Assembly (NCBI GenBank): GCA_965212015.1 | Contig: OZ243037.1 | Location: forward strand, 96,001 to 160,000 | DNA from: Cenarchaeum sp. | Lineage (GTDB): Archaea > Thermoproteota > Nitrososphaeria > Nitrososphaerales > Nitrosopumilaceae | Direction of reading: 5' to 3' | Length of the DNA stretch: 64,000 nt | In this document: positions 1-64,000 of the stretch, piece by piece | Numbering within the stretch: the stretch's first letter is position 1 | How the letters are laid out: every line of letters starts with the position of its first letter | The notes under the pieces: model-generated | The model's database searches: none | Told to the model about the DNA's origin: nothing | What the model saw: the letters and a program-made list of their open reading frames with translations, nothing else | Position numbers and translations under genes: made by a program

Positions 1-3000
1 GGTGATGCAAACGACTTTGTCACGTCCGCTATACTTCAAGAATTCCAGAGGTCGCTTGCAATCAACGATGACGGCACGGTAATGTACGTCCTTGCTGCCA
101 GAGACCTCTATGCGTATACGTTCGGTGTGGCATATGACGTGAGTACCCTGTCCCTAGAGGCCACGCAGCCGCTGGGGACGGCCAATTCGGCACAGGGCCT
201 TGCGTTCTCGACTGACCTTACAACAATGTCTTTTGTAAGAAACGACCCCAGCAACACCGTACACGAATTCACGCTAAACGCGATACCCGTCCTTGGAATT
301 CCCACCTTTAGCTTCTTTGAGGAGGGCAACGACGTCTCTGGCCTCGCCATTCCCGCATCCGATCCCGACGGTGACACACTGGAATACCGCCTCTCGAACC
401 ATCCGGGCTGGCTGAGCATAGATTCCGCCACGGGAGATCTCTCCGGTGTGGTTCCACAGGACAACTCGCCTGATTTCAGAAACACGGACACGCCGGCAAG
501 GTGCTTCGATACCGGCTCTGTATCGTTTACAGTTACGGTATCTGATGACGGCTTTGATGGCAATGATGCCGATGATGTCTCGCGCGACTATACCGTTACT
601 ATAAACAACCAACAGAGGCTCGCCAACACGGTACCTGTAGTCGCAGGCGGCACGGGCGTTCCACTTGCCACAACCGCAGAACAGCTGGATCTCTCCCTGT
701 ATACTGTTGATGCCGATACCGAGGACACCCTGACGTATTTCCTTGTGAGTGCGACAGGCGACCCCGTTGTTCCTGACTCTGCCACGCTTGATGTCGATAC
801 CGGCCTGCTTGCCTTTACGCCGACCGGTGATGCCGGTCCGGCCACCATCATGTATAGGGCATGTGACGGCTCAAACGAAGTCCCTTTGACGGTAACGACT
901 AACACTGCCGCTGTGATCATGGGCATCTCTGACCAGACGATAAACGAGGGACAGACGCTGGATTCCCTGAATTTGAATATTATTTCCGATACCGCCTCCC
1001 CGCTCTTTAACGTCACACAAATATCAATAGAAGGCGATATCGTGCCTATATTTGCAAAGAACAGTTCCATATCAATATCGCAAGAGCCGCTTCCTGGACT
1101 ATTGCCGGGAGATCCGGATCTTAACGGTACGTCATCGGGCGGCGGATCACTAAGCCCTGATGATCTCCAAAGGGCGTTTCTGATATCGAGTATTGAAGAA
1201 CTAGGGAATAATGACCCGCGGCTGGATGAACGGATAGAGGAGGAATTACGGCAACTAGATGAGGGGGTGCCGTTTGATGAGGTGATAGACCCCCGTATAA
1301 TAATACACACGATACCTGACGATTTCGTGGACGCGGGCCTTGCACAGTCGCCGCCCGCCACGATATCCTATACGTATGTCCTGGAGAATGGAAACGTGTT
1401 TAGCGGAGTCTTTGATTTAGTTGTAAACAGGATAGATGATGCCCCCACATCCATGCTGCCGGCATCCTATGTAGTTGATCCCCTGGATGCGAACACGCTG
1501 GTATTCTTGGACACTCTTTTTGAGGATTCGGAGGGCGATGACATCGTGTATAATGTGACCAACCCGGATCCCGGAATCGTAGATTTGAGCATTTTGTCAT
1601 CATCAAACGTATTGATCATTGATCCGGTATCGCCAGGCATAGTGGCAGCTAGGCTGTGCGCCGAAAGCATAGCACCGGGCATAACAAACGCTGTCACCTG
1701 TGAGACTATTCCGGTTATAGTGCGGGGCATAGAGACGACCGAGTCCGGCATATTCCAGGACTCTTCAGTTAATGTACGCCATGGCCTTTTGGATGCGGAT
1801 GTCGTCCTGAACTGGGACGATTTTGCCATAGACCCGACGGTGGCGTTTAACCACATTATAATAACTGCCGACAATGCGGATGCAACGGGGGAGATTCGAA
1901 TCAACCAGACCGATCGCGCCACCCTTGTTCCCGTGTTGACCTCGGACGGAACCACAGTCCACACTAGAATATTCCCATCCAACGGCTCTGGGTCCATATC
2001 GTATGATCCGACATCCGACTTTACATCCACCTCGGATTCTGTAACATTCACTGCCGTCCTGCACGGTCCGTCAATAATCCCGTCCACGGGGGTCGTTATA
2101 GGAGATGTCATTCCGCTGGTCCATGACAGCCTGACGGTCAATTACATAATTGTCACCGTTAACACTGACGCGGCACCCGGGCCACTGCAAGGGGACCTGG
2201 CTTTTGGACCGCGCCACACCTCTGACCGGTTTGCCATCCCACTGGATGACCTGTTTGTGGATAATGACAACAGCAGGCCCCGCCTTGATGTTGCCATAAT
2301 GACCCAGAGCAACCAGGCGTTAACCGCCAATATAGTGGGCGATCTTCTCATCATAACGCCCCCCGGTCCCAATTGTAACTGCCAGACCCTGTTTACCTTT
2401 GCCCTGGATGACGGGGTAAATCCGCCCCAACCCGAACAATTGTTATTCCGATTCGAGTCGGATCCTGCCGGAACCGTACCGGTGGGATTTCCACAATCCC
2501 CGGTAGGCAGGTTCTTTTTGCCACCCGGATTTGAGCCGTTCTTCATAAATCTTGCAGATCAGGTCGTCAGGGGGGATGCCGCCTTTGCGGAGAATGTTGT
2601 GATCAGTAACGTTCAGCTGCCAGATGACGGTAATGGCGTCCGAGATAACTCTCACATCACTGCAACCATGCACAATGCCACCCATTACCAAATAGCCCCC
2701 GGCACGAATGACCTTGTCGGATTTGAAATAATAACGTTTGATGTAGGGTTTGTAGAAGACCCTGTTAATGCGAATGTGTTTACGTCATACAGGTTCGAAT
2801 TTGCCGATGCGCCTGAGACTGCCCAGCAGCAGGTCTCTTCGGGAGGCGGCGATGACGACACGCAGTGGAAGACAAAGCCGACGTTTGGCAAGTCGTACAC
2901 GACTGGCCAAAAAATAGTGGACTGCGGCTATTCCATGGACAATGTCTGCCGCGACGTAACTGACTATCACGTCGATTACAAACGCAATACCATAGAGACT

Positions 3001-3723
3001 GACTCGCTTCACGACTTTACGCTAACGGCGTACGCACAAAACGGCCTGCGCTCGTTTAACATCGGCTTTGGCCTGCCCGGAATAGGCTCGCCCCTGAATG
3101 CTGCAGAGGCGCAGATTAACGTAAACCTGATACGTGACTATTCCCTGGACTCCACGTACATGATAGACTCTGTGGAATATTCAAACGAGAATCGCGTGAT
3201 AGGCGAGGACGCCACCTTTGAGATATCGCGCGTACAGTGCCTGCCCGCAGACAATAACGAGCTGTGCGTGCGGCTGAGCATAGATGGCGTACTGTTCCGC
3301 GAGACGCTGTACGACGAGCCGTTTGCAATAAACGCGCTGGACTCAAAGAGGCGCGGCACCACACACTATATGAACGAGGGACTGCTGGTGTATGGCGACT
3401 CGCTAAACGCGCCCCCCACGCACGAGCTCAGCGAGAGGCACTCAAACCAGGGCGACGCAGTAAAGCTGCACCTGACTCGGACCGACAAGCTTGCAGACGT
3501 GTGGACCGACCAGCTGGGACACCAGTGGACAAAGAACGCGTTTGGCACGTGGTCGTACGTGGATGCGCCGCCAGTCGACATGTCGAGTGCGTGTACCGAC
3601 GAGGACAATCGTGCGTGTGATGCCTTTGCCCAAAAGCGCGACGCGCACATTATTCAGTTGGAGGAGCTGCGTGATTCCGTGTATGGCGGGGCGTACGTCA
3701 CTTCACATGACGGACAGCAGTGA
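1..3723 (+). CDS. Large surface/secreted protein with Ig/cadherin-like repeats and a thaumarchaeal C-terminal domain (5'-partial)
   Basis: Frame 1 is open from base 1, so the true start lies upstream of the window. Cadherin/He_PIG-like motifs (DPDGDTLEYRLSNHPGWLSIDSATGDLSG, DSEGDDIVY), acidic and Thr-rich. C-terminal block begins SSGGGDDD..KTKPTFGKSY. Confidence 0.75.
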   Translation, partial: GDANDFVTSAILQEFQRSLAINDDGTVMYVLAARDLYAYTFGVAYDVSTLSLEATQPLGTANSAQGLAFSTDLTTMSFVRNDPSNTVHEFTLNAIPVLGIPTFSFFEEGNDVSGLAIPASDPDGDTLEYRLSNHPGWLSIDSATGDLSGVVPQDNSPDFRNTDTPARCFDTGSVSFTVTVSDDGFDGNDADDVSRDYTVTINNQQRLANTVPVVAGGTGVPLATTAEQLDLSLYTVDADTEDTLTYFLVSATGDPVVPDSATLDVDTGLLAFTPTGDAGPATIMYRACDGSNEVPLTVTTNTAAVIMGISDQTINEGQTLDSLNLNIISDTASPLFNVTQISIEGDIVPIFAKNSSISISQEPLPGLLPGDPDLNGTSSGGGSLSPDDLQRAFLISSIEELGNNDPRLDERIEEELRQLDEGVPFDEVIDPRIIIHTIPDDFVDAGLAQSPPATISYTYVLENGNVFSGVFDLVVNRIDDAPTSMLPASYVVDPLDANTLVFLDTLFEDSEGDDIVYNVTNPDPGIVDLSILSSSNVLIIDPVSPGIVAARLCAESIAPGITNAVTCETIPVIVRGIETTESGIFQDSSVNVRHGLLDADVVLNWDDFAIDPTVAFNHIIITADNADATGEIRINQTDRATLVPVLTSDGTTVHTRIFPSNGSGSISYDPTSDFTSTSDSVTFTAVLHGPSIIPSTGVVIGDVIPLVHDSLTVNYIIVTVNTDAAPGPLQGDLAFGPRHTSDRFAIPLDDLFVDNDNSRPRLDVAIMTQSNQALTANIVGDLLIITPPGPNCNCQTLFTFALDDGVNPPQPEQLLFRFESDPAGTVPVGFPQSPVGRFFLPPGFEPFFINLADQVVRGDAAFAENVVISNVQLPDDGNGVRDNSHITATMHNATHYQIAPGTNDLVGFEIITFDVGFVEDPVNANVFTSYRFEFADAPETAQQQVSSGGGDDDTQWKTKPTFGKSYTTGQKIVDCGYSMDNVCRDVTDYHVDYKRNTIETDSLHDFTLTAYAQNGLRSFNIGFGLPGIGSPLNAAEAQINVNLIRDYSLDSTYMIDSVEYSNENRVIGEDATFEISRVQCLPADNNELCVRLSIDGVLFRETLYDEPFAINALDSKRRGTTHYMNEGLLVYGDSLNAPPTHELSERHSNQGDAVKLHLTRTDKLADVWTDQLGHQWTKNAFGTWSYVDAPPVDMSSACTDEDNRACDAFAQKRDAHIIQLEELRDSVYGGAYVTSHDGQQ

Positions 3724-4211
3724 CTGGCACGAACACAAGGGTTTTTGCAGGCGCGTCCCGGACTCGTACCATACTGTGGCAGGCTGCATATTCCCCGAAT
3801 GCGGATTTCTGGGCGGCATACCTGCGTTTGAGAAAAGAGGCCACTATAGCGATCAGAAAAAGTAACCCGAAATGGATGGAGGGGGATTCCCATGACTGAG
3901 TATACTATTCATATAGTACGCCAGTCGACATACTGCCTCAAACCATTTATAGCATTCACGACCATCTGTTTTAGATGAGCTCAGACATTGAAGAGTTTGC
4001 AGTATGCGTGGAGTGCGGAAACTCCATTGAAAAATGCCAGTGCGTGTGCCCCTTTTGCGGGGAGCGCGACGAATGCGAGTGCGCGCTGGGCGATGCGGCC
4101 ACGGGCGGCTAGGCGGGCCGGTGCGCAGAAGATAAAGCGCATGCACGGGCCTCTGACGCCCTCTTGCCGTTAACCGAATTATTAATATTCAATCAGGCGA
4201 TTTTGCAGTGT

Positions 4212-6119
4212 ATGAATACCGATGTTTCATGGCTGATCGGGGGGCCGCAGGGCAGCGGCGTCGAGTCTGCGGCCAACATTTTTTCCCTAGTGTGCGCAAA
4301 GATGGGATACCAGATATTTGGAAAACGGGAATTTTACTCTAACATAAAGGGGGAGCACAGCTATTTCGTGGTCCGCGTGGCAGACAAGAAAATACGCTCA
4401 AACGTCAACGACGTGACGCTGATGACCTCTTATGACGCAGAGACGATATTCAGGCACGCAGCAGAGGTGATGGAGGGCGGCGCCATCCTGTACGACTCTG
4501 GCCTTGATGCGACATCCACCGACGACGTACGCACGCTTGACGCACCGTACAAAAAACGGCTCGACTCGTACCTGGCCTCGCAGGACAAGCCTTGCAGCAT
4601 TGCCGGAATACTGGAGCTTGCAAAACAAAACGGCGCGCACCTCTATCCCGTGTCGTTTGACTCCATCTTGGGGACACTGGCAGAACAGGCGGGCAATCCA
4701 AAGCTAAAAAACATGAAAAGGATGTTCAACGTGATCGGAGTCTCCCTTTCTTTGGGGATGCTAAGCATGCCAGTAGAGCCGCTGCTAGAATCAATCGAGT
4801 CAATATTTGAGAAAAAGCCAAAAGTTGCAAACATCAACAAGCATGCGGCAAACATTGCGTATGGTGAGGGGGCATCGTTTGGGGATTTCAAGTGCGCCCT
4901 GACGCGCATAAAAAAAGCCCCGCACACGATGCTGGTGCAGGGATATCAGGGAACCGCGATAGGAAAGATGGCGTGCGGATGCAGGTTCCAGCCGTACTAT
5001 CCGATAACGCCGGCGTCTGACGAAAGCGTCTATCTGGAATCCAACGAAATACTAGGCGTCTCAGGCGACCGGCCGGGATCCACGCTGGTAGTGCAGACCG
5101 AAGACGAGATATGCGCGATAGGCATGACTATTGGCGGCGCGATAACTGGCACACGTTCTGCCACCTGCACGTCGGGCCCCGGATTCTCCCTCATGGCCGA
5201 AATGCTCGGATGGTCTGGCATAAACGAGGTCCCGATAGTAGTCACCATGTACCAGCGAAGCGGCCCGTCGACGGGGCTTCCCACGCGGCACGGCCAGGAC
5301 GATCTCTTGTTTGCCATCAATGCGGGACACGGGGAATTCCCGAAAATCGTCTATGCGTCTGGCGACGTCGAGGAGAGCTTTTATGACACGGCCAGGTGCT
5401 TTAATTATTCCGAAGTCTACCAGCTGCCGGTAATACACATGATGGACAAGTTTCATGCAAGCTCGATAGTCACCTGTCCCAGGTTTGATCCGGCAAAGAT
5501 CACCATTGACCGGGGAAAGCTGCTGGAGAAAATCCAGACGCAGGACTATAAGCGCTTTGAGCTGACAGGCGACGGCATATCGCCGCGCTCAAAGCTCGGA
5601 CTGAAAGGCGGGATATTCTGGAACACCGGCGATGAGAGCGACGAGTACGGCCACATATCAGAAGATCCGACGGTCCGCGTGCAAATGATGGACAAGCGTC
5701 TTGGCAAGCTCTCCAAAATACTGCAAGAGGTGCCAGATGTGGATCAGGCAGTCTCCTTTGGCGTATGCGAGCACACCATAGTGAGCTGGGGCTCAAACAA
5801 GGGCCCGATTCTTGACGCAATCGACATGCTAAGGCAGGAGGGCGCAAGCGTGGGCTTTGTGCAGGTAAAGCTCTTGCACCCGTTTCCCGCCGGATACCTA
5901 GAGTTTCTCCTAAAGGACGCAAGGGTGATAATCGACATTGAGGCAAACCAGACCGGCCAGCTGGGAGGCCTCATCCGGCAGCACCTCGGGAGGGAGCCGG
6001 ACTATTATATAGTAAAGTATACGGGCCGCGCGATGACTAGCACCGAGGTCTATGACTCGCTCAAAAAAATCATCGCCGGAACCGCAGAGCAGAGGGAGGT
6101 ACTAGTACATGGTGCTTAG
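4212..6119 (+). CDS. korA: 2-oxoacid:ferredoxin oxidoreductase alpha subunit
   Basis: Motifs [46 protein letters not shown] at 4212 chosen because it follows a TATA-like TTAATA. Confidence 0.93.
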
Positions 6120-7071
6120 GATGGCCGACTACAAGACCGGGGTGCACAACGACTGGTGTCCCGGATGCGGCGATTTTGGAATCGTAAACGCGATTCAGAT
6201 GGCCCTGGCGGAGCTAGAGATTCCCAGGCACAAGGCAGCATTGTTCTCGGGAATAGGATGCTCGGGCAAGACCTCGCACTATGTAAACGTGTACGGCATT
6301 CACACGCTTCACGGGCGCGTCCTGCCGTTTGCCCAGGGCGCAAAGCTTGCAAATCCGGACATGACTATAGTTGCGGCAGGCGGCGACGGAGACGGGCTTG
6401 GAATCGGCGCCGGCCACTTTGTGGCGGCGGGCCGCCGCAACATAGACATGACATACATCATCTTTGACAACGGCGTATACGGGCTGACAAAGGGGCAGGC
6501 CTCGCCGACGCTGAGGCTGGGCGAAAAGACAAAGTCGCTTCCGTCGCCGAACACGAACTATAACGTAAACCCGATAGGCCTTGCAGTCGCCAGCGGGTTT
6601 ACCTTTGTCGCGCGCGGATACTCGTATGATGTCAGGCACCTAAAGGATCTCATAAAGGCGGCAATATGCCACAAGGGACTTGCGTTTCTAGACGTGCTCC
6701 AGCCGTGTCCGACGTACAACGACATAAACACCAGGGACTGGTACGCCGGAAAGGATCTGGCAGAGGATGCGGCACGGCGGCACTCTAGGATTTACAAGCT
6801 AGACGACGTGCAGTATGATCCCGTGGTGCACTATAACGAAGAGTCCGAGTCAAACGAAAAGCTGAGCCAGGCCCTGATAAAGTCGCTTGAATGGGGGCGG
6901 GGGATTCCCACCGGCATATTTTACAAAAACGAGACAATCACCCCGTACGGCGGGCGCATCGGCGACAGGATTCCAAACTATTCGGAGAATCCGCCGTACA
7001 AGCAGAGAATTGCAAGGCACGGCAGGCCGATTACCGACGTCTCCGGACTGCTTGACTCACTCGAGATATGA
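6109..7071 (+). CDS. korB: 2-oxoacid:ferredoxin oxidoreductase beta subunit
   Basis: [24 protein letters not shown] motif GDGD..N, QPCPTYN; overlaps the alpha subunit gene. Confidence 0.95.
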
Positions 7072-7092
7072 TATTGTGTGCCGCAGGCGGGA

Positions 7093-7635
7093 TTACGCAG
7101 AATCTGCGGCACTCCATGCCCCGCCAGAAAACGTGAACCTCTTTTGGCCTGCGTGCGCCTCGCCGAACCCCCACCTCCGGGACTTTTCGTCATACCTGTA
7201 TGTCAGGCGCGTCGCACCGTGCGGAATGCCGTCCGGGTTGAGGTGGTACGGCAGCAGCTCCAGGACAAAGTCTATCTTTTCGACTGCATTGTCGTACAGG
7301 TGCCTGTCGACTGCGTCAATTACAAAGGATATCGACGGGCTTCCCGCAAAGACGAGCCGTATCTTTAGCGCGTTTTTGCTTCCGCGCCTTTTTTTCATCT
7401 CCTTGAAGAGCGACTTTATCTTCTCCCAGCGCCCGAATCCAAACCAGTCGAAAAAATCCCCGGAAAACGGCAGCGGGATAAAGATTGACATGACGCTGAT
7501 AAAGTCCGGATCCGGCTCTTGCATCTCTGTCTGTATGACGGTAAACCTAGAGTTGAGGTACCCGTATGCCACCTCCAGCTCCCACGGCGAGATTCCAGAC
7601 GACTCGATGCGCGCCTCTAGCGCCTGACCGATCAT
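7093..7635 (-). CDS. Conserved hypothetical protein
   Basis: 180-aa ORF with protein-like composition; no motif recognised. Confidence 0.7.
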   Translation of the reverse strand: MIGQALEARIESSGISPWELEVAYGYLNSRFTVIQTEMQEPDPDFISVMSIFIPLPFSGDFFDWFGFGRWEKIKSLFKEMKKRRGSKNALKIRLVFAGSPSISFVIDAVDRHLYDNAVEKIDFVLELLPYHLNPDGIPHGATRLTYRYDEKSRRWGFGEAHAGQKRFTFSGGAWSAADSA

Positions 7636-7675
7636 TGCCTTGTGACTGTGGGAATTGTAATTAAAGCTTGACTGC

Positions 7676-8224
7676 TCATATGGTGTTTATGTACTTCCAG
7701 AGATAAAACACCCCGACTGTTCCGATAAATACTACCATCGGCTTCCACGCAAAGACCGGAATGCTGGGCGTCGAGAGCCTGATTTTATAGTTGTCAATCA
7801 CGCTGTGCACGTACTTGCTTATGCGCGAGTTCCATATCCGATAGTCGATCTGGTGCTTTTTTAGCATGGCCTCAATCTCGTATATTACCGGCGTGTTTTG
7901 GCAGAACAGGTGCTGGAAATAGTCCCTGGATATCTCTACTTCGCCCTGGATGGCGACCAGGCCCTTTTTTAGCTCGACGAACCGTATGTGCATCTCCCAG
8001 GGTTTTTTCAGCTTTAGGTTCAGGCCGTGGCCTATCTGGGACGGTTTTTTGTGCTCGAACTTTACCCTGGTGAATCCCTCGTTTTTGAACAGCCCGACTA
8101 GCTCGTTTATGTTCTTTTTTACCACCACGTGCAGGTGCTCGACTCCGGACTTGTCTACCTTGATGCGGTCCCTCAGCCCGTCTGTCAGGGATACGGTCTT
8201 TGGGTATCTGGTGAGGTATTCCAT
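7676..8224 (-). CDS. Hypothetical protein with C-terminal transmembrane helix
   Basis: 182-aa ORF ending in hydrophobic PMVVFIGTVGVFYLW; TTTAAA about 25 nt upstream on the minus strand. Confidence 0.75.
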   Translation of the reverse strand: MEYLTRYPKTVSLTDGLRDRIKVDKSGVEHLHVVVKKNINELVGLFKNEGFTRVKFEHKKPSQIGHGLNLKLKKPWEMHIRFVELKKGLVAIQGEVEISRDYFQHLFCQNTPVIYEIEAMLKKHQIDYRIWNSRISKYVHSVIDNYKIRLSTPSIPVFAWKPMVVFIGTVGVFYLWKYINTI

Positions 8225-8297
8225 TTGTCCTGCGTCGTTTTGGCCTCTTTAAAACGGTTAGGTTTCCGCGCGATCAGTACGCACATGCCCGTAATCA

Positions 8298-8305
8298 CAT
8301 AAATA
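8298..8305 (+). promoter_or_regulatory. Archaeal TATA box for the surface-protein gene
   Basis: CATAAATA centred ~26 nt upstream of ATG 8328. Similar spacing to TTAAATA (18725) and ATG 18752. Confidence 0.55.
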
Positions 8306-8327
8306 GTGCGGCGCCTCCACCCAAGTC

Positions 8328-11080
8328 ATGTCCGGAACGGCGTTATCCAAATCCCCCCCCTAGCTTTAAAATATACGCCGTATGCGGCCCTTGCAATAGT
8401 AATGCTGGCGCTCTCTACCGGTACAGCATATGCCGCAGAATCCGATGATTCCTCGCCCGCAATACTAAACACGATTCAAAACTTTGAGATTTCCGCCGGC
8501 GAGACGGCAAAGCTGTACCTTCACACAAAGTTTACAGATGATGGCGCAATGACGTATGCGGTAGATGCGGCAGACTCTGCAATAGTGTCCGTACGGACAG
8601 ACGGGAGCCGGGTTGCAATGACCGGGCTTGCGGCAGGCACCACGCAGGTTACCGCATGCGCCAGCGACGGCACAAACGATGCAACGTGCCAGACGTTCCG
8701 GGTAACCGTACAGCCATCTGCCACGCCGGTAAAAATATCAAACACGATTCAAAACTTTGAGATTTTAAATGGTGAGACGGCAAAGCTGTACCTTCACACA
8801 AAGTTTTCGGGCCAGGGAGATCTGGAATATACGGCTGATGCGGCAGACTCTACAATAGTGTCCATACAGACAGACAAGGGCAGGGTTGCAATGACCGGGC
8901 TTGCGGCAGGCTCTACGCAGGTTACCGCATGCGCCAGCGACGGCACGGGCGAGCCGCTCTGCCAGAGATACACAGTTACAGTCGCCGCAGGGTCGGTTCT
9001 GCTGCCGCCGCCGGATCTCACGGCAGAGGCCACGGGAATGCTGACGGCAATAGATATCGGCACTGCACGGATTGAGGGCGGTAACTCTAGAATAACCAGC
9101 GACGCGCCGGATTCGTTCCCGCTGGGCGATACCGTCGTGACGTGGAGTGCAGACGGCCACGGGGATGTGGCCCAGACTGTCACCATACGGGATACGACCC
9201 CGCCTAAATTTGGCGTGCTGCGCGACATAAAGGTCGGAGTGTCGCCTGAGCGGCCGCTATTGTTCTATAACACTCCGGATGCAAGTGATCTTGCAGACGA
9301 CTCTGTAGACGTATCGTGTATACCTGAGCGCGAGACGGCAGTCACGCTTGGCACCGTCAGCGTAACATGTACTGCAACTGACGATTCCGGCAATTCCAGC
9401 ACGGGATCCTTTGACGTTACTATGGTTCCGTTTGATGACGGCCTCACGCCAGACACCATACAGTATGATCTTAATGCGCCAATCATTACGGCCCCCGATG
9501 ACATTACCGCAGAGGCGACAGGCGTACTGACTGCGGTGGATATCGGCACTGCCACAGCAAAGGACGCAGACGGCGACTTTCCCACGGTAAGCAGTAATGC
9601 GCCGGACTCTTATCCGCTGGGGGACACGGTAGTGACGTGGACTGCCGTTAATAGTGGCGGCTATGTCGCGCGCGCACACCAGAGTATTACCGTACAGGAC
9701 ACCACGCCGCCGTCATTTGATGTCGTACCGGAGGATGTCAAGCTTGAATCGCAAAACGGCACCGCGTCGCTTTACTATGACACTCCGACTGTGACTGATC
9801 TGGTAGATGGTCGTCCCGGCGTGACATGCGAGCCTGCAGCAGGCACGCAGTTGCCTGCCGGCACCACCAAAATCACCTGCACTGCCACGGATAATGCGGG
9901 CAATTCCGGCATGGTGTCGTTTGATGCCACGGTAATTACCGGCGACGACTCTGCCGCACCGCCGACCAAAGTCGCGTATAACCCCATGAGTATGATAACT
10001 GCGACCATTCCATTTCAAAATAGTTATCTTGGATCCTCTATTGACATAGACGGGAACACCATGGTTGTAGGCGCGTATGGCCACATCCATGATAGTCCGG
10101 AGGACGGTGCAGCATATGTGTTTACACGAACAGCTGACGGCTGGAGTGAGCCCGTCAAGCTTACTGCCGATGAAGGGTTTTGGTTTGGAAGAACCGTGGC
10201 CATACATGGTGATACAATAGTGGCCGGTACCAGAAACAGCGATGGCGGTGCCGTACACGTGTTTACGCGCGACAACAATGTCTGGGTGCAGTCCGATACG
10301 CTGCTAATCAACGGTACGGCCAGTGTTTATTTCGGCAGAAGCGTTGACATTTACGAGGATACAATCGTGGTTGGTGCGGACGTCATACATGCAAGTGACA
10401 CCAGTCCCGGATCGGCATACATATTTACACGGACAGCCGACGGCTGGAGTGAATCCCAAAAGATTGCTGCAAATGACGGCAGTAGAGGCGATCATTTTGG
10501 CTGGGATGTGGCCATTGATCAGAAAACCATTATCGTGGGCTCGTTTAAAAATGCCCTTTATGTCTTTGATGTGAACGACGGTGTGTGGAGCCAGACCCAA
10601 AAGATCACATCTGTAGATAGTGAACATCGAGATTATTTTGGCAAAAGTGCAGCCATACACAATGATACAATGGTTGTGGGTGCTGCCGGTGATGATGATA
10701 TGGGCTCTAACTCTGGCTCTGCATATGTTTTTACCAGAAATGATGCCACAAACAGCTGGGAGGAGGTCTCAAAGCTGCAGCCAGATGACGGCGCGCGTCT
10801 TGACTATTTTGGCAACAGCGTTTCAGTATATGACGACACTGTAATAGCGGGCTCGGTTTTTCACGGTGCGGGTGCGGCCTATGTCTTTAAGAACGGCGAC
10901 AATGCATGGGAGTTTGACTCCAAGCTGACTGTGGATGACGGCAGAAAACACAACTGGTTCGGTTACGAGGTCCGGGCGTATCAAGACACGCTCCTTGTGG
11001 GCTCGATACTGACGGACGGTCAGCTCGAAGGCGAGCTAGTATACAACTCTGGGGCAGTATACGAGTACAATCCGCCATAG
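8328..11080 (+). CDS. Secreted surface protein: 2 Ig-like repeats, HYR domains and FG-GAP beta-propeller; likely start ATG 8328 is out of frame at a C8 tract
   Basis: Signal-peptide-like AALAIVMLALSTGTAYA; HYR-like DTTPP / FPLGDTVVTW / TCTATD; FG-GAP blades (FG.SV.I..DT.VVGA...GSAYVF). The ORF-track GTG at 8306 directly abuts the TATA box. Confidence 0.8.
8353..8360 (+). repeat. C8 homopolymer in the 5' coding region (candidate slipped-strand switch)
   Basis: atcccccccctag. The ATG 8328 frame stops at TAG 8361-8363; one more C (or two fewer) joins it to the long ORF. Confidence 0.7.
8468..8985 (+). repeat. Tandem intragenic duplication, 273-bp (91-aa) period
   Basis: aacacgattcaaaactttgagattt at 8468 and 8741; NTIQNFEI..GETAKLYLHTKF..TQVTACASDGT occurs twice. 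Confidence 0.9.
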
Positions 11081-11463
11081 CATTGGAGCGACTGAACCGT
11101 ATCTGCGTTAGCTTGGCAAAAGCCAGGTTCGGTATCGGGACGTTCCTGCGGATCAGGCAACGCAGTCCCGGCGCAGGCTGCGCACATGGACGCACTGCTC
11201 GTGGGATATGGCCATCTCGTCGCAGCCGATCCTGCGGTCAGTCATTGCCGCGCCGGAATCCCTGACTATTACGATCGGAGTGGACTCTGAGCTCTCGCCC
11301 ATCTTTAGGTTTGCAATTGTGGCCAGGCTGTCAGCTGTCGCCTGAAAGGTCACCTTTAGAGGCCGTCCATTCAGGTCGGTTTTTGCGCGCATGTCTGCCA
11401 CCGGTTCTAGTCCGGCGCACGCTATTGCCACGCCGGTCGTTCCGACCCTTGCAGGCATGAGCC
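10424..11463 (+). repeat. Long direct repeat copy A (surface-gene 3' end plus cofE 3' end)
   Basis: Matches 15082-16120. Stop codons at 11080/15737 and 11153/15810 are both offset by 4657 bp. Confidence 0.93.
11153..11463 (-). pseudogene. cofE: 3' fragment of cofE (F420:glutamate ligase), fused to a transposase fragment
   Basis: LMPARVGTTGVAIACAG...SLRRDCVA is nearly identical to the C-terminus of the full gene at 15810-16592. Confidence 0.9.
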
Positions 11464-11703
11464 AGTTTTGCACCGATTGGTACGATACGACGCAATCGCG
11501 CGCAGTATCTGCCACACTGCGTCCGTTTATTTTTATCATGCAGATGGCGTGCAGTCTCTCTCCTACCGGTGTGCGTTTGTTTTGCTTGTAGGTTTGGAGG
11601 AGTTTTTTTATTTTTTGCGTCCATGGCACGTATGAATGACTAGTGATCAAAAAAGAGCTTGGTTAAAAGTTATTGATCTTCAAAAAACTTATGCGTTTGG
11701 CTA
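11464..11703 (-). mobile_element. IS630-family remnant (left end plus N-terminal HTH of transposase)
   Basis: ERLHAICMIKINGRSVADTARDCVVSYQSVQNW resembles an IS630/Tc1 HTH. The element end abuts TA at 11704-11705, where intact repeat copies read cCTAGtatgaaaaag; CTAG is the classical IS630 target. Confidence 0.65.
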
Positions 11704-11870
11704 TAGTATGAAAAAGTCTTTCAAAACCGACCCGGATTGACGCCTAGGCTCTGTCGGCAATGTCACAAAAAACCACGAATCGGAGTCAAAAGTTGACAAA
11801 TTGAGGATCTTGTGGGCAGATGCTGGCCCGTCTGTAAAGCCCCGAATCAAAGCCAAAAGTTGACAAATTA
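11704..11870 (+). repeat. Partial copy of the island repeat unit upstream of the deaminase
   Basis: tagtatgaaaaagtctt..gattgacgcctaggctctg..cgaatcggagtcaaaagttgacaaatt matches copies near 13956, 14254 and 14606. Confidence 0.85.
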
Positions 11871-12085
11871 AAAGAGAGTGCCCTCGGCGGGAGTCTGCAG
11901 CTCAAAGTCAACGCCCTGTATTTCTTGCAAATTTTGATCACTCATACGCAACCATACACATGATGTGCTTTGATATGTGTTGCGGCAGGTTATCGTATAA
12001 TGACCTGCCTCTTATATTGAATCAGCGATCAGGATCAACTTTATAATTGTGGCAAAGAACAAATCATTATACGGAATAGATCAAT

Positions 12086-13552
12086 ATGGGTGAGAAAACA
12101 AAGCCTCCAGAGCTGTTCATCGGGCTGACTGGGGCAGTCGGCACTGATTTGGATGAGGTCTCTAAAATGTTTGAGAACAAGCTACAGACCTTGGGATACA
12201 GAACAGAGATTATCGTATTGAGCAGATTGCTGGAGCAGGTAATAGGACTGGTAAATAAATATGACAAGAAGGACGAGTATGCCAGGGTCATGGCGCTTAT
12301 GGATGCCGGGGATGAATTCAGAAGAAAGGCCAAAACCCGTGATGCACTGGTTCGGCTTGCCATATTGTACATGATCGAGATCCGAGCCAGAGTGAACGGC
12401 TCTGATTCTGACCATGGGCAGGCATACATATTCAAGTCATTAAAACAGGTAGATGAGGTAAAAAAACTGCGCGAAGTATATGGCAAGAATTTCTGGCTTG
12501 CCTCCGTATATTCCCCACGTAATATTCGATTAAATTACTTGGAAGGTAAAATTGGCAAAGGCGGTTCGGATGTAAAAGAATTGATGAAACGCGACGAATA
12601 TGACGGTACAAATCCTTTGGGTCAGAACGTCCGTGATACGTTCTCAGAGGCAGATGTCTTTCTCAACATGAATCTTAATCTGCGTGGATCAATTGACAAG
12701 TTTATCGAGCTCTTGTTTGAAAACACACTCAATACACCATCCATAGAGGAATCCGGAATGATGCATGCTTTTACTGTCTCTATGGCATCCTCCTCGCTAT
12801 CGCGGCAGGTGGGAGCCTCGATTCTCACAAAATCAGGTGATCTTATATCGACGGGAATCAACGAGGTTCCAAAGGCAGGCGGCGGCCATTATCTGGCCGG
12901 AGACAGAAACGATGCAAGAGAGTGGCAGATTGGCCATGATTCCAACACACGCAAAAAGACAGAGGCACTTGGCGAATTCTTGTCCAATCTGGATATGGAA
13001 GGTTGGCTGGCAGATGGCGTTCAAAAATCAGACATGACGGCAAAAGCTCTGGAATCCGAGAAAATCAAAAGATCGGCATTTCTCAACCTGATAGAATATG
13101 GCAGAGAGGTGCACGCAGAAATGTCGGCTCTGATGAGCGCGATTCGTATTGGAGTATCCGTTACAGGTTGCACAATGTATTGTACTACTTTTCCGTGCCA
13201 TATCTGTGCCAAGCACATAATTGCAAGCGGAATATCCAGACTGGTCTATATCGAGCCCTATCCCAAGAGTCTGGCAGAAGAGCTGTATGGTGACTCGATT
13301 GCAGTGGATGAGGCGGTAACGGAGAATCAGATTCAATTCGAGCCGTTCATCGGCGTATCTCCTAGGCGGCATATGGAATTGTTTAAGATGTTAAAGAGAA
13401 AGGACGAGCAGGGCAATATTATACCATGGAATCCAACCGGCGCTACTCTTAGATATGATGAATTAATCCTGCCTTATAAGAAGGAACAACAGGAGGCCAA
13501 TAAATTAGAGAAAATATTGATCGATCAGGGATTAAAATTTGAACAAAATTGA
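12086..13552 (+). CDS. Anti-phage dCTP/dCMP deaminase (N-terminal P-loop kinase-like domain plus Zn deaminase; AvcD-like)
   Basis: FIGLTGAVGT, SLK..EVKKLREVYG, GQNVRDTF..ADVF, SLSRQVGA, GINEVPKAGGG, VHAEMSA, TTFPCHICAKHII, YIEPYPKS; visibly lower GC than the core genes. Confidence 0.9.
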   Translation: MGEKTKPPELFIGLTGAVGTDLDEVSKMFENKLQTLGYRTEIIVLSRLLEQVIGLVNKYDKKDEYARVMALMDAGDEFRRKAKTRDALVRLAILYMIEIRARVNGSDSDHGQAYIFKSLKQVDEVKKLREVYGKNFWLASVYSPRNIRLNYLEGKIGKGGSDVKELMKRDEYDGTNPLGQNVRDTFSEADVFLNMNLNLRGSIDKFIELLFENTLNTPSIEESGMMHAFTVSMASSSLSRQVGASILTKSGDLISTGINEVPKAGGGHYLAGDRNDAREWQIGHDSNTRKKTEALGEFLSNLDMEGWLADGVQKSDMTAKALESEKIKRSAFLNLIEYGREVHAEMSALMSAIRIGVSVTGCTMYCTTFPCHICAKHIIASGISRLVYIEPYPKSLAEELYGDSIAVDEAVTENQIQFEPFIGVSPRRHMELFKMLKRKDEQGNIIPWNPTGATLRYDELILPYKKEQQEANKLEKILIDQGLKFEQN

Positions 13553-13590
13553 CCCGATATTCTTATATGGTACCGGTTGCTGTATATGGT

Positions 13591-13701
13591 ATGCAAGATT
13601 TACCAAAAGGCTGGATGGCAAAAGTGTTCAAAGAGGCTGCCGAGGCAGTGAAAAAAATACCAAAAGAAGAGCGTGAATATTATGAGCAGCATTCTAGCTA
13701 G
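13591..13701 (+). CDS. Microprotein copy 1 (36 aa, MQDLPKGWMAKVFKEAAEAVKKIPKEEREYYEQHSS)
   Basis: Translated by hand. TTATAT at 13563-13568 upstream; paralogue at 14706 differs by many synonymous changes. Confidence 0.7.
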   Translation: MQDLPKGWMAKVFKEAAEAVKKIPKEEREYYEQHSS

Positions 13702-13859
13702 AATATAGACAGGTTTATGAATTCTGGCTGGATCGAGTTAAAGGTATCCAATAATTCTGTTTTACAGGTCACTTTGTCGTGTCTGAGTGAGGCCCAAAAT
13801 TGGCAAATATGTTGGGATCTCAAGAGGCTGGCAAATTAGGGAATCGTAGACAGGGGTAG

Positions 13860-14665
13860 TGCAGTCTGTAAAGCCCCGAACCGGAGCCAAAAGTTGGCAA
13901 AGTTGACAAATTGGGAGAGGTTGCAAGGCCATATGGTTCAGAAATACATCCAGTCCTAGTATGAAAAAGTCTTCCAAAATAGAAGACAACCGGGTTCGTG
14001 CCTAGATTGACGCCTAGGCTCTGCCGGTAACGCCAAAAACCCCGAATTGGAGCCAAAAGTTGGCAAAGTTGACAAAGTTGGCAAAGTTGGCAAATTGGGG
14101 AATGGCAGTGGGCAGGTGTGGGGCCGTCTGTAAAGCCCGAATTGGAGCCAAAAGTTGACAAAGTTGGCAAAGTTGGCAAAGTTGGCAAAGTTGGCAAAGT
14201 TGGCAAATCAGGGGTGGTTGCAAGGCCATATGGTTCAGAAATACATCCAGTCCTAGTATGAAAAAGTCTTCCAAAACCGACCCAGATTGACGCCTAGACT
14301 CTGCCGGCAATGTTATCAAAAACCCCGAACCGGAGCCAAAAGTTCACAAAGTTCACAAATTGGGGGACACTGCCTAAAAAGTTGGCAAAGTTGGCAAATC
14401 AGGGATGATGCCTAGAAAGTTGGCAAATTCAGGAAAAACGCCCAGGCGGGGATCTGGGAGCAAAGTAGACAAAGTAGACAGAGTAGACAAGTTGGGGATG
14501 CCTAGAAAGTTGGCAAATTCAGGAAAAACGCCCAGGCGGGGATCTGAACGCAAAGTAGACAAATCAGGAAGCTGCAAGACCATATGGTCCAGAAATACAT
14601 CTGTCTAGTATGAAAGAATCTTCCAAAATACACCTAGATTGACGCCTAGGTTCTACCGGCAAAGT
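13860..14665 (+). repeat. Nested repeat field: 9-bp tandem units (AAAGTTG[G/A]C and variants) inside 28-bp, 50-bp and ~300-bp repeated units
   Basis: Six tandem 9-mers at 14151-14204 and four near 14056-14091; identical 50-mers at 14407-14456 and 14497-14546; gcaaggccatatggttcagaaatacatccagtcctagtatgaaaaagtcttccaaaa near 13923 and 14220, degenerate copy near 14574. Confidence 0.92.
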
Positions 14666-14705
14666 CGGTGATATTGTTATATGGTACCGGCTTGCCATAT
14701 ATGGT

Positions 14706-14825
14706 ATGCAAGACTTACCAAAAGGCTGGATGGCAAAAGTACTCAAAGAAACTGTGGAGGAAGTGAAAAAAATGCCAAAAGAAGAGCGCGAATACTATGA
14801 ACAATCATCCAACTATAATGACTAG
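14706..14825 (+). CDS. Microprotein copy 2 (39 aa, MQDLPKGWMAKVLKETVEEVKKMPKEEREYYEQSSNYND)
   Basis: Translated by hand. TTATAT at 14677-14682 upstream; no indels relative to copy 1. Confidence 0.7.
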   Translation: MQDLPKGWMAKVLKETVEEVKKMPKEEREYYEQSSNYND

Positions 14826-15022
14826 TGGTTTTTAAATTCTGGCAGGATCAAGTTAAAGATATCTAGTAGCTCGGTTTCTCAGATCGCTTTGCCGTGTCTG
14901 AGTAAGGCCCAAAATTGGCAGATATGTTGGGATCTCAAGAGGCTGGCAAATTAGAGAATTATGGGCAGGCGTAGTATAATCTGTAAACCCGGAATTGGAG
15001 CCAAAAGTTGACAAATCAGGGG

Positions 15023-15737
15023 GTGGTTGTAGGCGTATATGGAAATGCTCATGATATTCCCGAGGATGGCGCAGTATACGTGTTTACACGAACTATCGAC
15101 GGTTGGAGCGAATCCCAAAAAATTGTTGCAAATGACGGCAGCAGAGGCGATCATTTTGGCTGGGATGTGGCCATTGATCAGAAAACCATTATCGTGGGCT
15201 CGTTTAAAAATGCCCTTTATGTATTTGATGTGAACGACCGTGTGGAGCCAGATCCAAAAGATTACATCTGTAGATAGTGCACATCGCGACTATTTTGGCA
15301 AAGATGCGGACATACACAACAATACAATAATTGTAGGTGCGATCGTGGACGATGATGGAGGTACCAATTCCGGCTCTGCATATGTTTTTACCAAGAACGG
15401 TGCCACAAACAGCTGGGAGGAGGTCTCAAAGCTGCAGCCAGATGACGGCGGGCGCCTTGACTATTTTGGCAACAGCGTTTCAGTATATGACGACACTGTA
15501 ATAGTGGGCTCGATTTTTCACGATGCGGGTGCGGCCTATGTCTTTAAGAACGGCGACAATGCATGGGAGTTTGACTCCAAGCTGACTGTGGATGACGGCA
15601 GAAAACACAACTGGTTCGGTTACGAGGTCCGGGCGTATCAAGACACGCTCCTTGTGGGCTCGATACTGACGGACGGTCAGCTCGAAGGCGAGCTAGTACA
15701 CAACTCTGGGGCCGTATACGAGTACAATCCGCCATAG
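15023..15737 (+). pseudogene. Silent, 5'-truncated and frameshifted copy of the FG-GAP propeller of the surface protein
   Basis: ORFs 15008-15277 and 15240-15737 together match the C-terminus of 8328-11080. 2-bp deletion near 15240 (gacggtgtgtggagc to gaccgtgtggagc); no signal peptide. Confidence 0.88.
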
Positions 15738-16120
15738 CATTGGAGTGGCTGAACCGTATCTGCGTTAGCTTGGCAAAAGCCAGGTTCTGTATAGATACGT
15801 TCCTGCGGATCAGGCAGCGCAGTCCCGGCGCAGGCTGCGCACATAGACGCACTGCTCGTGGGATATGGCCATCTCGTCGCAGCCGATCCTGCGGTCAGTC
15901 ATCACTGCGCCAGAGTCCCTGGCTATTACGATCGGAGTGGACTCTGAGCTCTCGCCCATCTTTAGGTTTGCAATTGTGGCCAGGCTGTCAGCTGTTGCCT
16001 GAAAGGTCACCTTTAGGGGCCGTCCATTCAGGTCGGTTTTTGCGCGCATGTCTGCCACCGGTTCTAGTCCGGCGCACGCTATTGCCACGCCGGTCGTTCC
16101 TACCCTTGCGGGCATTAGCC
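15082..16120 (+). repeat. Long direct repeat copy B
   Basis: Matches 10424-11463, with patchy identity. Confidence 0.93.
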
Positions 16121-16592
16121 TGCTGTCCGTGATTATCACCCCGACATGGACGGACTCTGAGAGCAGAATTTTTCTCCTTATCTGCTCTGCTGTCCGGTAC
16201 GGGTCGTCCGGATACAGGATTACCGTCCCGCTTTTTGCGTTTGACTTGTCGATTCCGGCGTTTGGCGCCATAATGCTGTCGCTAGAGGCCATCACAAAGC
16301 CCGCAATGCCCCCAAAGACGCGGTCCGATTCCCTGATTATAATCTCGGCAATCCGGGGATTCATTGCGTGCATTTTTGCCAGTGCTGCGGCCCCATGTGA
16401 TGCCGCAACGCCGTCAAGGGCGATGATTCGCCGCTGCGCGTTTGAGACATACTTGCTGGAGACTATTAGCACGTCGCCGTCCTGCAGGTTGATCCCGCCT
16501 GACTGCAAGGAACGCGTTATCTCCCCGTAAAGGTCAAACCCGTCCTGCCTTTTTTGCGCGGTAACGGGAATCACTGTGAGGGTCACTGCCAC
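15810..16592 (-). CDS. cofE: Coenzyme F420-0:L-glutamate ligase
   Basis: DGDVLIVSSK, NAGIDKSN, GVIITDS, R.GTTGVA, DLNGRPLKVT..A.AD.LA, MGE..ESTP. Start position approximate (GTG). Confidence 0.9.
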   Translation of the reverse strand: MAVTLTVIPVTAQKRQDGFDLYGEITRSLQSGGINLQDGDVLIVSSKYVSNAQRRIIALDGVAASHGAAALAKMHAMNPRIAEIIIRESDRVFGGIAGFVMASSDSIMAPNAGIDKSNAKSGTVILYPDDPYRTAEQIRRKILLSESVHVGVIITDSRLMPARVGTTGVAIACAGLEPVADMRAKTDLNGRPLKVTFQATADSLATIANLKMGESSESTPIVIARDSGAVMTDRRIGCDEMAISHEQCVYVRSLRRDCAA

Positions 16593-16877
16593 CGGCACGC
16601 CTGATCTCCTTTTTACTGTTGCGCAAAACACCAGCTGGCTGCGCGGAGCGGCGTGATCGGAAAACGACTGGTTTTTGGCTTGCAGAATATGCACGGTTTC
16701 CGTTTTGGGCAGTCTTGGTGAAATTGCTTTTGAGCGCCGGCATGTGCGTCTCGTATGGTCAATTTTGTGATTTTAGAAAAAACCAGGATTCAAGGTGTGC
16801 CTCTAGTTTAATGACCGTCCCATTTCCTATGAATGCGGTGAGAAAAAAGTTTAAAATCTAACCATCATAGTTAGATT

Positions 16878-17699
16878 ATGGGCCTGAATCTCTCCACAAG
16901 GCCGCTCAGTCACGAGGAACAAAAATTCTACCTGTATCTGGAGGGTGCAGGAATCAGCTCCTTCAAGGTCTCTGAAATCGACGAGAAGGAATCAGGGCTG
17001 AGCAGGGAGCATCTTTATGTGATAATCGGCAGGCTGGAAAAAAAGGGATGGATAACCGGGGTGGGAAAGGGAGTCTATCTGCGGCTTCCTGCCAGTACGG
17101 CCCTTGATGGGCGCGCATACCTTGAGGATCCCTTCGAGGTCGGCCTAAAGACGTATTCGGGATATCTTGCATTTCAGAGCGCGCTGAGGATACACGGATT
17201 GAGCGAGTACCAGTCGTTTACCGTTTTTGTTGCAACCAAAAACAAGTCAGAGACCCTACCGCTGCTTGATCACTATGAAATAAAGGCCGTAAAAATAGGG
17301 AAAAGGTTCACCGGCTTTGAGGAAAAAGGAAAATACAAGGTTTCAACAATGGCAAAGACGTTCTTTGACTGTTTTTGCCACCCGCAGTATGCGGGAGGCT
17401 ATTCTGAGATACTGAAATCACTGCACAGGACAAAAAACATGGATTGGACAGAGATGGAAAAACATCTAGCTGAGCTTGGCTCGTCTAGTCTGTGCCAAAA
17501 GATCGGCCATATGGTCTCGCTGCTTCAAAAAGAGACGCAATACGAGATTCCGGCGGGGTTTTTAGGATATCTAAAGGGCAGAATAAAAAACAAGACAAGG
17601 CTTGATTTTGCCGCATCCGGAGGGCAATATGTCCGAGACTGGATGGTAATTGACAATATAGGGGAGAGAAAGCTCCTGTCGTGGTGGTATGATGGTTGA
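16878..17699 (+). CDS. Type IV TA antitoxin / transcriptional regulator (AbiEi-like)
   Basis: N-terminal wHTH RLEKKGWI..VGKGVY, YLAFQSALRIHGL, VSTMAKTFFDC..P.YAGG; overlaps the next gene. Confidence 0.85.
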   Translation: MGLNLSTRPLSHEEQKFYLYLEGAGISSFKVSEIDEKESGLSREHLYVIIGRLEKKGWITGVGKGVYLRLPASTALDGRAYLEDPFEVGLKTYSGYLAFQSALRIHGLSEYQSFTVFVATKNKSETLPLLDHYEIKAVKIGKRFTGFEEKGKYKVSTMAKTFFDCFCHPQYAGGYSEILKSLHRTKNMDWTEMEKHLAELGSSSLCQKIGHMVSLLQKETQYEIPAGFLGYLKGRIKNKTRLDFAASGGQYVRDWMVIDNIGERKLLSWWYDG

Positions 17700-18501
17700 A
17701 TTGCGGGAGGCAAGACAGGCAGCTGCAAGAACGGGAATTGGAATACAATATATTCTAAAAGAGGCAAGGGTATTTGATATTTGGAGCAAGATGTGTCCTG
17801 TCATGCTATCCGATGTAATATTGACAAATGCAAAAACAATATGCAAGGGCGGAACTTCATTGAACAAGATATATCTTGGTAAAATACAATGATTTTCAGA
17901 AGACATTGATTTTGATATATTTTTCAAAGATGATCGATCAAAGGATGAAAAGATCGATTTCATTAAAAATAAGATCATCGCACCTCTAAACAATTCCTAT
18001 GAAATACCAAAGGAATTCAAAAGAAGAAACACCATTCATTTTATGTGCAAGTTTAAAAATGAAATCAATATGGATGATAGCGTGTCTCTTGAATTCAAAA
18101 TTGGGGAAAAAATGACAGGTAGCAGTATAGTTACTAACGCAAGCAGTGCGATACTTCCATTAACCGTAGACAGAGTTCCTGCATATTCATTTCATACACT
18201 ACTTGCCCAAAAACTAAAGGCATTATATGAGCGAGATGAGGGAAAAGATATCTATGACATCTATGTTGGCCTTAATGCCACGAGGGAAATAAGCACGATA
18301 ATTGAGATTTTAAAAGACGTCCTAGCCTCGGCGAATATACGATATGACGATTTTAAAAAAGGAATTACAGAAAAACTTGAAGATGAGAAAAAAATGAAAA
18401 GCCTGCACGGTTCGACCAACCCGTATATTCCAAAGAATCTCAGGATAAATTGGGACATTGCTGCAAAAGGGATTTTAGACAAGATTGGGCCACATCTCTA
18501 G
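17692..18501 (+). pseudogene. AbiEii-family nucleotidyltransferase toxin interrupted by in-frame TGA (17890-17892)
   Basis: One frame reads KGGTSLNKIY..Q*FSEDIDF..LAQKLKALYERDEGKDIYD; ORFs 17689 and 18043 are in the same frame. Confidence 0.88.
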
Positions 18502-18751
18502 CTTGCCATACCTTTACAATTTGTATCACATCAGGATCCGCGCATATCTGTTTGTGCCTTTTCACACGTAATTTGCACCTATGCGAGGATCCTGATATCC
18601 TCCCAGATCATCATACGAGGGGGCAAATCGTTCATCCCGTGCGCTTTGGCCGTGACATTCGTGATAAATACGTCCACATTTTGCCGGTTTTTTAAGCGGC
18701 TGCCGGCCCGGCCTCCGACTCGATTAAATACGATATGCGCGTAATTCGGCC

Positions 18752-18991
18752 ATGTCGTCTGCGTACGTGCTTGTCAACTGCGAGCTTGGCTATGAGGAGG
18801 CAGTCATATCGCAGCTAAAGCTCATCGATGCGGTAAGGGAGGTGCACGGCACGTTCGGGGCGTATGACATTCTAGCCAAGGTAGAGGCCGACGAGATAAG
18901 CGTGCTGCGCGAGACCATTACCTGGAGGATCAGAAAGATAGGCAAAATCCGCTCCACCCTGACGCTGATGGGAATAGAGGGACAAGAGTAA
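18752..18991 (+). CDS. Lrp/AsnC ligand-binding domain protein
   Basis: AYVLVNCELG.E, EVHGTFGAYDILAKV, IRSTLTL. Confidence 0.9.
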   Translation: MSSAYVLVNCELGYEEAVISQLKLIDAVREVHGTFGAYDILAKVEADEISVLRETITWRIRKIGKIRSTLTLMGIEGQE

Positions 18992-19065
18992 CTGCCGGTG
19001 CGCGGTTTTAAAATTACACCAATAAATGACGCACAATTGACCTAGCACGTTCTAAATGCAATACC

Positions 19066-19629
19066 ATGAGTGTTGGCATGGACGTGCTGGCAATCGCAGA
19101 AGAGAACCTGCTAGTGACGCTGGGCGTCGCGCTGTCCATCGGGGCACTTCAGGGCGCAGTCTTGGGGAGGGGGATAAGAAAGAGGTTTCCGGCAATCAAG
19201 GCGCACGCAAGGGCAGCCTCGCTAATACTTTTGGCGCTGCTGGTACTTGCCATGGCAGCAAACATACTCCAGCTTGCCTCGCCAGAAAAGACTAGCCTGT
19301 CTGAGATAATTCTGCCTGACACGCTTGAGGGGGCCGCCTCGCTGCTGCTTGGCGTGCTGGGAATAGCAGGCCTTGGATCCGCAGTGGTGGTGTTCTGTTC
19401 GGTCACGCTGATTCTGCTGTTCCGCTCCGCGCAGATTCCGGGAATTGCGCGGTATTTCATATTCGGGATCGGCGTCATAACAATGTCGGTGTTTTTGCTG
19501 GCGCGCTTTACTGACTATGACCCGACTGACTTTCAGATAACGCTGTACGCCGCATACCAGTCCGGCGTGACTGCCGGGGTGTTTGCGGTGACTAGGAGAC
19601 GGGAGCGCATACTCTCCGAGCTGGAATAG
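19066..19629 (+). CDS. Hypothetical multi-pass membrane protein
   Basis: About five hydrophobic segments. Confidence 0.7.
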   Translation: MSVGMDVLAIAEENLLVTLGVALSIGALQGAVLGRGIRKRFPAIKAHARAASLILLALLVLAMAANILQLASPEKTSLSEIILPDTLEGAASLLLGVLGIAGLGSAVVVFCSVTLILLFRSAQIPGIARYFIFGIGVITMSVFLLARFTDYDPTDFQITLYAAYQSGVTAGVFAVTRRRERILSELE

Positions 19630-19634
19630 GCGCG

Positions 19635-20534
19635 CTATCTCAGGATTTTTCTCAGGCCCGCGCACCTGTTCCTGATTGTCACCTCAGTGACGCCGGATGC
19701 GCGTGAAATCTCTTTTTGCGACTTTTGCTCCCCGTTGCTTATGCAGGCCAGGTACAGCGCGGCTGCGGCGATTCCCATGGGATCCTTTCCCGCAATGATG
19801 CCGAGCTTTTTTGCCTTGTCAAGAATGCCGACTGCCTTTCGCTTTGTCTTTTCGCTCAGCTTGGCGACGCTTGCTATCCGGGATACGCCCGTGACGGGAT
19901 CGACTACCGGTATCTTTAGATCCAGCTCCCTGAAGATCAGGCGGTAGCACCTTGCAACGTCCTTTTTGCTGATGTTCATCGCGCCTGCGACGTCGTCCAG
20001 GGTTCTTGGCGCACTGGCGTTCCTGCACGCGGCATACATGCATGCGGCCACGAGGCCGTATATCGATCTGCCGCGCGTCAGCTTTTTCTCGACGGACTTG
20101 CGGTACATGTATGCGGCATTCTCCACTATCGCGTCTGCAAGGGCGAGCTTGTCCTTTAGCTTTGCCATCTCGCTGAGGGCGTGGCGCAGGTTCTTGTCGA
20201 CAGACGAGTATGCCTGGGTCCTGCTGTCCCAAGTCCTTAGCCGCAGAATGGATGTCTTCATGTTTGCAGAAAGCGGCTTGCCAGAGGAATCCTTGTTTGC
20301 CGCACCGATGACAGTGGAGAGGCCCATGTCGTGCATCCTCAGCGACGTGCCGGCGCCGGTTCGGGCCCTGCCTGAGTCGTCGCCTGAAAACGAGCGCCAT
20401 TCGGCGCCGGTCTCTTCTAGCTTGTCGCTGGCAACAAAGCCGCAGACGGCGCAAAACACCTCGCCTGTGCTCTCGTCTGTTATCATTTTCTGCCTCCCGC
20501 CCGTGCATCTGTGGGCAGGCGCCGGTTGGTTCAT
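19635..20534 (-). CDS. tfb: Transcription initiation factor IIB (TFB paralogue)
   Basis: TGEVFCAVCG, EWRSF, HDMGLST, RGRS, GKDPMGIAAAALY, GVTEVTIRNR. Confidence 0.93.
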   Translation of the reverse strand: MNQPAPAHRCTGGRQKMITDESTGEVFCAVCGFVASDKLEETGAEWRSFSGDDSGRARTGAGTSLRMHDMGLSTVIGAANKDSSGKPLSANMKTSILRLRTWDSRTQAYSSVDKNLRHALSEMAKLKDKLALADAIVENAAYMYRKSVEKKLTRGRSIYGLVAACMYAACRNASAPRTLDDVAGAMNISKKDVARCYRLIFRELDLKIPVVDPVTGVSRIASVAKLSEKTKRKAVGILDKAKKLGIIAGKDPMGIAAAALYLACISNGEQKSQKEISRASGVTEVTIRNRCAGLRKILR

Positions 20535-20705
20535 GCACTGCTGTGTGGCTCGGGTGTTATTAATTTTTGAGCACAGTCGTGGCCGAATCCCGCACAGGAC
20601 GCCTCCGGCTTTGCCCCGCAGGCGGGCCTGCCAAACCGGACGCCGGAAGGCGCCTGAATGCCGTGATCTGCAATGTACATAAGGCCGGCGCCGCAAGGTG
20701 CAGCA

Positions 20706-23192
20706 ATGAATGCCAGGCCCACAAACTATCTGCTAGAGTTCGAGCCGGATCTTGAGGGCTTTGTATTCCGGGGCAGGGAGACCATAACCATAACGTGCGA
20801 CAGGCCCACGTCCGTCCTGAGCCTGCATGCGGCGGAGCTGAGGATAACAAAGTCATCAGTCACAGTCGGCGGAAAAACACACACAGTCAAAACCGCACTT
20901 GATGCAAAGTCCGAAACACTGCGCGTGACGCTTGGAAGAAAGATCAGAGGCCGGATTCTGCTGCACCTAGAGTTTTCCGGAACACTAAACGACAGGCTGC
21001 TGGGGTTCTATCGCAGCAAGTACAGGTACAAAAACAAGACCAAGTACCTTGCCACGACGCAGTTCGAGGCCGCAGACGCGCGAAGGGCGTTTCCGTGCTG
21101 GGACGAGCCGGATGCCAAGGCCACCTTTGACATATCGGTAATCACTCGCGGCAGAAACACCGCGCTATCCAACATGCCGGCAGTGTCCAAAAAAAGGACG
21201 GCCGGCGGGACCCTTTACACGTTTGCAAGGACGCCGGTAATGTCCACGTATCTGGTCTATCTCGGAGTGGGCGAGTTTGAGTTTTTGCGCGGGCGGCGCG
21301 GCAAGATAACGGTCCGGGTCGTCACCACCAGGGGAAACAAGTCAAGGGGAAGGTATGCACTGGAGCTGGGCAAAAAGCTCATAGGCGAGTACGAGGACTA
21401 TTTCGGCATAAAATACCCGCTTCCAAAGCTGGACCTGATTGCGATACCGGACTTTGCCGCCGGCGCCATGGAGAACTGGGGGGCGATAACGTTCCGTGAG
21501 ACCATACTCTTGTATGATCCGCAGACGTCCTCCACCGGGACAAAGCAGCTCATAGCAGAGGTCATATCGCACGAGATTGCGCACCAGTGGTTTGGAAACC
21601 TGGTGACCATGAAGTGGTGGAACGACCTGTGGCTCAACGAGAGCTTTGCCACGTTTATGGCGACAAAGTTCGTAGACCGGTTTTATCCGGACTGGGACAT
21701 GTGGGATCAGTTCATCGAGGACGCCATGAACACGGCGATGAACCTTGATGCGTTAAAGTCGACGCACCCGATCGACGTCAATGTAAGGGAACCCTCGGAG
21801 ATCCGGGAGATCTTTGATGCCATCTCGTACGACAAGGGCGGATGCATACTGCGGATGCTTGAGAACTTTGTGACAGAGGCCGGCTTTAAGAGGGGCCTCA
21901 GGCGGTATCTCAAAAAATTCAAGTACAAAAACGCTAGGGGGGCGGATTTGTGGGACGCCATCGGCCGCGTAGCCGGCCTTGATGTAAAGTCAATTATTGA
22001 CACGTGGATAGGGCAGGCGGGCTATCCCGTACTGGAGGCAAAAAGGCGCGGCTCCCGGCTAAAGCTCGAGCAGAGGCGATTTTTCTCAGAGCAGACAGGA
22101 ACTATTCCAAGACAGAGGTGGTCAATACCCGTCTCTGTACGGTCCGGTGGCACGCGCCACAAAAAGCTCCTGACGGGACGCGCCGGCACGATGCCGCTTG
22201 GGGGCCGAGACTATACCGTGAATGACGGCAGGCACGGGTTTTACCGGGTAAAGTACGACAGGGACGCGCTCTTGGATCTAAAGTATGCGGTGAGGAGAAA
22301 GACCATGCCGCACGCAGACAGGTGGGCAGTACAAAACGACCTGTATGCCCTGTGCATTGCCGGAGAGGAGTCACTGCGCAGGTATCTTGATTTTTCAGAG
22401 GCGTACGCAGGCGAGACGAACTATCTTGTGAGCACGAACGTGGCTCGCAACCTGCACTCGCTGCAGTTTCGGACGCACGGCGAGCCGTATGCCGGTGAGA
22501 TAGGGGATCGCACGCGCCGGCATTTTGAGGGGATCTTTGGGAGGCTTGGATGGGACGCGCAAAGAGGCGAGAGGCACACCGATGCGCTGCTGCGCGGCTT
22601 TGCGATAACCGTGCTGGGCAAGCTCGGCGATTCGGCCGTCATTGCAGAGGCCGAGTCCAGGTTCAAGGAATTCCTAAAGAACCCCGGCTCGCTGTCTGCG
22701 GATCTCAGGGAGTCCGTGTACGGCCTTGTCGCATGGAACGGCGGCGCAAGGACGCACGCAAGGCTGGTCTCGCTGTACCGGAATGCCGACAGCCAGGAGG
22801 AAAAGATGCGCCTCCTTGGCGCGCTGTGCTCGTTTAAGGACGAAAAGCTGCTGCTAAGGACGCTTGAGTTTTCGCAGACCGACGAGGTGCGCTCGCAAAA
22901 CATGCAGCTGCCAATAATGCGTATTGCCGCAAATCCGTACGGCAGAAAAATCCTCTGGCCGTGGCTCAAAAGGAACTGGAAAAAAATCGGAAAAAAAATT
23001 GGCCACGGAAACCCGCTGCTCAACAGGATAGTGGCAAGCCTGTCGCTGGTGGCAGACCGTAACATGGAAGGACAGATAAGGCGGTTTTTTTCAGACAATC
23101 CCGCCCCGGGAACCGAGCGTACGCTGGAGCAGACGCTAGAGAGGGTCAGGATAAACGGCGACTTTCTTGACAGGGCAAGAAGGGAGTTTTAA
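20706..23192 (+). CDS. M1-family (puromycin-sensitive/tricorn F2-F3-like) aminopeptidase
   Basis: TQFEAADARRAFPCWDEP, GAMENWG, HEIAHQWFG..LWLNE, SYDKG. Confidence 0.95.
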   Translation: MNARPTNYLLEFEPDLEGFVFRGRETITITCDRPTSVLSLHAAELRITKSSVTVGGKTHTVKTALDAKSETLRVTLGRKIRGRILLHLEFSGTLNDRLLGFYRSKYRYKNKTKYLATTQFEAADARRAFPCWDEPDAKATFDISVITRGRNTALSNMPAVSKKRTAGGTLYTFARTPVMSTYLVYLGVGEFEFLRGRRGKITVRVVTTRGNKSRGRYALELGKKLIGEYEDYFGIKYPLPKLDLIAIPDFAAGAMENWGAITFRETILLYDPQTSSTGTKQLIAEVISHEIAHQWFGNLVTMKWWNDLWLNESFATFMATKFVDRFYPDWDMWDQFIEDAMNTAMNLDALKSTHPIDVNVREPSEIREIFDAISYDKGGCILRMLENFVTEAGFKRGLRRYLKKFKYKNARGADLWDAIGRVAGLDVKSIIDTWIGQAGYPVLEAKRRGSRLKLEQRRFFSEQTGTIPRQRWSIPVSVRSGGTRHKKLLTGRAGTMPLGGRDYTVNDGRHGFYRVKYDRDALLDLKYAVRRKTMPHADRWAVQNDLYALCIAGEESLRRYLDFSEAYAGETNYLVSTNVARNLHSLQFRTHGEPYAGEIGDRTRRHFEGIFGRLGWDAQRGERHTDALLRGFAITVLGKLGDSAVIAEAESRFKEFLKNPGSLSADLRESVYGLVAWNGGARTHARLVSLYRNADSQEEKMRLLGALCSFKDEKLLLRTLEFSQTDEVRSQNMQLPIMRIAANPYGRKILWPWLKRNWKKIGKKIGHGNPLLNRIVASLSLVADRNMEGQIRRFFSDNPAPGTERTLEQTLERVRINGDFLDRARREF

Positions 23193-23194
23193 TA

Positions 23195-23599
23195 TTGGAC
23201 AAGAGAATAGTTGCGGTGGCTGTGATAGCGGCAGCTGCGGCAGTACTGCTGCTGGCAAGCCCCGCCTCCATGCACGACGAGCTGTCCGAGACGTTTACAA
23301 TAAAGGGAACATTCCACGAGTCAAGGGGCCAAGTCGAGATTTACTATGAGGATGCATCACAGGAGACCAAAAGCGCGGTGCTCGAGGTGCTCGGAATGGG
23401 CGAGTCATTTCAGAGAGTCTATAATGCGAGCCGGTTTACAGAGACGGTACGGTTTGAGGCAGTTCCGGAATACGGATGGAAGGTAAACCCGATAACCCTG
23501 GTAATAGAGCACGGAAAATACGGCACCATAAACGCAAAGACAGAAATTCACTCCCCCGGCGAGCAGGTCCCGCCGGTAATCTTTGGCATTGCCAGATAG
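23195..23599 (+). CDS. Hypothetical secreted/membrane-anchored protein
   Basis: N-terminal hydrophobic helix; directly follows the peptidase gene. Confidence 0.7.
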   Translation: MDKRIVAVAVIAAAAAVLLLASPASMHDELSETFTIKGTFHESRGQVEIYYEDASQETKSAVLEVLGMGESFQRVYNASRFTETVRFEAVPEYGWKVNPITLVIEHGKYGTINAKTEIHSPGEQVPPVIFGIAR

Positions 23600-23699
23600 C
23601 CGCCCGCCGGGCCGCCAAAAAAAATGCCCGGGACGCATCGTATGGAATCTTGGACAGCTCAGAGATCATGTGAACATAGACCGGGCAGGATCCGATGCG

Positions 23700-23914
23700 G
23701 GCGATCTATAACTACCGACATTGTCAGGTATTCGGATGCGGAAAAGGCGACACTTGATTTTATCTGTGTGTGGCAGTACAGCAGCGTTCTGCCAGAAAAG
23801 ATACTGATGGACGTATCTGGGTGGTCTGAGAAGGCCTCAAGGACGAAGATCAGGCGTTATTTGACAAGATATCCAAAGTCGGTGGGAAGAATGGTGGAGA
23901 GGATGTACAAGTGA
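23700..23914 (+). pseudogene. Possible C-terminal remnant of an AbiEi-like antitoxin
   Basis: VRYSDAEKATLDF..W.Y...EKILMDVS.W....SRTKIRRY...YPKSV resembles the (Y)SD.EKT.LD motif of type IV antitoxins; no wHTH part. Confidence 0.4.
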
Positions 23915-24774
23915 GAAAAGCTGTAATGGATGAGATATCAAGTGTATGCTCATCAAGATCCAGTGGGCCATGGCATTATTGGGATTTCTGCCATACGTGA
24001 TCTTGCACAGGACCACGCCATGTCATCGTTCCGGATGTGTCTGTCTGCCTCAATTATAGATATTCTGTACTTGAGATCTTTGTTTTATGTATGGAACTAT
24101 TTGTTTTCCACACTGTGCTTTAGGCTTACACAAGATGCGCGTGTTTGTCTTGATCCTGACATTTCTTCTCAATACGTGCACATTTGTCGTGATGATACTT
24201 GGGACTCTAAGGCACGATTACTGCCCGTCGATCTGATCAGAAAAGATATCGATTAAAATATCAGACTAGATATAATTTCAGAAACCTAATGGATATTCTA
24301 GCGAACAATATCCTTTAATTGTGAATTAATTTGCCAAGCTTCGACATTTGTAACGTCCATCAGAGTATGTACAGCCGAAATTCCTCCCGCCAGATGCTTT
24401 ATGATGACTATTCCACCATATTCATTTTATTATGATAATACCACAGTTGCTTATATAATCATGTGGTTTTATCATAATAAAATAGAGCAATATTATACAA
24501 TCTTTGGACACGAATTGGCATCGCCCACCAATTCCTCTTTCTGACGCCACGCACGTCACATTATGAGGCATACCATCTTGACTATTGCCAGCCGGCAATA
24601 TTTGCGGGCCGGCTCCTTTTCACGCCATGACCCTTGTGGCGGATTCCCATGCAGCGTCTGGCCATGCATCCAAAATCGCCCTGCCGAACCATGAAAAGAC
24701 CCGTGCCCGGCCGGTGCCTGCCGTGCGGCCATGCAAGATACAAGATTTTATTGTAGGAAAAACCACCCTACACA

Positions 24775-25692
24775 TTGACACTCCTTTCTGAGCTGAAAAA
24801 GGGCAGGCGCGGTGCCATAGCAAGGGCCATCTCGATAATAGAAAATAATCCCGCCGAGACCCGAAAGATACTCCGGACCGTCTTTGGGGGCTCTGGCCGG
24901 GCCGTCATAATAGGCATCACCGGCCCCGCCGGTGCAGGCAAGAGCTCCCTTATCAACAAGGCCGTAGTGGAGCTAAAAAAACTGGGCACAAGGCCGGCCG
25001 TGCTTGCAATTGATCCGACCAGCCACGTGACTGGCGGCGCGATACTTGGCGACAGGGTAAGGATGACAGAGTCGACTGACTCGGGGACGTACATCCGCAG
25101 CGTCGCCTCCCGGGGGGCCACCGGGGCCGTGTCGAGATCAATACGAAACACCACAAGGGTGCTGGAATACGCCGGCTTTGATCCGATAATAATCGAGAGC
25201 GTCGGCGCGGGGCAGACAGAAGTCGCAATATCGGACATTGCAGATGTAACCGTGGTGGTATTCAACCCGCACACCGGAGACGGCATCCAGGCAATAAAGG
25301 CCGGACTGACTGAGATTGGCGACATGTATGTGATCAACAAGAGCGACCTGGACGGTGCAGCACAGCTGTTCGACGTGGTGCAGGAATTCATCGGAACGTC
25401 GGGCAAAAAACCGGCAGTCCTCAGGACGTCGGCGAGAAAGAACACGGGGATAAAGGCGTTTGCAAAAAAACTCGTCGAGCTCGCAAAGCTAAAGGCCGGC
25501 GGCAAAAAGGACGCCGAGGACTCGCGCCTCGAGTCGGAGCTGAGGGGAATCATACTTGAAAACATGAAGGACAGAGTTGACGCCGTGCTGGAATCCAGCA
25601 AGTCGTATTCGCGCAACCTCAAAAAGATGCAGGCAGGCAAGATGGATCCCTACGAGGCCGCACAAGCAATCACAAAGAGCCTGGTGATCTAG
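24775..25692 (+). CDS. meaB: MeaB/ArgK GTPase chaperone of methylmalonyl-CoA mutase
   Basis: GITGPAGAGKS, LAIDPTS..TGGAILGDRVRM, ESVGAGQTE, INKSD. Confidence 0.93.
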   Translation: MTLLSELKKGRRGAIARAISIIENNPAETRKILRTVFGGSGRAVIIGITGPAGAGKSSLINKAVVELKKLGTRPAVLAIDPTSHVTGGAILGDRVRMTESTDSGTYIRSVASRGATGAVSRSIRNTTRVLEYAGFDPIIIESVGAGQTEVAISDIADVTVVVFNPHTGDGIQAIKAGLTEIGDMYVINKSDLDGAAQLFDVVQEFIGTSGKKPAVLRTSARKNTGIKAFAKKLVELAKLKAGGKKDAEDSRLESELRGIILENMKDRVDAVLESSKSYSRNLKKMQAGKMDPYEAAQAITKSLVI

Positions 25693-27267
25693 ATGGCGGG
25701 GGCAAAAAAAGAAATCGTCACCGACTCCAACATTGCAGTAAGGCGGTTCTACCAGAAACCGCCGGGCAAAAAAGAAGAGCCGGGCAAGTATCCGTACACC
25801 AGGGGAATTCACGCCGGGATGTACCGCGAGCGCCTCTGGACGATGCGGCAGTACTCCGGCTTTGGCGACGCAAAGCTGACAAACAGGCGCTTCAAGTTCA
25901 TGCTGGAAAAGGGCCAGACCGGCCTTAGCATGGCCTTTGATCTTCCGACACAGATTGGCCACGACCCCGACGCCCCACAGGCCGAGGGCGAGGTGGGCAA
26001 GGTAGGCGTTTCCATTGCGTCAGTCCAGGACATGATGACTGCCTTTGAGGGCATTCCGCTTGGCACGGTGAGCAGCTCGATGACCATAAACTCTACTGCG
26101 TCGACTCTTTTGGCATACTATATAGCGGTGGGCAAGTCGCAGGGATTCTCAAGTAAGCAGCTGCGCGGAACCACGCAAAACGACATACTAAAGGAGTACA
26201 TTGCAAGAAACACGTACATCTATCCCCCGCGCCCCTCGATGAGGCTAGTCGGCGACATGATAGGGTACTGCGCAAGGCACGTCCCGCAGTGGTATCCTGT
26301 CTCGATATCCGGATACCACATGCGCGAGGCAGGCTCCACTGCCACGCAGGAGGTGGCCTTTACCATTGCAAATGCGATCGCCTACATACAGACGTGCCTG
26401 GACCAGGGCCTAAAGATAGACGACTTTGCGCCAAGGCTGTCGTTCTTTTTTTGCTGCACGATCGAGTTCTTTGAGGAGGCCGCAAAGTTCAGGGTGGCAA
26501 GAAGGGTGTATGCGAAAATACTCAAGGAAATGTTCCACGCCAAAAACCCAAAGTCCATGCAGTTAAAGTTCCACACGCAGACTAGCGGCGAGTCCCTTAC
26601 TGCGCAGCAGCCTGACAACAACATTGCCCGTGTGGCCATCCAGTCGATGGCAGCCGTGCTGGGCGGGACGCAGTCGCTTCACACAAACTCGCGTGATGAG
26701 GCCCTCGCGCTGCCCACGCAGGAATCCGCAAAGATTGCGCTCAGAACGCAGCAGATCGTGGCGCACGAAAGCGGCATAACAAAGACAGTCGACCCGCTTG
26801 CGGGCTCGCATTACGTGGAGTATCTGTGCGACGAGATAGAAGACGGCGTGTGGAAGTATCTTACAAAGATTGAAAAGATGGGCGGATCCATCCGGGCCAT
26901 AGAAAAGGGCTTTTTCCAGTCCGAGATAAGGCAGAACGCCTATAGGCTGAAAAAGGAGGCCGACGACGGCCAGAGAATCCTGGTGGGCGTAAACAAGTTT
27001 GCAGAGAAAAATGAAAAGCGCCCGGAGCTGCTGCGAATCGACGGCAGGATAGAGGCGCAGCAAAACAGGGCGCTCAAAAAGCTCAGGGCGTCGCGCGACA
27101 AAAAGAAACACGCAGACGCGCTATCCCGATTACAGTCGGCAGCAGAGACGCAGGAGAACCTGATGCCGCCAATACTCGATGCGGTGATGGCGCGCGCCAC
27201 CACAGGCGAGATTAGCAACGCGCTGAGGGACGTCTTTGGCCAGTACAGCCCGAAGGAGGTGTTCTAG
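25693..27267 (+). CDS. Methylmalonyl-CoA mutase large (catalytic) subunit
   Basis: YPYTRGI, WTMRQYSGFG, AFDLPTQIG, QNDILKEY, ISGYHMREAG, TQSLHTNS.DEA. Confidence 0.95.
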   Translation: MAGAKKEIVTDSNIAVRRFYQKPPGKKEEPGKYPYTRGIHAGMYRERLWTMRQYSGFGDAKLTNRRFKFMLEKGQTGLSMAFDLPTQIGHDPDAPQAEGEVGKVGVSIASVQDMMTAFEGIPLGTVSSSMTINSTASTLLAYYIAVGKSQGFSSKQLRGTTQNDILKEYIARNTYIYPPRPSMRLVGDMIGYCARHVPQWYPVSISGYHMREAGSTATQEVAFTIANAIAYIQTCLDQGLKIDDFAPRLSFFFCCTIEFFEEAAKFRVARRVYAKILKEMFHAKNPKSMQLKFHTQTSGESLTAQQPDNNIARVAIQSMAAVLGGTQSLHTNSRDEALALPTQESAKIALRTQQIVAHESGITKTVDPLAGSHYVEYLCDEIEDGVWKYLTKIEKMGGSIRAIEKGFFQSEIRQNAYRLKKEADDGQRILVGVNKFAEKNEKRPELLRIDGRIEAQQNRALKKLRASRDKKKHADALSRLQSAAETQENLMPPILDAVMARATTGEISNALRDVFGQYSPKEVF

Positions 27268-27663
27268 GTGAGAATCGACCACGTTGCAATCGCCGTGCGC
27301 GACGTAGAGTCTGCCGCAAAAAGATACCAGCAGGCCCTCGGAGTAGAACGCATAGAGTACGAGGATATAGAGTCAGAGGGCGTAAGGGTGGCCATACTGC
27401 GCCTTGAGAACTGCCGGATAGAGCTCATACAGCCCACAGACGCAGGCGGACCCATAGCTAGGTTCCTTGAGAAAAAAGGCGAGGGACTCCACCACATGGC
27501 GCTAGAGACTGACGACATCGAGGGGGAGGTGGCGCGCATGGAGGGCTGCGGAATACAGTTCCTCGGCAGGGTACGCCCCGGCTCTGAGGGAACAAGGATC
27601 ACGTTTGTGCACCCAAAGTCGTTGCACGGCGTCCTGACTGAGCTGTGCTCGCACCCGAAATGA
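27268..27663 (+). CDS. mce: Methylmalonyl-CoA epimerase
   Basis: IDHVAIAV, GEGLHHMA, FVHPKS.HGVLTEL; operon context. Confidence 0.92.
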   Translation: MRIDHVAIAVRDVESAAKRYQQALGVERIEYEDIESEGVRVAILRLENCRIELIQPTDAGGPIARFLEKKGEGLHHMALETDDIEGEVARMEGCGIQFLGRVRPGSEGTRITFVHPKSLHGVLTELCSHPK

Positions 27664-28230
27664 TCACGTCTCAATCATCCTCAGCGTGTCTGACGCGGTG
27701 ATAATCCCGACTATTTTCGAGTTTCTGGAGACCAGTATGCATTTTGTAAACCTGATGAGCGTGACTAGCGCGCCGGCCGGCGTGTCATAGTCGACAATCG
27801 GCGGGGCCGGTTCCATTGCGTGCTCCAGCCTCGTCCTCTCCAGCCCCTCCTTGCCGGGTCTTGCCAGATAGCTTACGATTCCGTCCTCTGTGATTACGCC
27901 GACGGGCGTCTTTTTGTCAAAGACCGGAATCTGGCTTATCGAATGCCTTTGAAGCTGCGTGATGGCGTGGTGAAGCGTGCTTGACGGGCCCAGCTTTATT
28001 ATACTCTTGCTGCAAAAGTCGCCTGCCTTGTGGGCCGACGACCTGCCCTCGAGTGCGGCCATGCTGTCAAATATCCTCTTTGCCGTCTCGTATCCGGGCT
28101 TGCTGCGCCCGGACTCTATCTGGTTTATCATTGAAGTGCTGACCTGCGCCATCTCTGCCAACTTTTTTTGCGTAATGCCTAGCCTTTTTCTTACCTGTTT
28201 TATAGAGTCGATTCTTGGAAGCAACCGCAT
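27664..28230 (-). CDS. XRE-HTH plus CBS-pair transcriptional regulator
   Basis: RKRLGITQKKLA..INQIESG; ISQIPV; VGIIT.SD. Confidence 0.9.
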   Translation of the reverse strand: MRLLPRIDSIKQVRKRLGITQKKLAEMAQVSTSMINQIESGRSKPGYETAKRIFDSMAALEGRSSAHKAGDFCSKSIIKLGPSSTLHHAITQLQRHSISQIPVFDKKTPVGVITEDGIVSYLARPGKEGLERTRLEHAMEPAPPIVDYDTPAGALVTLIRFTKCILVSRNSKIVGIITASDTLRMIET

Positions 28231-28264
28231 CCCAAGGGTGCGCTACGGCTTTAAACCATGAGAA

Positions 28265-30913
28265 TCATCGCCTTGGCCGCCTCGGGCTGGCAAGCGCGGC
28301 CTGGGCGGCGGCAACTATTGCGATGGGTATCCTGTGCGGCGAGGCGCTGACATAGCTCAGGCCGGAGTCGTGATAGAACCCTATCGACTTTGGATCCCCG
28401 CCGTGCTCGCCGCATATGCCGATCTCCAGGTCCGGCCTTGCCTGCCGGCCGTGGCCGATGCCTATCTTCATGAGCCGCCCGACCCCGCCGGTGTCAATCG
28501 ACTGGAACGGGTTTGCATCGAGGAGCTCCTTGTCGATGTATTCGGGCAGAAACTTGCCCTCTGCGTCCTCCCTGCTAAAGCTGAATGTAGCCTGCGTGAG
28601 ATCGTTTGTGCCAAAGCTGAAAAACTCTGCGGTCCTGACTAGCTCGTCGGCGGTGAGTGCTGCGCGGACCACCTCGATCATTGTCCCAAAGCTTATGCTA
28701 AACTTTCTGCGGTGTTTTTTTTGCATCTCTTTTTTTATCGCGTCATAGATGGACTTTATGTGATCAAGCTCTGCAATGCTGCTTACCTGCGGGATCATTA
28801 TCTGCGGGCGTACATGCACGCCCTTGCCGGCAAGGTGCGCTGCGGCCTCAAAGACTGCCCTTATCTGCATCTCGTATATCTCGGGATACGTGACTCCGAC
28901 CCGGACGCCCCTGTGTCCCATCATGGGATTGACCTCGGCGAGATCCCGTGCGCGCTCCAGGACTATCCTTGCCCTTGCCGCCTCGGCTGCCTTCATCCTG
29001 CGCAGCTTGCCTGCCAGCTCTTCGGGGTTTGGCAGAAACTCGTGCAGCGGCGGATCAAGCAGGCGTATGGTCACGGGGTACCCCTCCATCACCCTGATTA
29101 TCTTGATAAAGTCGCTTTTTTGAAGGCGCCCTAGCTTGTCGAGGACCTTTTTCCTGTCCCGGACCGTTCGCGCCATTATCATGCTCTTGAACAGCCCTAT
29201 CCTGTCGCCTGCGTTGAACATGCGCTCCGTCCTGCACAGGCCAATCCCCTGCGCCCCATAGTCGCGCGCAAGCCTGGATGCCTCCGGCGTGTCTGCGTTT
29301 GCCCTCACGCCGATCTGCTTGGCCTTTTTGGCCCAGCCAAGCACGGTCCTAAAGTCCCTGGTAATCTCTGGCGTTATGGTCGGGATTTTTCCCAAAAAGA
29401 CCCCGCCGCTGCTGCCGTCGATGGTAATTATATCGCCCTCCCTTACCGTGCGGCCGCCTGCGCGGCATTTTTTTGCGTTATAGTTTATCTTTAGCTTTGA
29501 TGCGCCAACTATGCACGGCTTTCCCATGCCCCTTGCGACTACGGCCGCATGCGATGTCTTGCCGCCCCTGCTGGTAAGGATGCCGGCAGAGGTGAAAAAC
29601 GCGGGAACGTCTTCGGGCTTTGTCTCCTCGCGGACGAGTATCACGTCGCCGCCTCCCTCGCCTAGCGCTACTGCGCGCTTTACGTCAAACACTACGACTC
29701 CGCTTGCGGCGCCCGGGGACGCTGCGATTCCCTCCGAGAATTTGACAAAGTCCTTTTCGTTCTTTTTGTCGATGGTCTTGTGGAGCAGCTGTTCGAGCTG
29801 TTCTGCATCAAGCCTCCGTAGCGCGCGCTCCCTGGTTATCAGCCTCTCCTTTACCATGTCGACAGACGTCTTTATCATTGCGGCCGCATGCATCTTTGCG
29901 GATCTGGTCTGGAGCAGGTAGAACCTTCCCTGTTCCACTGTAAACTCTATGTCCTGCGGCTCCCGATAGTGCCTTTCTAGCTGGGAGCACATCTTTAGCA
30001 GCCTGGCGTACGAGTCTGGCAGCTCAGAGCGCAGCGAGTCGACTGGCTTTGGCGTCCTGATTCCGGCCACGACGTCCTCGCCCTGCGCGTTTACCATATA
30101 TTCGCCGAATATCTGCCGCGTCCCGTCGCCGGGGTTCCTGGTAAAGACCACGCCGGTGGCGCTGTCCTCGCCCATGTTCCCGAACACCATGGACACGACA
30201 TTCACGCCGGTCCCGTCTGCAACGTCCTTTGTAATGCCGTTCTTGTTGCGATAGACTATGGCGCGCTCCCCCGTCCAGCTATCAAAGACTGCCTTGATTG
30301 CCAGCTCTAGCTGCTCGGAGGGCTCTGCGGGAAACTGTTTTTTCGTGTGTCTTTTGCATATTTTTTTATACTCCGAGACCAGCCTTCTTAGAGATTTTTC
30401 ATCCAGCGAGCTGTCAGACCGCACTGCCTGCCTCTTTTTTGCCGCAGACAGGGCCTCATCGAACAATTTGTCGTCTATTCCAAACACCACCTTGCCGAAC
30501 AGCTGCACGAACCGGCGGTAAGAGTCCCATGCAAACCTGGGGTTCTGGCTCTTTGATGCGAGCCCCTCCACTGTCTTGTCATTCAGGCCCAGGTTCAGTA
30601 TCGTGTCCATCATGCCGGGCATGGACACTGCGGCGCCGGACCTTACGGATACTAGCAGCGGGTTTTGGCGCGAGTTCCACCCCTTGCCGGTCTTTTTCTC
30701 AATCCTTGCAATGTTTTTTTTTACCTGGACGATTACGTCCCTTGAAAGCCTCTTGTTGTTTGCGTAATAGCTCTTGCACACCTCGGTGGTGATTACAAAA
30801 CCGGGGGGCACGGGAAGCTTTAGCCTGGTCATCTCGCAGAGGCCGGCGCCCTTGCCGCCCAACAGTTTTTTGTTCCTGCCGCTGCCTTCGTCAAAAAAAT
30901 AGACTGCTTTCAT
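28265..30913 (-). CDS. ppdK: Pyruvate, phosphate dikinase
   Basis: LGGKGAGL, SVRSGA..SMPGMMDT, GGKTSHAAVVARG, GLCRTE, SFGTNDLTQ, GICGEHGG. Confidence 0.96.
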   Translation of the reverse strand: MKAVYFFDEGSGRNKKLLGGKGAGLCEMTRLKLPVPPGFVITTEVCKSYYANNKRLSRDVIVQVKKNIARIEKKTGKGWNSRQNPLLVSVRSGAAVSMPGMMDTILNLGLNDKTVEGLASKSQNPRFAWDSYRRFVQLFGKVVFGIDDKLFDEALSAAKKRQAVRSDSSLDEKSLRRLVSEYKKICKRHTKKQFPAEPSEQLELAIKAVFDSWTGERAIVYRNKNGITKDVADGTGVNVVSMVFGNMGEDSATGVVFTRNPGDGTRQIFGEYMVNAQGEDVVAGIRTPKPVDSLRSELPDSYARLLKMCSQLERHYREPQDIEFTVEQGRFYLLQTRSAKMHAAAMIKTSVDMVKERLITRERALRRLDAEQLEQLLHKTIDKKNEKDFVKFSEGIAASPGAASGVVVFDVKRAVALGEGGGDVILVREETKPEDVPAFFTSAGILTSRGGKTSHAAVVARGMGKPCIVGASKLKINYNAKKCRAGGRTVREGDIITIDGSSGGVFLGKIPTITPEITRDFRTVLGWAKKAKQIGVRANADTPEASRLARDYGAQGIGLCRTERMFNAGDRIGLFKSMIMARTVRDRKKVLDKLGRLQKSDFIKIIRVMEGYPVTIRLLDPPLHEFLPNPEELAGKLRRMKAAEAARARIVLERARDLAEVNPMMGHRGVRVGVTYPEIYEMQIRAVFEAAAHLAGKGVHVRPQIMIPQVSSIAELDHIKSIYDAIKKEMQKKHRRKFSISFGTMIEVVRAALTADELVRTAEFFSFGTNDLTQATFSFSREDAEGKFLPEYIDKELLDANPFQSIDTGGVGRLMKIGIGHGRQARPDLEIGICGEHGGDPKSIGFYHDSGLSYVSASPHRIPIAIVAAAQAALASPRRPRR

Positions 30914-31231
30914 TTTTCTAGGCTATAAAATCGAGTTGGGGGGTTTTTAAAGTATTGCCTGAAAATTCGGCGCAGCTCTTGGAATGCGGACGGGCAAGGA
31001 CGCATCCCCGTCGCCTGTGATGGCAGCTTGCGCAAGCTGCCAGGACGGCGCCGCATCGTGCAGTCCGATCCTGCATGGCGCTCACCTGATAATACCGGCC
31101 CGTCCTGCAAAACAGGCGCGCAGCGGATCGATTGATCCGGTCTGAAAAACTGCAAAAGCGCCGGACTTTGCCTAGGCGCAACGTCACAAAAGGGAAAATC
31201 AAATAAACACTGGCCTCCACATGATCGTACA

Positions 31232-31654
31232 ATGAGGAAAAAATCCCCAGAAAGGCGCATCAAAATCCTGGTGGCAAAGCTGGGCCTTGACGGCCACGAC
31301 AGGGGCGCACTTGTCCTGTGCAGGGCCTTTAGGGACGCCGGAATGGAGGTAATCTATTCGGGACTGTTTGCAACGCCGGACAGAGTCGCGCAGATTGCCC
31401 AGGACGAGGACGTCGATGCGATTGCCATGAGCCTCCTGAATGGCGCGCACGGGACGCTGTTTCCAAGGGTCGCAAAGGCCCTCAAAAAAATGGGAATCGG
31501 CGACGTGCTTGTGATAGGCGGCGGGATAATCCCCGACGAGGACAAAAAGGGGCTGGCAAAGTCCGGAATCGACGGGGTGTTCGGGCCCGGAACGCCGCTG
31601 CCGGAGATAATCGAGCATGTGCGTGCGGGCACCAAAAAGCTGAGAAAAATCTAG
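31232..31654 (+). CDS. Methylmalonyl-CoA mutase cobalamin-binding small subunit
   Basis: GLDGHDRGA (DxHxxG), SLLNGAH, GGGIIP, FGPGT. Confidence 0.93.
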   Translation: MRKKSPERRIKILVAKLGLDGHDRGALVLCRAFRDAGMEVIYSGLFATPDRVAQIAQDEDVDAIAMSLLNGAHGTLFPRVAKALKKMGIGDVLVIGGGIIPDEDKKGLAKSGIDGVFGPGTPLPEIIEHVRAGTKKLRKI

Positions 31655-31668
31655 CAATCCCGGATATA

Positions 31669-32664
31669 CTATTCCGTAGAGTCCGGCCACATCATTTTTC
31701 GCATCTGCCTTCCGACCTGCTCTATCTGGTGTGCGTCAATCTCCTTCATGTATCTGTTGAATGCCTCCCTGCCGTCCCTTTGATAGCTGCCGGTCCATTC
31801 GCTGTTAAACGTCCCGTCCTGGATCATCTGCAGGACCTTTTTCATCCTGGCCTTTGAATCTGCGTCCATTACCATCGGGCCGCGCGTCAGCCCGCCGTAT
31901 CTTGCCGTCTCACTCACGCGTCTCCACATTCCGTTTATTCCGTACCTCTGAATCATGTCGACTATGAGCTTTAGCTCGTGCAATACCTCAAAGTACGCAA
32001 TCTCTGGCTGGTATCCTGCCTCAACTAGCGTCTCAAATGCGTTTGTCACCATCGATGCGGCGCCGCCGCAGAGGTCCGCCTGCTCGCCGAACCAGTCAGT
32101 CTCTACCTCCTCCTTGAAGGTGGTTCTTATCAGCCCGGCCCTTGCGCTTCCGATCGCCTTTGCAATCCCGAGAGTCCTGTCCCACGCCTTTCCTGTGTAA
32201 TCCTGCTGCACTGCCACAATGCTGGGGGTGCCAAAGCCGTCAAGGTATGTCTCCCTTACCTTGGAGCCGGGCCCCTTTGGGGCGACCATTATAACGTCCA
32301 CGTTTTTTGGCGCCTCTATCCACTTCCAGTGTATCGCCGCCGCGTGCGAAAACGACAGCGCGTTTGCCTCAGAGACGTTGGGGGCTATCTCTTTTTTGTA
32401 CGTCTGCGCCTGCACCATGTCGGGAATCAGCACATGGATGATATCAGACGCCTTGCATGCGTCTGCAACGGACATTACCGTGTGCCCGTCGGCCTCTGCC
32501 TTTTTCCACGAGCCGCCCTCCTTTAGGCCCACGATTACGTCCAGTCCAGAGTCCTTCATGTTGTTGGCCTGCGCGTCGCCCTGTATTCCGTATCCAATGA
32601 CGGCTATCTTTTGGCCGCGCATGGGATCCAGACTAATGTCCGCATCCTTCCACGTCTGTGCCAT
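31669..32664 (-). CDS. ilvC: Ketol-acid reductoisomerase
   Basis: IGYGIQG, MVAPKGPG, FKEEVETDWFGEQ, VSETARYG. Confidence 0.95.
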   Translation of the reverse strand: MAQTWKDADISLDPMRGQKIAVIGYGIQGDAQANNMKDSGLDVIVGLKEGGSWKKAEADGHTVMSVADACKASDIIHVLIPDMVQAQTYKKEIAPNVSEANALSFSHAAAIHWKWIEAPKNVDVIMVAPKGPGSKVRETYLDGFGTPSIVAVQQDYTGKAWDRTLGIAKAIGSARAGLIRTTFKEEVETDWFGEQADLCGGAASMVTNAFETLVEAGYQPEIAYFEVLHELKLIVDMIQRYGINGMWRRVSETARYGGLTRGPMVMDADSKARMKKVLQMIQDGTFNSEWTGSYQRDGREAFNRYMKEIDAHQIEQVGRQMRKMMWPDSTE

Positions 32665-32728
32665 GTGGCTGGTCTTGAATCATGCAAATATTAACCAATA
32701 TCTGCCGCAGCAGAGCCGTACGCGGGGG

Positions 32729-33556
32729 TCATATCGGCGGGGCGAAATTCAGCCTGAAATCCGGCACCAGATCTTTTTTTCTTGCCATCTCAAAGAGCCT
32801 CCTGATGGCCTCCTCGCCGGACTGTCCCATGTCCACCGTCGAGTCGTTTACATACATTTTGACGAACCTTTCTATGGTGCCGTGCGGCTTGCCCCTGGCG
32901 TACTTCATTGCGTATTGCATCGCCTCGTCCGGGTTCTCGCGGCCAAACACTATGGATGCCTGGAGATACTTGTCAAAGTTGTGTATGGCGTCGGTGCCAA
33001 GGCCGCTGCGCATGACGTTGATTCCAAGCGGCACCGGAAGGCCCGTCGTCTCGTCCCACCACTCCCCGACGTCTGCTATCTTGACATTGCCCTCCCGCTC
33101 GTATGACAGCTGCGTCTCGTGTATCACCAGGCCGGCGTCTGCCGTGCCGTCCCTTACCGCGCCTGGAATGTCGCTAAAGTTCATCTCGACGTGCTCGAAG
33201 CGTCCGATCATTAGCTGCAGCAGCAAAAACGCCGAAGTCATCCTGCCGGGAATCGCCACCCTGACGTTTTTTATCTCGTCAAGTGAGATTTGTTTTTTCG
33301 CCGTGACTATGGGCCCGTAGCCCAGCCCAAAGCTTCCGCCGCTCCTGAGAATGGTATAGTCCGGAATGTACGCGCATGCGTGGACAGACACGGCAGTGAC
33401 GTCCAGCCCGGGGCTTGTCGCCCTTTTGTTCAGCTTTTCAATGTCCTCTATTACGTGCCTTACCGTAAAGTCCGGCGACGGCAGCTTTCCCGTAAGCATG
33501 CCATAAAACATGAATGCGTCATCAGAGTCCGGCGTATGGCCAACTGAAATCTCCAC
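32729..33556 (-). CDS. mqnD: 1,4-dihydroxy-6-naphthoate synthase (futalosine pathway)
   Basis: GHTPDSDDAF, G.GYGPIV, AIPG..TSA, IHETQL, PLG; GTG start chosen. Confidence 0.85.
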   Translation of the reverse strand: MEISVGHTPDSDDAFMFYGMLTGKLPSPDFTVRHVIEDIEKLNKRATSPGLDVTAVSVHACAYIPDYTILRSGGSFGLGYGPIVTAKKQISLDEIKNVRVAIPGRMTSAFLLLQLMIGRFEHVEMNFSDIPGAVRDGTADAGLVIHETQLSYEREGNVKIADVGEWWDETTGLPVPLGINVMRSGLGTDAIHNFDKYLQASIVFGRENPDEAMQYAMKYARGKPHGTIERFVKMYVNDSTVDMGQSGEEAIRRLFEMARKKDLVPDFRLNFAPPI

Positions 33557-33672
33557 AGGGTGGCTCTGAGGCCTTGCTATAAAAATGCAAGTCGATCGCA
33601 GCCCGGATGCGGCGGCTTTTTTTTGCGGCGCGGCGGGCCGATCCCGGCGGGTAAAAACTTTAATCGGCATAC

Positions 33673-34014
33673 ATGGGAGCCATACACGTGGCCAAATCCG
33701 AGCTAGACGGCATGATAGTGCAGATGAGACGGCGGATCGGGAAGCTAAAGGGCGAGCTGGAACGGCTCGGCGAGCCTGAGGCGCTGCCAGAGATGATCCA
33801 GTCGACGAACATAATCCGGACAAACGAGCACCTTGCCAGGACAAACCAGAAAAAATCCGAGCTGCTGGCAGAATACGACGAGTATTCCGGGCGCCTCGAG
33901 GATCTTCTCCGTGTAGTCTTTGAGATCCAGCACGAGCTAAAGGGGATTATAAAGGAACAGTCCGGAATGATCGGGCCCAAAAGGCGCGCAAAAAAGCGGC
34001 CCGTGACTCACTGA
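33673..34014 (+). CDS. Conserved coiled-coil hypothetical protein
   Basis: 113-aa helical ORF with a basic tail. Confidence 0.7.
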   Translation: MGAIHVAKSELDGMIVQMRRRIGKLKGELERLGEPEALPEMIQSTNIIRTNEHLARTNQKKSELLAEYDEYSGRLEDLLRVVFEIQHELKGIIKEQSGMIGPKRRAKKRPVTH

Positions 34015-35003
34015 GACGCATCGCCTGCCAGAATCCTGTGCGTATCGCCGCCACGGTTTAGAACCAGCGCGCCGTCGGCGTCTATCCTTACCGCACTGCC
34101 GCGGATCTTTTTGCCGCCATAGCTCACAGTTACGTCCCTGCCTATGGTAGATGATCTGTCAGTCCACTGCCTGACAATGTCTGCGTCCCTGCCGGCAGCA
34201 AGCGACTCGAATGCCTTTTCCAGCCCGGCCAGAAACGACTGTACGAGCGGGACGGGGCTGCGGCTGCCCGCCGGGCTGACGAGGCTTGCCGCCCCGGAAT
34301 AGTTCTCCGAGCCGGCTGCTGCCTTTTCTATGGCGCCTGCCGGCACGTCAAAGTTTATCCCCGCCCCAAGCACCATGTGGTCGATCCTGTTTGAGGTCAT
34401 CGAGACGTCGACTAGTATGCCGCAGGCCTTTTTGCCGCCGACTAGCACGTCGTTTGGCCATTTCAAGTCCACTGTCACGCCGAGCGTGTCGGTGATTGCG
34501 TCTGCGAGTGCGACGGATGCGGCAAGCGGAAAGAGCGTCGCAGATGCAAAGCCGTCTTTGGGGTGAAACACCACCGACATCCAGACTCCGCCCCTCGGCG
34601 ATATCCACCTCCTGTTCATCCTGCCCCTTGCACCTGTCTGTCTCTGGGCAATGACGACTGTGCCGTTCTCGCCGCCGTCCTGCGCCGCCCCCAGCGCAAA
34701 GTCCTGGGTGGAGCCTATGGTGTCAAAGTAATAGATCTTTTTTCCGATCCACTGCGTATCGAGTCCGCGGCATATCTCCCACGGCAGGGGCCTGCTTGTG
34801 GGGCCGGCAAGCCTGTATCCGAGCTTGCGCCTAGACTCGACTTTGTATCCGAGTGCGCGAATCCTCCTGACGTGCTTCCAGACTGCGACCCTGCTTATCT
34901 TCAGGGAGCAGCTGAGATCCTGCCCCGAGAGATACCCCTCCCCGTGGTTCCTTAGCATGTATAGCACTTTTTCGAACCCATAGTCGCCCTCGGTGGTGTA
35001 CAT
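34008..35003 (-). CDS. birA: Biotin-[acetyl-CoA carboxylase] ligase with N-terminal HTH
   Basis: SRVAVWKH, STQD, QTGARGR..R.W.SP, LKWPND, KACGIL. Confidence 0.93.
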   Translation of the reverse strand: MYTTEGDYGFEKVLYMLRNHGEGYLSGQDLSCSLKISRVAVWKHVRRIRALGYKVESRRKLGYRLAGPTSRPLPWEICRGLDTQWIGKKIYYFDTIGSTQDFALGAAQDGGENGTVVIAQRQTGARGRMNRRWISPRGGVWMSVVFHPKDGFASATLFPLAASVALADAITDTLGVTVDLKWPNDVLVGGKKACGILVDVSMTSNRIDHMVLGAGINFDVPAGAIEKAAAGSENYSGAASLVSPAGSRSPVPLVQSFLAGLEKAFESLAAGRDADIVRQWTDRSSTIGRDVTVSYGGKKIRGSAVRIDADGALVLNRGGDTHRILAGDASQ

Positions 35004-35037
35004 GCCTTTTGTAGCCGCGTGGCCGGTGCCGTACGTG

Positions 35038-35532
35038 CTAGAACCCGGTCTCAAAGTCAGACCCGCCGTCTGCGTCCGGGACGTCCTCAAATCCCTCCGG
35101 TATCTGATCGGCGGGGACATAGTCCGTAATTGAGGCGCCGATCATGGCAAACATCATTGAAAAGATTGCGGCGTCTGCTATTCCAAAGAACATCATCATC
35201 GGCAGCATGCCCCTAAAGCCGTTCATCTGCTCGCCGAGCCTTTTTTTGTCGCCGGACTTGTACACCTGTACCATCTGCCTCCAGCTTGCCTGCATCTCGT
35301 CGACTCGCCGCCTCACCTCGCCTGTACCATTCTTGGTGACCTGGATCTCGACTTTTTGCCCCATCCATCCCTTTTTGTGCTCCACCATTATCATGCCGCG
35401 CCCCTCGAGCCTTGCCAGGATTTCGTCCAGAATCTTGGGGTCAATCTGTGTGATGTTTTGAATCTCTTCGAATTTTTTGACGCCGCTATTGATTGCGCCT
35501 AGAACCATGACGTCTTCGGACTCGTAATCCAT
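35038..35532 (-). CDS. Hypothetical wHTH-containing protein
   Basis: wHTH-like N-terminus, Met-rich hydrophobic segment, acidic tail. Confidence 0.65.
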   Translation of the reverse strand: MDYESEDVMVLGAINSGVKKFEEIQNITQIDPKILDEILARLEGRGMIMVEHKKGWMGQKVEIQVTKNGTGEVRRRVDEMQASWRQMVQVYKSGDKKRLGEQMNGFRGMLPMMMFFGIADAAIFSMMFAMIGASITDYVPADQIPEGFEDVPDADGGSDFETGF

Positions 35533-35871
35533 GCGTACCGTTCCTGCCCACATTATAAAAAGTTCTAGGACGGCTGCCTTGAGGCGTGATCCGCGGCCGG
35601 ATGCTGCAAAAAACGGGCCGGGTTTGAATCCATGAAATCCCGGAATGATCGCTTGATGGGCAGTCGCGTTTGGCCGCCTTGTTGTTGGCCCATAAATGTT
35701 AAAACATGCAAAGTGTATATTGACATTACTTGATAGGCGGCGTCCATGGAAATATGGCATCGGTGATGTCCCTGTAAGGGGCGTCCCACTAGGTGATTCG
35801 ATTAATAATCCGTGGGTAATCTCTCGATTCAAAGGCATGCCGGAATGCCGGATTTTAGTTTGAATTAGAGA

Positions 35872-36195
35872 TCAGGGGTTTTTGAATTTCTCTCGGATTT
35901 CTTCCGGAGATGGTATTATTCCGAATAGATTTTCATATCGTTTTAACTCTCTCTGAAGTGTGAGCGTCCATAATTTGAGAGTTAGCGGTGAGGGATTTAA
36001 CGTGCATTCAATCCCTCGATTTATCATTGCCTTTGATCCTTTAAATTTATCACCAGCCAGAGCGTTGCTGAGATCTGGGGTATCGTGTATGACGGTCAGT
36101 TTCAATCCGTCATATTGATTTGAGATTTGACCCGTTACATAGGTGTCCTTGTAAGTTTCACTTTGGTTTACATGAACATCTGGTGCTTCAGACAT
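35872..36195 (-). CDS. Hypothetical protein (DUF3467-like) in a low-GC patch
   Basis: ..P..LK.....L...L..YE..FG.I pattern; AT-rich relative to neighbours. Confidence 0.55.
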   Translation of the reverse strand: MSEAPDVHVNQSETYKDTYVTGQISNQYDGLKLTVIHDTPDLSNALAGDKFKGSKAMINRGIECTLNPSPLTLKLWTLTLQRELKRYENLFGIIPSPEEIREKFKNP

Positions 36196-36491
36196 TAACA
36201 AAATTACCAATATTGGACATATAACTTTTTAATTTGTGCCTAGGTACGAGGTCACCTGCCATGCCTAAAAGACAACCATGATGCAAAATTCACGCCCATT
36301 TCTAGTCAAGCCTGCATCTGCTGTGTGATGCGCACACCTGCCAAAAACACCCGTTAATGAATCTCCCATGCGCGCCAAGCTTGTCTGTGATAGAATCAGG
36401 CCGATCTTGATCATTCCAGTCACAATCCGCACTGATCCGGTATTTGGAATCGAGCGTCTAGGTTATTAACTGCCGCGCGCGCAAATGCCTC

Positions 36492-36902
36492 ATGGAGACT
36501 GACGGCCACACAGACGAAGAAATCCGGCAGATACTCGGATACAAGAGGGTGGCAGTGATAGGCATTTCGCGCGATCCGCAAAAGGCGGCCCACTATGTCC
36601 CAAAGTACCTCTCTGAGAACGGCTATAATGTGACGCCGGTCAATCCCGGCGCCGACGAAATACTGGGCAAAAAATGCTATTCCGGGATAAAAGAGGTGGA
36701 TCATGCAATTGATATTGTCGACGTGTTTCGCCCATCCGGACAGGTAATGTCCGTAATCCGGGACGTGATCGAAAAAAAACCAAGGGTGGTGTGGCTGCAG
36801 GAGGGAATCCACGATGCAGAGGCAGAGCGGCTGGCCGGCGAGGCGGGAATTGACGTCGTCTTTAACCGCTGCATGCTCGCCGAGCACAGGCGACTGGGAT
36901 GA
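36492..36902 (+). CDS. CoA-binding domain protein (YccU-like)
   Basis: VAVIGIS, PVNP, DIVDVFRP, WLQEGI, NRC. Confidence 0.9.
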   Translation: METDGHTDEEIRQILGYKRVAVIGISRDPQKAAHYVPKYLSENGYNVTPVNPGADEILGKKCYSGIKEVDHAIDIVDVFRPSGQVMSVIRDVIEKKPRVVWLQEGIHDAEAERLAGEAGIDVVFNRCMLAEHRRLG

Positions 36903-37252
36903 CACTTGAGGATTTTTACGGTGCGCTAAAAGATCTTGCCGCGCTGCACGCAAAAAAGGACACCCGCATCCGAATCGACTACAAAAAAGACTCTGACCTG
37001 ATACGCGTCTTCGGCGAGGGGGCCACTGCGCTTGCGCGTGCGCGATGCGGGCTCGGCGACGTGCAGGAGCTGTCGTATGATGCAGCAGAGCACCACCCGT
37101 TCTGGAACATGCTGTACTGCTGCTCTGAGATATCGCAGACCATACTGGAAAAGTGGGAGGGGCGCCTCACAAGGGAGGAGCTCGACGAGATCCGGTGGTC
37201 CATTGACGAGCTGAAAAACTCCCTTGCAAACCTGCAAAAAAACCGGGAATAG
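36899..37252 (+). CDS. Conserved hypothetical protein
   Basis: 117-aa ORF coupled to the previous gene (ATGA overlap). Confidence 0.7.
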   Translation: MTLEDFYGALKDLAALHAKKDTRIRIDYKKDSDLIRVFGEGATALARARCGLGDVQELSYDAAEHHPFWNMLYCCSEISQTILEKWEGRLTREELDEIRWSIDELKNSLANLQKNRE

Positions 37253-37259
37253 GCCGCGC

Positions 37260-37622
37260 TCACTTTATTCTGTGATATACCACCTTGAACTCCTCGGCAA
37301 GCGTGTATGCGAGGTTTAGCAGGTGGCACAGCTCAGTCATTGTGTTTTTGTCGTGTGCCAGCTGGCGCAAAAACGTCAGCGCCTTTGCGTCAGAGTTTGG
37401 GTCTAGCGCCTCCTTGCCGCTCCACGTCCTAAACGCAAAGGCGACATCGAGACAAAAGTTCAAAATAAACTCTTTTGCGTGCGCGACTGGCCTCTTTGAC
37501 TCCGGCACACTCCAGAATATCGCCTCCTCGAGTGCGACAAACTCGTTTTTCCTGTTGATCAGCAGCATGTCTAGCGCCTTTTTCGTCCTGCCCAGCTCAT
37601 AGCTCTGCTTTAGCATGGTCAT
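37260..37622 (-). CDS. Conserved hypothetical protein
   Basis: 120-aa ORF; no motif recognised. Confidence 0.7.
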   Translation of the reverse strand: MTMLKQSYELGRTKKALDMLLINRKNEFVALEEAIFWSVPESKRPVAHAKEFILNFCLDVAFAFRTWSGKEALDPNSDAKALTFLRQLAHDKNTMTELCHLLNLAYTLAEEFKVVYHRIK

Positions 37623-37746
37623 ACAGTATGTTGGTCTTGAGAAACTTAAGTGATATGATGGATTTTCCTTGCAAACATTTGAAAAACCCCTAAAATACCA
37701 AACATCCGTATGATTCGTCAGGTGCGCGCCAATACCGCCGGAACGT

Positions 37747-39093
37747 CTAATCTGTCCTCATCCAGACCGTCCGTCCGGCCTCGTCTGTCAGCTCTATTCC
37801 CATGCCTCCAAGCTCGTCTCTGATGCGATCGGCCTCGCCGTACCTCTTTTGGTCCCTGCACTCGTCGCGCCGGGAGACCAGCGCCTCAATCTGCACCCTC
37901 TCCTCAGGACTAGTCCTCCGGATTTGCAGCCCGAGTGTATTCATCATGTGCTCAAATACCGCAAGGGCGTCGCAGGCGGCGTCCTGCGACATGTCATGGC
38001 CCAGCAGATGGGTCACGAGGCCGTAAAACGCCTCTAGTGCCAGGTGCGTGTTGAGATTGTCATCCAGCGCCGCCTCAAAATCGTCTTTGAACCTGCCTGC
38101 CCCGCTTTTGCCGGTTCCGCCCCCGTGCTGGACCAGCCTGTGGTATGCAAGCCTTGCCCTGTTCCAGTTTGTTTTGTGCTCGCCGAGCAGCTCTTTGGAA
38201 TAGTCAATCGGCTTTGAATAGTGGCCACCAATACAAAACAGCCTGATCACGTTGGGGCTCCACTCCTCCAGCATGCGCCTTACGGACTTTATGTTGCCGG
38301 ATGATTTTGACATCTTTTCGCCCCCTATGGTGATCATTCCCACGTGCATCCAGACCCTTGCAAGCGGCATTCCGGTGTGCGACTCTGACTGTGCAATCTC
38401 GTTTTCGTGGTGCGGAAATATGAGATCCCTTCCGCCCCCGTGGATCTCAAAGTCCGCCCCCAGATACTTTAGGCTCATCGCAGAGCACTCTATGTGCCAT
38501 CCCGGCCTTCCCCTGCCCCACGGGCTGTCCCAGGACGGCTCCGAGTCAGAAAACTTCCACAGCGCAAAATCAAGCGGGTCGCGCTTTCCTGCGTCTATCT
38601 GCACCCTTGCGCCCGCCTCCAGCTCGTCGGTGTTCTTTTTTGAGAGCTTGCCGTATTGGGGAAATCCAGAGACTGCAAAGTATACGCCGTTTTTGGTTAT
38701 GTATGCCATCTTGCGCCTGACCAGGTCGCCGATCAGGACCCTCATCTCCTCGATGTGCTCCGTCGCCCTTGGATATCTTGTCGCGCGCATGACGTTGAGC
38801 TTGTCGAATCCGTCGTGATAGTCCCGGATGTACCGCCGGCTGATCTCAAGTGCGGAGGCGCCCTCGGCTCTTGCCCTGTCGATTATCTTGTCATCCACGT
38901 CAGTAAAGTTCTGTACGAGCTCCACCTGTGCGCCCTTTGACTCGAGGTGCCTGCGAAGTATGTCGAATGTTATGATGGTGCGGGCGTGCCCGATGTGCGA
39001 ATAGTCATAGACTGTCACGCCGCACAGGTATATCCTGACCCTCGGCGGCCCGATGCGCACGTCCCGGCAGGTCAGCGTGTCGCGTATCTCCAT
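37747..39093 (-). CDS. cysS: Cysteine-tRNA ligase
   Basis: CGVTVYD..HIGH, GRPGWHIECS, KMSKS. Confidence 0.96.
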   Translation of the reverse strand: MEIRDTLTCRDVRIGPPRVRIYLCGVTVYDYSHIGHARTIITFDILRRHLESKGAQVELVQNFTDVDDKIIDRARAEGASALEISRRYIRDYHDGFDKLNVMRATRYPRATEHIEEMRVLIGDLVRRKMAYITKNGVYFAVSGFPQYGKLSKKNTDELEAGARVQIDAGKRDPLDFALWKFSDSEPSWDSPWGRGRPGWHIECSAMSLKYLGADFEIHGGGRDLIFPHHENEIAQSESHTGMPLARVWMHVGMITIGGEKMSKSSGNIKSVRRMLEEWSPNVIRLFCIGGHYSKPIDYSKELLGEHKTNWNRARLAYHRLVQHGGGTGKSGAGRFKDDFEAALDDNLNTHLALEAFYGLVTHLLGHDMSQDAACDALAVFEHMMNTLGLQIRRTSPEERVQIEALVSRRDECRDQKRYGEADRIRDELGGMGIELTDEAGRTVWMRTD

Positions 39094-39893
39094 TACGGGG
39101 CCGCCTGCGCGCCTCGCTTGTGCTCGCTGTTCCTGTTTAGCTCCAGTATCCTGTCTACGGTATCCTGCGGCATGCCGCATTTTTTTGCAATCTCTTTGGG
39201 CGGCATCCTTTCCATGCAGTACAGTATCTGGTCTATCTGCTCATAGCTTGCGCCGAGCTCCTCCTCGGCGTCGTGGTTTGCCCAGAGGTGCGGGCTGCTT
39301 TTTTTGGCGATTATGCCCTGCGGCACGCCGAGGTGCCTTCCCATCCCCCTTACCTGCAGCTTGTACAGCGAGGATATGGGGGCAACATCCGACGCGCCGT
39401 CGCCGAACTTTGTAAAGTATCCCACCAGCCACTCGCTTTTGTCGCTGGAGCCCAGTACCAGGCGGTTCTTTGAGTTTGCGTAATGGTATAAAATATCCGC
39501 CCTTATGCGCGCCCTCAGGTTTCCTGCGGCGCGCTCGTCGGGCTCGATATACTTTGAGTATTCCTTGAGGATGGGCCGTATGTCGACGAGCCGGTACTCC
39601 ATGCCGAGCAGGTCTGCCAGCTCCAGTGCGTCTTTGGTGTCGCCAGACGGCGAAATCCCCGAATCCGGCATGATAAACGCAGTCGTCTTTTCGCCCGACT
39701 TTGCGCACAGCGCGGCTAGCACCGCCGAGTCCACCCCGCCGCTTAGCCCAAAGACAAAGCCGTCCGAGCCGCTCTTTTCTCTCTGGGAGCGGAGAAAATC
39801 CGTGATGGATTCGGCCGCACCCTGATAGTCAATCCCGGTAATCTCGTCTAGTATGCTGTGCCCCAACGAATCCTGTTGTGCAATTCTTGCCAT
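39093..39893 (-). CDS. nadE: NH3-dependent NAD+ synthetase
   Basis: GLSGGVDSA, GNLRARIR, GYFTKFGDG, SEHKR. Confidence 0.95.
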   Translation of the reverse strand: MARIAQQDSLGHSILDEITGIDYQGAAESITDFLRSQREKSGSDGFVFGLSGGVDSAVLAALCAKSGEKTTAFIMPDSGISPSGDTKDALELADLLGMEYRLVDIRPILKEYSKYIEPDERAAGNLRARIRADILYHYANSKNRLVLGSSDKSEWLVGYFTKFGDGASDVAPISSLYKLQVRGMGRHLGVPQGIIAKKSSPHLWANHDAEEELGASYEQIDQILYCMERMPPKEIAKKCGMPQDTVDRILELNRNSEHKRGAQAAP

Positions 39894-39905
39894 AAAGGTT
39901 GTGTG

Positions 39906-40208
39906 CTAGACGTCTATGTATATCCCGTCTTTTTTCTCCTCAATCCTGTATGTCCCGAGGCTGACGTCGTTGAGATAGTCCAGCAGCTTGCCGGTCTTGT
40001 AGTTGTAGTGCCAGAAATGGTGCGGGCACTCTATTACGTCGCCCTGTATCTTGCCGCATGCGATGGACTGCTCCTGGTGGGCGCACGTGGCCTCTAGCGC
40101 GTGCCATCCGTCCTGGTTGATTACCGCGATTTTTTTTCCGTCCACGGAAAACTCGCCGCTTTTCCCCTTTGGAACAGATCCCCTCTCGGCGATTTTTTTC
40201 CAGGCCAC
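39906..40208 (-). CDS. Rieske [2Fe-2S] ferredoxin
   Basis: C-A-H and C-P-H-H Rieske motifs. Confidence 0.9.
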   Translation of the reverse strand: MAWKKIAERGSVPKGKSGEFSVDGKKIAVINQDGWHALEATCAHQEQSIACGKIQGDVIECPHHFWHYNYKTGKLLDYLNDVSLGTYRIEEKKDGIYIDV

Positions 40209-40288
40209 GCCCACGTAAAACTTTTGGCACTTATTTAGATTCGCATGCCCGTGATAGAATTTTATATGCTCTGAGAAGCCCTGATGCA

Positions 40289-41536
40289 TTGGCACCGCCG
40301 TACAAGGTCAAAGACATGAGGCTGGCAGGACAGGGAAGGCTCTCCTACGAGTGGGCGCGCTCCCACATGGGGATACTGGACAATACGCTGGAGAGGCTGA
40401 AAAAATCAAAGCCGCTCAGGGGCGTCACGCTCGGGTTCTGCCTCCACATTACAAAAGAGACGGCAGTCCTGCTGATGGGCGCAAAAGAGCTTGGCGCCAA
40501 GGTGGCCGCATGCGGGGGCAATCCGCTTACCACGCAGGACGACATTGCGGCGTTTCTGGCATCGAAGGGAATCCACATCTATGCGTGGAACGATCAGACC
40601 GGCAAAGAGTACGACTGGTGCATCGATGCGGTGCTGGGCCACAGACCGGCGATTCTGACTGACGACGGCGCAGACATGAACATAAAGGCGCACTTTGACG
40701 AGAGGTTTGCGGATTTGGAGATACTCGGCGCCACAGAAGAGACCACTGCCGGCGTCATGAGAATCAGGGCGGTGGAGGCCCAGGGCAAGCTGCGGTATCC
40801 CGTTATGGTGGTGAATGACGCGCACACAAAGCACATGTTTGACAACCGCTACGGGACCGGACAGAGCACCATAGACGGCTTTTTGCGCGCAATGAACCTG
40901 CTGTTTGCATCAAAGCGCATAGTGGTGGTGGGATACGGTTGGGTCGGCAAGGGCGTGGCCGCCAGGTGCAGGGGCATGGGTGCCAAGATAATCGTAACTG
41001 AGGTGGATCCCGTAAAGGCGCTAGAGGCCCACATGGAGGGATACGAGGTGATGCCCATGGCGCGCGCAGCAAGGATTGGCGACATCTTTGTCACGTGCAC
41101 GGGAATGACCGGCGTGATAAGGAGGGAGCACATCAATACCATGAAGGACGGCGCGATTCTGGGAAACGTCGGACACTTTGACGTGGAAATTGACACGGAA
41201 TACCTGCTAAAAAAGTCAAAATCCGTGAAAAAAACCAGGGACAACCTTGATGAGTGCGTGCTTGCCGGCGGCAAGAGGATATACCTTGTCGGCAAGGGCC
41301 GCCTGGCAAACCTGGTGGCAGCAGAAGGCCATCCGCCGGAGGTCATGGCGCAGTCGTTCTCAAATCAGCTGCTCTCCATTCTGTACATACTCAAAAACCA
41401 CGCAAAGATGCAAAACCAGCTGGTGCGGGTCCCCGAGGAGATAGACGTGCAGATAGCACGCGACGCGCTGGCGGCGATGGGCGTGAGAATCGACAAGCTC
41501 ACAGCGGAGCAGACAAGGTACATGAACAGCTGGTAA
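40289..41536 (+). CDS. ahcY: Adenosylhomocysteinase
   Basis: CLHITKETA, EETTAG, FDNRYGTGQS, GYGWVGKG, NVGHFD, EGHP. Start approximate. Confidence 0.95.
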   Translation: MAPPYKVKDMRLAGQGRLSYEWARSHMGILDNTLERLKKSKPLRGVTLGFCLHITKETAVLLMGAKELGAKVAACGGNPLTTQDDIAAFLASKGIHIYAWNDQTGKEYDWCIDAVLGHRPAILTDDGADMNIKAHFDERFADLEILGATEETTAGVMRIRAVEAQGKLRYPVMVVNDAHTKHMFDNRYGTGQSTIDGFLRAMNLLFASKRIVVVGYGWVGKGVAARCRGMGAKIIVTEVDPVKALEAHMEGYEVMPMARAARIGDIFVTCTGMTGVIRREHINTMKDGAILGNVGHFDVEIDTEYLLKKSKSVKKTRDNLDECVLAGGKRIYLVGKGRLANLVAAEGHPPEVMAQSFSNQLLSILYILKNHAKMQNQLVRVPEEIDVQIARDALAAMGVRIDKLTAEQTRYMNSW

Positions 41537-41566
41537 ACTTTTAAGCCCATCTGCAAAAACCAACCC

Positions 41567-43234
41567 ATGAGGGACAAGGCGATAATTACCAGCGCGCTTC
41601 CGTACGCCAACGGCGAGATACACCTGGGCCACGTGGCATCGACGTACCTGCCGGCGGACATTACCACGCGCTTTCTGAGGCAAAAGGGCGTAGAGGCGTA
41701 CTATTTGTGCGCGTCTGACGACTATGGGACGCCGATTCTCATCCAGTCCGAAAAAGAGGGCGTGACGCCGGCGGACTATGTGGCGCGCTGGAACCGGCGC
41801 GATCTCGAGGACTTTGCGGCACTTGACATTGATTTTGACTTTTTTTACAAGACAAGCTCCGAGGAGAATGTGGCGTTTGTCCGGCGCGTCTTTGGGGTGC
41901 TGCATGATGCAGGGCACATTTACGAGTCGGAGATAGTCCAGTTCTACTGTGAGGCCGACAAAAAATTCCTGCCTGACAGGTACGTGAGGGGGACGTGCGC
42001 GTACTGCGGTGCAAAAGACCAGTACTCTGATCTGTGCGAAAAGTGCGGCAGGATACCCGAGGAGATTGGCGACCCCAAGTGCGCCATCTGCGGCCAGACG
42101 CCGGTAAAGAAAAAATCAAGCCACTATTTTTTCCGCCTGAGGAATTTTTCTGAAAAACTTGCCGAATGGCTGGAGGGCAACGGCAATCTGCAGGCGGACG
42201 TGAAAAAATACGTGCAGAACTGGATAAAGGCGGGCCTGGTGGACTGGGACATTACCCGCGACATTCCGTGGGGCGTGCCGATTCCGCTTGATGAGGCGCG
42301 CAAAAAGGTGTTCTATGGGTGGTTTGACAACCACCTTGCGTACATTTCGACTGCCACAAAGTTTCTCGAGGGAAAGGGGATTGACGCAAAAAAATTCTGG
42401 AATTCTGCGGACATTTACCACTTTATCGGCAAGGACATCGTGTACCACCACTATCTGTTCCTGCCTGCGATGCGCATGGGGCTCTTAGAGTACAATCTTC
42501 CAGAGTACAAGCTTCCGGACTATATGCCGACCCGCGGGCACCTAACACTACAGCACAAAAAGATCTCAAAGAGCAGGAACTGGTATATCGGCCTGCGGGA
42601 GTTCCTAGATGTCTATCCGGCCGACTATCTCAGGTTCTATCTCACGTCGATAAACCCGTATTCGCAGGATGATCTCAACTTTGACTGGGACGACTTTGCG
42701 GCAAGGATAAACTCTGAGCTCATAGGGAACATGGGCAACTTTGTCAACCGCGCGCTGGGATTTGCGGCAAAGAACTTTCAGGGGGCGGTTCCGGAGCCAG
42801 ACGGGGTGGAGGAGGCCGACAAAAGGGCAGAGCAGCAGATCGCCACGCTATCCGAGCAGGTCGGCGTCCTGATGGGACAGAACCACCTTGACAGGTCGCT
42901 CAAGAAAATCCTAGAGTTTACCGCCGGCTTTAACCAGTACTTTCAGCACAAGGAGCCCTGGAAGAACAATGCGGGAACAGGTACGTGCGTGTATCTGGCG
43001 GTAAATGCAGTAAGGAGCATGTCGATAGCCCTCTGGGCGTTTCTGCCAGAGTCGTCTGCCAGAATATGGCAGCAGCTCGGCCTTGAGGGCGACGTCTCCG
43101 GGCAGAGCTGGGACTCAATGTCTGCAGTGTCCATCATGCCCGGCCACAAGCTGGGCACCCCCTCGCCGCTGTTTGCCAGGGTGGAGGATGCCGACATACG
43201 GAGGCACAAGGAAAGGCTCGGGCGGAACAGTTGA
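41567..43234 (+). CDS. metG: Methionine-tRNA ligase
   Basis: SALPYANGEIHLGH, Zn knuckle, FIGKDI, KISKS. Confidence 0.96.
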   Translation: MRDKAIITSALPYANGEIHLGHVASTYLPADITTRFLRQKGVEAYYLCASDDYGTPILIQSEKEGVTPADYVARWNRRDLEDFAALDIDFDFFYKTSSEENVAFVRRVFGVLHDAGHIYESEIVQFYCEADKKFLPDRYVRGTCAYCGAKDQYSDLCEKCGRIPEEIGDPKCAICGQTPVKKKSSHYFFRLRNFSEKLAEWLEGNGNLQADVKKYVQNWIKAGLVDWDITRDIPWGVPIPLDEARKKVFYGWFDNHLAYISTATKFLEGKGIDAKKFWNSADIYHFIGKDIVYHHYLFLPAMRMGLLEYNLPEYKLPDYMPTRGHLTLQHKKISKSRNWYIGLREFLDVYPADYLRFYLTSINPYSQDDLNFDWDDFAARINSELIGNMGNFVNRALGFAAKNFQGAVPEPDGVEEADKRAEQQIATLSEQVGVLMGQNHLDRSLKKILEFTAGFNQYFQHKEPWKNNAGTGTCVYLAVNAVRSMSIALWAFLPESSARIWQQLGLEGDVSGQSWDSMSAVSIMPGHKLGTPSPLFARVEDADIRRHKERLGRNS

Positions 43235-43959
43235 GGCCGATTCCCAGGGTCACGACGCGCGGATACTATGACGTGGCCAGCGGCAGGACGATAAAAAAAT
43301 CGCCCTACTATCTGTACCCGCGCGGCTCCTTTGAGGGGCTGTACGGGAAAAAGGAGATGGTGGTGATGGTCCACGGCATGCGCAACGACAGGGCGGGGGC
43401 GGCAACAAAGTTTGCGATTGCAAAAAGGCGCCTGTCTGCCATCGGGTACTGCCATCCCGTGATAGGGTACAGCTATGACTCTAATGTGGGATACCGCATG
43501 ACAGAACCGCAGGCGCTCCGGGTGGGCGTAATGATTGCAAAGAAAAACGGGGGAAACCTGGCGCAATTTCTCGTCGATTTTGGCAGAAAATCCCCAAATA
43601 CAAAGCTGCGGCTGATGGGACACTCGCTTGGCTCGCAGGTCATCCTGAGTGCAGTCCGGCAGCTTGCCCGATCCCCGAAAAACAGGGGCCTTGTCTCCAG
43701 CATACACCTGTTTGGCGCCTCGATTACCGCAGACGCCCCGGCAAGCGACTTGTTGCAAAAAATAGTGGGCCAAAGGGTGGTAAACTATTATGCGCCTACT
43801 GACGAGGTCCTCGGCGTGGCAGGCGGCAGGGGTGCGCGGCGCCCGCTGGGGCTCTGCGGTGCGGCGGGAAGGACAATCCCAAAGTACGTGCAAAGGCGCG
43901 TCCGGCCAAAGAACCACCGCTTTAAGAGCTATGCTGCCGTACTGACATCATTCCCATAG
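43231..43959 (+). CDS. Alpha/beta-hydrolase fold protein (DUF726/DUF900-like)
   Basis: VHG, GHSLG nucleophile elbow, D.VL, terminal His. Confidence 0.75.
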   Translation: MRPIPRVTTRGYYDVASGRTIKKSPYYLYPRGSFEGLYGKKEMVVMVHGMRNDRAGAATKFAIAKRRLSAIGYCHPVIGYSYDSNVGYRMTEPQALRVGVMIAKKNGGNLAQFLVDFGRKSPNTKLRLMGHSLGSQVILSAVRQLARSPKNRGLVSSIHLFGASITADAPASDLLQKIVGQRVVNYYAPTDEVLGVAGGRGARRPLGLCGAAGRTIPKYVQRRVRPKNHRFKSYAAVLTSFP

Positions 43960-43973
43960 GGGCTCTGCACGAG

Positions 43974-44807
43974 TCATATTGCCGCATGGCACACCTCTAT
44001 CCATCCGCAGTCTATGGTCCTGAAATGCACGTTTTTTCCGGTCCTGTTTTTTTCCATGTCCCTTAGCGTGTATGTTTCTAGAATATTCCCGCCAATCGCA
44101 TCAAGGTGTGACCGTATCGCACCAGAGCTGTATCTGCTGAATCGGATGCGTTCGGGCAGGATGTCGTTTATCATGGCATATATTTTTCTTGGTATGTATT
44201 CCACGTCACTTGCAATGTCCTTTTCGGGCACTAGATACTCCAATAGCAGGCGGTTTTTTTGATCCCCCGTCCTGAACTGTGATATCAGGCCAAAGAGGTT
44301 CTCTACAGGCAGATAGTATGATATGCCCTCGAATATGAGAATCGACGGCCTTTGCATGTCAAAGCCGCATCCTGTCATCTGGGCAACCGTGTTCTCTGGC
44401 TTTTTTATGTCCGCAGTTATGAGGCGAATCCTCTTGCAGATGCCGGGATTAACCCTCTCAAACAGCGTTTTTTTGTATTCCATGTGTGATATGTCAATCT
44501 CGAACACATCCGTGTCTTTTCCCCGGGACGCTATCTCTAGTGAAAGCGCATCAAGGCCGCTGCTGAAAATTACCACCTGCGGCGATTTTTTTGCCGCAAT
44601 GGCGCGCAGCGTCAGATCGAGTATGATTTTTTTCCTGTTCTGGATTACTGCGTCATAGTGGGGCCAGATCCCGTTGCATTTGGAGAGTAGCTTTTTGCCC
44701 GGATCCAGATTCAGCGCGCCTAGGTATTTCTGCGAGTACGGGCTGGTGTGGACCGTGTTTTGCGAGAGCAGCAGCACGAGGGCCGCAGTGTCGTCCATGC
44801 CGTTCAT
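43974..44807 (-). CDS. SAM-dependent methyltransferase (leucine carboxyl methyltransferase-like)
   Basis: QVVIFSSGLD, FEID, ADI, IFEGISYYL. Confidence 0.8.
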   Translation of the reverse strand: MNGMDDTAALVLLLSQNTVHTSPYSQKYLGALNLDPGKKLLSKCNGIWPHYDAVIQNRKKIILDLTLRAIAAKKSPQVVIFSSGLDALSLEIASRGKDTDVFEIDISHMEYKKTLFERVNPGICKRIRLITADIKKPENTVAQMTGCGFDMQRPSILIFEGISYYLPVENLFGLISQFRTGDQKNRLLLEYLVPEKDIASDVEYIPRKIYAMINDILPERIRFSRYSSGAIRSHLDAIGGNILETYTLRDMEKNRTGKNVHFRTIDCGWIEVCHAAI

Positions 44808-44924
44808 CTGTGATCCTTTGCGCGTAATTTATTTAGTTTTTTGGATCGCATCTGCCGTTCCAAGTCCGGGGTGAAAAGGTGTATTTTCATCCCGGGGTGT
44901 GGCAGGGGTGCCGACCTACTGGAC

Positions 44925-45398
44925 TTAAACTCCGGCGCCCTTTTCGTTTCTGCACATCTTGAAATCCAGCATGCCGAACCACTCGCATTCCTCAAAAAAC
45001 AGCCTTGTTATGTCCAGCGTGTATTTCGTGTCTGATGCGGCCTGCCAATAGTAACCGTCCCACTCGTCCCTGGTAAATACGGGGACAGTCACGTCCCATT
45101 TGTCCTCCTCTACCCGCTTAAAGTCTATGGCGTCCTTGTTTCTTCCGTTGCTAAACCCGATTCTCTCCCCGTGCTCCCAGAGCAGTCTTTCGGTCTCGTG
45201 CAACGCCTTGAGAAGATCTATCGGAGTGAGCGCAAGGCTGGGGATTCTTTCGAATTTGCCGTACTTCCAATAGGTGATCTCTTGATACTTTGCATCCGCC
45301 CTTTGCAGTATCTCCTGGTAATAGTCCTCGTTGGGGTGCAACATTGAAGTTGTAAGGGATCTTTCGGCGGTCCCGTGCAATGCCTGTGCCGGATTCAT
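44925..45398 (-). CDS. Hypothetical protein
   Basis: 157-aa ORF; start uncertain. Confidence 0.55.
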   Translation of the reverse strand: MNPAQALHGTAERSLTTSMLHPNEDYYQEILQRADAKYQEITYWKYGKFERIPSLALTPIDLLKALHETERLLWEHGERIGFSNGRNKDAIDFKRVEEDKWDVTVPVFTRDEWDGYYWQAASDTKYTLDITRLFFEECEWFGMLDFKMCRNEKGAGV

Positions 45399-45620
45399 GG
45401 TTTGACGGTGGCGTCTGATTCATATTAAGATTCCAGTACCGGCAATAATTCCCGACTGCAATACAAAGCACGGAAAATACCGCATTGTGTGCGCCGCCGC
45501 GGCATGATGCACGGGCATGCTAGCCCTACGGGGCTGACTCTGGGCTCTTGTTCCTCGGCATTGAAAAACCCCGCGCGACCCGGTGCAGACTATAAATTAA
45601 ATGGCAAAAACATCCCATGC

Positions 45621-46544
45621 ATGCAGTCGGTAAACTTTGTGGTGCTCGGCGAGCAGTCAATTGCAGGCGGTTTTGGAAAAAAGGGCACATCCACCGACCT
45701 GACACTGTACGACAAAAAAGAGTCCGGCGTGATTCGGACGTGGGTCGCGCCAAGCGGGTTTCCAGAAAAGATACAGCCCCTTTTCCAGGCCATAAACCTG
45801 GCAGAGTATGCCATCCTGTACGTGGACAGCCTGGACAGGTTTGCAGGCGAGCAGATTGTGGCCCTTGACGTCCTGGCAAAGCGCGGGGGCATACTGTGCC
45901 ATTCGTACGAGGTCGATCCGGACAAGCTGCACTCCATGATAAGGGGGACCGTAATAGAGGGGTACAAAAAAACCCAGACAGAGCACATCAAAAAAGAGAT
46001 TGACGGGTTTGAATCCGCATCCGTGCCGGGCAAGACCAGAATAGTAATTGATCACTGCTTTGATGTAAAGGGGGCAGGCACGGTGGTCCTGGGCAAGGTG
46101 GCATCCGGCACCATAAGGCAGTACGACGAGCTGACGCTCATGCCGTCGGGACTGCCTGCCACGGTAAAGTCGATTCAGATGCATGACAATCCGGTAGACG
46201 AGGCGGCATCGCCTGCGCGCGTCGGCCTGTCGCTAAAGGGCGTCCGGCCAGACGAAATCAGCCGCGGCGACGTGCTGTGCGAGGAGGCCGCCACAGTGAG
46301 CTCAACAATCGAGCTGGACTTTGAGAAAAGCCCGTTTTACAGGGGCGGTTTTGCACAAAACCAAATGTGCCTGGTCAGCATCGGCCTGCAAGTCAAGGCG
46401 GCCAGGTTTGACTCTGTCGATCCCGTGATTCTGGCGCTGGACAAGCCGGCCGTGTGCGACAGCTCCGACATTGCCGTAATACTAAAGCCCGAGTCTGACA
46501 CGATCAGGATACTGGGAAGCGGGACAATCAGGCAGATCCGATAG
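45621..46544 (+). CDS. EF-Tu domain 2-containing protein (archaeal SelB-like, degenerate GTPase domain)
   Basis: GKKGTSTD, IDHCFDVKGAGTVVLG, VKSIQMHD, RVGLSLKG. Confidence 0.85.
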   Translation: MQSVNFVVLGEQSIAGGFGKKGTSTDLTLYDKKESGVIRTWVAPSGFPEKIQPLFQAINLAEYAILYVDSLDRFAGEQIVALDVLAKRGGILCHSYEVDPDKLHSMIRGTVIEGYKKTQTEHIKKEIDGFESASVPGKTRIVIDHCFDVKGAGTVVLGKVASGTIRQYDELTLMPSGLPATVKSIQMHDNPVDEAASPARVGLSLKGVRPDEISRGDVLCEEAATVSSTIELDFEKSPFYRGGFAQNQMCLVSIGLQVKAARFDSVDPVILALDKPAVCDSSDIAVILKPESDTIRILGSGTIRQIR

Positions 46545-46573
46545 TGTTTAATTAAACCAAGACAACTCGTGGC

Positions 46574-47104
46574 ATGCGGGTATTGACGCTGGGGCGCTTT
46601 CAGCCGTTTCATCTGGGACACCTCCACCTGATAAAACAGGTGCTCTCCGAGTACGACGAGGTAATCATTGCGATAACCAGCTCGCAGTTCAACTATATAG
46701 AAAAGGATCCATTTACCGCCGGCGAGCGGATACAGATGATACGCCAGAGCCTGAGGGACGAGAAAATCGATCTTGCACGGTGCATCATAATCCCGATTGA
46801 AAACCAGCCAAACATATCCACGTGGGCGTCGTATCTCAAGTCCATGCTGCCAAAGTTCGACGCGGTGATAAGCGGCAACAAGTATGTCACGATGCTGCTG
46901 GGCGATTCCGGAATCAAGGTAATCGAGCCGGAGTTTCTTGACCGTAACAAATTCAACGCATCCAAGATACGCCACATGATGGTCCAGGACAACTCTTGGG
47001 AGGGATTTGTGCCAAAGGCAGTGGCAGACATGGTGGAACAGACAGGCGGCATTGCAAGGCTAAAGACGATATCTGACTCTGATACAAACCCAGTCGAGCA
47101 CTAA
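46574..47104 (+). CDS. nadM: Nicotinamide-nucleotide adenylyltransferase
   Basis: GRFQPFHLGH, PFTAGER, ASKIR. Confidence 0.92.
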   Translation: MRVLTLGRFQPFHLGHLHLIKQVLSEYDEVIIAITSSQFNYIEKDPFTAGERIQMIRQSLRDEKIDLARCIIIPIENQPNISTWASYLKSMLPKFDAVISGNKYVTMLLGDSGIKVIEPEFLDRNKFNASKIRHMMVQDNSWEGFVPKAVADMVEQTGGIARLKTISDSDTNPVEH

Positions 47105-47500
47105 TGGGTGCCCACAAGGCGTGTCCGGTGTGCCCCCGGTGCGGATCAAAAAAATTCAGGAGGCTTGCCGCAAAAGGGCGCGTCCGGGTAGAGTGCATCT
47201 TGTGCAAAAAAATCATAGACATGTAATCCTAGAGTCGCGGTCCTGTGTATGGGGGATCAGGCAGCTGCCTGCAAGGGATGGCGGCGATTCTGGCCCGTGC
47301 ATGGGTGCGGGGCCGGTGCGCAGCAGGCAGAACACCGAATCGCGGTTTTATCCGCTCATGCCGGCCTACAGCCGGTGGGTGCCAAAGCGCCGCACGCGCG
47401 CAGGTTTTGTGATAATTTTTCCAGATAAAACGCGTGAGGGCGTCCTGCGGCAGGCGTCGCAATGTATACGCTTAATTTGCATTCTGTAATAGGCGAGCTT

Positions 47501-47588
47501 GCGGGAGTTGCCAAGCCTGGTCAAAGGCGCAGGGCTTAGGACCCTGTCTCTTAGGGGTTCGTGGGTTCGAATCCCACCTCCCGCACCA
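47501..47588 (+). tRNA. tRNA-Leu (anticodon TAG), CCA encoded
   Basis: GCGGGAG/CTCCCGC acceptor stem, CAGGG-cttagga-CCCTG anticodon arm, long variable arm, GGTTCGAATCC. Confidence 0.96.
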
Positions 47589-47710
47589 GCCGGCGGCGCA
47601 TTTTGGGCGGCGGCAAAAGGCACGGTGCAGGCGATTGCCTGCGGGCCCAAGGCACGCCCCAGACCCGCCCGTCTTGAATGGTTAATAAGCAATTATCCGG
47701 GGAATACCAC

Positions 47711-48553
47711 ATGCAAAAAACCACGGTGGGCGTGACGGTAGTGGGAAGGGACCGGGAGGGAATAGTCGCCGAGTTTACGGACTTTGTATTCAAGCAGAAC
47801 GGGAACATCCAAAAGATAGACCAGAACGTCATCAAGGGGCTGTTTGGAATGTATCTAGAGATTACGTTTTCCAAGAAAATCAACTTTGAGGAATTCGCAG
47901 GACGGATTCAGGACGTGGCAAAGGGGCAGGGAATGGAGGCCAGCGTGCATTACGATGCCGGCACGCAAAAAAACATTGCAGTCTTTGTCACAAAGGAGCC
48001 GCACTGTTTGGAGGCGATTCTCGATGCGCGAAAGGGACTCGGCGGGAACATATCTGTAATTGTCGGCACGGAAAAAACCCTGGCAGGCATGGCAAAAAAG
48101 GCAGGCATCCCGTTTGTGAGCGTCGAGGAGCGGCTGCAGACCAGGGCCGAAGACCGGCTCATCTCTATTTGCAAAAAATACGCAATCGACCTGATAGTGC
48201 TTGCCAGGTACATGCGCATACTAAACCCGAACTTTGTCTGGCGGTATCCTCACAGGATAATCAACATACACCCGTCGCTGCTTCCGGCGTTTCCCGGCGC
48301 GCTTGCATACGACCAGGCCTTTGAGAGGGGGACAAAGATAGTTGGCGTCACATCACACTATGTGACCGAAAGCCTGGACCAGGGCCCGATAATCCTGCAG
48401 GCCTCCTTCGGCGTTGATCCAAACGACAGCTTGGAGAAAATCAAGGCAAAGGGCCAAAAGCTGGAGGCCAAGACGCTGCTTCAGGCAGTAGGGATGCACC
48501 TGGACGGAAAGCTGGACGTGCGGTGGAGAAAGGTGCACATAAAGTCGAGGTGA
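47711..48553 (+). CDS. purU: Formyltetrahydrofolate deformylase
   Basis: ACT domain G.DR.GIVA, VLARYMRIL, INIHPSLLPAFPGA, LDQGPII. Confidence 0.9.
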   Translation: MQKTTVGVTVVGRDREGIVAEFTDFVFKQNGNIQKIDQNVIKGLFGMYLEITFSKKINFEEFAGRIQDVAKGQGMEASVHYDAGTQKNIAVFVTKEPHCLEAILDARKGLGGNISVIVGTEKTLAGMAKKAGIPFVSVEERLQTRAEDRLISICKKYAIDLIVLARYMRILNPNFVWRYPHRIINIHPSLLPAFPGALAYDQAFERGTKIVGVTSHYVTESLDQGPIILQASFGVDPNDSLEKIKAKGQKLEAKTLLQAVGMHLDGKLDVRWRKVHIKSR

Positions 48554-48562
48554 TGGCCGGCG

Positions 48563-49273
48563 GTGCTTTTGCAAGACGCAACCGATCCGGAGCTGAGGCG
48601 CATGATCCGCAGGAAAAACCAGGCCGCGGTAATTCCGGTGGGCGCAATCGAGCAGCACGGGCCGCACCTTCCGGTCTCTGTGGATTCTGACATTGTCACC
48701 GAGGTGGCGCGCCGGATATGCAACGAGGGAAAATTCCTCCTGCTGCCAACGCTGTCATACGGCGTCTCTTTTGAGCACGCGCCATTCTTTAATCTGAGCC
48801 TGCAAAAAAGCTCGCTGAGGCGGGTGCTTGCGGACATTATAGACTCGCTTGCGTCAAACAAGATAGGGACCGTCTTTGTCATAAACGGCCACCACGGCAA
48901 CCAGGAATCCCTGAGGGCCATCAAGAGCAAAAAGGCAAGGGTGCACGTCCTGTCCTACTGGCACTATATGCAGGACCCCTTTGATCACGCGGGCCTTGTA
49001 GAGACCTCGCTGATGCTGGCCATATCAAAAAACGTCAAAATGTCCCGGGCCAGGAGGGGCTTTGTGGAGCCGATCATGAGCCGGGCCCAAAGGGCCAGGC
49101 TCTCAAAAAGGGCCTCCAAATCCTTCGTCTCTGTGGCCAAAAACGGGATCTGGGGCGATCCGAGGGGTGCCAGCGCCAAAAAAGGCCGCCAGCTTTTGGC
49201 CGAGATCGCCCAAAATATGGGAAAAAAGTGTCAAACTTGCCTTACTGGGAATGGGCCAAAGTTACACCAATGA
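48563..49273 (+). CDS. Creatininase-family amidohydrolase (ArfB-like)
   Basis: PVGAIEQHGPHLP..D, S.EH, NGHHGN, DHAG..ETS. Confidence 0.88.
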   Translation: MLLQDATDPELRRMIRRKNQAAVIPVGAIEQHGPHLPVSVDSDIVTEVARRICNEGKFLLLPTLSYGVSFEHAPFFNLSLQKSSLRRVLADIIDSLASNKIGTVFVINGHHGNQESLRAIKSKKARVHVLSYWHYMQDPFDHAGLVETSLMLAISKNVKMSRARRGFVEPIMSRAQRARLSKRASKSFVSVAKNGIWGDPRGASAKKGRQLLAEIAQNMGKKCQTCLTGNGPKLHQ

Positions 49274-49318
49274 AATTTTAATATACTCCATCGTTATCCT
49301 TGCCAATAAGTGAAATAA

Positions 49319-49549
49319 ATGTCCGTGGATATGGCAGTAAAAGTACTCGACGAAAGCATCAACAAGGTAGTCTTGATAAAGCTCAAGGGCGACAAGGCGA
49401 TACGGGGTAACTTGCTTGGATTCGATCAGCACATGAACCTGCTACTCGACTCGTCAGAAGAGATCCCTTCTGAGGGCGATTCTAAAATCTTGGGAACCAT
49501 AGTTGTCAGGGGAGATAACGTAGTAATGATCTCACCCCCTCCGGCATAG
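49319..49549 (+). CDS. Archaeal Sm-like (LSm) protein
   Basis: [17 protein letters not shown]. Confidence 0.95.
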
Positions 49550-49559
49550 GTGAGCTGGT

Positions 49560-49727
49560 TTGGTAAAGGGCACCACCTCGATGGGCGGTTTTACGAAAAA
49601 ATCAGTCCACATACGATGCAGGCGGTGCGGAAAAAACTCGTACCACAAGCGCCACCACCGGTGTGCCAGCTGCGGGTTTCCCGAGGCGAAACTCAGAAAA
49701 TATTCCTGGATCAAATGGTATACCTAA
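49560..49727 (+). CDS. rpl37e: 50S ribosomal protein L37e (absent from the ORF track, <60 aa)
   Basis: TTG start after AGGTGA; [20 protein letters not shown]....CASCGFP..KLRKYSW; follows LSm as is usual in archaea. Confidence 0.93.
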
Positions 49728-50510
49728 ATGCAAGAATTAGTTTTGATTTTGACGGGAATTGCAGGAGCCGCGTCAGCCGTGGCCTACAAGAGGTTTCCAA
49801 GGCACGGGCGGCCGGTCCTGGGTGCAAGCCACAGTATTAAAAACAAGATTCACACGCTGAGGATTGAAAAGGACATACTGACAAAGACCATCTCGAGGCT
49901 GTACCAGCGCGATGCGGGAATCTCGCAGGTGCAAAAGGACAGGCTGCTCTCAAGGTACCAGCACCAGCTGGGAATCGTCCTTGCGCGAATTGAAAAACTG
50001 CAAGAGGCAGAAAGGCATCCGGACCTGGGCCCCGTAGGCGACGGACTGCTGACGCTGATGGACCAAAAGCTCTCCACGCTGGACCAAAGGCTGTACGAGC
50101 TGTCCTCAAAGATTGCAATCGCCAACGCCGGCCGTCCCGTAATGGCAGAGCCAAAAAAACAGATCAAAAGGCCCGAGCTAAAAAGCGAAAAACCGCCCAT
50201 ACAAGAAAAGCAGGAGCTTCTTCCCGCATCAAAGGGCGCAATGGAGATTACCACGCTGACCCGCATATATGGCGGGCCTGCCAGGCCGGCAGCAAGGGTG
50301 CCGGCAAGCCCTGTGATCGTCCCGGCTGCGGCGCCTGTCACCGTGCCGGCAGAATCCCCGGTGCAACCAAGCCCGCAGGTGCCAGAATCCAGCCCGCAGG
50401 CAGAGCATTCCGCGCCCGAACAATCGCCTGATGACGAGGCGGATTTGGCCAGAATAAAAGAGGAGATCATAAAGACGCTGGCCAAGATTGAGCAAGCAGA
50501 GGTGGAATAG
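49728..50510 (+). CDS. Membrane-anchored coiled-coil hypothetical protein
   Basis: N-terminal TM helix, coiled coil, Pro-rich linker, KIEQAEVE end. Confidence 0.75.
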   Translation: MQELVLILTGIAGAASAVAYKRFPRHGRPVLGASHSIKNKIHTLRIEKDILTKTISRLYQRDAGISQVQKDRLLSRYQHQLGIVLARIEKLQEAERHPDLGPVGDGLLTLMDQKLSTLDQRLYELSSKIAIANAGRPVMAEPKKQIKRPELKSEKPPIQEKQELLPASKGAMEITTLTRIYGGPARPAARVPASPVIVPAAAPVTVPAESPVQPSPQVPESSPQAEHSAPEQSPDDEADLARIKEEIIKTLAKIEQAEVE

Positions 50511-51187
50511 TGTCATTTGATGGTGCCATCAAGGCATTGTCGACTGACGCGCTGAGATTTGTAAAGGACGGACAGGTGCTGGGGCTCGGAAGCGGCAGGG
50601 CGGCAACTGCGTTTGTAAGGTCGCTCTCAAGGCATATCCTCGACAGAAACATTGCGATTCGGGCGGTGCCGACCTCGCTGCAGATAAAGCTGGTGGCACA
50701 GCAGGGCGGCATCCCGCTAGTCGAGGCCGACCAGGCAGAAAGGATCGACATTGTATTTGACGGCGCAGATCAAATCGACTCGCAAAAAAACATGATCAAG
50801 GGGGGAGGCGGGGCGCTGCTACAAGAGAACATACTGATCAGCGCTGCCAAAAAGGTGGTAATCATGGCAGACGACTCAAAGTTTGCAAAAAACCTCGACA
50901 TGCCCGTCCCCGTCGAGGTGCATCCGTCGGCGCGCACCACCGCGGCCGGACTAGTCGCAAAGCTTGGCGGCAGGCCGCGACTGCGCCTGCTGGATCGCGG
51001 ATATCCGTTTGTGACAGAAAACGGCGGCGTGATTCTAGAGTGCGACTTTGGCGTAATCGAAAATCCCAGACTGCTGCGCCAGAAACTAGTCGGGCTGGCA
51101 GGTGTCCTGGAGGCCGGGATTTTTACCCGCAAGCCTGATGTTATTTACAGGGCAAGGGCCGGCGGCAAGTTTGACGTGTCAGGCTAG
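50510..51187 (+). CDS. rpiA: Ribose-5-phosphate isomerase A
   Basis: GLGSG, VPTS, DGAD, IKGGGGALL.E. Confidence 0.95.
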   Translation: MSFDGAIKALSTDALRFVKDGQVLGLGSGRAATAFVRSLSRHILDRNIAIRAVPTSLQIKLVAQQGGIPLVEADQAERIDIVFDGADQIDSQKNMIKGGGGALLQENILISAAKKVVIMADDSKFAKNLDMPVPVEVHPSARTTAAGLVAKLGGRPRLRLLDRGYPFVTENGGVILECDFGVIENPRLLRQKLVGLAGVLEAGIFTRKPDVIYRARAGGKFDVSG

Positions 51188-51217
51188 CCGTGCCGCAAGA
51201 CTGCAGGCGCCGCTGTT

Positions 51218-51233
51218 AAAAAAAAAGAAAAAA
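51218..51233 (-). terminator. Oligo-T archaeal terminator
   Basis: T-rich run on the minus strand directly after the stop codon of 51236-51808. Confidence 0.55.
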
Positions 51234-51235
51234 GG

Positions 51236-51808
51236 TTAGGATACTTGGACACTGCCAATCATCCATGGATGAACTAGGCAAAAGTAGTCATAGCTTCCCG
51301 GGGAGTCAAACGTGACCTCGAAGGTGTTTCCACCCAGCAGCAAGTTGCTGTCAAACAGGTCGTCTGGCCCGGATGGTACTGTTCCGCTAGTCACGGTGTG
51401 AGCTGCGACGTCAATATTGTCCCAGCTTACCGTGTCTCCGGCATTGACTGCGACTGAGGCCGGTATGTAGCATTCGTTGGTCGTCTCACAGCCTGCAACC
51501 GATGTTCCCTGTGGGATTGTAACTATGACTGTCTGGGGGCCTGTTGCCTCCTCAGTCAGGGGCTCCTCGATCATGACGCCTTCCGTGGCATCCTCTGCCA
51601 TCATGGCATCCTCCATCTCGGTCTCTTCCATGACATCCTCCATCATTGTCTCTTCCATGACATCCTCGCCCATTACGGCGTCTTTTGCTGGCGTATAGTC
51701 AGTCGATGCCGGTGAATCCTGAATACCCAGTCCGGCTATTGCGAATCCCGCACCTACTGCCACAATAGCGATAGTCCACGCTATTGCCGCCTTGTCTATT
51801 GCTGCCAT
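51236..51808 (-). CDS. Membrane-anchored blue (type 1) copper protein / cupredoxin
   Basis: N-terminal TM helix; HTVTSG...YFCLVHPWM copper ligands. Confidence 0.92.
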   Translation of the reverse strand: MAAIDKAAIAWTIAIVAVGAGFAIAGLGIQDSPASTDYTPAKDAVMGEDVMEETMMEDVMEETEMEDAMMAEDATEGVMIEEPLTEEATGPQTVIVTIPQGTSVAGCETTNECYIPASVAVNAGDTVSWDNIDVAAHTVTSGTVPSGPDDLFDSNLLLGGNTFEVTFDSPGSYDYFCLVHPWMIGSVQVS

Positions 51809-51859
51809 TAACGGGGTTGCGGATCGGCGAATTATAAATCGTTATGAATCCGGGTGCGC

Positions 51860-53245
51860 CTAGACGGGACGCATTACCTGCCTGCCGTACCCCGGCTTGG
51901 CAGTCACCTCAAAGTCTTCTGCCACCATCTGGCCCCTGACCATGGTCTTTACCGGCCATCCCCGGAGCTGCCACCCCTCGTATACGGCATAGTCTGAAAA
52001 GCCGCCAAACATCTCACTTGACACCTTTTTTTCCAGCTTCAAGTCGATCATGGCAATGTCGGCATCTGCGCCTGCCGCAAGCGATCCCTTGGCCGGACGC
52101 ATCGAAAATATTCCCGCTGCGTTTGCGCTGGTAAGCGAGACTAGCCGCTCCAGGGAGATCCTGCCCTTGTTTACCCCCTCGCTTAGCAGTATCGGCAGGA
52201 CGGTGCCGATTCCGGGAAACCCGGCCAGTGCGCCCCACACGTCGTCGCCTCCCAGCTTGAGCTTTAGCCTGTTTGCCACGTGGTCCGTGCCGATCGTGTC
52301 AATCTCGCCGGCAAGCGCGCGCCAGATTTCCCTGTTGTCGTCTGCGGTCCTGATTGGCGGCATTACCTTTGCTGCGTATCCCTTTTGTCTTTCATATGAC
52401 AGCGTAAGATAGTGCGGGCACGTCTCTACAAAAATTTTGGTGCCCTTTTTCTTTTCCTGCCTGATCTGATCCATTGCGCGCGCAGAGCCGATGTGGACAA
52501 AATAGACGGTGCACCCAAACTCGCGCGCAAACCCCGACACCTGCGAAATCGCCTTGGCCTCCGATTCGGGGGGGCGGCTCTCCGACCACGCAGCAAGGCC
52601 GTCCTTGTTTTTCTCCCTTGCCGTCCTAATCCCGCAGGAGCACGACTCATAGTCCTCTGCGTGCACCAGGACGGGACAGTTCAGCCCTGCAGCCGTCCTT
52701 ACTATATTGCGGACAATCTCGGAGCTTACCTCCACGTCGGCCTGTACAAGCGCACTTGATCCCGGCTGCATGTCCATGTACACGTGGCCTATCTCGGATC
52801 CCAAATTCATGTATATCTTGAATGATGTTATCGAGTTTTCTGCGCAAAACCCCATCTCGGCTGCCTGCCTGTCATCAAATATTGACGCGTGGACCGTATA
52901 GTCCACGTGGTGGGATCTGCCGCTGGCATCCAGCTGGGCCCCCAGCGATTCCCTGTAGGAGCCGCCCAGCCGCAGCATGCGCATCATGGTGGTAACGCCG
53001 CCGATTGCGGCCGCATGCGACTCTGTTGAGGCCGCCTGCTCAATTGGCGAATATACCCCGTAATGCACGTGTGTGTCGATCATTCCCGGCATCGAGACCA
53101 GGCCGCCTGCGCGGATCTTTTTGTCGCATGCCGGCACGTCGCCTGTCAGCCCCACAATCCTTCCGCAGTCGATCACTATGTTTTTTTCGACCATCCCGCC
53201 GGGCAGGATTACGTGCGAGTCTGTGATTACTGCGTCGTAGGTCAT
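51860..53245 (-). CDS. Dihydroorotase/allantoinase-family amidohydrolase
   Basis: PGMIDTHVH, VHAE, ETCPHYL, PPIR, GTDH, DADI. Confidence 0.88.
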   Translation of the reverse strand: MTYDAVITDSHVILPGGMVEKNIVIDCGRIVGLTGDVPACDKKIRAGGLVSMPGMIDTHVHYGVYSPIEQAASTESHAAAIGGVTTMMRMLRLGGSYRESLGAQLDASGRSHHVDYTVHASIFDDRQAAEMGFCAENSITSFKIYMNLGSEIGHVYMDMQPGSSALVQADVEVSSEIVRNIVRTAAGLNCPVLVHAEDYESCSCGIRTAREKNKDGLAAWSESRPPESEAKAISQVSGFAREFGCTVYFVHIGSARAMDQIRQEKKKGTKIFVETCPHYLTLSYERQKGYAAKVMPPIRTADDNREIWRALAGEIDTIGTDHVANRLKLKLGGDDVWGALAGFPGIGTVLPILLSEGVNKGRISLERLVSLTSANAAGIFSMRPAKGSLAAGADADIAMIDLKLEKKVSSEMFGGFSDYAVYEGWQLRGWPVKTMVRGQMVAEDFEVTAKPGYGRQVMRPV

Positions 53246-53320
53246 TGATTATTGGCCGTAACTGGCGCTATTATTCTTTAAGAAAATGAATAAAAATCGG
53301 GACATTTTGCTAGTATGAAG

Positions 53321-53395
53321 GGGCCGGTGGTTTAGTGGTATAATGCTGCGTTCGCAACGCAGATGTCAAGGGTTCAATTCCCTTCCGGTCCACCA
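53321..53395 (+). tRNA. tRNA-Ala (anticodon CGC), CCA encoded
   Basis: GGGCCGG/CCGGTCC acceptor stem with G3:U70; CTGCG-ttcgcaa-CGCAG anticodon arm; GGTTCAATTCC. Confidence 0.95.
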
Positions 53396-53430
53396 TAACT
53401 ATTATACGTCAACTCTGGATATCAGACCCC

Positions 53431-53790
53431 ATGAGGGTATTTGACGGAAGAAAGGCAGCAGAAGACTATATGGCCGCGCACACCCTGACGTTTTCCACGC
53501 CGGATCTGACCCTGAAGCGCTTTGCCTTTTGGCTGGGCGACATGGTGCCCGATCCGGAAAACAAGCAGGATGCGATTCCAAGGCTTTACACCTATGTCGA
53601 GGAGAAGGACTTTGAGCCAGTCAACATAATCGACGAGGAGCACTATACGCCCAGCGGGGCGGTCCTGGGCTCCGGCATGTACGGGGGCCGGCAGGCCGAA
53701 TCCGGCGATGTAAAGTTCTGCTCGGAATGCGGCGCAAAGATATCAGAAAGCGCAAGATTCTGCACAGAGTGCGGCACTACACAGGACTGA
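53431..53790 (+). CDS. Zinc-ribbon domain protein
   Basis: FCSECG..FCTECG at the C-terminus. Confidence 0.8.
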   Translation: MRVFDGRKAAEDYMAAHTLTFSTPDLTLKRFAFWLGDMVPDPENKQDAIPRLYTYVEEKDFEPVNIIDEEHYTPSGAVLGSGMYGGRQAESGDVKFCSECGAKISESARFCTECGTTQD

Positions 53791-53791
53791 C

Positions 53792-54313
53792 TCACATCCT
53801 GTTGCCGCACTTTGAGCAAAACTTTGCGTTTTTTCTCAGCGGCGCGCCACACGCAGAACAGCCACCGTCCCGGGGCTGCATATGCGACACCAGCGAGGGA
53901 TCCGGCGACGGCAGCGTTCCGGGCTGGCCGAACTCCTCTGATGCAATCACCCTTGGCGGTGCGCCCACCGGGGCGTCTGCGGTTCCCGCCCTGGGCGGCA
54001 TGCCGCCGGGGCCTGGCACTCCCGTTCCGGGCATCAGGCCCGGCGACTGTGTGCCGCCCGGCGCGTGACCGCCGGCCATCTTGTCTAGTGATTTTTTGAT
54101 CTCAATGATTACCTTTACTGCGAGAAACTCTAGCGCGGAGCACGCCACGGTATAGTCGCCAAGCTTTGCAAAGAACTCTTTTTCTGCTATCTTGCCGTCC
54201 TTGTACAGGCCGTTTGTGGCCACCATTCCCTCATAGTACCCCTGCGTGTCATTAAAGAGGCTCTCCAGTTTTTCTGTGAGCAGGTTCAGGGTGTCTACCT
54301 CGCCTAGCGACAT
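53792..54313 (-). CDS. Zinc-ribbon domain protein
   Basis: CSACG..FCSKCG after a Pro/Gly linker. Confidence 0.8.
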   Translation of the reverse strand: MSLGEVDTLNLLTEKLESLFNDTQGYYEGMVATNGLYKDGKIAEKEFFAKLGDYTVACSALEFLAVKVIIEIKKSLDKMAGGHAPGGTQSPGLMPGTGVPGPGGMPPRAGTADAPVGAPPRVIASEEFGQPGTLPSPDPSLVSHMQPRDGGCSACGAPLRKNAKFCSKCGNRM

Positions 54314-54411
54314 GGTGTGGGCTGGATTTCTGTATTATTAATTACTTTGGCAGAAAACCGTGCGCGGTATTCCGGCGGTGACACGCATGCGCGATTCTGG
54401 CCTTGCGGGGA

Positions 54412-54744
54412 TTATGCCTTTTCCAAGGCCTTGTCGATCATGCCCCTGTAGGATTCCTTGGACGCCGCGCCCACCTGCTGGCTGACTATCTCGCCCTTGT
54501 GAAACACAATGAGCGTCGGAATGCTAAAGACGTTGTACTTTGAGGCAAGCTCGCCGGCCTCGTCCACGTTGACCTTTACAAAGCTTACCCTGTCCTTATA
54601 GTCGCCTGCCAGCTCGTCTATTACGGGGCCCACCATCTTGCACGGGCCGCACCACTCTGCCCAAAAGTCCACGAATACGGGAACGGGTGAGCTGATGACG
54701 CTGGCCTCCCATGCCTGCGCGTCTGATACCTTTGTGACTGCCAT
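54412..54744 (-). CDS. trxA: Thioredoxin
   Basis: DFWAEWCGPCK, SIPT. Confidence 0.95.
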   Translation of the reverse strand: MAVTKVSDAQAWEASVISSPVPVFVDFWAEWCGPCKMVGPVIDELAGDYKDRVSFVKVNVDEAGELASKYNVFSIPTLIVFHKGEIVSQQVGAASKESYRGMIDKALEKA

Positions 54745-54849
54745 TGCCGGTTCTCTGCCAATCACACCTAAATATGTTCATTTTGGCCGCGGGAATTGGA
54801 TCCGGCCTCTCAAAAATAGTTTTAAATGGCCGCAGGCCAAGTCTGAACC

Positions 54850-55569
54850 ATGAGTTCTGATCAAAGGATAAAAAAACTCAGGGGCTCGGGCGGATACGTT
54901 ATGGCAAGCGTTGATGACGAGCAGCAAAAAAAGGGAAGCCTCGGCGGCCCCGACTTGTTTCTGGCACCCATCGGAAGGCTCGACTCTGAAAAGATTTCAA
55001 AGTATTTCTGCAACACGTGCGAAAAGGACTATGACGGCAGCCCAAAGATAGAGTACGAGAACCCAAACGAGGAGGTGGCAGAGAACCTGATACTGGCAGA
55101 AAGGGGGCAGTATGTGTGTGGCACGTGCGGCTCCACGCTGGCAGAATACAGGGATTTTGTAAAGCCCGACGAGCAGGTCCAAGTCGGCATGGCAAAGCCA
55201 GAGTCCGAGGCGGCCTTTGCAGGGGCGCCGCCTGCGCCTGATCTGCGGCCCGCTGATCTGCCGCAAGAGATGGCCGAGGATCCGTCGGTAAGCTCCATCG
55301 TGGGCATGTCCGTGTTTGACGAAAACGGCATAAAGTTGGGCGTTGCAAACCAGGTCGGCGTCGATTCTGCCCGGAACATTGTAGTGGTCATAACCGGCAA
55401 CGACGGCGGCGAGCAGACCGTTCCGTGGAGCAGGGTAAAAAAAATAGGCGAAATCATACTTTTGGGCGGCCCGGCCACACAGGCGGATTCTGCGGCAACG
55501 TGCCCCGGATGCGGCTTTGAGAACAAGGCCGACTCAAAGTTCTGCGAGCAGTGCGGAAACAAGATCTGA
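54850..55569 (+). CDS. PRC-barrel and zinc-ribbon protein
   Basis: CxxC pairs, IVGMSVFDENG..LG, IGEIILL, CPGCG..FCEQCG. Confidence 0.75.
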   Translation: MSSDQRIKKLRGSGGYVMASVDDEQQKKGSLGGPDLFLAPIGRLDSEKISKYFCNTCEKDYDGSPKIEYENPNEEVAENLILAERGQYVCGTCGSTLAEYRDFVKPDEQVQVGMAKPESEAAFAGAPPAPDLRPADLPQEMAEDPSVSSIVGMSVFDENGIKLGVANQVGVDSARNIVVVITGNDGGEQTVPWSRVKKIGEIILLGGPATQADSAATCPGCGFENKADSKFCEQCGNKI

Positions 55570-55595
55570 TAACCCCGGACCGATGTGAGGATACA

Positions 55596-56360
55596 ATGAC
55601 CATGCAGCCACTCCTCAAGGAAGTGATAAAAAACATTGTAATCGTCGCAGTCGGCGCGGCCATAATCTGGGGATCGCTGCTGGTGGTGTTTGGGACGCAA
55701 AACCCGTTTTACGTGGTATCCAGCGGAAGCATGGTGCCAGAACTGCAGGTCTTTGACATTCTGGTGGTAAACGGAAACGAGCCGTTCGAAGAGGTGGACG
55801 TCGGCGACATTATCGTGTTTAACCGCCCAAGCGGCGAGGACAGGGTGATAGTGCACAGGGTGGCCTCGATAATAGACGAGGATCCGCTCACAATCCGCAC
55901 AAAGGGCGACGCAAACGCCGCCTCGATTCCCGGGACGGACTTTCCAATCACGGAGCAGGAGTACATCGGCCAGGTGGCATACGTGGTGCCGCAGATAGGA
56001 TACGTCACCCGCATACTGACCCCGCCAATCAACTATATCATTATCGCAATAGTAATCGGGCTAATGATTGCAAGGCACTTTTCCAAAAACAGGGGACAGT
56101 CCGCCGCAGGCGGCGATGAGGGGCCCGACATCAATGATGCGGATGCCGGCGATGCGACACGCCCCGAGTCAGACGGTGGTGCAAAATCCGGACAGGCAGA
56201 TGCGGCACGCCAAGTGTCAAACGGCGACGGGGGGCAGGAGATCAGGGATGCGGATGCAGGCGATGTTACACGCCCCGAATCAGGCGGCGGTGCAAAATCC
56301 GGACAGGCCGGCCTCGAGTCCGGTAACGCAGACGCGCAAAAAGACTCTAGGAAATCCTAA
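55596..56360 (+). CDS. Signal peptidase I (Sec11-type) with extended low-complexity tail
   Basis: VVSSGSMVP, GDIIVF, IVHRV, TKGDAN. Start approximate. Confidence 0.92.
   Translation: MTMQPLLKEVIKNIVIVAVGAAIIWGSLLVVFGTQNPFYVVSSGSMVPELQVFDILVVNGNEPFEEVDVGDIIVFNRPSGEDRVIVHRVASIIDEDPLTIRTKGDANAASIPGTDFPITEQEYIGQVAYVVPQIGYVTRILTPPINYIIIAIVIGLMIARHFSKNRGQSAAGGDEGPDINDADAGDATRPESDGGAKSGQADAARQVSNGDGGQEIRDADAGDVTRPESGGGAKSGQAGLESGNADAQKDSRKS
56136..56308 (+). repeat. 62-bp duplication (111-bp period) in the signal peptidase tail
   Basis: gatgcggatgc..cgccccga..gcaaaatccggacaggc at 56136 and 56247. Confidence 0.85.
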
Positions 56361-57843
56361 AGACGCGCTTAAAGTACTCTGAGGGCTCTTGTGGCTCTTT
56401 GATGTCGTTTGTAATTCCGGCCAGGTTCTTTGCAAGGTTCATCTTGTATCCGAGCTGCATCTGGCGCTGGATCTGTATCCTCTGCGCCTGCGGCGAGCCG
56501 GCCCCGTGCATGGATTCGGTGAGATAGCCCACTGCGTTTCTGCCCAGCGTCATGTTTTCTATTAGCCGCAGGATCCTCATCCTGTTTTCCACATCGACGT
56601 CCTTTCTGCCTGCAAGGTATTTTTTTAGCAGCGGCCCCACCTGCGGGTGCCTAAAGTCCTTCTCTGAGGGCAGCGTCACTAGCAGTCCGCCGGCAATGTC
56701 CTGTGCCAGCCGTCCTATCTCGTAGGGAAACCTCGTGACGTTGTGCTTGCACACCTGCGCTAGCATGTCGTCGTTAAGATAGACGCCTGACTTCATCCTG
56801 TGCGCCTGGTATGACGATGCGATTCCGGCAGCAAAGATCGTCTCATTGAGGTGCGTCATTTCTATTAGCTTGTCCTTGATGTGCGACACTCTGGGGATGC
56901 CGTTATAGTCTGCAATCGTGCCTGCCGCGCCAATCAGCACGTCTCCCAGTCCGGTCTTGCAGACATAGCTGCGCCTGTGATAGCAGGTAAACCTCTCGAT
57001 TAGCATAGAGGCAAACTCGTACTCGCCGTGCATGAACACCTTGTCCCACGGAATAAACACCCTGTCCAGAATTATCAGCGCCTCCTGCCCGCCGTACTTT
57101 GCATTTCCGGCATCGATGTCGCCTTCCTCCATGCTCCGGGTGTCGCACGACTGCCTGCCGTATACGTACGTCAGCCCCTTTGCGTCTGCGGGAAACGCCC
57201 CGACTATGGCCCAGTCCTTGTCCTCCTCGGTAAGGCGAATCGTCGGCATTATGATTATCCAGTGCGAGTTGATGCACCCTGTCTGGTGGGCCTTTGCGCC
57301 AGACACGTATACGCCCTTTTCGTCCCTGTCGACTATGCGGGTGTACAGATCCGGATCGGCCTGCTCTGATGGACCCTTGCTCCTGTCGCCCTTGGGATCA
57401 GTCATTGCGCCGCCGATGACCATGTTTTCCTTTTGCATCTCTTTGATGAACTCTAATAGCCTCTTGTGATAGTCAGTCCCGTGCTTTTCGTCAATCTCAA
57501 AGGTCGTCGAGTGCAGCGAGTTTAGCGCATCCATTCCTACGCACCGCTGAAAACACGTGCCGGTGTTTTGTCCGAGCTTGCGCTGCATCTTGTTTTGCAT
57601 TACCAGGTCCTGTGCGCTTTCTGCAATGTGAAGGAACCTGTTTACCCTGCCGTTGCTAATCGAGGACTGTGCCGATGCGAGCTCTTCTTCCCTGGCTGCA
57701 AGGTCGTACGTCTCTGCCACTGCGTTAATCGACGGCCTGATGATCGGATGATCCACGGGATCGTCGATCAGCTCGCCGAAAAGATATACCTTTAGCTCCC
57801 TTCCCCTCAGGCTGTCTATATAGTCCTGACCGGTTTTGATCAT
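56347..57843 (-). CDS. hcd: 4-hydroxybutyryl-CoA dehydratase (3HP/4HB cycle)
   Basis: GTCFQRCVGMD, AMTDPKGDR, YHRRSYVCK, ESMHGAGSPQAQ. Confidence 0.95.
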   Translation of the reverse strand: MIKTGQDYIDSLRGRELKVYLFGELIDDPVDHPIIRPSINAVAETYDLAAREEELASAQSSISNGRVNRFLHIAESAQDLVMQNKMQRKLGQNTGTCFQRCVGMDALNSLHSTTFEIDEKHGTDYHKRLLEFIKEMQKENMVIGGAMTDPKGDRSKGPSEQADPDLYTRIVDRDEKGVYVSGAKAHQTGCINSHWIIIMPTIRLTEEDKDWAIVGAFPADAKGLTYVYGRQSCDTRSMEEGDIDAGNAKYGGQEALIILDRVFIPWDKVFMHGEYEFASMLIERFTCYHRRSYVCKTGLGDVLIGAAGTIADYNGIPRVSHIKDKLIEMTHLNETIFAAGIASSYQAHRMKSGVYLNDDMLAQVCKHNVTRFPYEIGRLAQDIAGGLLVTLPSEKDFRHPQVGPLLKKYLAGRKDVDVENRMRILRLIENMTLGRNAVGYLTESMHGAGSPQAQRIQIQRQMQLGYKMNLAKNLAGITNDIKEPQEPSEYFKRVFRIS

Positions 57844-57927
57844 GCCGTATGTGCCCCTAGGTTGTATAAAAATTCTAGATATGTAGTTTTTTTGGACGTT
57901 TTTTGTAATCACTGACTGGCCTTATCA

Positions 57928-58050
57928 TCAGGGCTCCTCCATTGCCCTGAGGTATTGGCCAACCGTGTGATATTCGTGCGACTCGATCTCCTTGCTGCGC
58001 ACCTTTGCAATTATCTCGTCTGGTGACATCCTGCCCAAGTTCATCCCCAT
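57928..58050 (-). CDS. Small hypothetical protein (~40 aa)
   Basis: ATG at 58050 with TTTAATA about 30 nt upstream; 3' part of the 64-aa ORF in the track. Confidence 0.4.
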   Translation of the reverse strand: MGMNLGRMSPDEIIAKVRSKEIESHEYHTVGQYLRAMEEP

Positions 58051-58196
58051 ATTGATCACCGATACCAAAATACGCATATTAAACCGTTCGTTATTTTTTA
58101 ACAAATAACCCAAAACATCCACCGGCCATCATTGCACCACATGCCTGTTTCAAGGAAACATCCGGCATCTGCCAGCCGGGCTGACATACTACAGAA

Positions 58197-60293
58197 TCAT
58201 CCTAGTCCGATCCTAACGTCCAGTATCTTGCATCCCGCGCCCTCCTCGAGGACCAGCACGGGATTCATGTCAAGCTCCCTGATCTCCCCAAAGTCCGTCA
58301 CCAGCTGCGAGAGCCTCTGGATGCAATCTGATAGCGCGGCCGTATCTGATGGCCTTTCGCCCCTGACGCCCTGCAGGATCTTTTTCATCCTGATCTCCGA
58401 TATCATCTCGTCTGCCTCCCTGTCGGTGACGGGGGCAAGCCTGAAAGTGACGTCCTTGAGGACCTCCACGTAAATCCCGCCCATTCCCAGCATTATGACA
58501 GGACCCATTCCCGGTTCCAGCTTTGAGCCTATTATCATCTCCTTTCCGCCCTTTACCATCTCTACTACAAGCACCCCCCTGATCTCGGCGTCTTTGTCGT
58601 ATCTTTTGGCGTTTGCCACGATCGTCTCATATGCGTCCCTGACGTCCCTGCCGCCGGCCAGATTTACCATTACGCCTCCTGCGTCTGACTTGTGGACTAT
58701 TTGCGGCGACACAATCTTCATGACCACCGGGTACCCGATCTTTTCTGCTGCACTTTCTGCCTCGTCCCTGCTGCCTGCCAGCATGCTTTTTGGCAGCGGC
58801 AGGCCGTATGCGCGCAGCACCTCCTGGCCCTCTTCTTCGAGCAGGACTGTCCTGTTTTCCTTTTTTAGCCGCCCGAAAATCTCACTGACCTTGGATTTTT
58901 CCGCACTGAATTCGCGTATCTTTCCGGGCTCTTGGCCGGTCCACCTTGAGAACTTTAGCATTGCATCCAGCGTGCGAATCGCGCCTTCTGCGTACGAATA
59001 GTACGGAATGCTGCCTGCCGCCAGAATCTCACGATTGGTGACGCCCTCGTCCAGGCCCATCAAACTTGCAAGCATTGTCTTTTTGTGCTTTTTTGACATT
59101 TCCACTATCACCTTGGCCAGCTCGTCATAGTCCAGCGTGCCTGACGGCGTGCACATTGAAATCACAGAGCCCACATTGGGATGGCCAAGGACGCGATCCA
59201 GCACGTCTCTGAACCTGTTGAAATCCGCATCACCCACAATGTCCACCGGATTGCGCGAGCTTCCCCACGGGGGGATCACACTGTCAATCTCCGGCCTGAT
59301 GCTCTGGATTTGCGCCATCTTTATCCCCATCCTGGAGCATGCGTCAGTTGAAATGATTGCAGGCCCGCCTGCGTTTGACACTATTACCAGCCCCTCCCCC
59401 GGAAGCGGCTGCTTTGAGAAGGCAGTGGCATAGTCGAATAGCTCCTCCATGGTGTCGACTCGTATCGCCCCGGACTGCCTGAGAAGCGCATCGTAAATCT
59501 CGTCGGATCCCATCAGGGCCCCGGTGTGCGACATTGCGGCCTTTGCCCCCTCAGGACTGCGCCCGGATTTCAGCACGAGTACGGGTTTTTTAATCTCGCG
59601 GGTTATCCTTTTGCAGATCCTTAGGAACTCTTGGCCGTCTCCCATGTCCTCAAGATACATGACTATCACCCTGGTCTGCGCGTGATCTGCCAGCATCCTT
59701 AGCACGTCAATCTCGCCCATTACTGCCTTGTTTCCCATGCTTATCACCGCAGAAAACCCTATTCCCTGCGCGCTTGCATCCTCGCAGAGGGCCGCACATA
59801 TGGCCCCGCTCTGAGATACCAGTGCTATGTGGCCTGACTTTGGCGTAATCTTGAGAAAAGTCGAGTTCATCATGGTATTTGGATCCAGGTTCATGACGCC
59901 AAGGCAGTTCGGCCCGATCATGCCAATGTTGTATTTTTCAGCAATGTCCTTTAGGCGCTGCTCTAGTGCGGCACCGTCCTTGTCCACCTCCTTAAAGCCG
60001 GCGGTAATCACCACTGCGCCCCTGATTTTTTTCCTGCCGCACTCTTCTAGGACGCCGGGCACCAGGGTGTTTTTTATCACTATTACTGCAAGATCTATCG
60101 CGTCGGGTACGTCAAGGACCGACTTGAAGGCCCTTTTGCCAAACACCTCTGCCCTTGTGGGGCTGATGGGAAAGATTGCCCCCCTAAAGCCGTTCATTAT
60201 GTTTGACGTGATGGTGCGTCCCACGCTTCCCTGCTTGTCTGATGCGCCAATCACCGCAATTGACTTTGGGGACAAAAAAACAGACTCTGTCAT
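58197..60293 (-). CDS. ADP-forming acyl-CoA synthetase, probably 4-hydroxybutyrate-CoA ligase
   Basis: IAVIGAS, IGPNCLG, SQSGA, SHTGAL, HKSDAGGV, LDMNP; next to hcd. Confidence 0.88.
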   Translation of the reverse strand: MTESVFLSPKSIAVIGASDKQGSVGRTITSNIMNGFRGAIFPISPTRAEVFGKRAFKSVLDVPDAIDLAVIVIKNTLVPGVLEECGRKKIRGAVVITAGFKEVDKDGAALEQRLKDIAEKYNIGMIGPNCLGVMNLDPNTMMNSTFLKITPKSGHIALVSQSGAICAALCEDASAQGIGFSAVISMGNKAVMGEIDVLRMLADHAQTRVIVMYLEDMGDGQEFLRICKRITREIKKPVLVLKSGRSPEGAKAAMSHTGALMGSDEIYDALLRQSGAIRVDTMEELFDYATAFSKQPLPGEGLVIVSNAGGPAIISTDACSRMGIKMAQIQSIRPEIDSVIPPWGSSRNPVDIVGDADFNRFRDVLDRVLGHPNVGSVISMCTPSGTLDYDELAKVIVEMSKKHKKTMLASLMGLDEGVTNREILAAGSIPYYSYAEGAIRTLDAMLKFSRWTGQEPGKIREFSAEKSKVSEIFGRLKKENRTVLLEEEGQEVLRAYGLPLPKSMLAGSRDEAESAAEKIGYPVVMKIVSPQIVHKSDAGGVMVNLAGGRDVRDAYETIVANAKRYDKDAEIRGVLVVEMVKGGKEMIIGSKLEPGMGPVIMLGMGGIYVEVLKDVTFRLAPVTDREADEMISEIRMKKILQGVRGERPSDTAALSDCIQRLSQLVTDFGEIRELDMNPVLVLEEGAGCKILDVRIGLG

Positions 60294-60347
60294 GCTTATG
60301 AGACCGGGGCAATTTCCATAATAAAGCTAACCACGGGGAATCCCGCC

Positions 60348-60704
60348 CTAGCTTCCTAGCATCTTTCCGGCCGGATTTTCGGCCCTTGGAATCCACCTGA
60401 TCTCAAGGCCTGGACACCTTGCGATGATGGGCCACGCCTGCCTTGCCAGCTCTTTGAGCTTTTCGCTGTTTATTGAATAGTCGTGGTTTAGCTGGCAGAC
60501 GGTGTTCTTTGAGTCGCTGTACACGGTGAGCACCTCGCCTGTGCCGCAGAATTTCTCTAGCGCGGCAATGATGGCCATGTATTCTGCCTGGTTGTTGGTA
60601 ATGCCGGGCATTTTCCTGTAAAACGACTCGCCTGTCTCCTTTACGAAATAGCCGAATCCAGAGTCGGGCCCGCCGCCCCCGTCGACGTATACGCTAAGCG
60701 TCAT
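60348..60704 (-). CDS. rnhA: Ribonuclease HI-like protein
   Basis: VYVDG, TNNQAEY, YSDS, WIPRAEN.A. Confidence 0.85.
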   Translation of the reverse strand: MTLSVYVDGGGGPDSGFGYFVKETGESFYRKMPGITNNQAEYMAIIAALEKFCGTGEVLTVYSDSKNTVCQLNHDYSINSEKLKELARQAWPIIARCPGLEIRWIPRAENPAGKMLGS

Positions 60705-61132
60705 TCCCTGTACAGCCTCGTAATCTTTACGCCGAGGTTCAACACGGCCATGTATGCCGACGTGGATATGGCCTGCGACACAATGGATGCGATGTATGGA
60801 TCATAGCTCAGCGTGAGAAGATAGTACTGCAGCACCCACCTGATGACGGTGTATACTGCCTCCGCTATGCCGAGCGAGGATATGATTTTTATCAGATCCG
60901 TCCTCAGGGCGGACCTGTCGGCGGCGTATTTTTTCCTGTTGTCAAGATAGTACAGTCCGCCAAACGTGGAAAAATAAACCACATAGTCTGCAATCAGAGT
61001 GTATGTCGTGTTGAGATAGTCCTGCTCGCCTTTCAGGGCCTGTGCCACTACTGCCGATACCGCAATGGATGCGGCCAGTCCCAAAAGGACGTTCCTGTTG
61101 AGCCTCATGTACTGCCGGTATCTCGAATCCAT
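60701..61132 (-). CDS. Hypothetical membrane protein (GtrA-like)
   Basis: Four hydrophobic segments. Confidence 0.6.
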   Translation of the reverse strand: MDSRYRQYMRLNRNVLLGLAASIAVSAVVAQALKGEQDYLNTTYTLIADYVVYFSTFGGLYYLDNRKKYAADRSALRTDLIKIISSLGIAEAVYTVIRWVLQYYLLTLSYDPYIASIVSQAISTSAYMAVLNLGVKITRLYRE

Positions 61133-61163
61133 GCCGGGACTTGGGGTGCGGCCACAAATAAAA

Positions 61164-61448
61164 CTAGTCCATTGAGATCTTTAGGAATATGACGAGTCCG
61201 GCAAGCTCTGCGATTCCCACCCCCAGCAGGTACGGAAATATGTCGTGTGAGAACAGCATCTCTATGGAAAAGTACGCCATTGCGCCTATGACGTTGTGCA
61301 GGAACAGCATACCTGCGACTACTATCATTCCAAGCGGCAGCTGCGCCTTGGTCTGCGAGTATATCCTTCCAAAGTTCACCATCAGCACCCCCAATACTGC
61401 CATATTTGCAATCGAGACGGCAGAAAGCACGGCAGTAGTGGGCTCCAT
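61164..61448 (-). CDS. Small three-TM membrane protein
   Basis: Three hydrophobic helices; adjacent to a wHTH regulator. Confidence 0.7.
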   Translation of the reverse strand: MEPTTAVLSAVSIANMAVLGVLMVNFGRIYSQTKAQLPLGMIVVAGMLFLHNVIGAMAYFSIEMLFSHDIFPYLLGVGIAELAGLVIFLKISMD

Positions 61449-61472
61449 TGGGTGTTTTGCAGCCGTATGTGC

Positions 61473-61775
61473 TTATTTACTTTTTTCCAGTTTCGTTACA
61501 ATTTCGTCTAGCGCCCCGATGTTGACTTCGAGAAAAGTCGAGATGAAATAGGTAACGCCGTATTTTTCACCCTCCTTTGCTATGAGGTTGTTCTTTTCCA
61601 GCACCCTTATGTGGTGCTGGATTGCCTTGTAGTCGAGGCCCATCTGTACTGCAATCTGGTTTATGTTCGACGGCCTGTCCCTTAGGATCCCTATTATTTT
61701 CAGCCTGTTCATGCCGCCACGGGTGCCTACAAAAATAAACCACAATAGCCGCTTTGCATGAGGATCATCTTTCAT
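61473..61775 (-). CDS. ArsR-like winged-helix transcriptional regulator
   Basis: LLWFIF.GTRGG.NR, DYKAIQHH..VL, YG..YF. Confidence 0.9.
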   Translation of the reverse strand: MKDDPHAKRLLWFIFVGTRGGMNRLKIIGILRDRPSNINQIAVQMGLDYKAIQHHIRVLEKNNLIAKEGEKYGVTYFISTFLEVNIGALDEIVTKLEKSK

Positions 61776-61875
61776 GTTTTACGGGATTTGCACCCAAATA
61801 CATTAAAAGGTATTATTTTGGCCCGTTTGCAGGCGCCCGGACCGCCAGAAATGTGGTAAAAATAAAAGGCCGTAC

Positions 61876-62772
61876 ATGACAGGGGTGTATAGGATGCTAG
61901 AATACGACGCCCCCCTGTACAGGCCGCCGTCTGAGGCCAGATCCACGATATTCCAGGTGACCCTGGGATGCTCCTTTAACGAGTGCTCCTTTTGCGACAT
62001 GTACCGCTCCAAGGAATACCGGGAAAGGCCGTGGGATGATGTGAAATCCGAGATAGACCTGATGGCAAGACACATGCCGGAGACAAGGAGGGTCTTTCTT
62101 GCAGACGGCGACGCACTCAACCTTGATGCGGACTATATGGTGAGGATTGTAAAATACATCGGCGAAAAATTCCCGAATCTGGAGAGGATTTCATGCTATG
62201 CCATGCCGATGAACATACTCAAAAAGACCCCCGAGGAGCTCGAAAAAATGCGCAACGCCGGCCTTGCAATGCTGTACCTGGGAATCGAGAGCGGCTCTGA
62301 CCTGATACTGAAAAAAGTCACAAAGGGTGCCGTCGGAAGCACCATAATCAGGTCGGTAAACAAGGCAAAAGACGCCGGATACGCAATGTCCTGCATGATC
62401 ATCCTGGGACTCGGTGGGAGGGACAACTCCAAGGAGCACATACGGGGGACTGCGCACGTGATAAACTCGTGCACGCCGGACTATGTCGGCGCCCTTACGC
62501 TGTACCTGGAAAACGGAATTAAAGAAGAGTTTCATGCAAAGTTCGGCGAAGAGTTTGTTCCGGTGTCTGATGATGAGGCCCTATCTGAGCTCGAGGATCT
62601 GGTGGACAGCATTGACGTAAAAAAAGACGTCGTGTTCAGGGCCAACCACGGCTCCAATGCGTATATGGTAAAGGGGACGTTTCCGCACGACAAGGGTGCC
62701 ATGCTGGAAAAAATCTCGTGGATGAAGGCCCACCCTGACGTTGCCAGGCCAAAGGGCCTGCGCGGATTCTAG
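61876..62772 (+). CDS. Radical SAM protein
   Basis: YRPPSEA, CSFNECSFC (CxxxCxxC), FLADGDA, GIESG. Confidence 0.9.
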   Translation: MTGVYRMLEYDAPLYRPPSEARSTIFQVTLGCSFNECSFCDMYRSKEYRERPWDDVKSEIDLMARHMPETRRVFLADGDALNLDADYMVRIVKYIGEKFPNLERISCYAMPMNILKKTPEELEKMRNAGLAMLYLGIESGSDLILKKVTKGAVGSTIIRSVNKAKDAGYAMSCMIILGLGGRDNSKEHIRGTAHVINSCTPDYVGALTLYLENGIKEEFHAKFGEEFVPVSDDEALSELEDLVDSIDVKKDVVFRANHGSNAYMVKGTFPHDKGAMLEKISWMKAHPDVARPKGLRGF

Positions 62773-63203
62773 GCTGCGGCAAAGTCCGGATTCAGGTACA
62801 CCACCTTGTACACTATGGCGGTGTATTCGCCTGAAAACGGCGCAACTGTAACGCCGTCGCTGACGTTTCTTACCCTGAACTTGTATTCGTACGTGTCATC
62901 CTCGCCCACGTCGACCTGGGCAAAATGCACCCCGTCCATTCCCGAATACATTTGGATTATGACCGGGTATCCGTCCACGTGGTTTGCAATCTTTCCCTCG
63001 ACGAATCCCCACGGCAGGGCATTGTCTGCCGGAACGTTGAACTCGACAGTCGTCTTTTCCAGCCCCATGACGTCGTTTATCGGAATTATCTCAGAGTGTG
63101 TGTGCTCGTCTGCCATTATTAGCCCCGCGTGGGGGTGCGCATAGGCCGGGACGCCAAGCATCATTATGGCGCCAAAAAGCACGCCGAGCAGGTATCCCCT
63201 CAT
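62769..63203 (-). CDS. Secreted hypothetical protein
   Basis: Signal peptide ending AYA-HPH; His-rich N-terminus. Confidence 0.7.
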   Translation of the reverse strand: MRGYLLGVLFGAIMMLGVPAYAHPHAGLIMADEHTHSEIIPINDVMGLEKTTVEFNVPADNALPWGFVEGKIANHVDGYPVIIQMYSGMDGVHFAQVDVGEDDTYEYKFRVRNVSDGVTVAPFSGEYTAIVYKVVYLNPDFAAA

Positions 63204-63236
63204 GGAGTTACATTGGGACTGCTTTGTATTAAATTT

Positions 63237-63400
63237 TTAACGCATGGGTTTGTACGTGGTCACTACCAGCCTGACAGCCTCGCCTGCCATGCACAGGCCG
63301 TATGCCCTCCATGTCAGGACGCACTTGACAAAGCTTGACATCCGCTTCATGACATCCTTGATCTGCCCGCTTATCTTGCGAAACACCACACCATGATTGG
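63237..63400 (-). mobile_element. Possible IS66-type transposase C-terminal remnant
   Basis: VVFRKISGQIK..MKRMSSFVKCVLTWRAYG resembles the V..RKISG....T W end of IS66 transposases. Confidence 0.4.
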
Positions 63401-63601
63401 AACCAATCTCTCCTTGATCGTATGGCCTGTGGCCGGCCAAAGCCGGCCTTGGTAAGTGATCGGGCCGTGATTCCGGCCCGGATGGTTCTTGGTAGGAGGG
63501 CCGGCCAAAGCCGGCCCGACGGTGTGGGGATACGGGGCTCCCGTCTCGATATAGATGGTTAAAATACCACGAATCCGAATCAGGGGTAATTGGCCGGCAA
63601 A

Positions 63602-64000
63602 ATGGAGTTGATTTTGGGCATACTGCGCATACGGCAGTATGCCGCAATTGCGGTACTTGGATCTGCCGGGCTGGGAGTACTGTATTATTTTCTGACAATG
63701 TCCATGCTGTATGAGCATTTTGACAAAATCGGACCGTCCCAGCCGTATGTTGCCGCCGCGCTTGGACTTACTGCGGCAATCTCTGCTCTGGCGGGAGTCA
63801 ACTTTGCCATGATGGCCTACAAGATAAGAAAAATGAGAATGATGAATTCCGTAAAGTCAAACTCGTCTGCGCTTTTTGGCGGGGTTTTTGCCGCCTTTAC
63901 CCCTGGATGTCCTGCGTGCACGGCTCCGCTTGCCGTGATTCTCGGCGCAGTAGGCGGGCTGTCGCTGTTTCCGATGCAGGGCCTGGAGCTAAAACTGATA
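63602..64000 (+). CDS. Membrane protein with GCPAC motif (3'-partial)
   Basis: Open from ATG 63602 to the window end; several TM segments, TPGCPACTAPL. Confidence 0.7.
   Translation, partial: MELILGILRIRQYAAIAVLGSAGLGVLYYFLTMSMLYEHFDKIGPSQPYVAAALGLTAAISALAGVNFAMMAYKIRKMRMMNSVKSNSSALFGGVFAAFTPGCPACTAPLAVILGAVGGLSLFPMQGLELKLI

Follow-up and report, generated by a model that had tools for sequence, protein, structure and literature searches.

Within the window analysed here, i.e., a whole stretch of 64,000 nucleotides of DNA from Cenarchaeum sp., a Nitrosopumilaceae-like archaeon, the gene for a dCTP deaminase lies among hairpins, short repeats and a very small gene that occurs twice (Table 1). 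Which of these neighbours belong with the enzyme? A preliminary description had proposed that the deaminase has accessory parts beyond the bacterial architectures described. That proposal held for the microprotein encoded by the small gene, which is linked to the enzyme and predicted to bind it, and was not supported for the repeats and hairpins. Our verdict is a known enzyme, a new conserved partner and incidental repeats.

Table 1. Features of the deaminase island and its borders, in window coordinates
Feature	Position	Strand	Detail or basis
Left copy of ~1.1-kb host segment	10365-11463		3' part of FG-GAP surface-protein gene and 3' part of cofE
Truncated 5' end of IS630-like element (presumed)	11460-11706	-	abuts first repeat unit
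Upstream repeat units	11704-11867	+	61-nt (11704-11763), 31-nt (11770-11800, 11837-11867)
Two adjacent hairpins	11948-12010	+	~11948-11982 and 11985-12010
TATA-like box of deaminase, ACTTTATAATTG	12038-12049	+	37-48 nt before ATG
Anti-phage dCTP deaminase (AvcD-type), 488 aa, catalytic motifs intact	12086-13552	+	NF041025, PADLOC, Pfam, alignment, fold model
TATA box of microprotein gene 1, CTTATATG	13562-13569	+	
Microprotein gene 1, 36 aa, MQDLPKGWMAKVFKEAAEAVKKIPKEEREYYEQHSS	13591-13701	+	helices 8-21 and 25-35
Non-coding 3' part of microprotein module 1	13702-13875	+	module comparison
Repeat patchwork	13860-14665	+	~2.7 higher-order units of ~300 nt
TATA box of microprotein gene 2	14677-14682	+	
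Microprotein gene 2, 39 aa	14706-14825	+	dN/dS, codon positions
3' part of microprotein module 2	14826-15015	+	ends in 31-nt unit (14985-15015)
Right copy of ~1.1-kb host segment	15024-16120		

The deaminase and the small gene behind it

Judged by its sequence, the 488-residue protein falls squarely within the known family of anti-phage dCTP deaminases. The enzyme itself is not new, since it passes the curated NCBI equivalog model (NF041025), scoring 437.4 bits where 400 are required and covering model positions 1-434 of 437. A PADLOC scan, proposed as a check in the preliminary description, returned dCTPase (E 4.4e-147), and with these two matches the suggestion of an archaeal copy of the nucleotide-depleting deaminases was borne out at the level of family membership. 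The N-terminal domain is P-loop kinase-like and the C-terminal domain a dCMP deaminase (Pfam PF00383, residues 224-389). The fold model has two domains (pLDDT 87.6); the structures nearest to it in the PDB are dCMP deaminases, along with 3h0k and 3lw7, two proteins related to adenylate kinase. The zinc-binding and catalytic motifs H343-A344-E345 and P370-C371-x-x-C374 are invariant in an alignment of 38 homologous sequences. The gene had been described as low in GC, with a kinase-like domain, a deaminase domain and AvcD/Dcd motifs; all of this is present, with a GC content of 0.43-0.45 over 12001-15000 versus 0.50-0.58 in most 1-kb windows outside low-GC stretches. Next to this low-GC island are other defence genes, i.e., AbiEi and a truncated AbiEii (16878-18501). 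Aligned with the TATA-like box of the deaminase, TTTAATAT is conserved in three related loci (L017-L019).

The promoter-bearing microprotein gene does occur twice, as first reported, in two modules of ~327 nt each that are 82% identical; a 60-nt core in their non-coding 3' part is identical at 56 of 60 positions. A TTATAT box lies 23-28 nt before the ATG of both genes, and a TATA box is found at equal distance in nine loci (m1-m4, L017, L018, L020, L022 and L021). Because of this position, the microprotein mRNA would be leaderless. In all 18 relatives aligned, the frame begins with the methionine of MQDLPKGW. The longer, TTG-started ORF at 13549-13701, taken earlier to be the microprotein, does not begin at the conserved start of the frame. 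Read-through extension of the deaminase was rejected, because the ATG at 13591 and that at 12086 are in different frames.

Most pairs of microprotein genes gave dN/dS values of 0.09-0.25, and gene 2 versus gene 1 gave 0.11; the comparisons of m1 with the L018 copies, at 0.46-0.77, count against. Between genes 1 and 2, identical codon positions numbered 31/34 (first), 31/34 (second) and 24/34 (third). By these comparisons of sequence the microprotein gene is real and under purifying selection, and gene 2 is an old duplicate kept by selection.

In nearly all related loci examined, the microprotein gene lies 3' of the deaminase gene on the same strand. A profile built only from six copies of the PKEERE type and searched against 52,624 six-frame segments matched diverged copies directly 3' of deaminases that were only 42-45% identical (L021, E 6e-6; L023, 1e-3; L025, 9e-3), with no other match at E<0.01. 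Full-length deaminase was present in six of 201 genomes of the order, and microprotein matches fell in the same six, five of which had fed sequences into the microprotein model; the other 195 gave no match except one marginal (E 0.009). The archaeal copies L006, L007, L008, L010 and L022 were first noticed by eye and then added to the model, and related genomes are non-independent samples in all these linkage counts. Loci outside the model were matched as well, i.e., L054 (E 5e-4), a Vibrio plasmid (L041, E 4.5e-4), and 28 sites in genome G671, one in G669 and three in G667. Across five further genomes, 38 of 39 microprotein matches lay 3' of a deaminase gene or relic on the same strand, so that the co-occurrence among homologues that the preliminary description had proposed to look for was found for the microprotein. 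By contrast, six of seven bacterial plasmid deaminase loci (E. coli, Klebsiella, V. coralliilyticus, Zymomonas, Pseudosulfitobacter and Azospirillum) had no microprotein ORF, nor did L055, whose deaminase is sub-threshold.

Two further microprotein copies in the same genome lie behind deaminase relics (genome 833895-834008 and 307087-307191), and at both of these decayed loci the enzyme is broken and the small ORF intact. A complete module also stands alone, with no deaminase and with the same repeats on its flanks, at genome 738119-738445. The gene is present in two copies at the locus studied, three in L018 and up to five in G671, and a sponge-associated genome has 30 peptide copies for 12 enzymes.

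Among 1.84 billion representative proteins, the peptide profile matched ~100 clusters. The family is uncharacterised, as it has no match in Pfam, PHROG or the PDB; a protein search with the profile gave nine proteins, whose sole name was "hypothetical protein". No DNA-binding domain was recognised in the microprotein. A search with a three-sequence alignment found one metagenome locus (L028), a phage-like contig encoding a relative of the peptide; the same alignment gave no match in viral contigs, tblastn with peptide P0134 gave none in plasmids and phages, and an ESM Atlas search gave no usable match. The peptide motif was at the end of none of the deaminase homologues examined for fusions. 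A literature search gave no published description of such a microprotein partner. Taken with the prediction of binding described below, the tight and wide linkage supports the microprotein as a true accessory part of the deaminase.

Predicted complex and a possible mechanism

Models of the deaminase-microprotein complex gave ipSAE values, i.e., the model's own confidence, of 0.77, 0.78 and 0.78, compared with 0.00 for the best of three controls. The partner pLDDT was at least 84, and at least 85% of contacts were common to the runs. The ipSAE mark was reached by 58/80 solved complexes and 2/110 mismatched pairs, counts that hold only roughly here because analyst-made alignments were used. Our copy of the PDB contained no full-length AvcD-like structure, which makes it unlikely that the score reflects a memorised structure. 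The predicted interface on the enzyme comprises residues 41-51, 84-103, 123-130 and 465-488, i.e., the kinase-like domain and the C-terminal helix, apart from the active site (343-374). These models support binding, and the microprotein probably binds the deaminase and controls it; with the interface off the active site, inhibition would need allostery or action through assembly.

We give an even chance to a two-gene antiviral module, in which an AvcD-type deaminase would be paired with an inhibitory microprotein and freed from it on viral shut-off. The active enzyme, a dCTP/dCMP deaminase, would starve a replicating virus of dC nucleotides. The two-helix protein of 36 residues, made from its own TATA promoter and a putatively leaderless mRNA directly behind the enzyme gene, would bind the predicted surface and may thereby silence the enzyme in uninfected cells. 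When a virus stopped host gene expression, a short-lived microprotein would no longer be replenished and the deaminase would be freed. The best reading of the microprotein is as a protein inhibitor in the role that AvcI RNA has in Vibrio. The intact ORF beside a broken enzyme, the lone copy, the amplification and the separate promoter are hints of an inhibitory role; survival of a 36-codon ORF through the decay of its neighbour can be chance.

A broader version of the inhibitor reading, which we hold tentatively and at somewhat less than even chance, is that a clade of AvcD-type enzymes has a two-helix protein antitoxin of ~35 residues replacing AvcI, that copy-number arrays set the threshold, that orphan copies serve anti-addiction and that viral mimics are possible. 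This clade would span Nitrososphaerales archaea, some Acidimicrobiia and at least one Vibrio plasmid, and the core of its peptide would be GW[LM]-x15-P-x-[WE]-x-[KR]. Up to five peptide copies per enzyme gene would set the firing threshold, and viruses may carry peptide mimics that disarm the enzyme, the phage-like contig L028 encoding a relative.

The chief rival, which we regard as rather unlikely, is that the microprotein is a positive subunit that the deaminase needs, i.e., a cofactor, assembly factor or virus sensor. Linkage and predicted binding support it equally, and a cofactor role fits the same predicted contacts, which lie on the kinase-like domain and C-terminal helix away from HAE and PCxxC. 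Against this, a subunit that the enzyme cannot do without should be translated together with it, yet the small gene is expressed from a conserved promoter of its own, has been amplified separately from the enzyme gene and is intact at three sites with no enzyme, although none of these points is decisive.

Hairpins and repeats

The enzyme might instead be restrained by an RNA antitoxin of the AvcI or ToxI type, encoded by the upstream hairpins, the repeats or both and acting alone or together with the peptide. This we consider improbable. The region 11958-12073 is ~75% identical to the upstream region of L019, and hairpin 2 (11985-12010), with a GGTTAT-N6-ATRACC core, is kept in both L017 and L019. 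Known AvcID relies on an adjacent small RNA, according to the accessible part of PMC12409362. The two hairpins had been described as structured RNA preceding the deaminase; both are present, but the fold of 11870-12085 was no better than that of shuffled sequences (z = -0.38; 64 of 200 shuffles equalled it). The consensus fold energy was only -8.85 kcal/mol, and hairpin 2, the one palindrome conserved, had no compensatory changes in its stem. An Rfam scan of 11000-16000 gave one chance-level match only, outside the island, and no tRNA was detected in scans of either the island or L001. Because the fold is insignificant, the hairpins match no Rfam family and both precede the deaminase's conserved TATA box, an AvcI-like RNA is unsupported. 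Hairpin 2 probably acts at the DNA level, as a palindrome or operator ahead of the promoter.

Copies of the repeats do occur on both sides of the deaminase, as had been noted. The 61-nt unit is at 11704-11763, 14253-14313 and 14605-14665, a further copy (72%) is at 13956-14030, and the 31-nt unit is at 11770, 11837, 13871, 14037, 14132, 14320 and 14985. Arrays of the 9-bp sequence AAAGTTGGC occupy 14056-14098 (4.9 copies) and 14151-14207 (6.3 copies). Each ~300-nt unit of the patchwork combines the 31-nt unit, the 9-bp arrays, ~45 nt left over from the 3' end of an ATPase gene and matching the end of an ORF at L001 10108-10662, and the 61-nt unit.

With three TRF arrays in the 3.4-kb island against 0.085 per kb genome-wide, tandem arrays are ~10 times richer here than on average, which favours a repeat RNA. 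Against it, none of these repeats is present at the related deaminase loci L017-L027, and 149 of 150 further family genomes gave no match, the remaining one giving a marginal match; the repeats also occur at three sites that lack a deaminase (genome 738 kb, 743.6-744.6 kb and 746.0-746.8 kb). Near 12 deaminase loci in G671, tandem arrays were found at 0.62 per kb versus 0.57 per kb in ten control stretches. On the absence from relatives and the lack of enrichment in G671, tandem repeats were rejected as a conserved ToxI-like accessory, and the idea that the repeats belong to the deaminase module did not survive. All three repeats (9 bp, 31 nt and 61 nt) are satellite DNA specific to this genome, and probably represent scars of the recombination that duplicated the microprotein module, rather than a functional part of it.

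The structure of the island also includes larger duplications. It is bracketed by two copies of a host segment (10417-11463 versus 15076-16120, 93%; 10365-10479 versus 15024-15138, 72%), both carrying a Pfam F420_ligase match. The truncated element beside the first repeat, which we take from reading its sequence to be IS630-like, has 84% copies at genome 313430-313675 and 1112071-1112315, and its full ORF of 335 aa is at genome 312586-313593 (minus strand). Four DNA runs contained short pieces only, and the repeat joints (e.g., 11772 to 14377 and 13882 to 14997) were indistinguishable from other repeat loci of the genome.

Least probable, in our judgement very unlikely, is that the small ORF merely hitch-hikes behind deaminases in a mobile or duplicating cassette of promoter, ORF, 3' region and repeat: the lone repeat-flanked module and tandem amplification in three genomes favour this, but the linkage persists across deaminases only 40-45% identical and differing flanking DNA, genomes lacking the enzyme gave no profile match beyond the single marginal one, and binding is predicted with clean controls.

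Comparison with known systems

Nucleotide-depleting deaminases are regarded as systems of one gene or, in Vibrio, as a toxin-antitoxin pair under RNA control. A conserved protein partner, mostly missed by gene callers, would alter both the annotation of one clade and the view of its activation, and would mean that ammonia-oxidising archaea, too, control nucleotide depletion in a toxin-antitoxin-like way. The 36-mer would be an easily testable peptide regulator.

In type II toxin-antitoxin systems a protein antitoxin binds a protein toxin. The present locus resembles them in having a small protein, encoded next to the enzyme, conserved with it and predicted to bind it, and in its orphan copies and amplification of the small gene; it differs in that the small gene is downstream with a separate promoter and its product has no recognised DNA-binding domain. 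The antitoxins of ToxIN-type type III systems are tandem-repeat RNAs. Here, too, the gene for a defence enzyme has short tandem repeats on its flanks, whereas these repeats are not conserved with the enzyme, are present elsewhere in the genome and are mostly downstream. ToxIN-type systems are named in the accessible part of PMC10511110.

The anti-phage dCTP deaminase is treated as a single gene, with no small downstream ORF mentioned, in the accessible part of Tal et al. (10.1101/2021.04.26.441389), and the phyla named there are bacterial. The archaeal protein is alike in family, domain order and intact catalytic residues; its locus differs from that account in having a small downstream ORF. 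Vibrio AvcID is, according to the portions of PMC10511110 and PMC12409362 at hand, a type III toxin-antitoxin system, i.e., the AvcD deaminase with the small RNA AvcI. The enzymes are homologous. No AvcI-like RNA was detected here in the fold of 11870-12085 or in Rfam, and the adjacent element is not a non-coding RNA but a gene for a 36-residue protein, 3' of the enzyme and with its own promoter. The proposed logic would nevertheless be the same, in that a labile product of an adjacent gene would restrain the enzyme and be lost when transcription is shut off.

The deaminase and its surroundings

The 488-aa ORF scored 437.4 bits against the NCBI curated equivalog model for anti-phage dCTP deaminases (cut-off 400) and matched the PADLOC dCTPase model with an E-value of 4.4e-147, so the AvcD-type assignment made in the preliminary description stands. 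Across 38 aligned homologues the HAE and PCxxC motifs did not vary. The fold model was confident (pLDDT 87.6, pTM 0.88), and its PDB neighbours were dCMP deaminases over the C-terminal half and, over the N-terminal half, adenylate-kinase-related proteins; no solved structure of a full-length relative was found in the PDB. The enzyme is a member of this known family. Full-length copies are rare in the lineage: sampling of the order showed them in 6 of 201 genomes, and sampling of the phylum in 3 of 401, with one of these 3 scoring below the cut-off. Among named genomes, the deaminase loci closest to that of the window came from MAGs labelled Nitrosopumilus sp. and Cenarchaeum sp.

The source genome (1.76 Mb, single contig; the window is genome 96001-160000) is that of an archaeon, with a TFIIB-family gene in the window, and it also contains decayed fragments of other deaminase gene copies. 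Two of these (genome 1006946-1007276 and 391786-391956) encode protein 69-79% identical to deaminase residues 179-290 and 329-385, have no microprotein nearby, and are relics of earlier copies.

The deaminase lies in a low-GC island (about 11704-15022; GC 0.43-0.45) between two copies of a host segment that holds the end of an FG-GAP/HYR surface-protein gene and the 3' part of cofE, with the truncated left cofE copy joined to a fragment of an IS. This duplication looks like the single-crossover integration of a circle bearing a diverged version of this segment. Rightward of the island follow an intact cofE, AbiEi and a truncated AbiEii. The AbiE pair is probably decayed; because it stands beside the deaminase, the neighbourhood is a small defence island. 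The 924-aa secreted-type protein encoded to the left carries 7 FG-GAP repeats, 2 HYR domains and Big_2 domains; surface proteins of this kind are frequent in sponge-associated archaea.

Features of the deaminase island and related elements of the same genome (plain coordinates, window; "genome", whole contig)
Feature	Position	Strand	Details
Secreted-type protein gene	8306-11080		
Host segment, ~1.1 kb, direct duplication	10365-11463 and 15024-16120		72-93% identical; copies flank island
IS630-like end	11460-11706		truncated
Hairpins 1 and 2	11948-11982 and 11985-12010		
Deaminase	12086-13552	plus	488 aa
Microprotein gene 1 (m1)	from ATG at 13591		conserved frame, 36 aa
Microprotein gene 2 (m2)	start 14706		39 aa
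60-nt cores	13795-13850 and 14910-14965		3' of m1 and m2
AbiEi and AbiEii C-terminal half	16878-18501		AbiEi 273 aa, PADLOC E 6e-46; AbiEii 152 aa; second low-GC stretch
TFIIB-family gene	19635-20696		
Microprotein copy m3	genome 738161-738268		stands alone
Microprotein copy m4	genome 833895-834008	minus	behind relic of deaminase C-terminus
Microprotein copy m5	genome 307087-307191	minus	behind deaminase with middle replaced by DUF3800 gene
Decayed deaminase fragments	genome 1006946-1007276, 391786-391956, 308478-308750, 834044-834223		
Repeats outside island	genome 738 kb and 743.6-746.8 kb	plus	738 kb: orphan microprotein module

The microprotein gene and its linkage to the deaminase

The deaminase, duplicated microprotein, repeats and hairpins were all observed as previously claimed. 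Between m1 and m2, codon positions 1, 2 and 3 were identical at 31/34, 31/34 and 24/34 sites, with a dN/dS of 0.11. Values were 0.09 against the related locus L017, 0.16 against L020 and 0.12-0.19 between L017 and L018, and higher (0.46-0.77) for m1 against the L018 copies. A TTATAT box lies 23-28 nt upstream of the ATG in m1-m4 and in L017, L018, L020, L021 and L022, implying transcription from a promoter of its own into a leaderless mRNA. Two helices are present in the fold model (8-21 and 25-35; pLDDT 87). Judged from its sequence and modelled fold, the ORF is a real gene. The family had no match in Pfam, PHROG or PDB, and, in 1.84 billion proteins searched, its profile retrieved 100 representative clusters (E <= 1e-3). 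The non-coding core 3' of each gene, which holds two TGGCAAAT motifs, was 56/60 identical between copies, i.e., better kept than the third codon positions of the ORF, and was not seen in other genomes.

A first profile, built from six PKEERE-type copies only, recovered the microprotein behind L017, L018 (three copies) and L020. It also matched diverged copies (EKGW[LM]...[ILM]PQW.[KR]D) directly 3' of deaminases 42-45% identical (E-values of 6e-6 for L021, 1e-3 for L023 and 9e-3 for L025), with no other matches below 0.01 among 52,624 six-frame segments from the window's genome and the loci. In L006, L007, L008/L009, L010 and L022, similar ORFs were found by eye at 0-110 nt downstream of the deaminase, and 18 of 18 microprotein sequences aligned gap-free through an invariant proline at position 24.

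An order-wide six-frame search (201 genomes) with the profile of these 18 sequences gave matches in the 6 genomes with a full-length deaminase, each right behind the enzyme; five places were matched in the window's genome. There was no match in the other 195, except for a marginal one within a 488-aa frame of G169 (E 0.009). Because five of the 6 genomes had fed the profile, it is the silence of the other 195 that is informative. From outside the profile, the microprotein was right behind the deaminase at L054, in another family of the phylum (E 5e-4), and overlapped the deaminase stop codon on a Vibrio nigripulchritudo plasmid (E 4.5e-4). As evidence against a general linkage, the ORF was absent from 6 of the 7 bacterial plasmid loci examined, and from the locus of a sub-threshold deaminase (L055). 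At plasmid loci of E. coli (L042 1206-1391) and Klebsiella (L044 1195-1377), a hypothetical ORF of ~60 aa is annotated immediately 5' of the deaminase, at the place expected for AvcI, the RNA inhibitor of Vibrio AvcD; neither ORF matched the microprotein profile.

The genomes of L017, L018, L019, L020 and L024 contained 1, 4, 3, 1 and 30 profile matches and 1, 2, 1, 1 and 12 full-length deaminases, respectively; 38 of the 39 matches were linked to a deaminase gene or relic, although these genomes are related and not independent samples. Coordinate comparison in the L024 genome (G671) placed all 30 matches 3' of, and on the same strand as, one of the 12 deaminases, in arrays of up to 5 copies. 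The distance from deaminase to nearest microprotein was 56-100 nt for 8 deaminases, about 370 nt for one and 2-3.7 kb for three. The fourth match in the L018 genome lay behind a second deaminase, 46% identical. In the L019 genome, two copies lay 6.1-6.7 kb downstream of the deaminase on the same strand, one of them immediately after the relic of a deaminase C-terminus, and the third was unlinked. G671 is a 3.2-Mb genome labelled uncultured Cenarchaeum, and its 12 deaminases are anti-phage-type paralogues.

A phage-like metagenome contig (L028 2989-3975) encodes a microprotein relative that is immediately followed by a 93-aa kinase-like ORF and, at a distance of about 350 nt, by a 163-aa dCMP deaminase. 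The contig also encodes a PHROG DNA-polymerase exonuclease, an HNH protein and a nucleoside deoxyribosyltransferase. The arrangement may represent the deaminase-microprotein partnership in split form, or a viral mimic.

Repeats and hairpins

The peptide and/or the repeat RNA had been proposed as accessory parts of the system. This interpretation holds for the peptide, which co-occurs with archaeal homologues of the deaminase, and fails for the repeats. The repeats, although real and dense, were absent from the related deaminase loci compared. A search of 150 further genomes of the family was negative in 149, among them 4 from the same genus; the one marginal match, in an unpublished genome, carries no weight. 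Tandem arrays number 3 in the 3.4 kb of the island versus 0.085 per kb genome-wide, and the repeat family is restricted to two regions of the genome, always on the plus strand. Outside the island the repeats lie behind STAND-type ATPase genes, with one HEPN_Swt1 and one DUF499/HmaC gene alongside, and the window's array embeds pieces of the 3' end of that ATPase gene. A second defence-type island with this repeat family (L001 10600-16900; genome 743.6-749.9 kb) contains a perfect 48 bp x16 array and a 112 bp x5 array, and encodes STAND/AAA_16 ATPases, a DUF499/HmaC ATPase and a HEPN_Swt1 protein (PADLOC PDC-M34B). In G671, tandem arrays were not denser at deaminase loci (52 in 83.2 kb) than in controls (37 in 65.0 kb).

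L018 has the same layout as the island in unrelated DNA, with three copies of a 601-nt unit comprising the peptide module and a copy of the deaminase's upstream 133 nt. This layout suggests that the microprotein-module duplications arose when flanking repeats recombined unequally.

The hairpin region folded no better than shuffled sequences, and only the second hairpin was kept, in L017 and L019, with no compensatory change. Because it lies upstream of the deaminase's conserved TATA box, the second hairpin reads better as a candidate operator-like palindrome.

Predicted binding and proposed mode of action

Models of the deaminase-microprotein complex gave ipSAE values of 0.77, 0.78 and 0.78, with a partner pLDDT of at least 84 and at least 85% of contacts common to runs; the best of three controls reached 0.00. 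Among solved complexes 58 of 80 attained this ipSAE mark, as did 2 of 110 mismatched pairs, counts that are rough here because custom alignments were used. The modelled peptide contacts the kinase-like domain (deaminase residues 41-51, 84-103 and 123-130) and the C-terminal helix (residues 465-475 and 485-488). The model supports binding of the peptide to the deaminase as a prediction.

According to the accessible text of two reports (PMC10511110, PMC12409362), AvcI inhibits AvcD post-translationally and decays upon transcription shut-off. By analogy, we favour the peptide as an inhibitor that would hold the deaminase inactive and be lost once host expression stops. The inhibitory sign is proposed because of three weak hints: the small gene has a promoter of its own, has been amplified, and persists at loci whose enzyme has decayed. 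The peptide may instead be a cofactor of the deaminase, since the modelled interface lies away from the active site.

Whether inhibitor, as we favour, or cofactor, a protein partner of the deaminase was not found described in the literature, and the accessible text of the Tal et al. preprint (10.1101/2021.04.26.441389) does not mention a small downstream ORF. The enzyme is known; what is new in this defence system is its putative protein partner.

Follow-up and report, generated by a model that had tools for sequence, protein, structure and literature searches.

Two short paralogous open reading frames behind a dCTP deaminase gene of Cenarchaeum sp. belong, by comparison of their sequences, to an undescribed and unnamed small-protein family. 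This family is very probably a dedicated partner of the AvcD-type deaminase in Nitrosopumilaceae, encoded directly behind the deaminase gene. We tentatively propose (probability roughly 45%) that the small protein may be a labile inhibitor, or antitoxin, of the deaminase and thus the protein counterpart of the bacterial AvcI small RNA. The features concerned lie as follows in the window, that is, the whole stretch of 64,000 nucleotides that was analysed.

12086..13552, plus strand: gene of the AvcD-type anti-phage dCTP deaminase (488 aa), presumably what the small protein targets or partners
13563..13568, plus strand: TTATAT TATA box of c1, 28 nt before the ATG
13591..13701, plus strand: micro-ORF copy 1 (c1), 36 aa, sequence MQDLPKGWMAKVFKEAAEAVKKIPKEEREYYEQHSS
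14677..14682, plus strand: TTATAT TATA box of c2, 29 nt before the ATG
14706..14825, plus strand: micro-ORF copy 2 (c2), of 39 aa, standing solo 1.16 kb past the deaminase

The product of 12086-13552 is classed as a full-length AvcD-type anti-phage dCTP deaminase. It scores 437.4 bits against the NCBIfam profile NF041025 "anti-phage dCTP deaminase" (cut-off 400), with residues 9-437 covering profile positions 1-434 of 437, and it matches the PADLOC dCTPase profile over residues 4-472 (E 4.4e-147) and Pfam dCMP_cyt_deam_1 (E 5e-17). The H-A-E and P-C-x-x-C motifs are intact, and H343-A344-E345 and P370-C371...C374 are invariant in an alignment of 22 homologues.

Both micro-ORFs lie where the preliminary description had placed them, c1 starting 39 nt past the final nucleotide of the deaminase stop, and its count of eight synonymous and seven non-synonymous codon differences with zero indels was reproduced exactly by a codon-by-codon recount. 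The synonymous differences are at D3, V12, E15, R28, Y30, E32, Q33 and S35, and the non-synonymous ones are F13L, A16T, A17V, A19E, I23M, H34S and S36N. A formal dN/dS, which the same description had called for, is 0.11 for the pair (Nei-Gojobori, first 32 codons, Sd 7.0, Nd 5.0), in keeping with the purifying selection proposed there; within these 32 codons the differences are distributed 2/2/8 over codon positions 1, 2 and 3. A T5 tract follows the stop of c2 by 4 nt.

The likeness of c1 and c2 extends past the ORF, to about 345 nt, and is part of a larger repeat architecture.

10417..11463, strand not given: left copy of a 1047-nt direct repeat bracketing the island, with 93% blastn identity to 15076-16120
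13555..13900, plus strand: repeat unit 1, consisting of promoter, micro-ORF and a non-coding tail of about 200 nt
13901..14669, plus strand: repeat-rich spacer between the units, made up of arrays of the 9-nt unit AAAGTTGRC together with several copies of a module of 60-97 nt
14670..15015, plus strand: repeat unit 2, the counterpart of 13555-13900
15076..16120, strand not given: right copy of the 1047-nt direct repeat, with truncated FG-GAP and F420-ligase gene copies

The 60-97 nt module of the spacer also occurs upstream of the deaminase (11703-11800). The tail of unit 1 is common to c2 and to c3, a third copy, and is absent from other genomes; c2 and c3 are solo copies within repeat modules present at only two genome loci. 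Reads of four runs placed on the contig depict the region as fragmented, strain-rich and repeat-rich, and the 12 indels listed out of 35 all lie outside both ORFs. As the non-coding tail is about as similar between the units (82% over 299 nt) as the first 96 nt of the ORF (87.5%), the c1/c2 pair alone points to coding only through its substitution pattern. The decisive coding evidence is that of more distant copies.

In total, 50 copies of the family were recovered, from 11 genomes of Nitrosopumilaceae plus a metagenome-assembled genome whose label is doubtful. Members are about 35-55 aa long and follow the pattern M-x-x-[LF]-x-K-G-W-[LM]-x-K ... [LMI]-P-x-[WE]-x-[KR]-[DE]. None of the 41 distinct sequences needs an internal gap in the alignment; G7 is the same in all of them and P24 occurs in 40. 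Entropy at codon positions 1, 2 and 3 is 1.13, 0.80 and 1.28, and this order (2 < 1 < 3) is typical of coding DNA. The DNA match between c1 and c4, a fourth copy in the same genome, is limited to bases 49-136 of the 346-nt query, all within the ORF, and likeness to the relatives in ten other genomes likewise ends at the ORF stop. Between genomes G000 and G214 the likeness spans deaminase, spacer and micro-ORF and ends with the micro-ORF at 13696. Low dN/dS values are found for c1-c3 (0.06), c1-c4 (0.09) and the pair of c1 with its relative in genome G490 (0.09); those against the G214 clade are higher, at 0.37-0.66, which counts against our preferred explanation. Recent tandem copies in G214 and in G489 differ mostly by non-synonymous changes (e.g., Sd 0/Nd 5 and Sd 0.5/Nd 8.5), which likewise counts against it, and selection on these copies would be either relaxed or diversifying. 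An AF2 model of c1 (pLDDT 88) places helices at residues 8-22 and 25-34, and the family protein is predicted to form a helix, a proline kink and a second helix.

The TATA boxes previously noted 28 and 29 nt ahead of the ATG of c1 and c2 were verified, and the spacing is a property of the family. TTATA occurs 25-31 nt ahead of the start codon in 47 of the 50 copies (exactly 28 nt in 34), compared with 294 of 50,000 random positions (0.6%), and the spacing is kept even where the DNA is 72-74% G+C. A TATA box 28 nt before the c1 ATG implies a leaderless transcript, and we infer that each micro-ORF gene has its own TATA box giving rise to a leaderless mRNA. GTG or TTG starts, unusual for leaderless mRNAs, are seen in 17 of 50 copies and count against the preferred explanation. 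Oligo-T tracts (T4 or longer, at most 50 nt past the stop) follow 24 of 50 copies, a count that we do not enlist as evidence.

Taken together, the ORF-limited match of c4, the relatives in ten other genomes, the 41 gapless sequences, the codon pattern and the TATA spacing strongly support the earlier suggestion of a real peptide, and the micro-ORF is very probably a protein-coding gene.

Database searches recovered few relatives. c1, c2 and c3 are absent from a collection of 15 billion proteins. A narrow profile built from seven sequences of the window's own clade gave three matches in 1.84 billion representatives, and a broader one, whose alignment has a natural member of 40 aa as its first sequence, gave 21 unnamed proteins in a search near that length. 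The search among longer proteins returned six matches, five of them gene calls with long upstream extensions and one an N-terminally extended natural variant; none was fused to a deaminase, i.e., no Rosetta-stone form was seen among them. No significant match to the micro-ORF protein was found in Pfam, NCBIfam, PADLOC, PHROGs or the ESM Atlas, and Foldseek against the PDB gave 0 matches at E <= 10. The protein fell into no known antitoxin family or fold in these searches, nor into any other family. A metagenome scan with the micro-ORF alignment yielded 592 pattern matches and one for the deaminase 61, of which zero were confirmed in either case; a scan of viral contigs with the micro-ORF alignment found nothing. 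Among eight bacterial plasmid loci, none held a convincing micro-ORF relative (best E 0.11 and 0.24), which counts against the preferred explanation. Enterobacterial and vibrio deaminases have annotated ORFs of 56-61 aa close by on their upstream side. Literature searches outside subscription journals and supplements turned up no account of a small protein acting with this deaminase.

Several candidates were set aside. Class-level matches of the first narrow profile outside the family were weak, lay inside long ORFs and were treated as noise. In G685, a member of a different archaeal family, a 42-aa ORF overlapping the deaminase stop has only a WPDWKKN-like motif in common with the family (E 1.7) and was not counted. 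Two loci labelled Acidimicrobiia (L045 and L051) have archaeal-type TATA spacing, and the flanks of L045 match repeated sequences of Cenarchaeum-genus genomes; occurrence in bacteria is not claimed.

The micro-ORF is tightly linked to the deaminase, as the preliminary description had suspected. It lies at most 370 nt downstream and on the same strand in 20 of 24 full-length deaminase homologues and 2.0, 2.4, 3.3 and 6.1 kb downstream in the remaining four, so that no full-length homologue (0/24) is without a micro-ORF within 6.1 kb. In whole-genome searches of 401 genomes of the family Nitrosopumilaceae, 11 proved to carry the deaminase and equally many the micro-ORF, and the two occur together in 10. 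These counts, like those for the homologues, are not independent events since the genomes compared are related. The eleventh deaminase genome has a weak micro-ORF relative at the expected place (E 0.004). Seen from the micro-ORF, 47 of 50 copies stand behind a deaminase or a deaminase remnant, and the three without a deaminase nearby are c3 (at 738161 in G000), L097:14731 and one in L098. It is highly likely on these comparisons that the micro-ORF is functionally linked to the deaminase in particular.

Intact micro-ORFs also stand behind dead deaminases. c4 is intact 36 nt downstream of a remnant comprising residues 428-487, intact copies follow a decayed deaminase with two TGA stops in G000 (at about 307 kb), and in G214 and G315 they follow deaminases broken by one stop codon. 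The micro-ORF is often multi-copy, with two to five per locus, each with its own promoter; G000 has five. Of interest, three loci (L084, L086 and L093) out of 11 related ones tested carry, behind the resident deaminase, diverged copies of the C-terminal third of that enzyme. These fragments begin just past the PCxxC motif, are 57-82% identical to the resident C-terminus and each have their own micro-ORF. L097 has a C-terminal remnant of 45 residues only. The window itself lacks such a C-terminal fragment, and c2 has none. Micro-ORF distances track all four deaminase segments to a similar degree (r 0.63-0.78, the N-terminal domain giving the highest value), and this correlation over four segments singled out no contact region on the deaminase.

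Of the roles initially considered (inhibitor, activator or phage sensor), the inhibitor is favored by the way in which these genes decay and by their dosage. Micro-ORFs outlive dead deaminases while 0/24 full-length deaminases are without a micro-ORF, and this antitoxin-like asymmetry supports an inhibitor; extra copies with their own promoters fit a need for excess inhibitor. The predicted separate promoter, apparently in place of a shared autoregulated operon, counts against the antitoxin interpretation, although read-through from the deaminase gene may occur as well; the lack of a match to any antitoxin family in the databases searched also counts against it. A positive partner that senses viral components or serves as activator or adaptor is possible but unlikely. 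The tight linkage fits it as well as it fits an inhibitor, and both the non-synonymous excess in recent tandem copies and the arrays of diverged deaminase C-terminal fragments with micro-ORFs could mirror an arms race with viral proteins. However, an activator made constitutively from several copies could well poison its own cell, and a pure activator should decay with its deaminase, whereas intact copies and their TATA boxes persist behind dead ones. It is quite unlikely that the functional product is instead an RNA, an AvcI-like non-coding antitoxin, with the ORF being of secondary importance or incidental. A strong promoter belongs to each unit, and the units sit in tandem repeats, as do type III antitoxin RNAs (ToxI). 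In the AvcID papers, moreover, the bacterial inhibitor is described as a small RNA whose gene adjoins avcD (PMC10511110, PMC12409362). Against an RNA, the DNA of distant clades is unalignable, yet amino-acid pattern, length and frame are kept in 41/41 sequences, and dN/dS is about 0.1. No Rfam match was found at E <= 1, folding energy is unremarkable in seven copies (z -1.96 to +1.88) and the predicted folds are not common to them.

The absence of any functional tie to the deaminase, with the micro-ORF being a gene of a repeat-rich mobile cassette (e.g., for its own maintenance) or a general small protein that hitch-hikes, is very unlikely. The solo copies c2 and c3 in repeat modules confined to two loci, the 1047-nt direct repeat bracketing the whole island and the three copies without a nearby deaminase would agree with it, but the place behind the deaminase is kept though the deaminases are just 40-48% identical and come from six genera, and it is kept in DNA from 36% to 74% G+C while all further downstream differs. 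The whole-genome scans, too, put nearly every copy behind a deaminase or remnant. That the ORFs are chance open frames in a duplicated non-coding repeat is hardly credible: this would account for a c1/c2 tail about as similar as the ORF, but all the comparative evidence contradicts it, including c4 and the members from other genera, which have just promoter and ORF conserved.

AvcID comprises AvcD, a deoxycytidylate/dCTP deaminase, and the small-RNA antitoxin AvcI, and is a type III toxin-antitoxin phage defense of Vibrio and other bacteria in which avcI lies upstream of avcD. To our knowledge, AvcI is the only known bacterial regulator of an anti-phage dCTP deaminase. The Cenarchaeum locus shares with AvcID the enzyme family (NF041025 above its cut-off, PADLOC dCTPase) and a small gene adjoining the deaminase, here predicted to be expressed separately. 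Unlike AvcI, the archaeal partner is an ORF conserved as a protein; several copies of it are common, and its hosts are archaea. Since its conservation is that of a protein, we do not file the micro-ORF as a member of AvcI, though it may work in a similar way. Its place is downstream of the deaminase, while avcI is called "adjacent" in passages of the AvcID papers (PMC10511110, PMC12409362). The proposed logic would also be the same, as AvcD is there described as restrained by a labile inhibitor from an adjacent gene, which disappears upon transcription shut-off, and over-expressed AvcD as impairing genome replication (PMC10511110, PMC12409362).

Compared with the single-gene "dCTP deaminase" system of PADLOC and NCBIfam, of which the window deaminase is a full-length member, the archaea conserve a second small gene, present in 10 of the 11 deaminase-positive genomes among the 401. 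With type II toxin-antitoxin systems the locus has in common a small protein gene tightly linked to, and conserved beside, the gene of a potentially self-toxic enzyme (20/24 within 370 nt, 24/24 within 6.1 kb) and orphan copies that outlast a decayed enzyme gene. It differs in that the micro-ORF has no known antitoxin fold or DNA-binding domain, is at 36 aa much shorter than typical antitoxins and has a predicted leaderless promoter of its own, apparently in place of a shared operon. Polymorphic toxin loci (CdiA-CT/CdiI, Rhs) have orphan toxin-tip/immunity arrays, which the C-terminal fragments with their own micro-ORFs in L084, L086 and L093 resemble, but the deaminase is an intracellular immune enzyme without a delivery domain and cassette exchange is only putative. 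As in the block of RpnL by RpnS (PMC10327210), a very small variable protein would, putatively, block a toxic anti-phage enzyme directly; RpnS is, however, translated within the toxin gene as a copy of the toxin C-terminal domain (PMC10327210). The micro-ORF, by contrast, has a gene to itself, and its sequence shows no relation to that of the deaminase.

If the inhibitor interpretation holds, the small protein would be produced constitutively and in excess and would hold a potentially self-harmful deaminase inactive. A virus that stops host transcription would cause the loss of the short-lived peptide, and the freed deaminase would deplete dCTP/dCMP, so that viral DNA replication would stall. 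A further interpretation, which we regard as speculative and rather unlikely, is that these loci are two-gene toxin-antitoxin immune modules with a leaderless peptide antitoxin of about 36 aa whose arrays, joined in some genomes by diverged C-terminal cassettes of the deaminase, act as a recombinational diversification system that, in an arms race with viruses, matches each enzyme variant to its inhibitor variant. Such a system would be similar to the toxin-tip/immunity arrays known from polymorphic toxins, but for an intracellular antiviral enzyme.

The Nitrosopumilaceae, which are ammonia-oxidising archaea, are globally abundant, and their antiviral biology is little known. The family is rare, which limits its reach unless functional analogues adjoin other deaminases. 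It would represent a functional partner gene missed by gene callers, given the absence of c1, c2 and c3 from the protein collection. If the inhibitor interpretation is true, the same immune enzyme would be under chemically different inhibitors in different lineages, and a concrete peptide, easy to synthesise, would be at hand to probe the restraint and release of the enzyme. It would also add one of the few candidate defense toxin-antitoxin pairs in Nitrosopumilaceae.

The deaminase encoded at window positions 12086-13552 (+) belongs, by its profile matches, to a known family, that of the AvcD-type anti-phage dCTP deaminases. The 488-aa product matches NCBIfam NF041025 at 437.4 bits (cut-off 400) and the PADLOC dCTPase model over residues 4-472 (E 4.4e-147), contains Pfam dCMP_cyt_deam_1, and carries HAE and PCxxC motifs that are invariant across 22 homologues. 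The PDB holds no full-length structure of it, and only the deaminase domain was matched. Five micro-ORF copies were found in the genome (G000, a single contig of 1.76 Mb and 51% G+C in which the window is G000:C1:96001-160000), four of them by protein search and all five by a six-frame profile scan.

Micro-ORF copies in the genome
Window 13591-13701, +, micro-ORF c1, 36 aa
Window 14706-14825, +, micro-ORF c2, 39 aa
G000 738161, +, micro-ORF c3, within a recent copy of the entire 345-nt unit, 91% identical
G000 834008, -, micro-ORF c4, 58% protein identity to c1
G000 307191, -, fifth copy, divergent, from the six-frame profile scan

The preliminary description placed c1 and c2 at these coordinates, with c1 starting 39 nt after the deaminase stop, TTATAT 28-29 nt ahead of each ATG, and 8 synonymous and 7 non-synonymous codon differences without indels. 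All of this was reproduced, TTATAT lying at 13563-13568 (28 nt, c1) and 14677-14682 (29 nt, c2), and the purifying-selection signature it reported is reflected in a c1-c2 dN/dS of 0.11 (Nei-Gojobori, first 32 codons; Sd 7.0, Nd 5.0; 2/2/8 differences at codon positions 1/2/3). It overlooked that the duplicated segment, of about 345 nt (13555-13900 vs 14670-15015), extends past the ORF. The non-coding tail is 82% identical over 299 nt and the first 96 nt of the ORF 87.5%; because the two are about equally similar, the c1/c2 pair by itself indicates coding solely through its substitution pattern. The label "unannotated" is valid, as c1, c2 and also c3 have no entry in a collection of 15 billion proteins, longer starts included. 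The same collection holds c4 as a 44-aa call, and the copies of G214, a genome from another genus of the family, as 40-aa proteins.

More distant copies extend the coding evidence. The DNA match of c4 to a 346-nt query is confined to bases 49-136, wholly within the ORF, and c1 and c4 differ with a dN of 0.23 and saturated dS (dN/dS about 0.09). The G214 deaminase is 72-73% identical to that of the window and is followed after 38 nt by a 40-aa micro-ORF homologue, present in three copies within 601-nt tandem units; in a blastn comparison the deaminase, spacer and micro-ORF align (12095-13696) and nothing aligns past the micro-ORF end. With each species represented by a single genome, a scan found deaminase homologues at 11 loci, most with a micro-ORF relative directly behind according to flank profile scans, and whole-genome searches with a 15-sequence micro-ORF profile gave matches in 11 of 401 Nitrosopumilaceae genomes, in 6 of 27 genera. 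Six-frame scanning of the fetched loci yielded 53 hits, or 50 distinct copies, whose 41 distinct sequences align with zero internal gaps. G7 is invariant, P24 is kept in 40 of 41 and W8 in 33 of 41, position 26 holds W (31 sequences) or E (10), and column entropy averages 1.13/0.80/1.28 at codon positions 1/2/3. Against the G214 clade, micro-ORF dN/dS is 0.37-0.66.

Very recent tandem copies at two loci (L040 and L097) differ mostly non-synonymously (e.g., Sd 0/Nd 5; Sd 0.5/Nd 8.5), with TTG as start codon and P24S in one copy. The excess means relaxed or diversifying selection, the numbers being too small to decide between the two.

TTATA stands 25-31 nt ahead of the start codon (ATG in 33, GTG in 13, TTG in 4) in 47 of the 50 copies, and at exactly 28 nt in 34, although these 47 are related by descent and thus not independent events; applied to 50,000 randomly chosen positions in these loci, the test gave 0.6%. 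The spacing is kept in loci of 36% to 74% G+C, and at 28-29 nt in all five G000 copies, where the sequence between TATA and ATG differs among copies; between clades these bases are wholly different and the distance is kept. The three copies without this spacing, all from G235, a genome of the window genome's genus, are variants with extended N-termini; in at least one (L049/L082), a longer ORF begins directly after a TTTATA element. TATA-to-start spacing is an established guide to leaderless transcription in archaea, and the spacing seen here fits leaderless transcripts. Taken at the level of sequence, these comparisons establish the micro-ORF as a small gene that codes for a conserved protein and has a separate promoter. 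We consider it unlikely that the functional product is instead an RNA, given that Rfam returned zero matches at E <= 1 across window positions 11500-15200 and that seven copies folded as RNA gave z-scores from -1.96 to +1.88, with no structure common to them.

The encoded protein is predicted by AlphaFold2 (41-sequence alignment; mean pLDDT 88) to form a helix at 8-22, a break at P24 and a second helix at 25-34. It had no significant match in Pfam, PADLOC, NCBIfam, PHROGs, the ESM Atlas or Foldseek against the PDB. An exhaustive HMMER search with a narrow profile found 3 proteins among 1.84 billion representatives. Against 5.8 billion, a broader profile matched 21 short proteins and 6 longer ones, all unnamed and lacking Pfam domains. 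Among the 6, five are gene calls extended far upstream, one (P0030) is an N-terminally extended natural variant, and none is a fusion to the deaminase.

Linkage was assessed by tblastn of the window deaminase against all fetched loci and the entire G000 genome, which gave 24 full-length homologues, two of them with one internal stop codon. A micro-ORF on the same strand follows within 370 nt in 20 of the 24 (within 80 nt in 15 of these) and at 2.0, 2.4, 3.3 and 6.1 kb in the remaining four, the longest gap containing several additional ORFs, so no full-length deaminase in this set lacks a downstream micro-ORF. Conversely, 47 of the 50 micro-ORFs follow a deaminase, whether or not in an array, or a deaminase remnant, the exceptions being c3, L097:14731 and the copy at L098. 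Across the 401 genomes, the NF041025 deaminase occurs in 11, the micro-ORF in 11 and both in 10. In G174, the sole genome scored for the deaminase but not the micro-ORF, the deaminase is interrupted and a weak relative (E 0.004) comes after it; G491 is the sole genome with the micro-ORF alone. As whole-genome searches are blind to position, they answer the concern that the profile came from deaminase flanks. The association with deaminase genes anticipated in the preliminary description is thus borne out, and judged from gene order and co-occurrence the linkage is near-obligate.

Micro-ORFs also persist where the deaminase has decayed. In G000, c4 starts 36 nt past a C-terminal deaminase remnant (residues 428-487; 834044-834229, -), and the 307-kb copy is found some 1.3 kb downstream of an N-terminal remnant (residues 9-100 with two TGA stops; 308478-308753, -), a distance that would fit a decayed full-length gene in between; an intact micro-ORF with its TATA box stands behind each remnant. 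Many loci carry 2-5 tandem micro-ORFs. G235 (3.2 Mb; L081-L092) is an unusual expansion of one defense gene, with at least 12 full-length deaminase paralogues, of which 11 of 12 have micro-ORFs behind them in the fetched DNA (8 of these starting within 65 nt, in 1-5 copies) and the twelfth has one 3.3 kb downstream. At three loci the deaminase C-terminal third recurs once or twice behind the resident gene in diverged form, beginning directly past PCxxC and sharing 57-82% identity with the resident C-terminus.

Orphan C-terminal deaminase fragments
L084 5418-5720
L084 7768-8076
L086 1665-1841
L086 2362-2505
L093 2336-2611

Each has a micro-ORF of its own no more than about 150 nt behind it, except L084 5418-5720, for which none was detected; the window contains no such fragment. 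This arrangement recalls toxin-tip/immunity arrays.

The surroundings of the 3.6-kb deaminase island are rich in repeats.

Features around the island (window coordinates)
10417-11463 and 15076-16120, direct repeat of 1047 nt, 93% identity, bracketing the island
11156-11650, -, truncated F420-0:gamma-glutamyl ligase copy, left of the island
15240-15737, +, truncated FG-GAP protein copy, right of the island
11703-11800, 13917-14039, 14214-14350 and 14568-14665, repeat module of about 60-120 nt (…CCATATGG…TAGTATGAAAAAGTCTTCCAAAA…GATTGACGCCTAG…)

It looks as though recombination brought in a piece carrying flanking DNA of a diverged strain, as judged from the 1047-nt repeat. The module, which has no Rfam match, lies ahead of the deaminase, at two places in the spacer, directly upstream of c2 and also upstream of c3 (738 kb). 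Arrays of the 9-nt AAAGTTGRC (also AAAGTTCAC, AAAGTAGAC) occupy window positions 13890-14490 and 11770-11880 and G000 738.4-746.8 kb; the CCAAAAGTTGRCAAA motif occurs 16 times in G000, always on the + strand and confined to these two array regions (reversed control, 0). At 746 kb a 112-nt unit in 5.1 copies (98% identity) adjoins an AAA_16/STAND-like ATPase ORF. Just past the island, 16878-18501 encodes a regulator resembling AbiEi (Pfam score under the cut-off) and a 152-aa AbiEii nucleotidyltransferase toxin fragment, consistent with a defense-gene neighborhood. In two sequencing samples (X3 and X4), summed contig depth over the micro-ORF and repeat bins (13612-13718) was many-fold that of the deaminase bins (e.g., 49,979 vs about 1,300 in X3), which, from contigs alone and hence not quantitatively, suggests repeat copies or strains far more numerous than deaminase ones.

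The deaminase and micro-ORF resemble AvcID in two-component logic. The micro-ORF lacks what defines AvcI, namely being a non-coding RNA, and is therefore not an AvcI homologue. The layout is also like that of a type II toxin-antitoxin pair, but the micro-ORF falls outside every known antitoxin family. Searches of the literature other than subscription journals and supplements turned up no small protein partner described for this deaminase. No convincing micro-ORF relative was found at eight bacterial plasmid loci carrying the deaminase, which also occurs in two archaeal genomes outside Nitrosopumilaceae, one with motif-level resemblance in a small overlapping ORF. Small ORFs overlap the deaminase stop in G685, from another archaeal family (L101, about 1202-1330, -), and on a Vibrio nigripulchritudo plasmid (L104, 2918-3097, +); their WPDWKKN (E 1.7) and SWPAWKQE (E 0.24) resemble the micro-ORF core LPQWKKD, possibly by chance. 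The AvcI RNA gene lies immediately upstream of its deaminase. Directly upstream of the plasmid-borne deaminases of Photobacterium, E. coli and Klebsiella, an ORF of 56-61 aa is annotated (L107 866-1036, L108 906-1091, L109 124-306), in all three cases ending in K-x-x-W and unrelated to the archaeal profile. Two contigs from a MAG labeled Acidimicrobiia (L045, L051) carry deaminase, micro-ORF and archaeal TATA spacing, and the L045 flanks match sequences that are highly repeated in genomes of the genus Cenarchaeum; misbinning or else DNA transfer would account for these contigs.

The earlier interpretation, a real peptide possibly acting as inhibitor, activator or phage sensor of the deaminase, is supported as far as it goes by micro-ORF conservation and deaminase linkage. 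Several observations count against an inhibitor: the micro-ORF has a separate promoter and probably shares no operon, its predicted fold is not antitoxin-like, three orphan copies lack a deaminase, dN/dS reaches 0.37-0.66 against the G214 clade with a non-synonymous excess in recent tandem copies, and micro-ORF co-variation is not localized to any deaminase segment. On the other side, intact micro-ORFs outlast dead deaminases and the small gene is often multiplied; persistence and dosage favor an inhibitor over an activator or sensor, without proving it. In AvcID (PMC10511110, PMC12409362), AvcD is a deoxycytidylate deaminase whose over-expression impairs genome replication, and the adjacent AvcI sRNA is an antitoxin that binds and inhibits it but is unstable and vanishes once phage stops host transcription. 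We tentatively propose, at a probability of about 0.45, that in these archaea the small protein would serve as the labile inhibitor of the deaminase.
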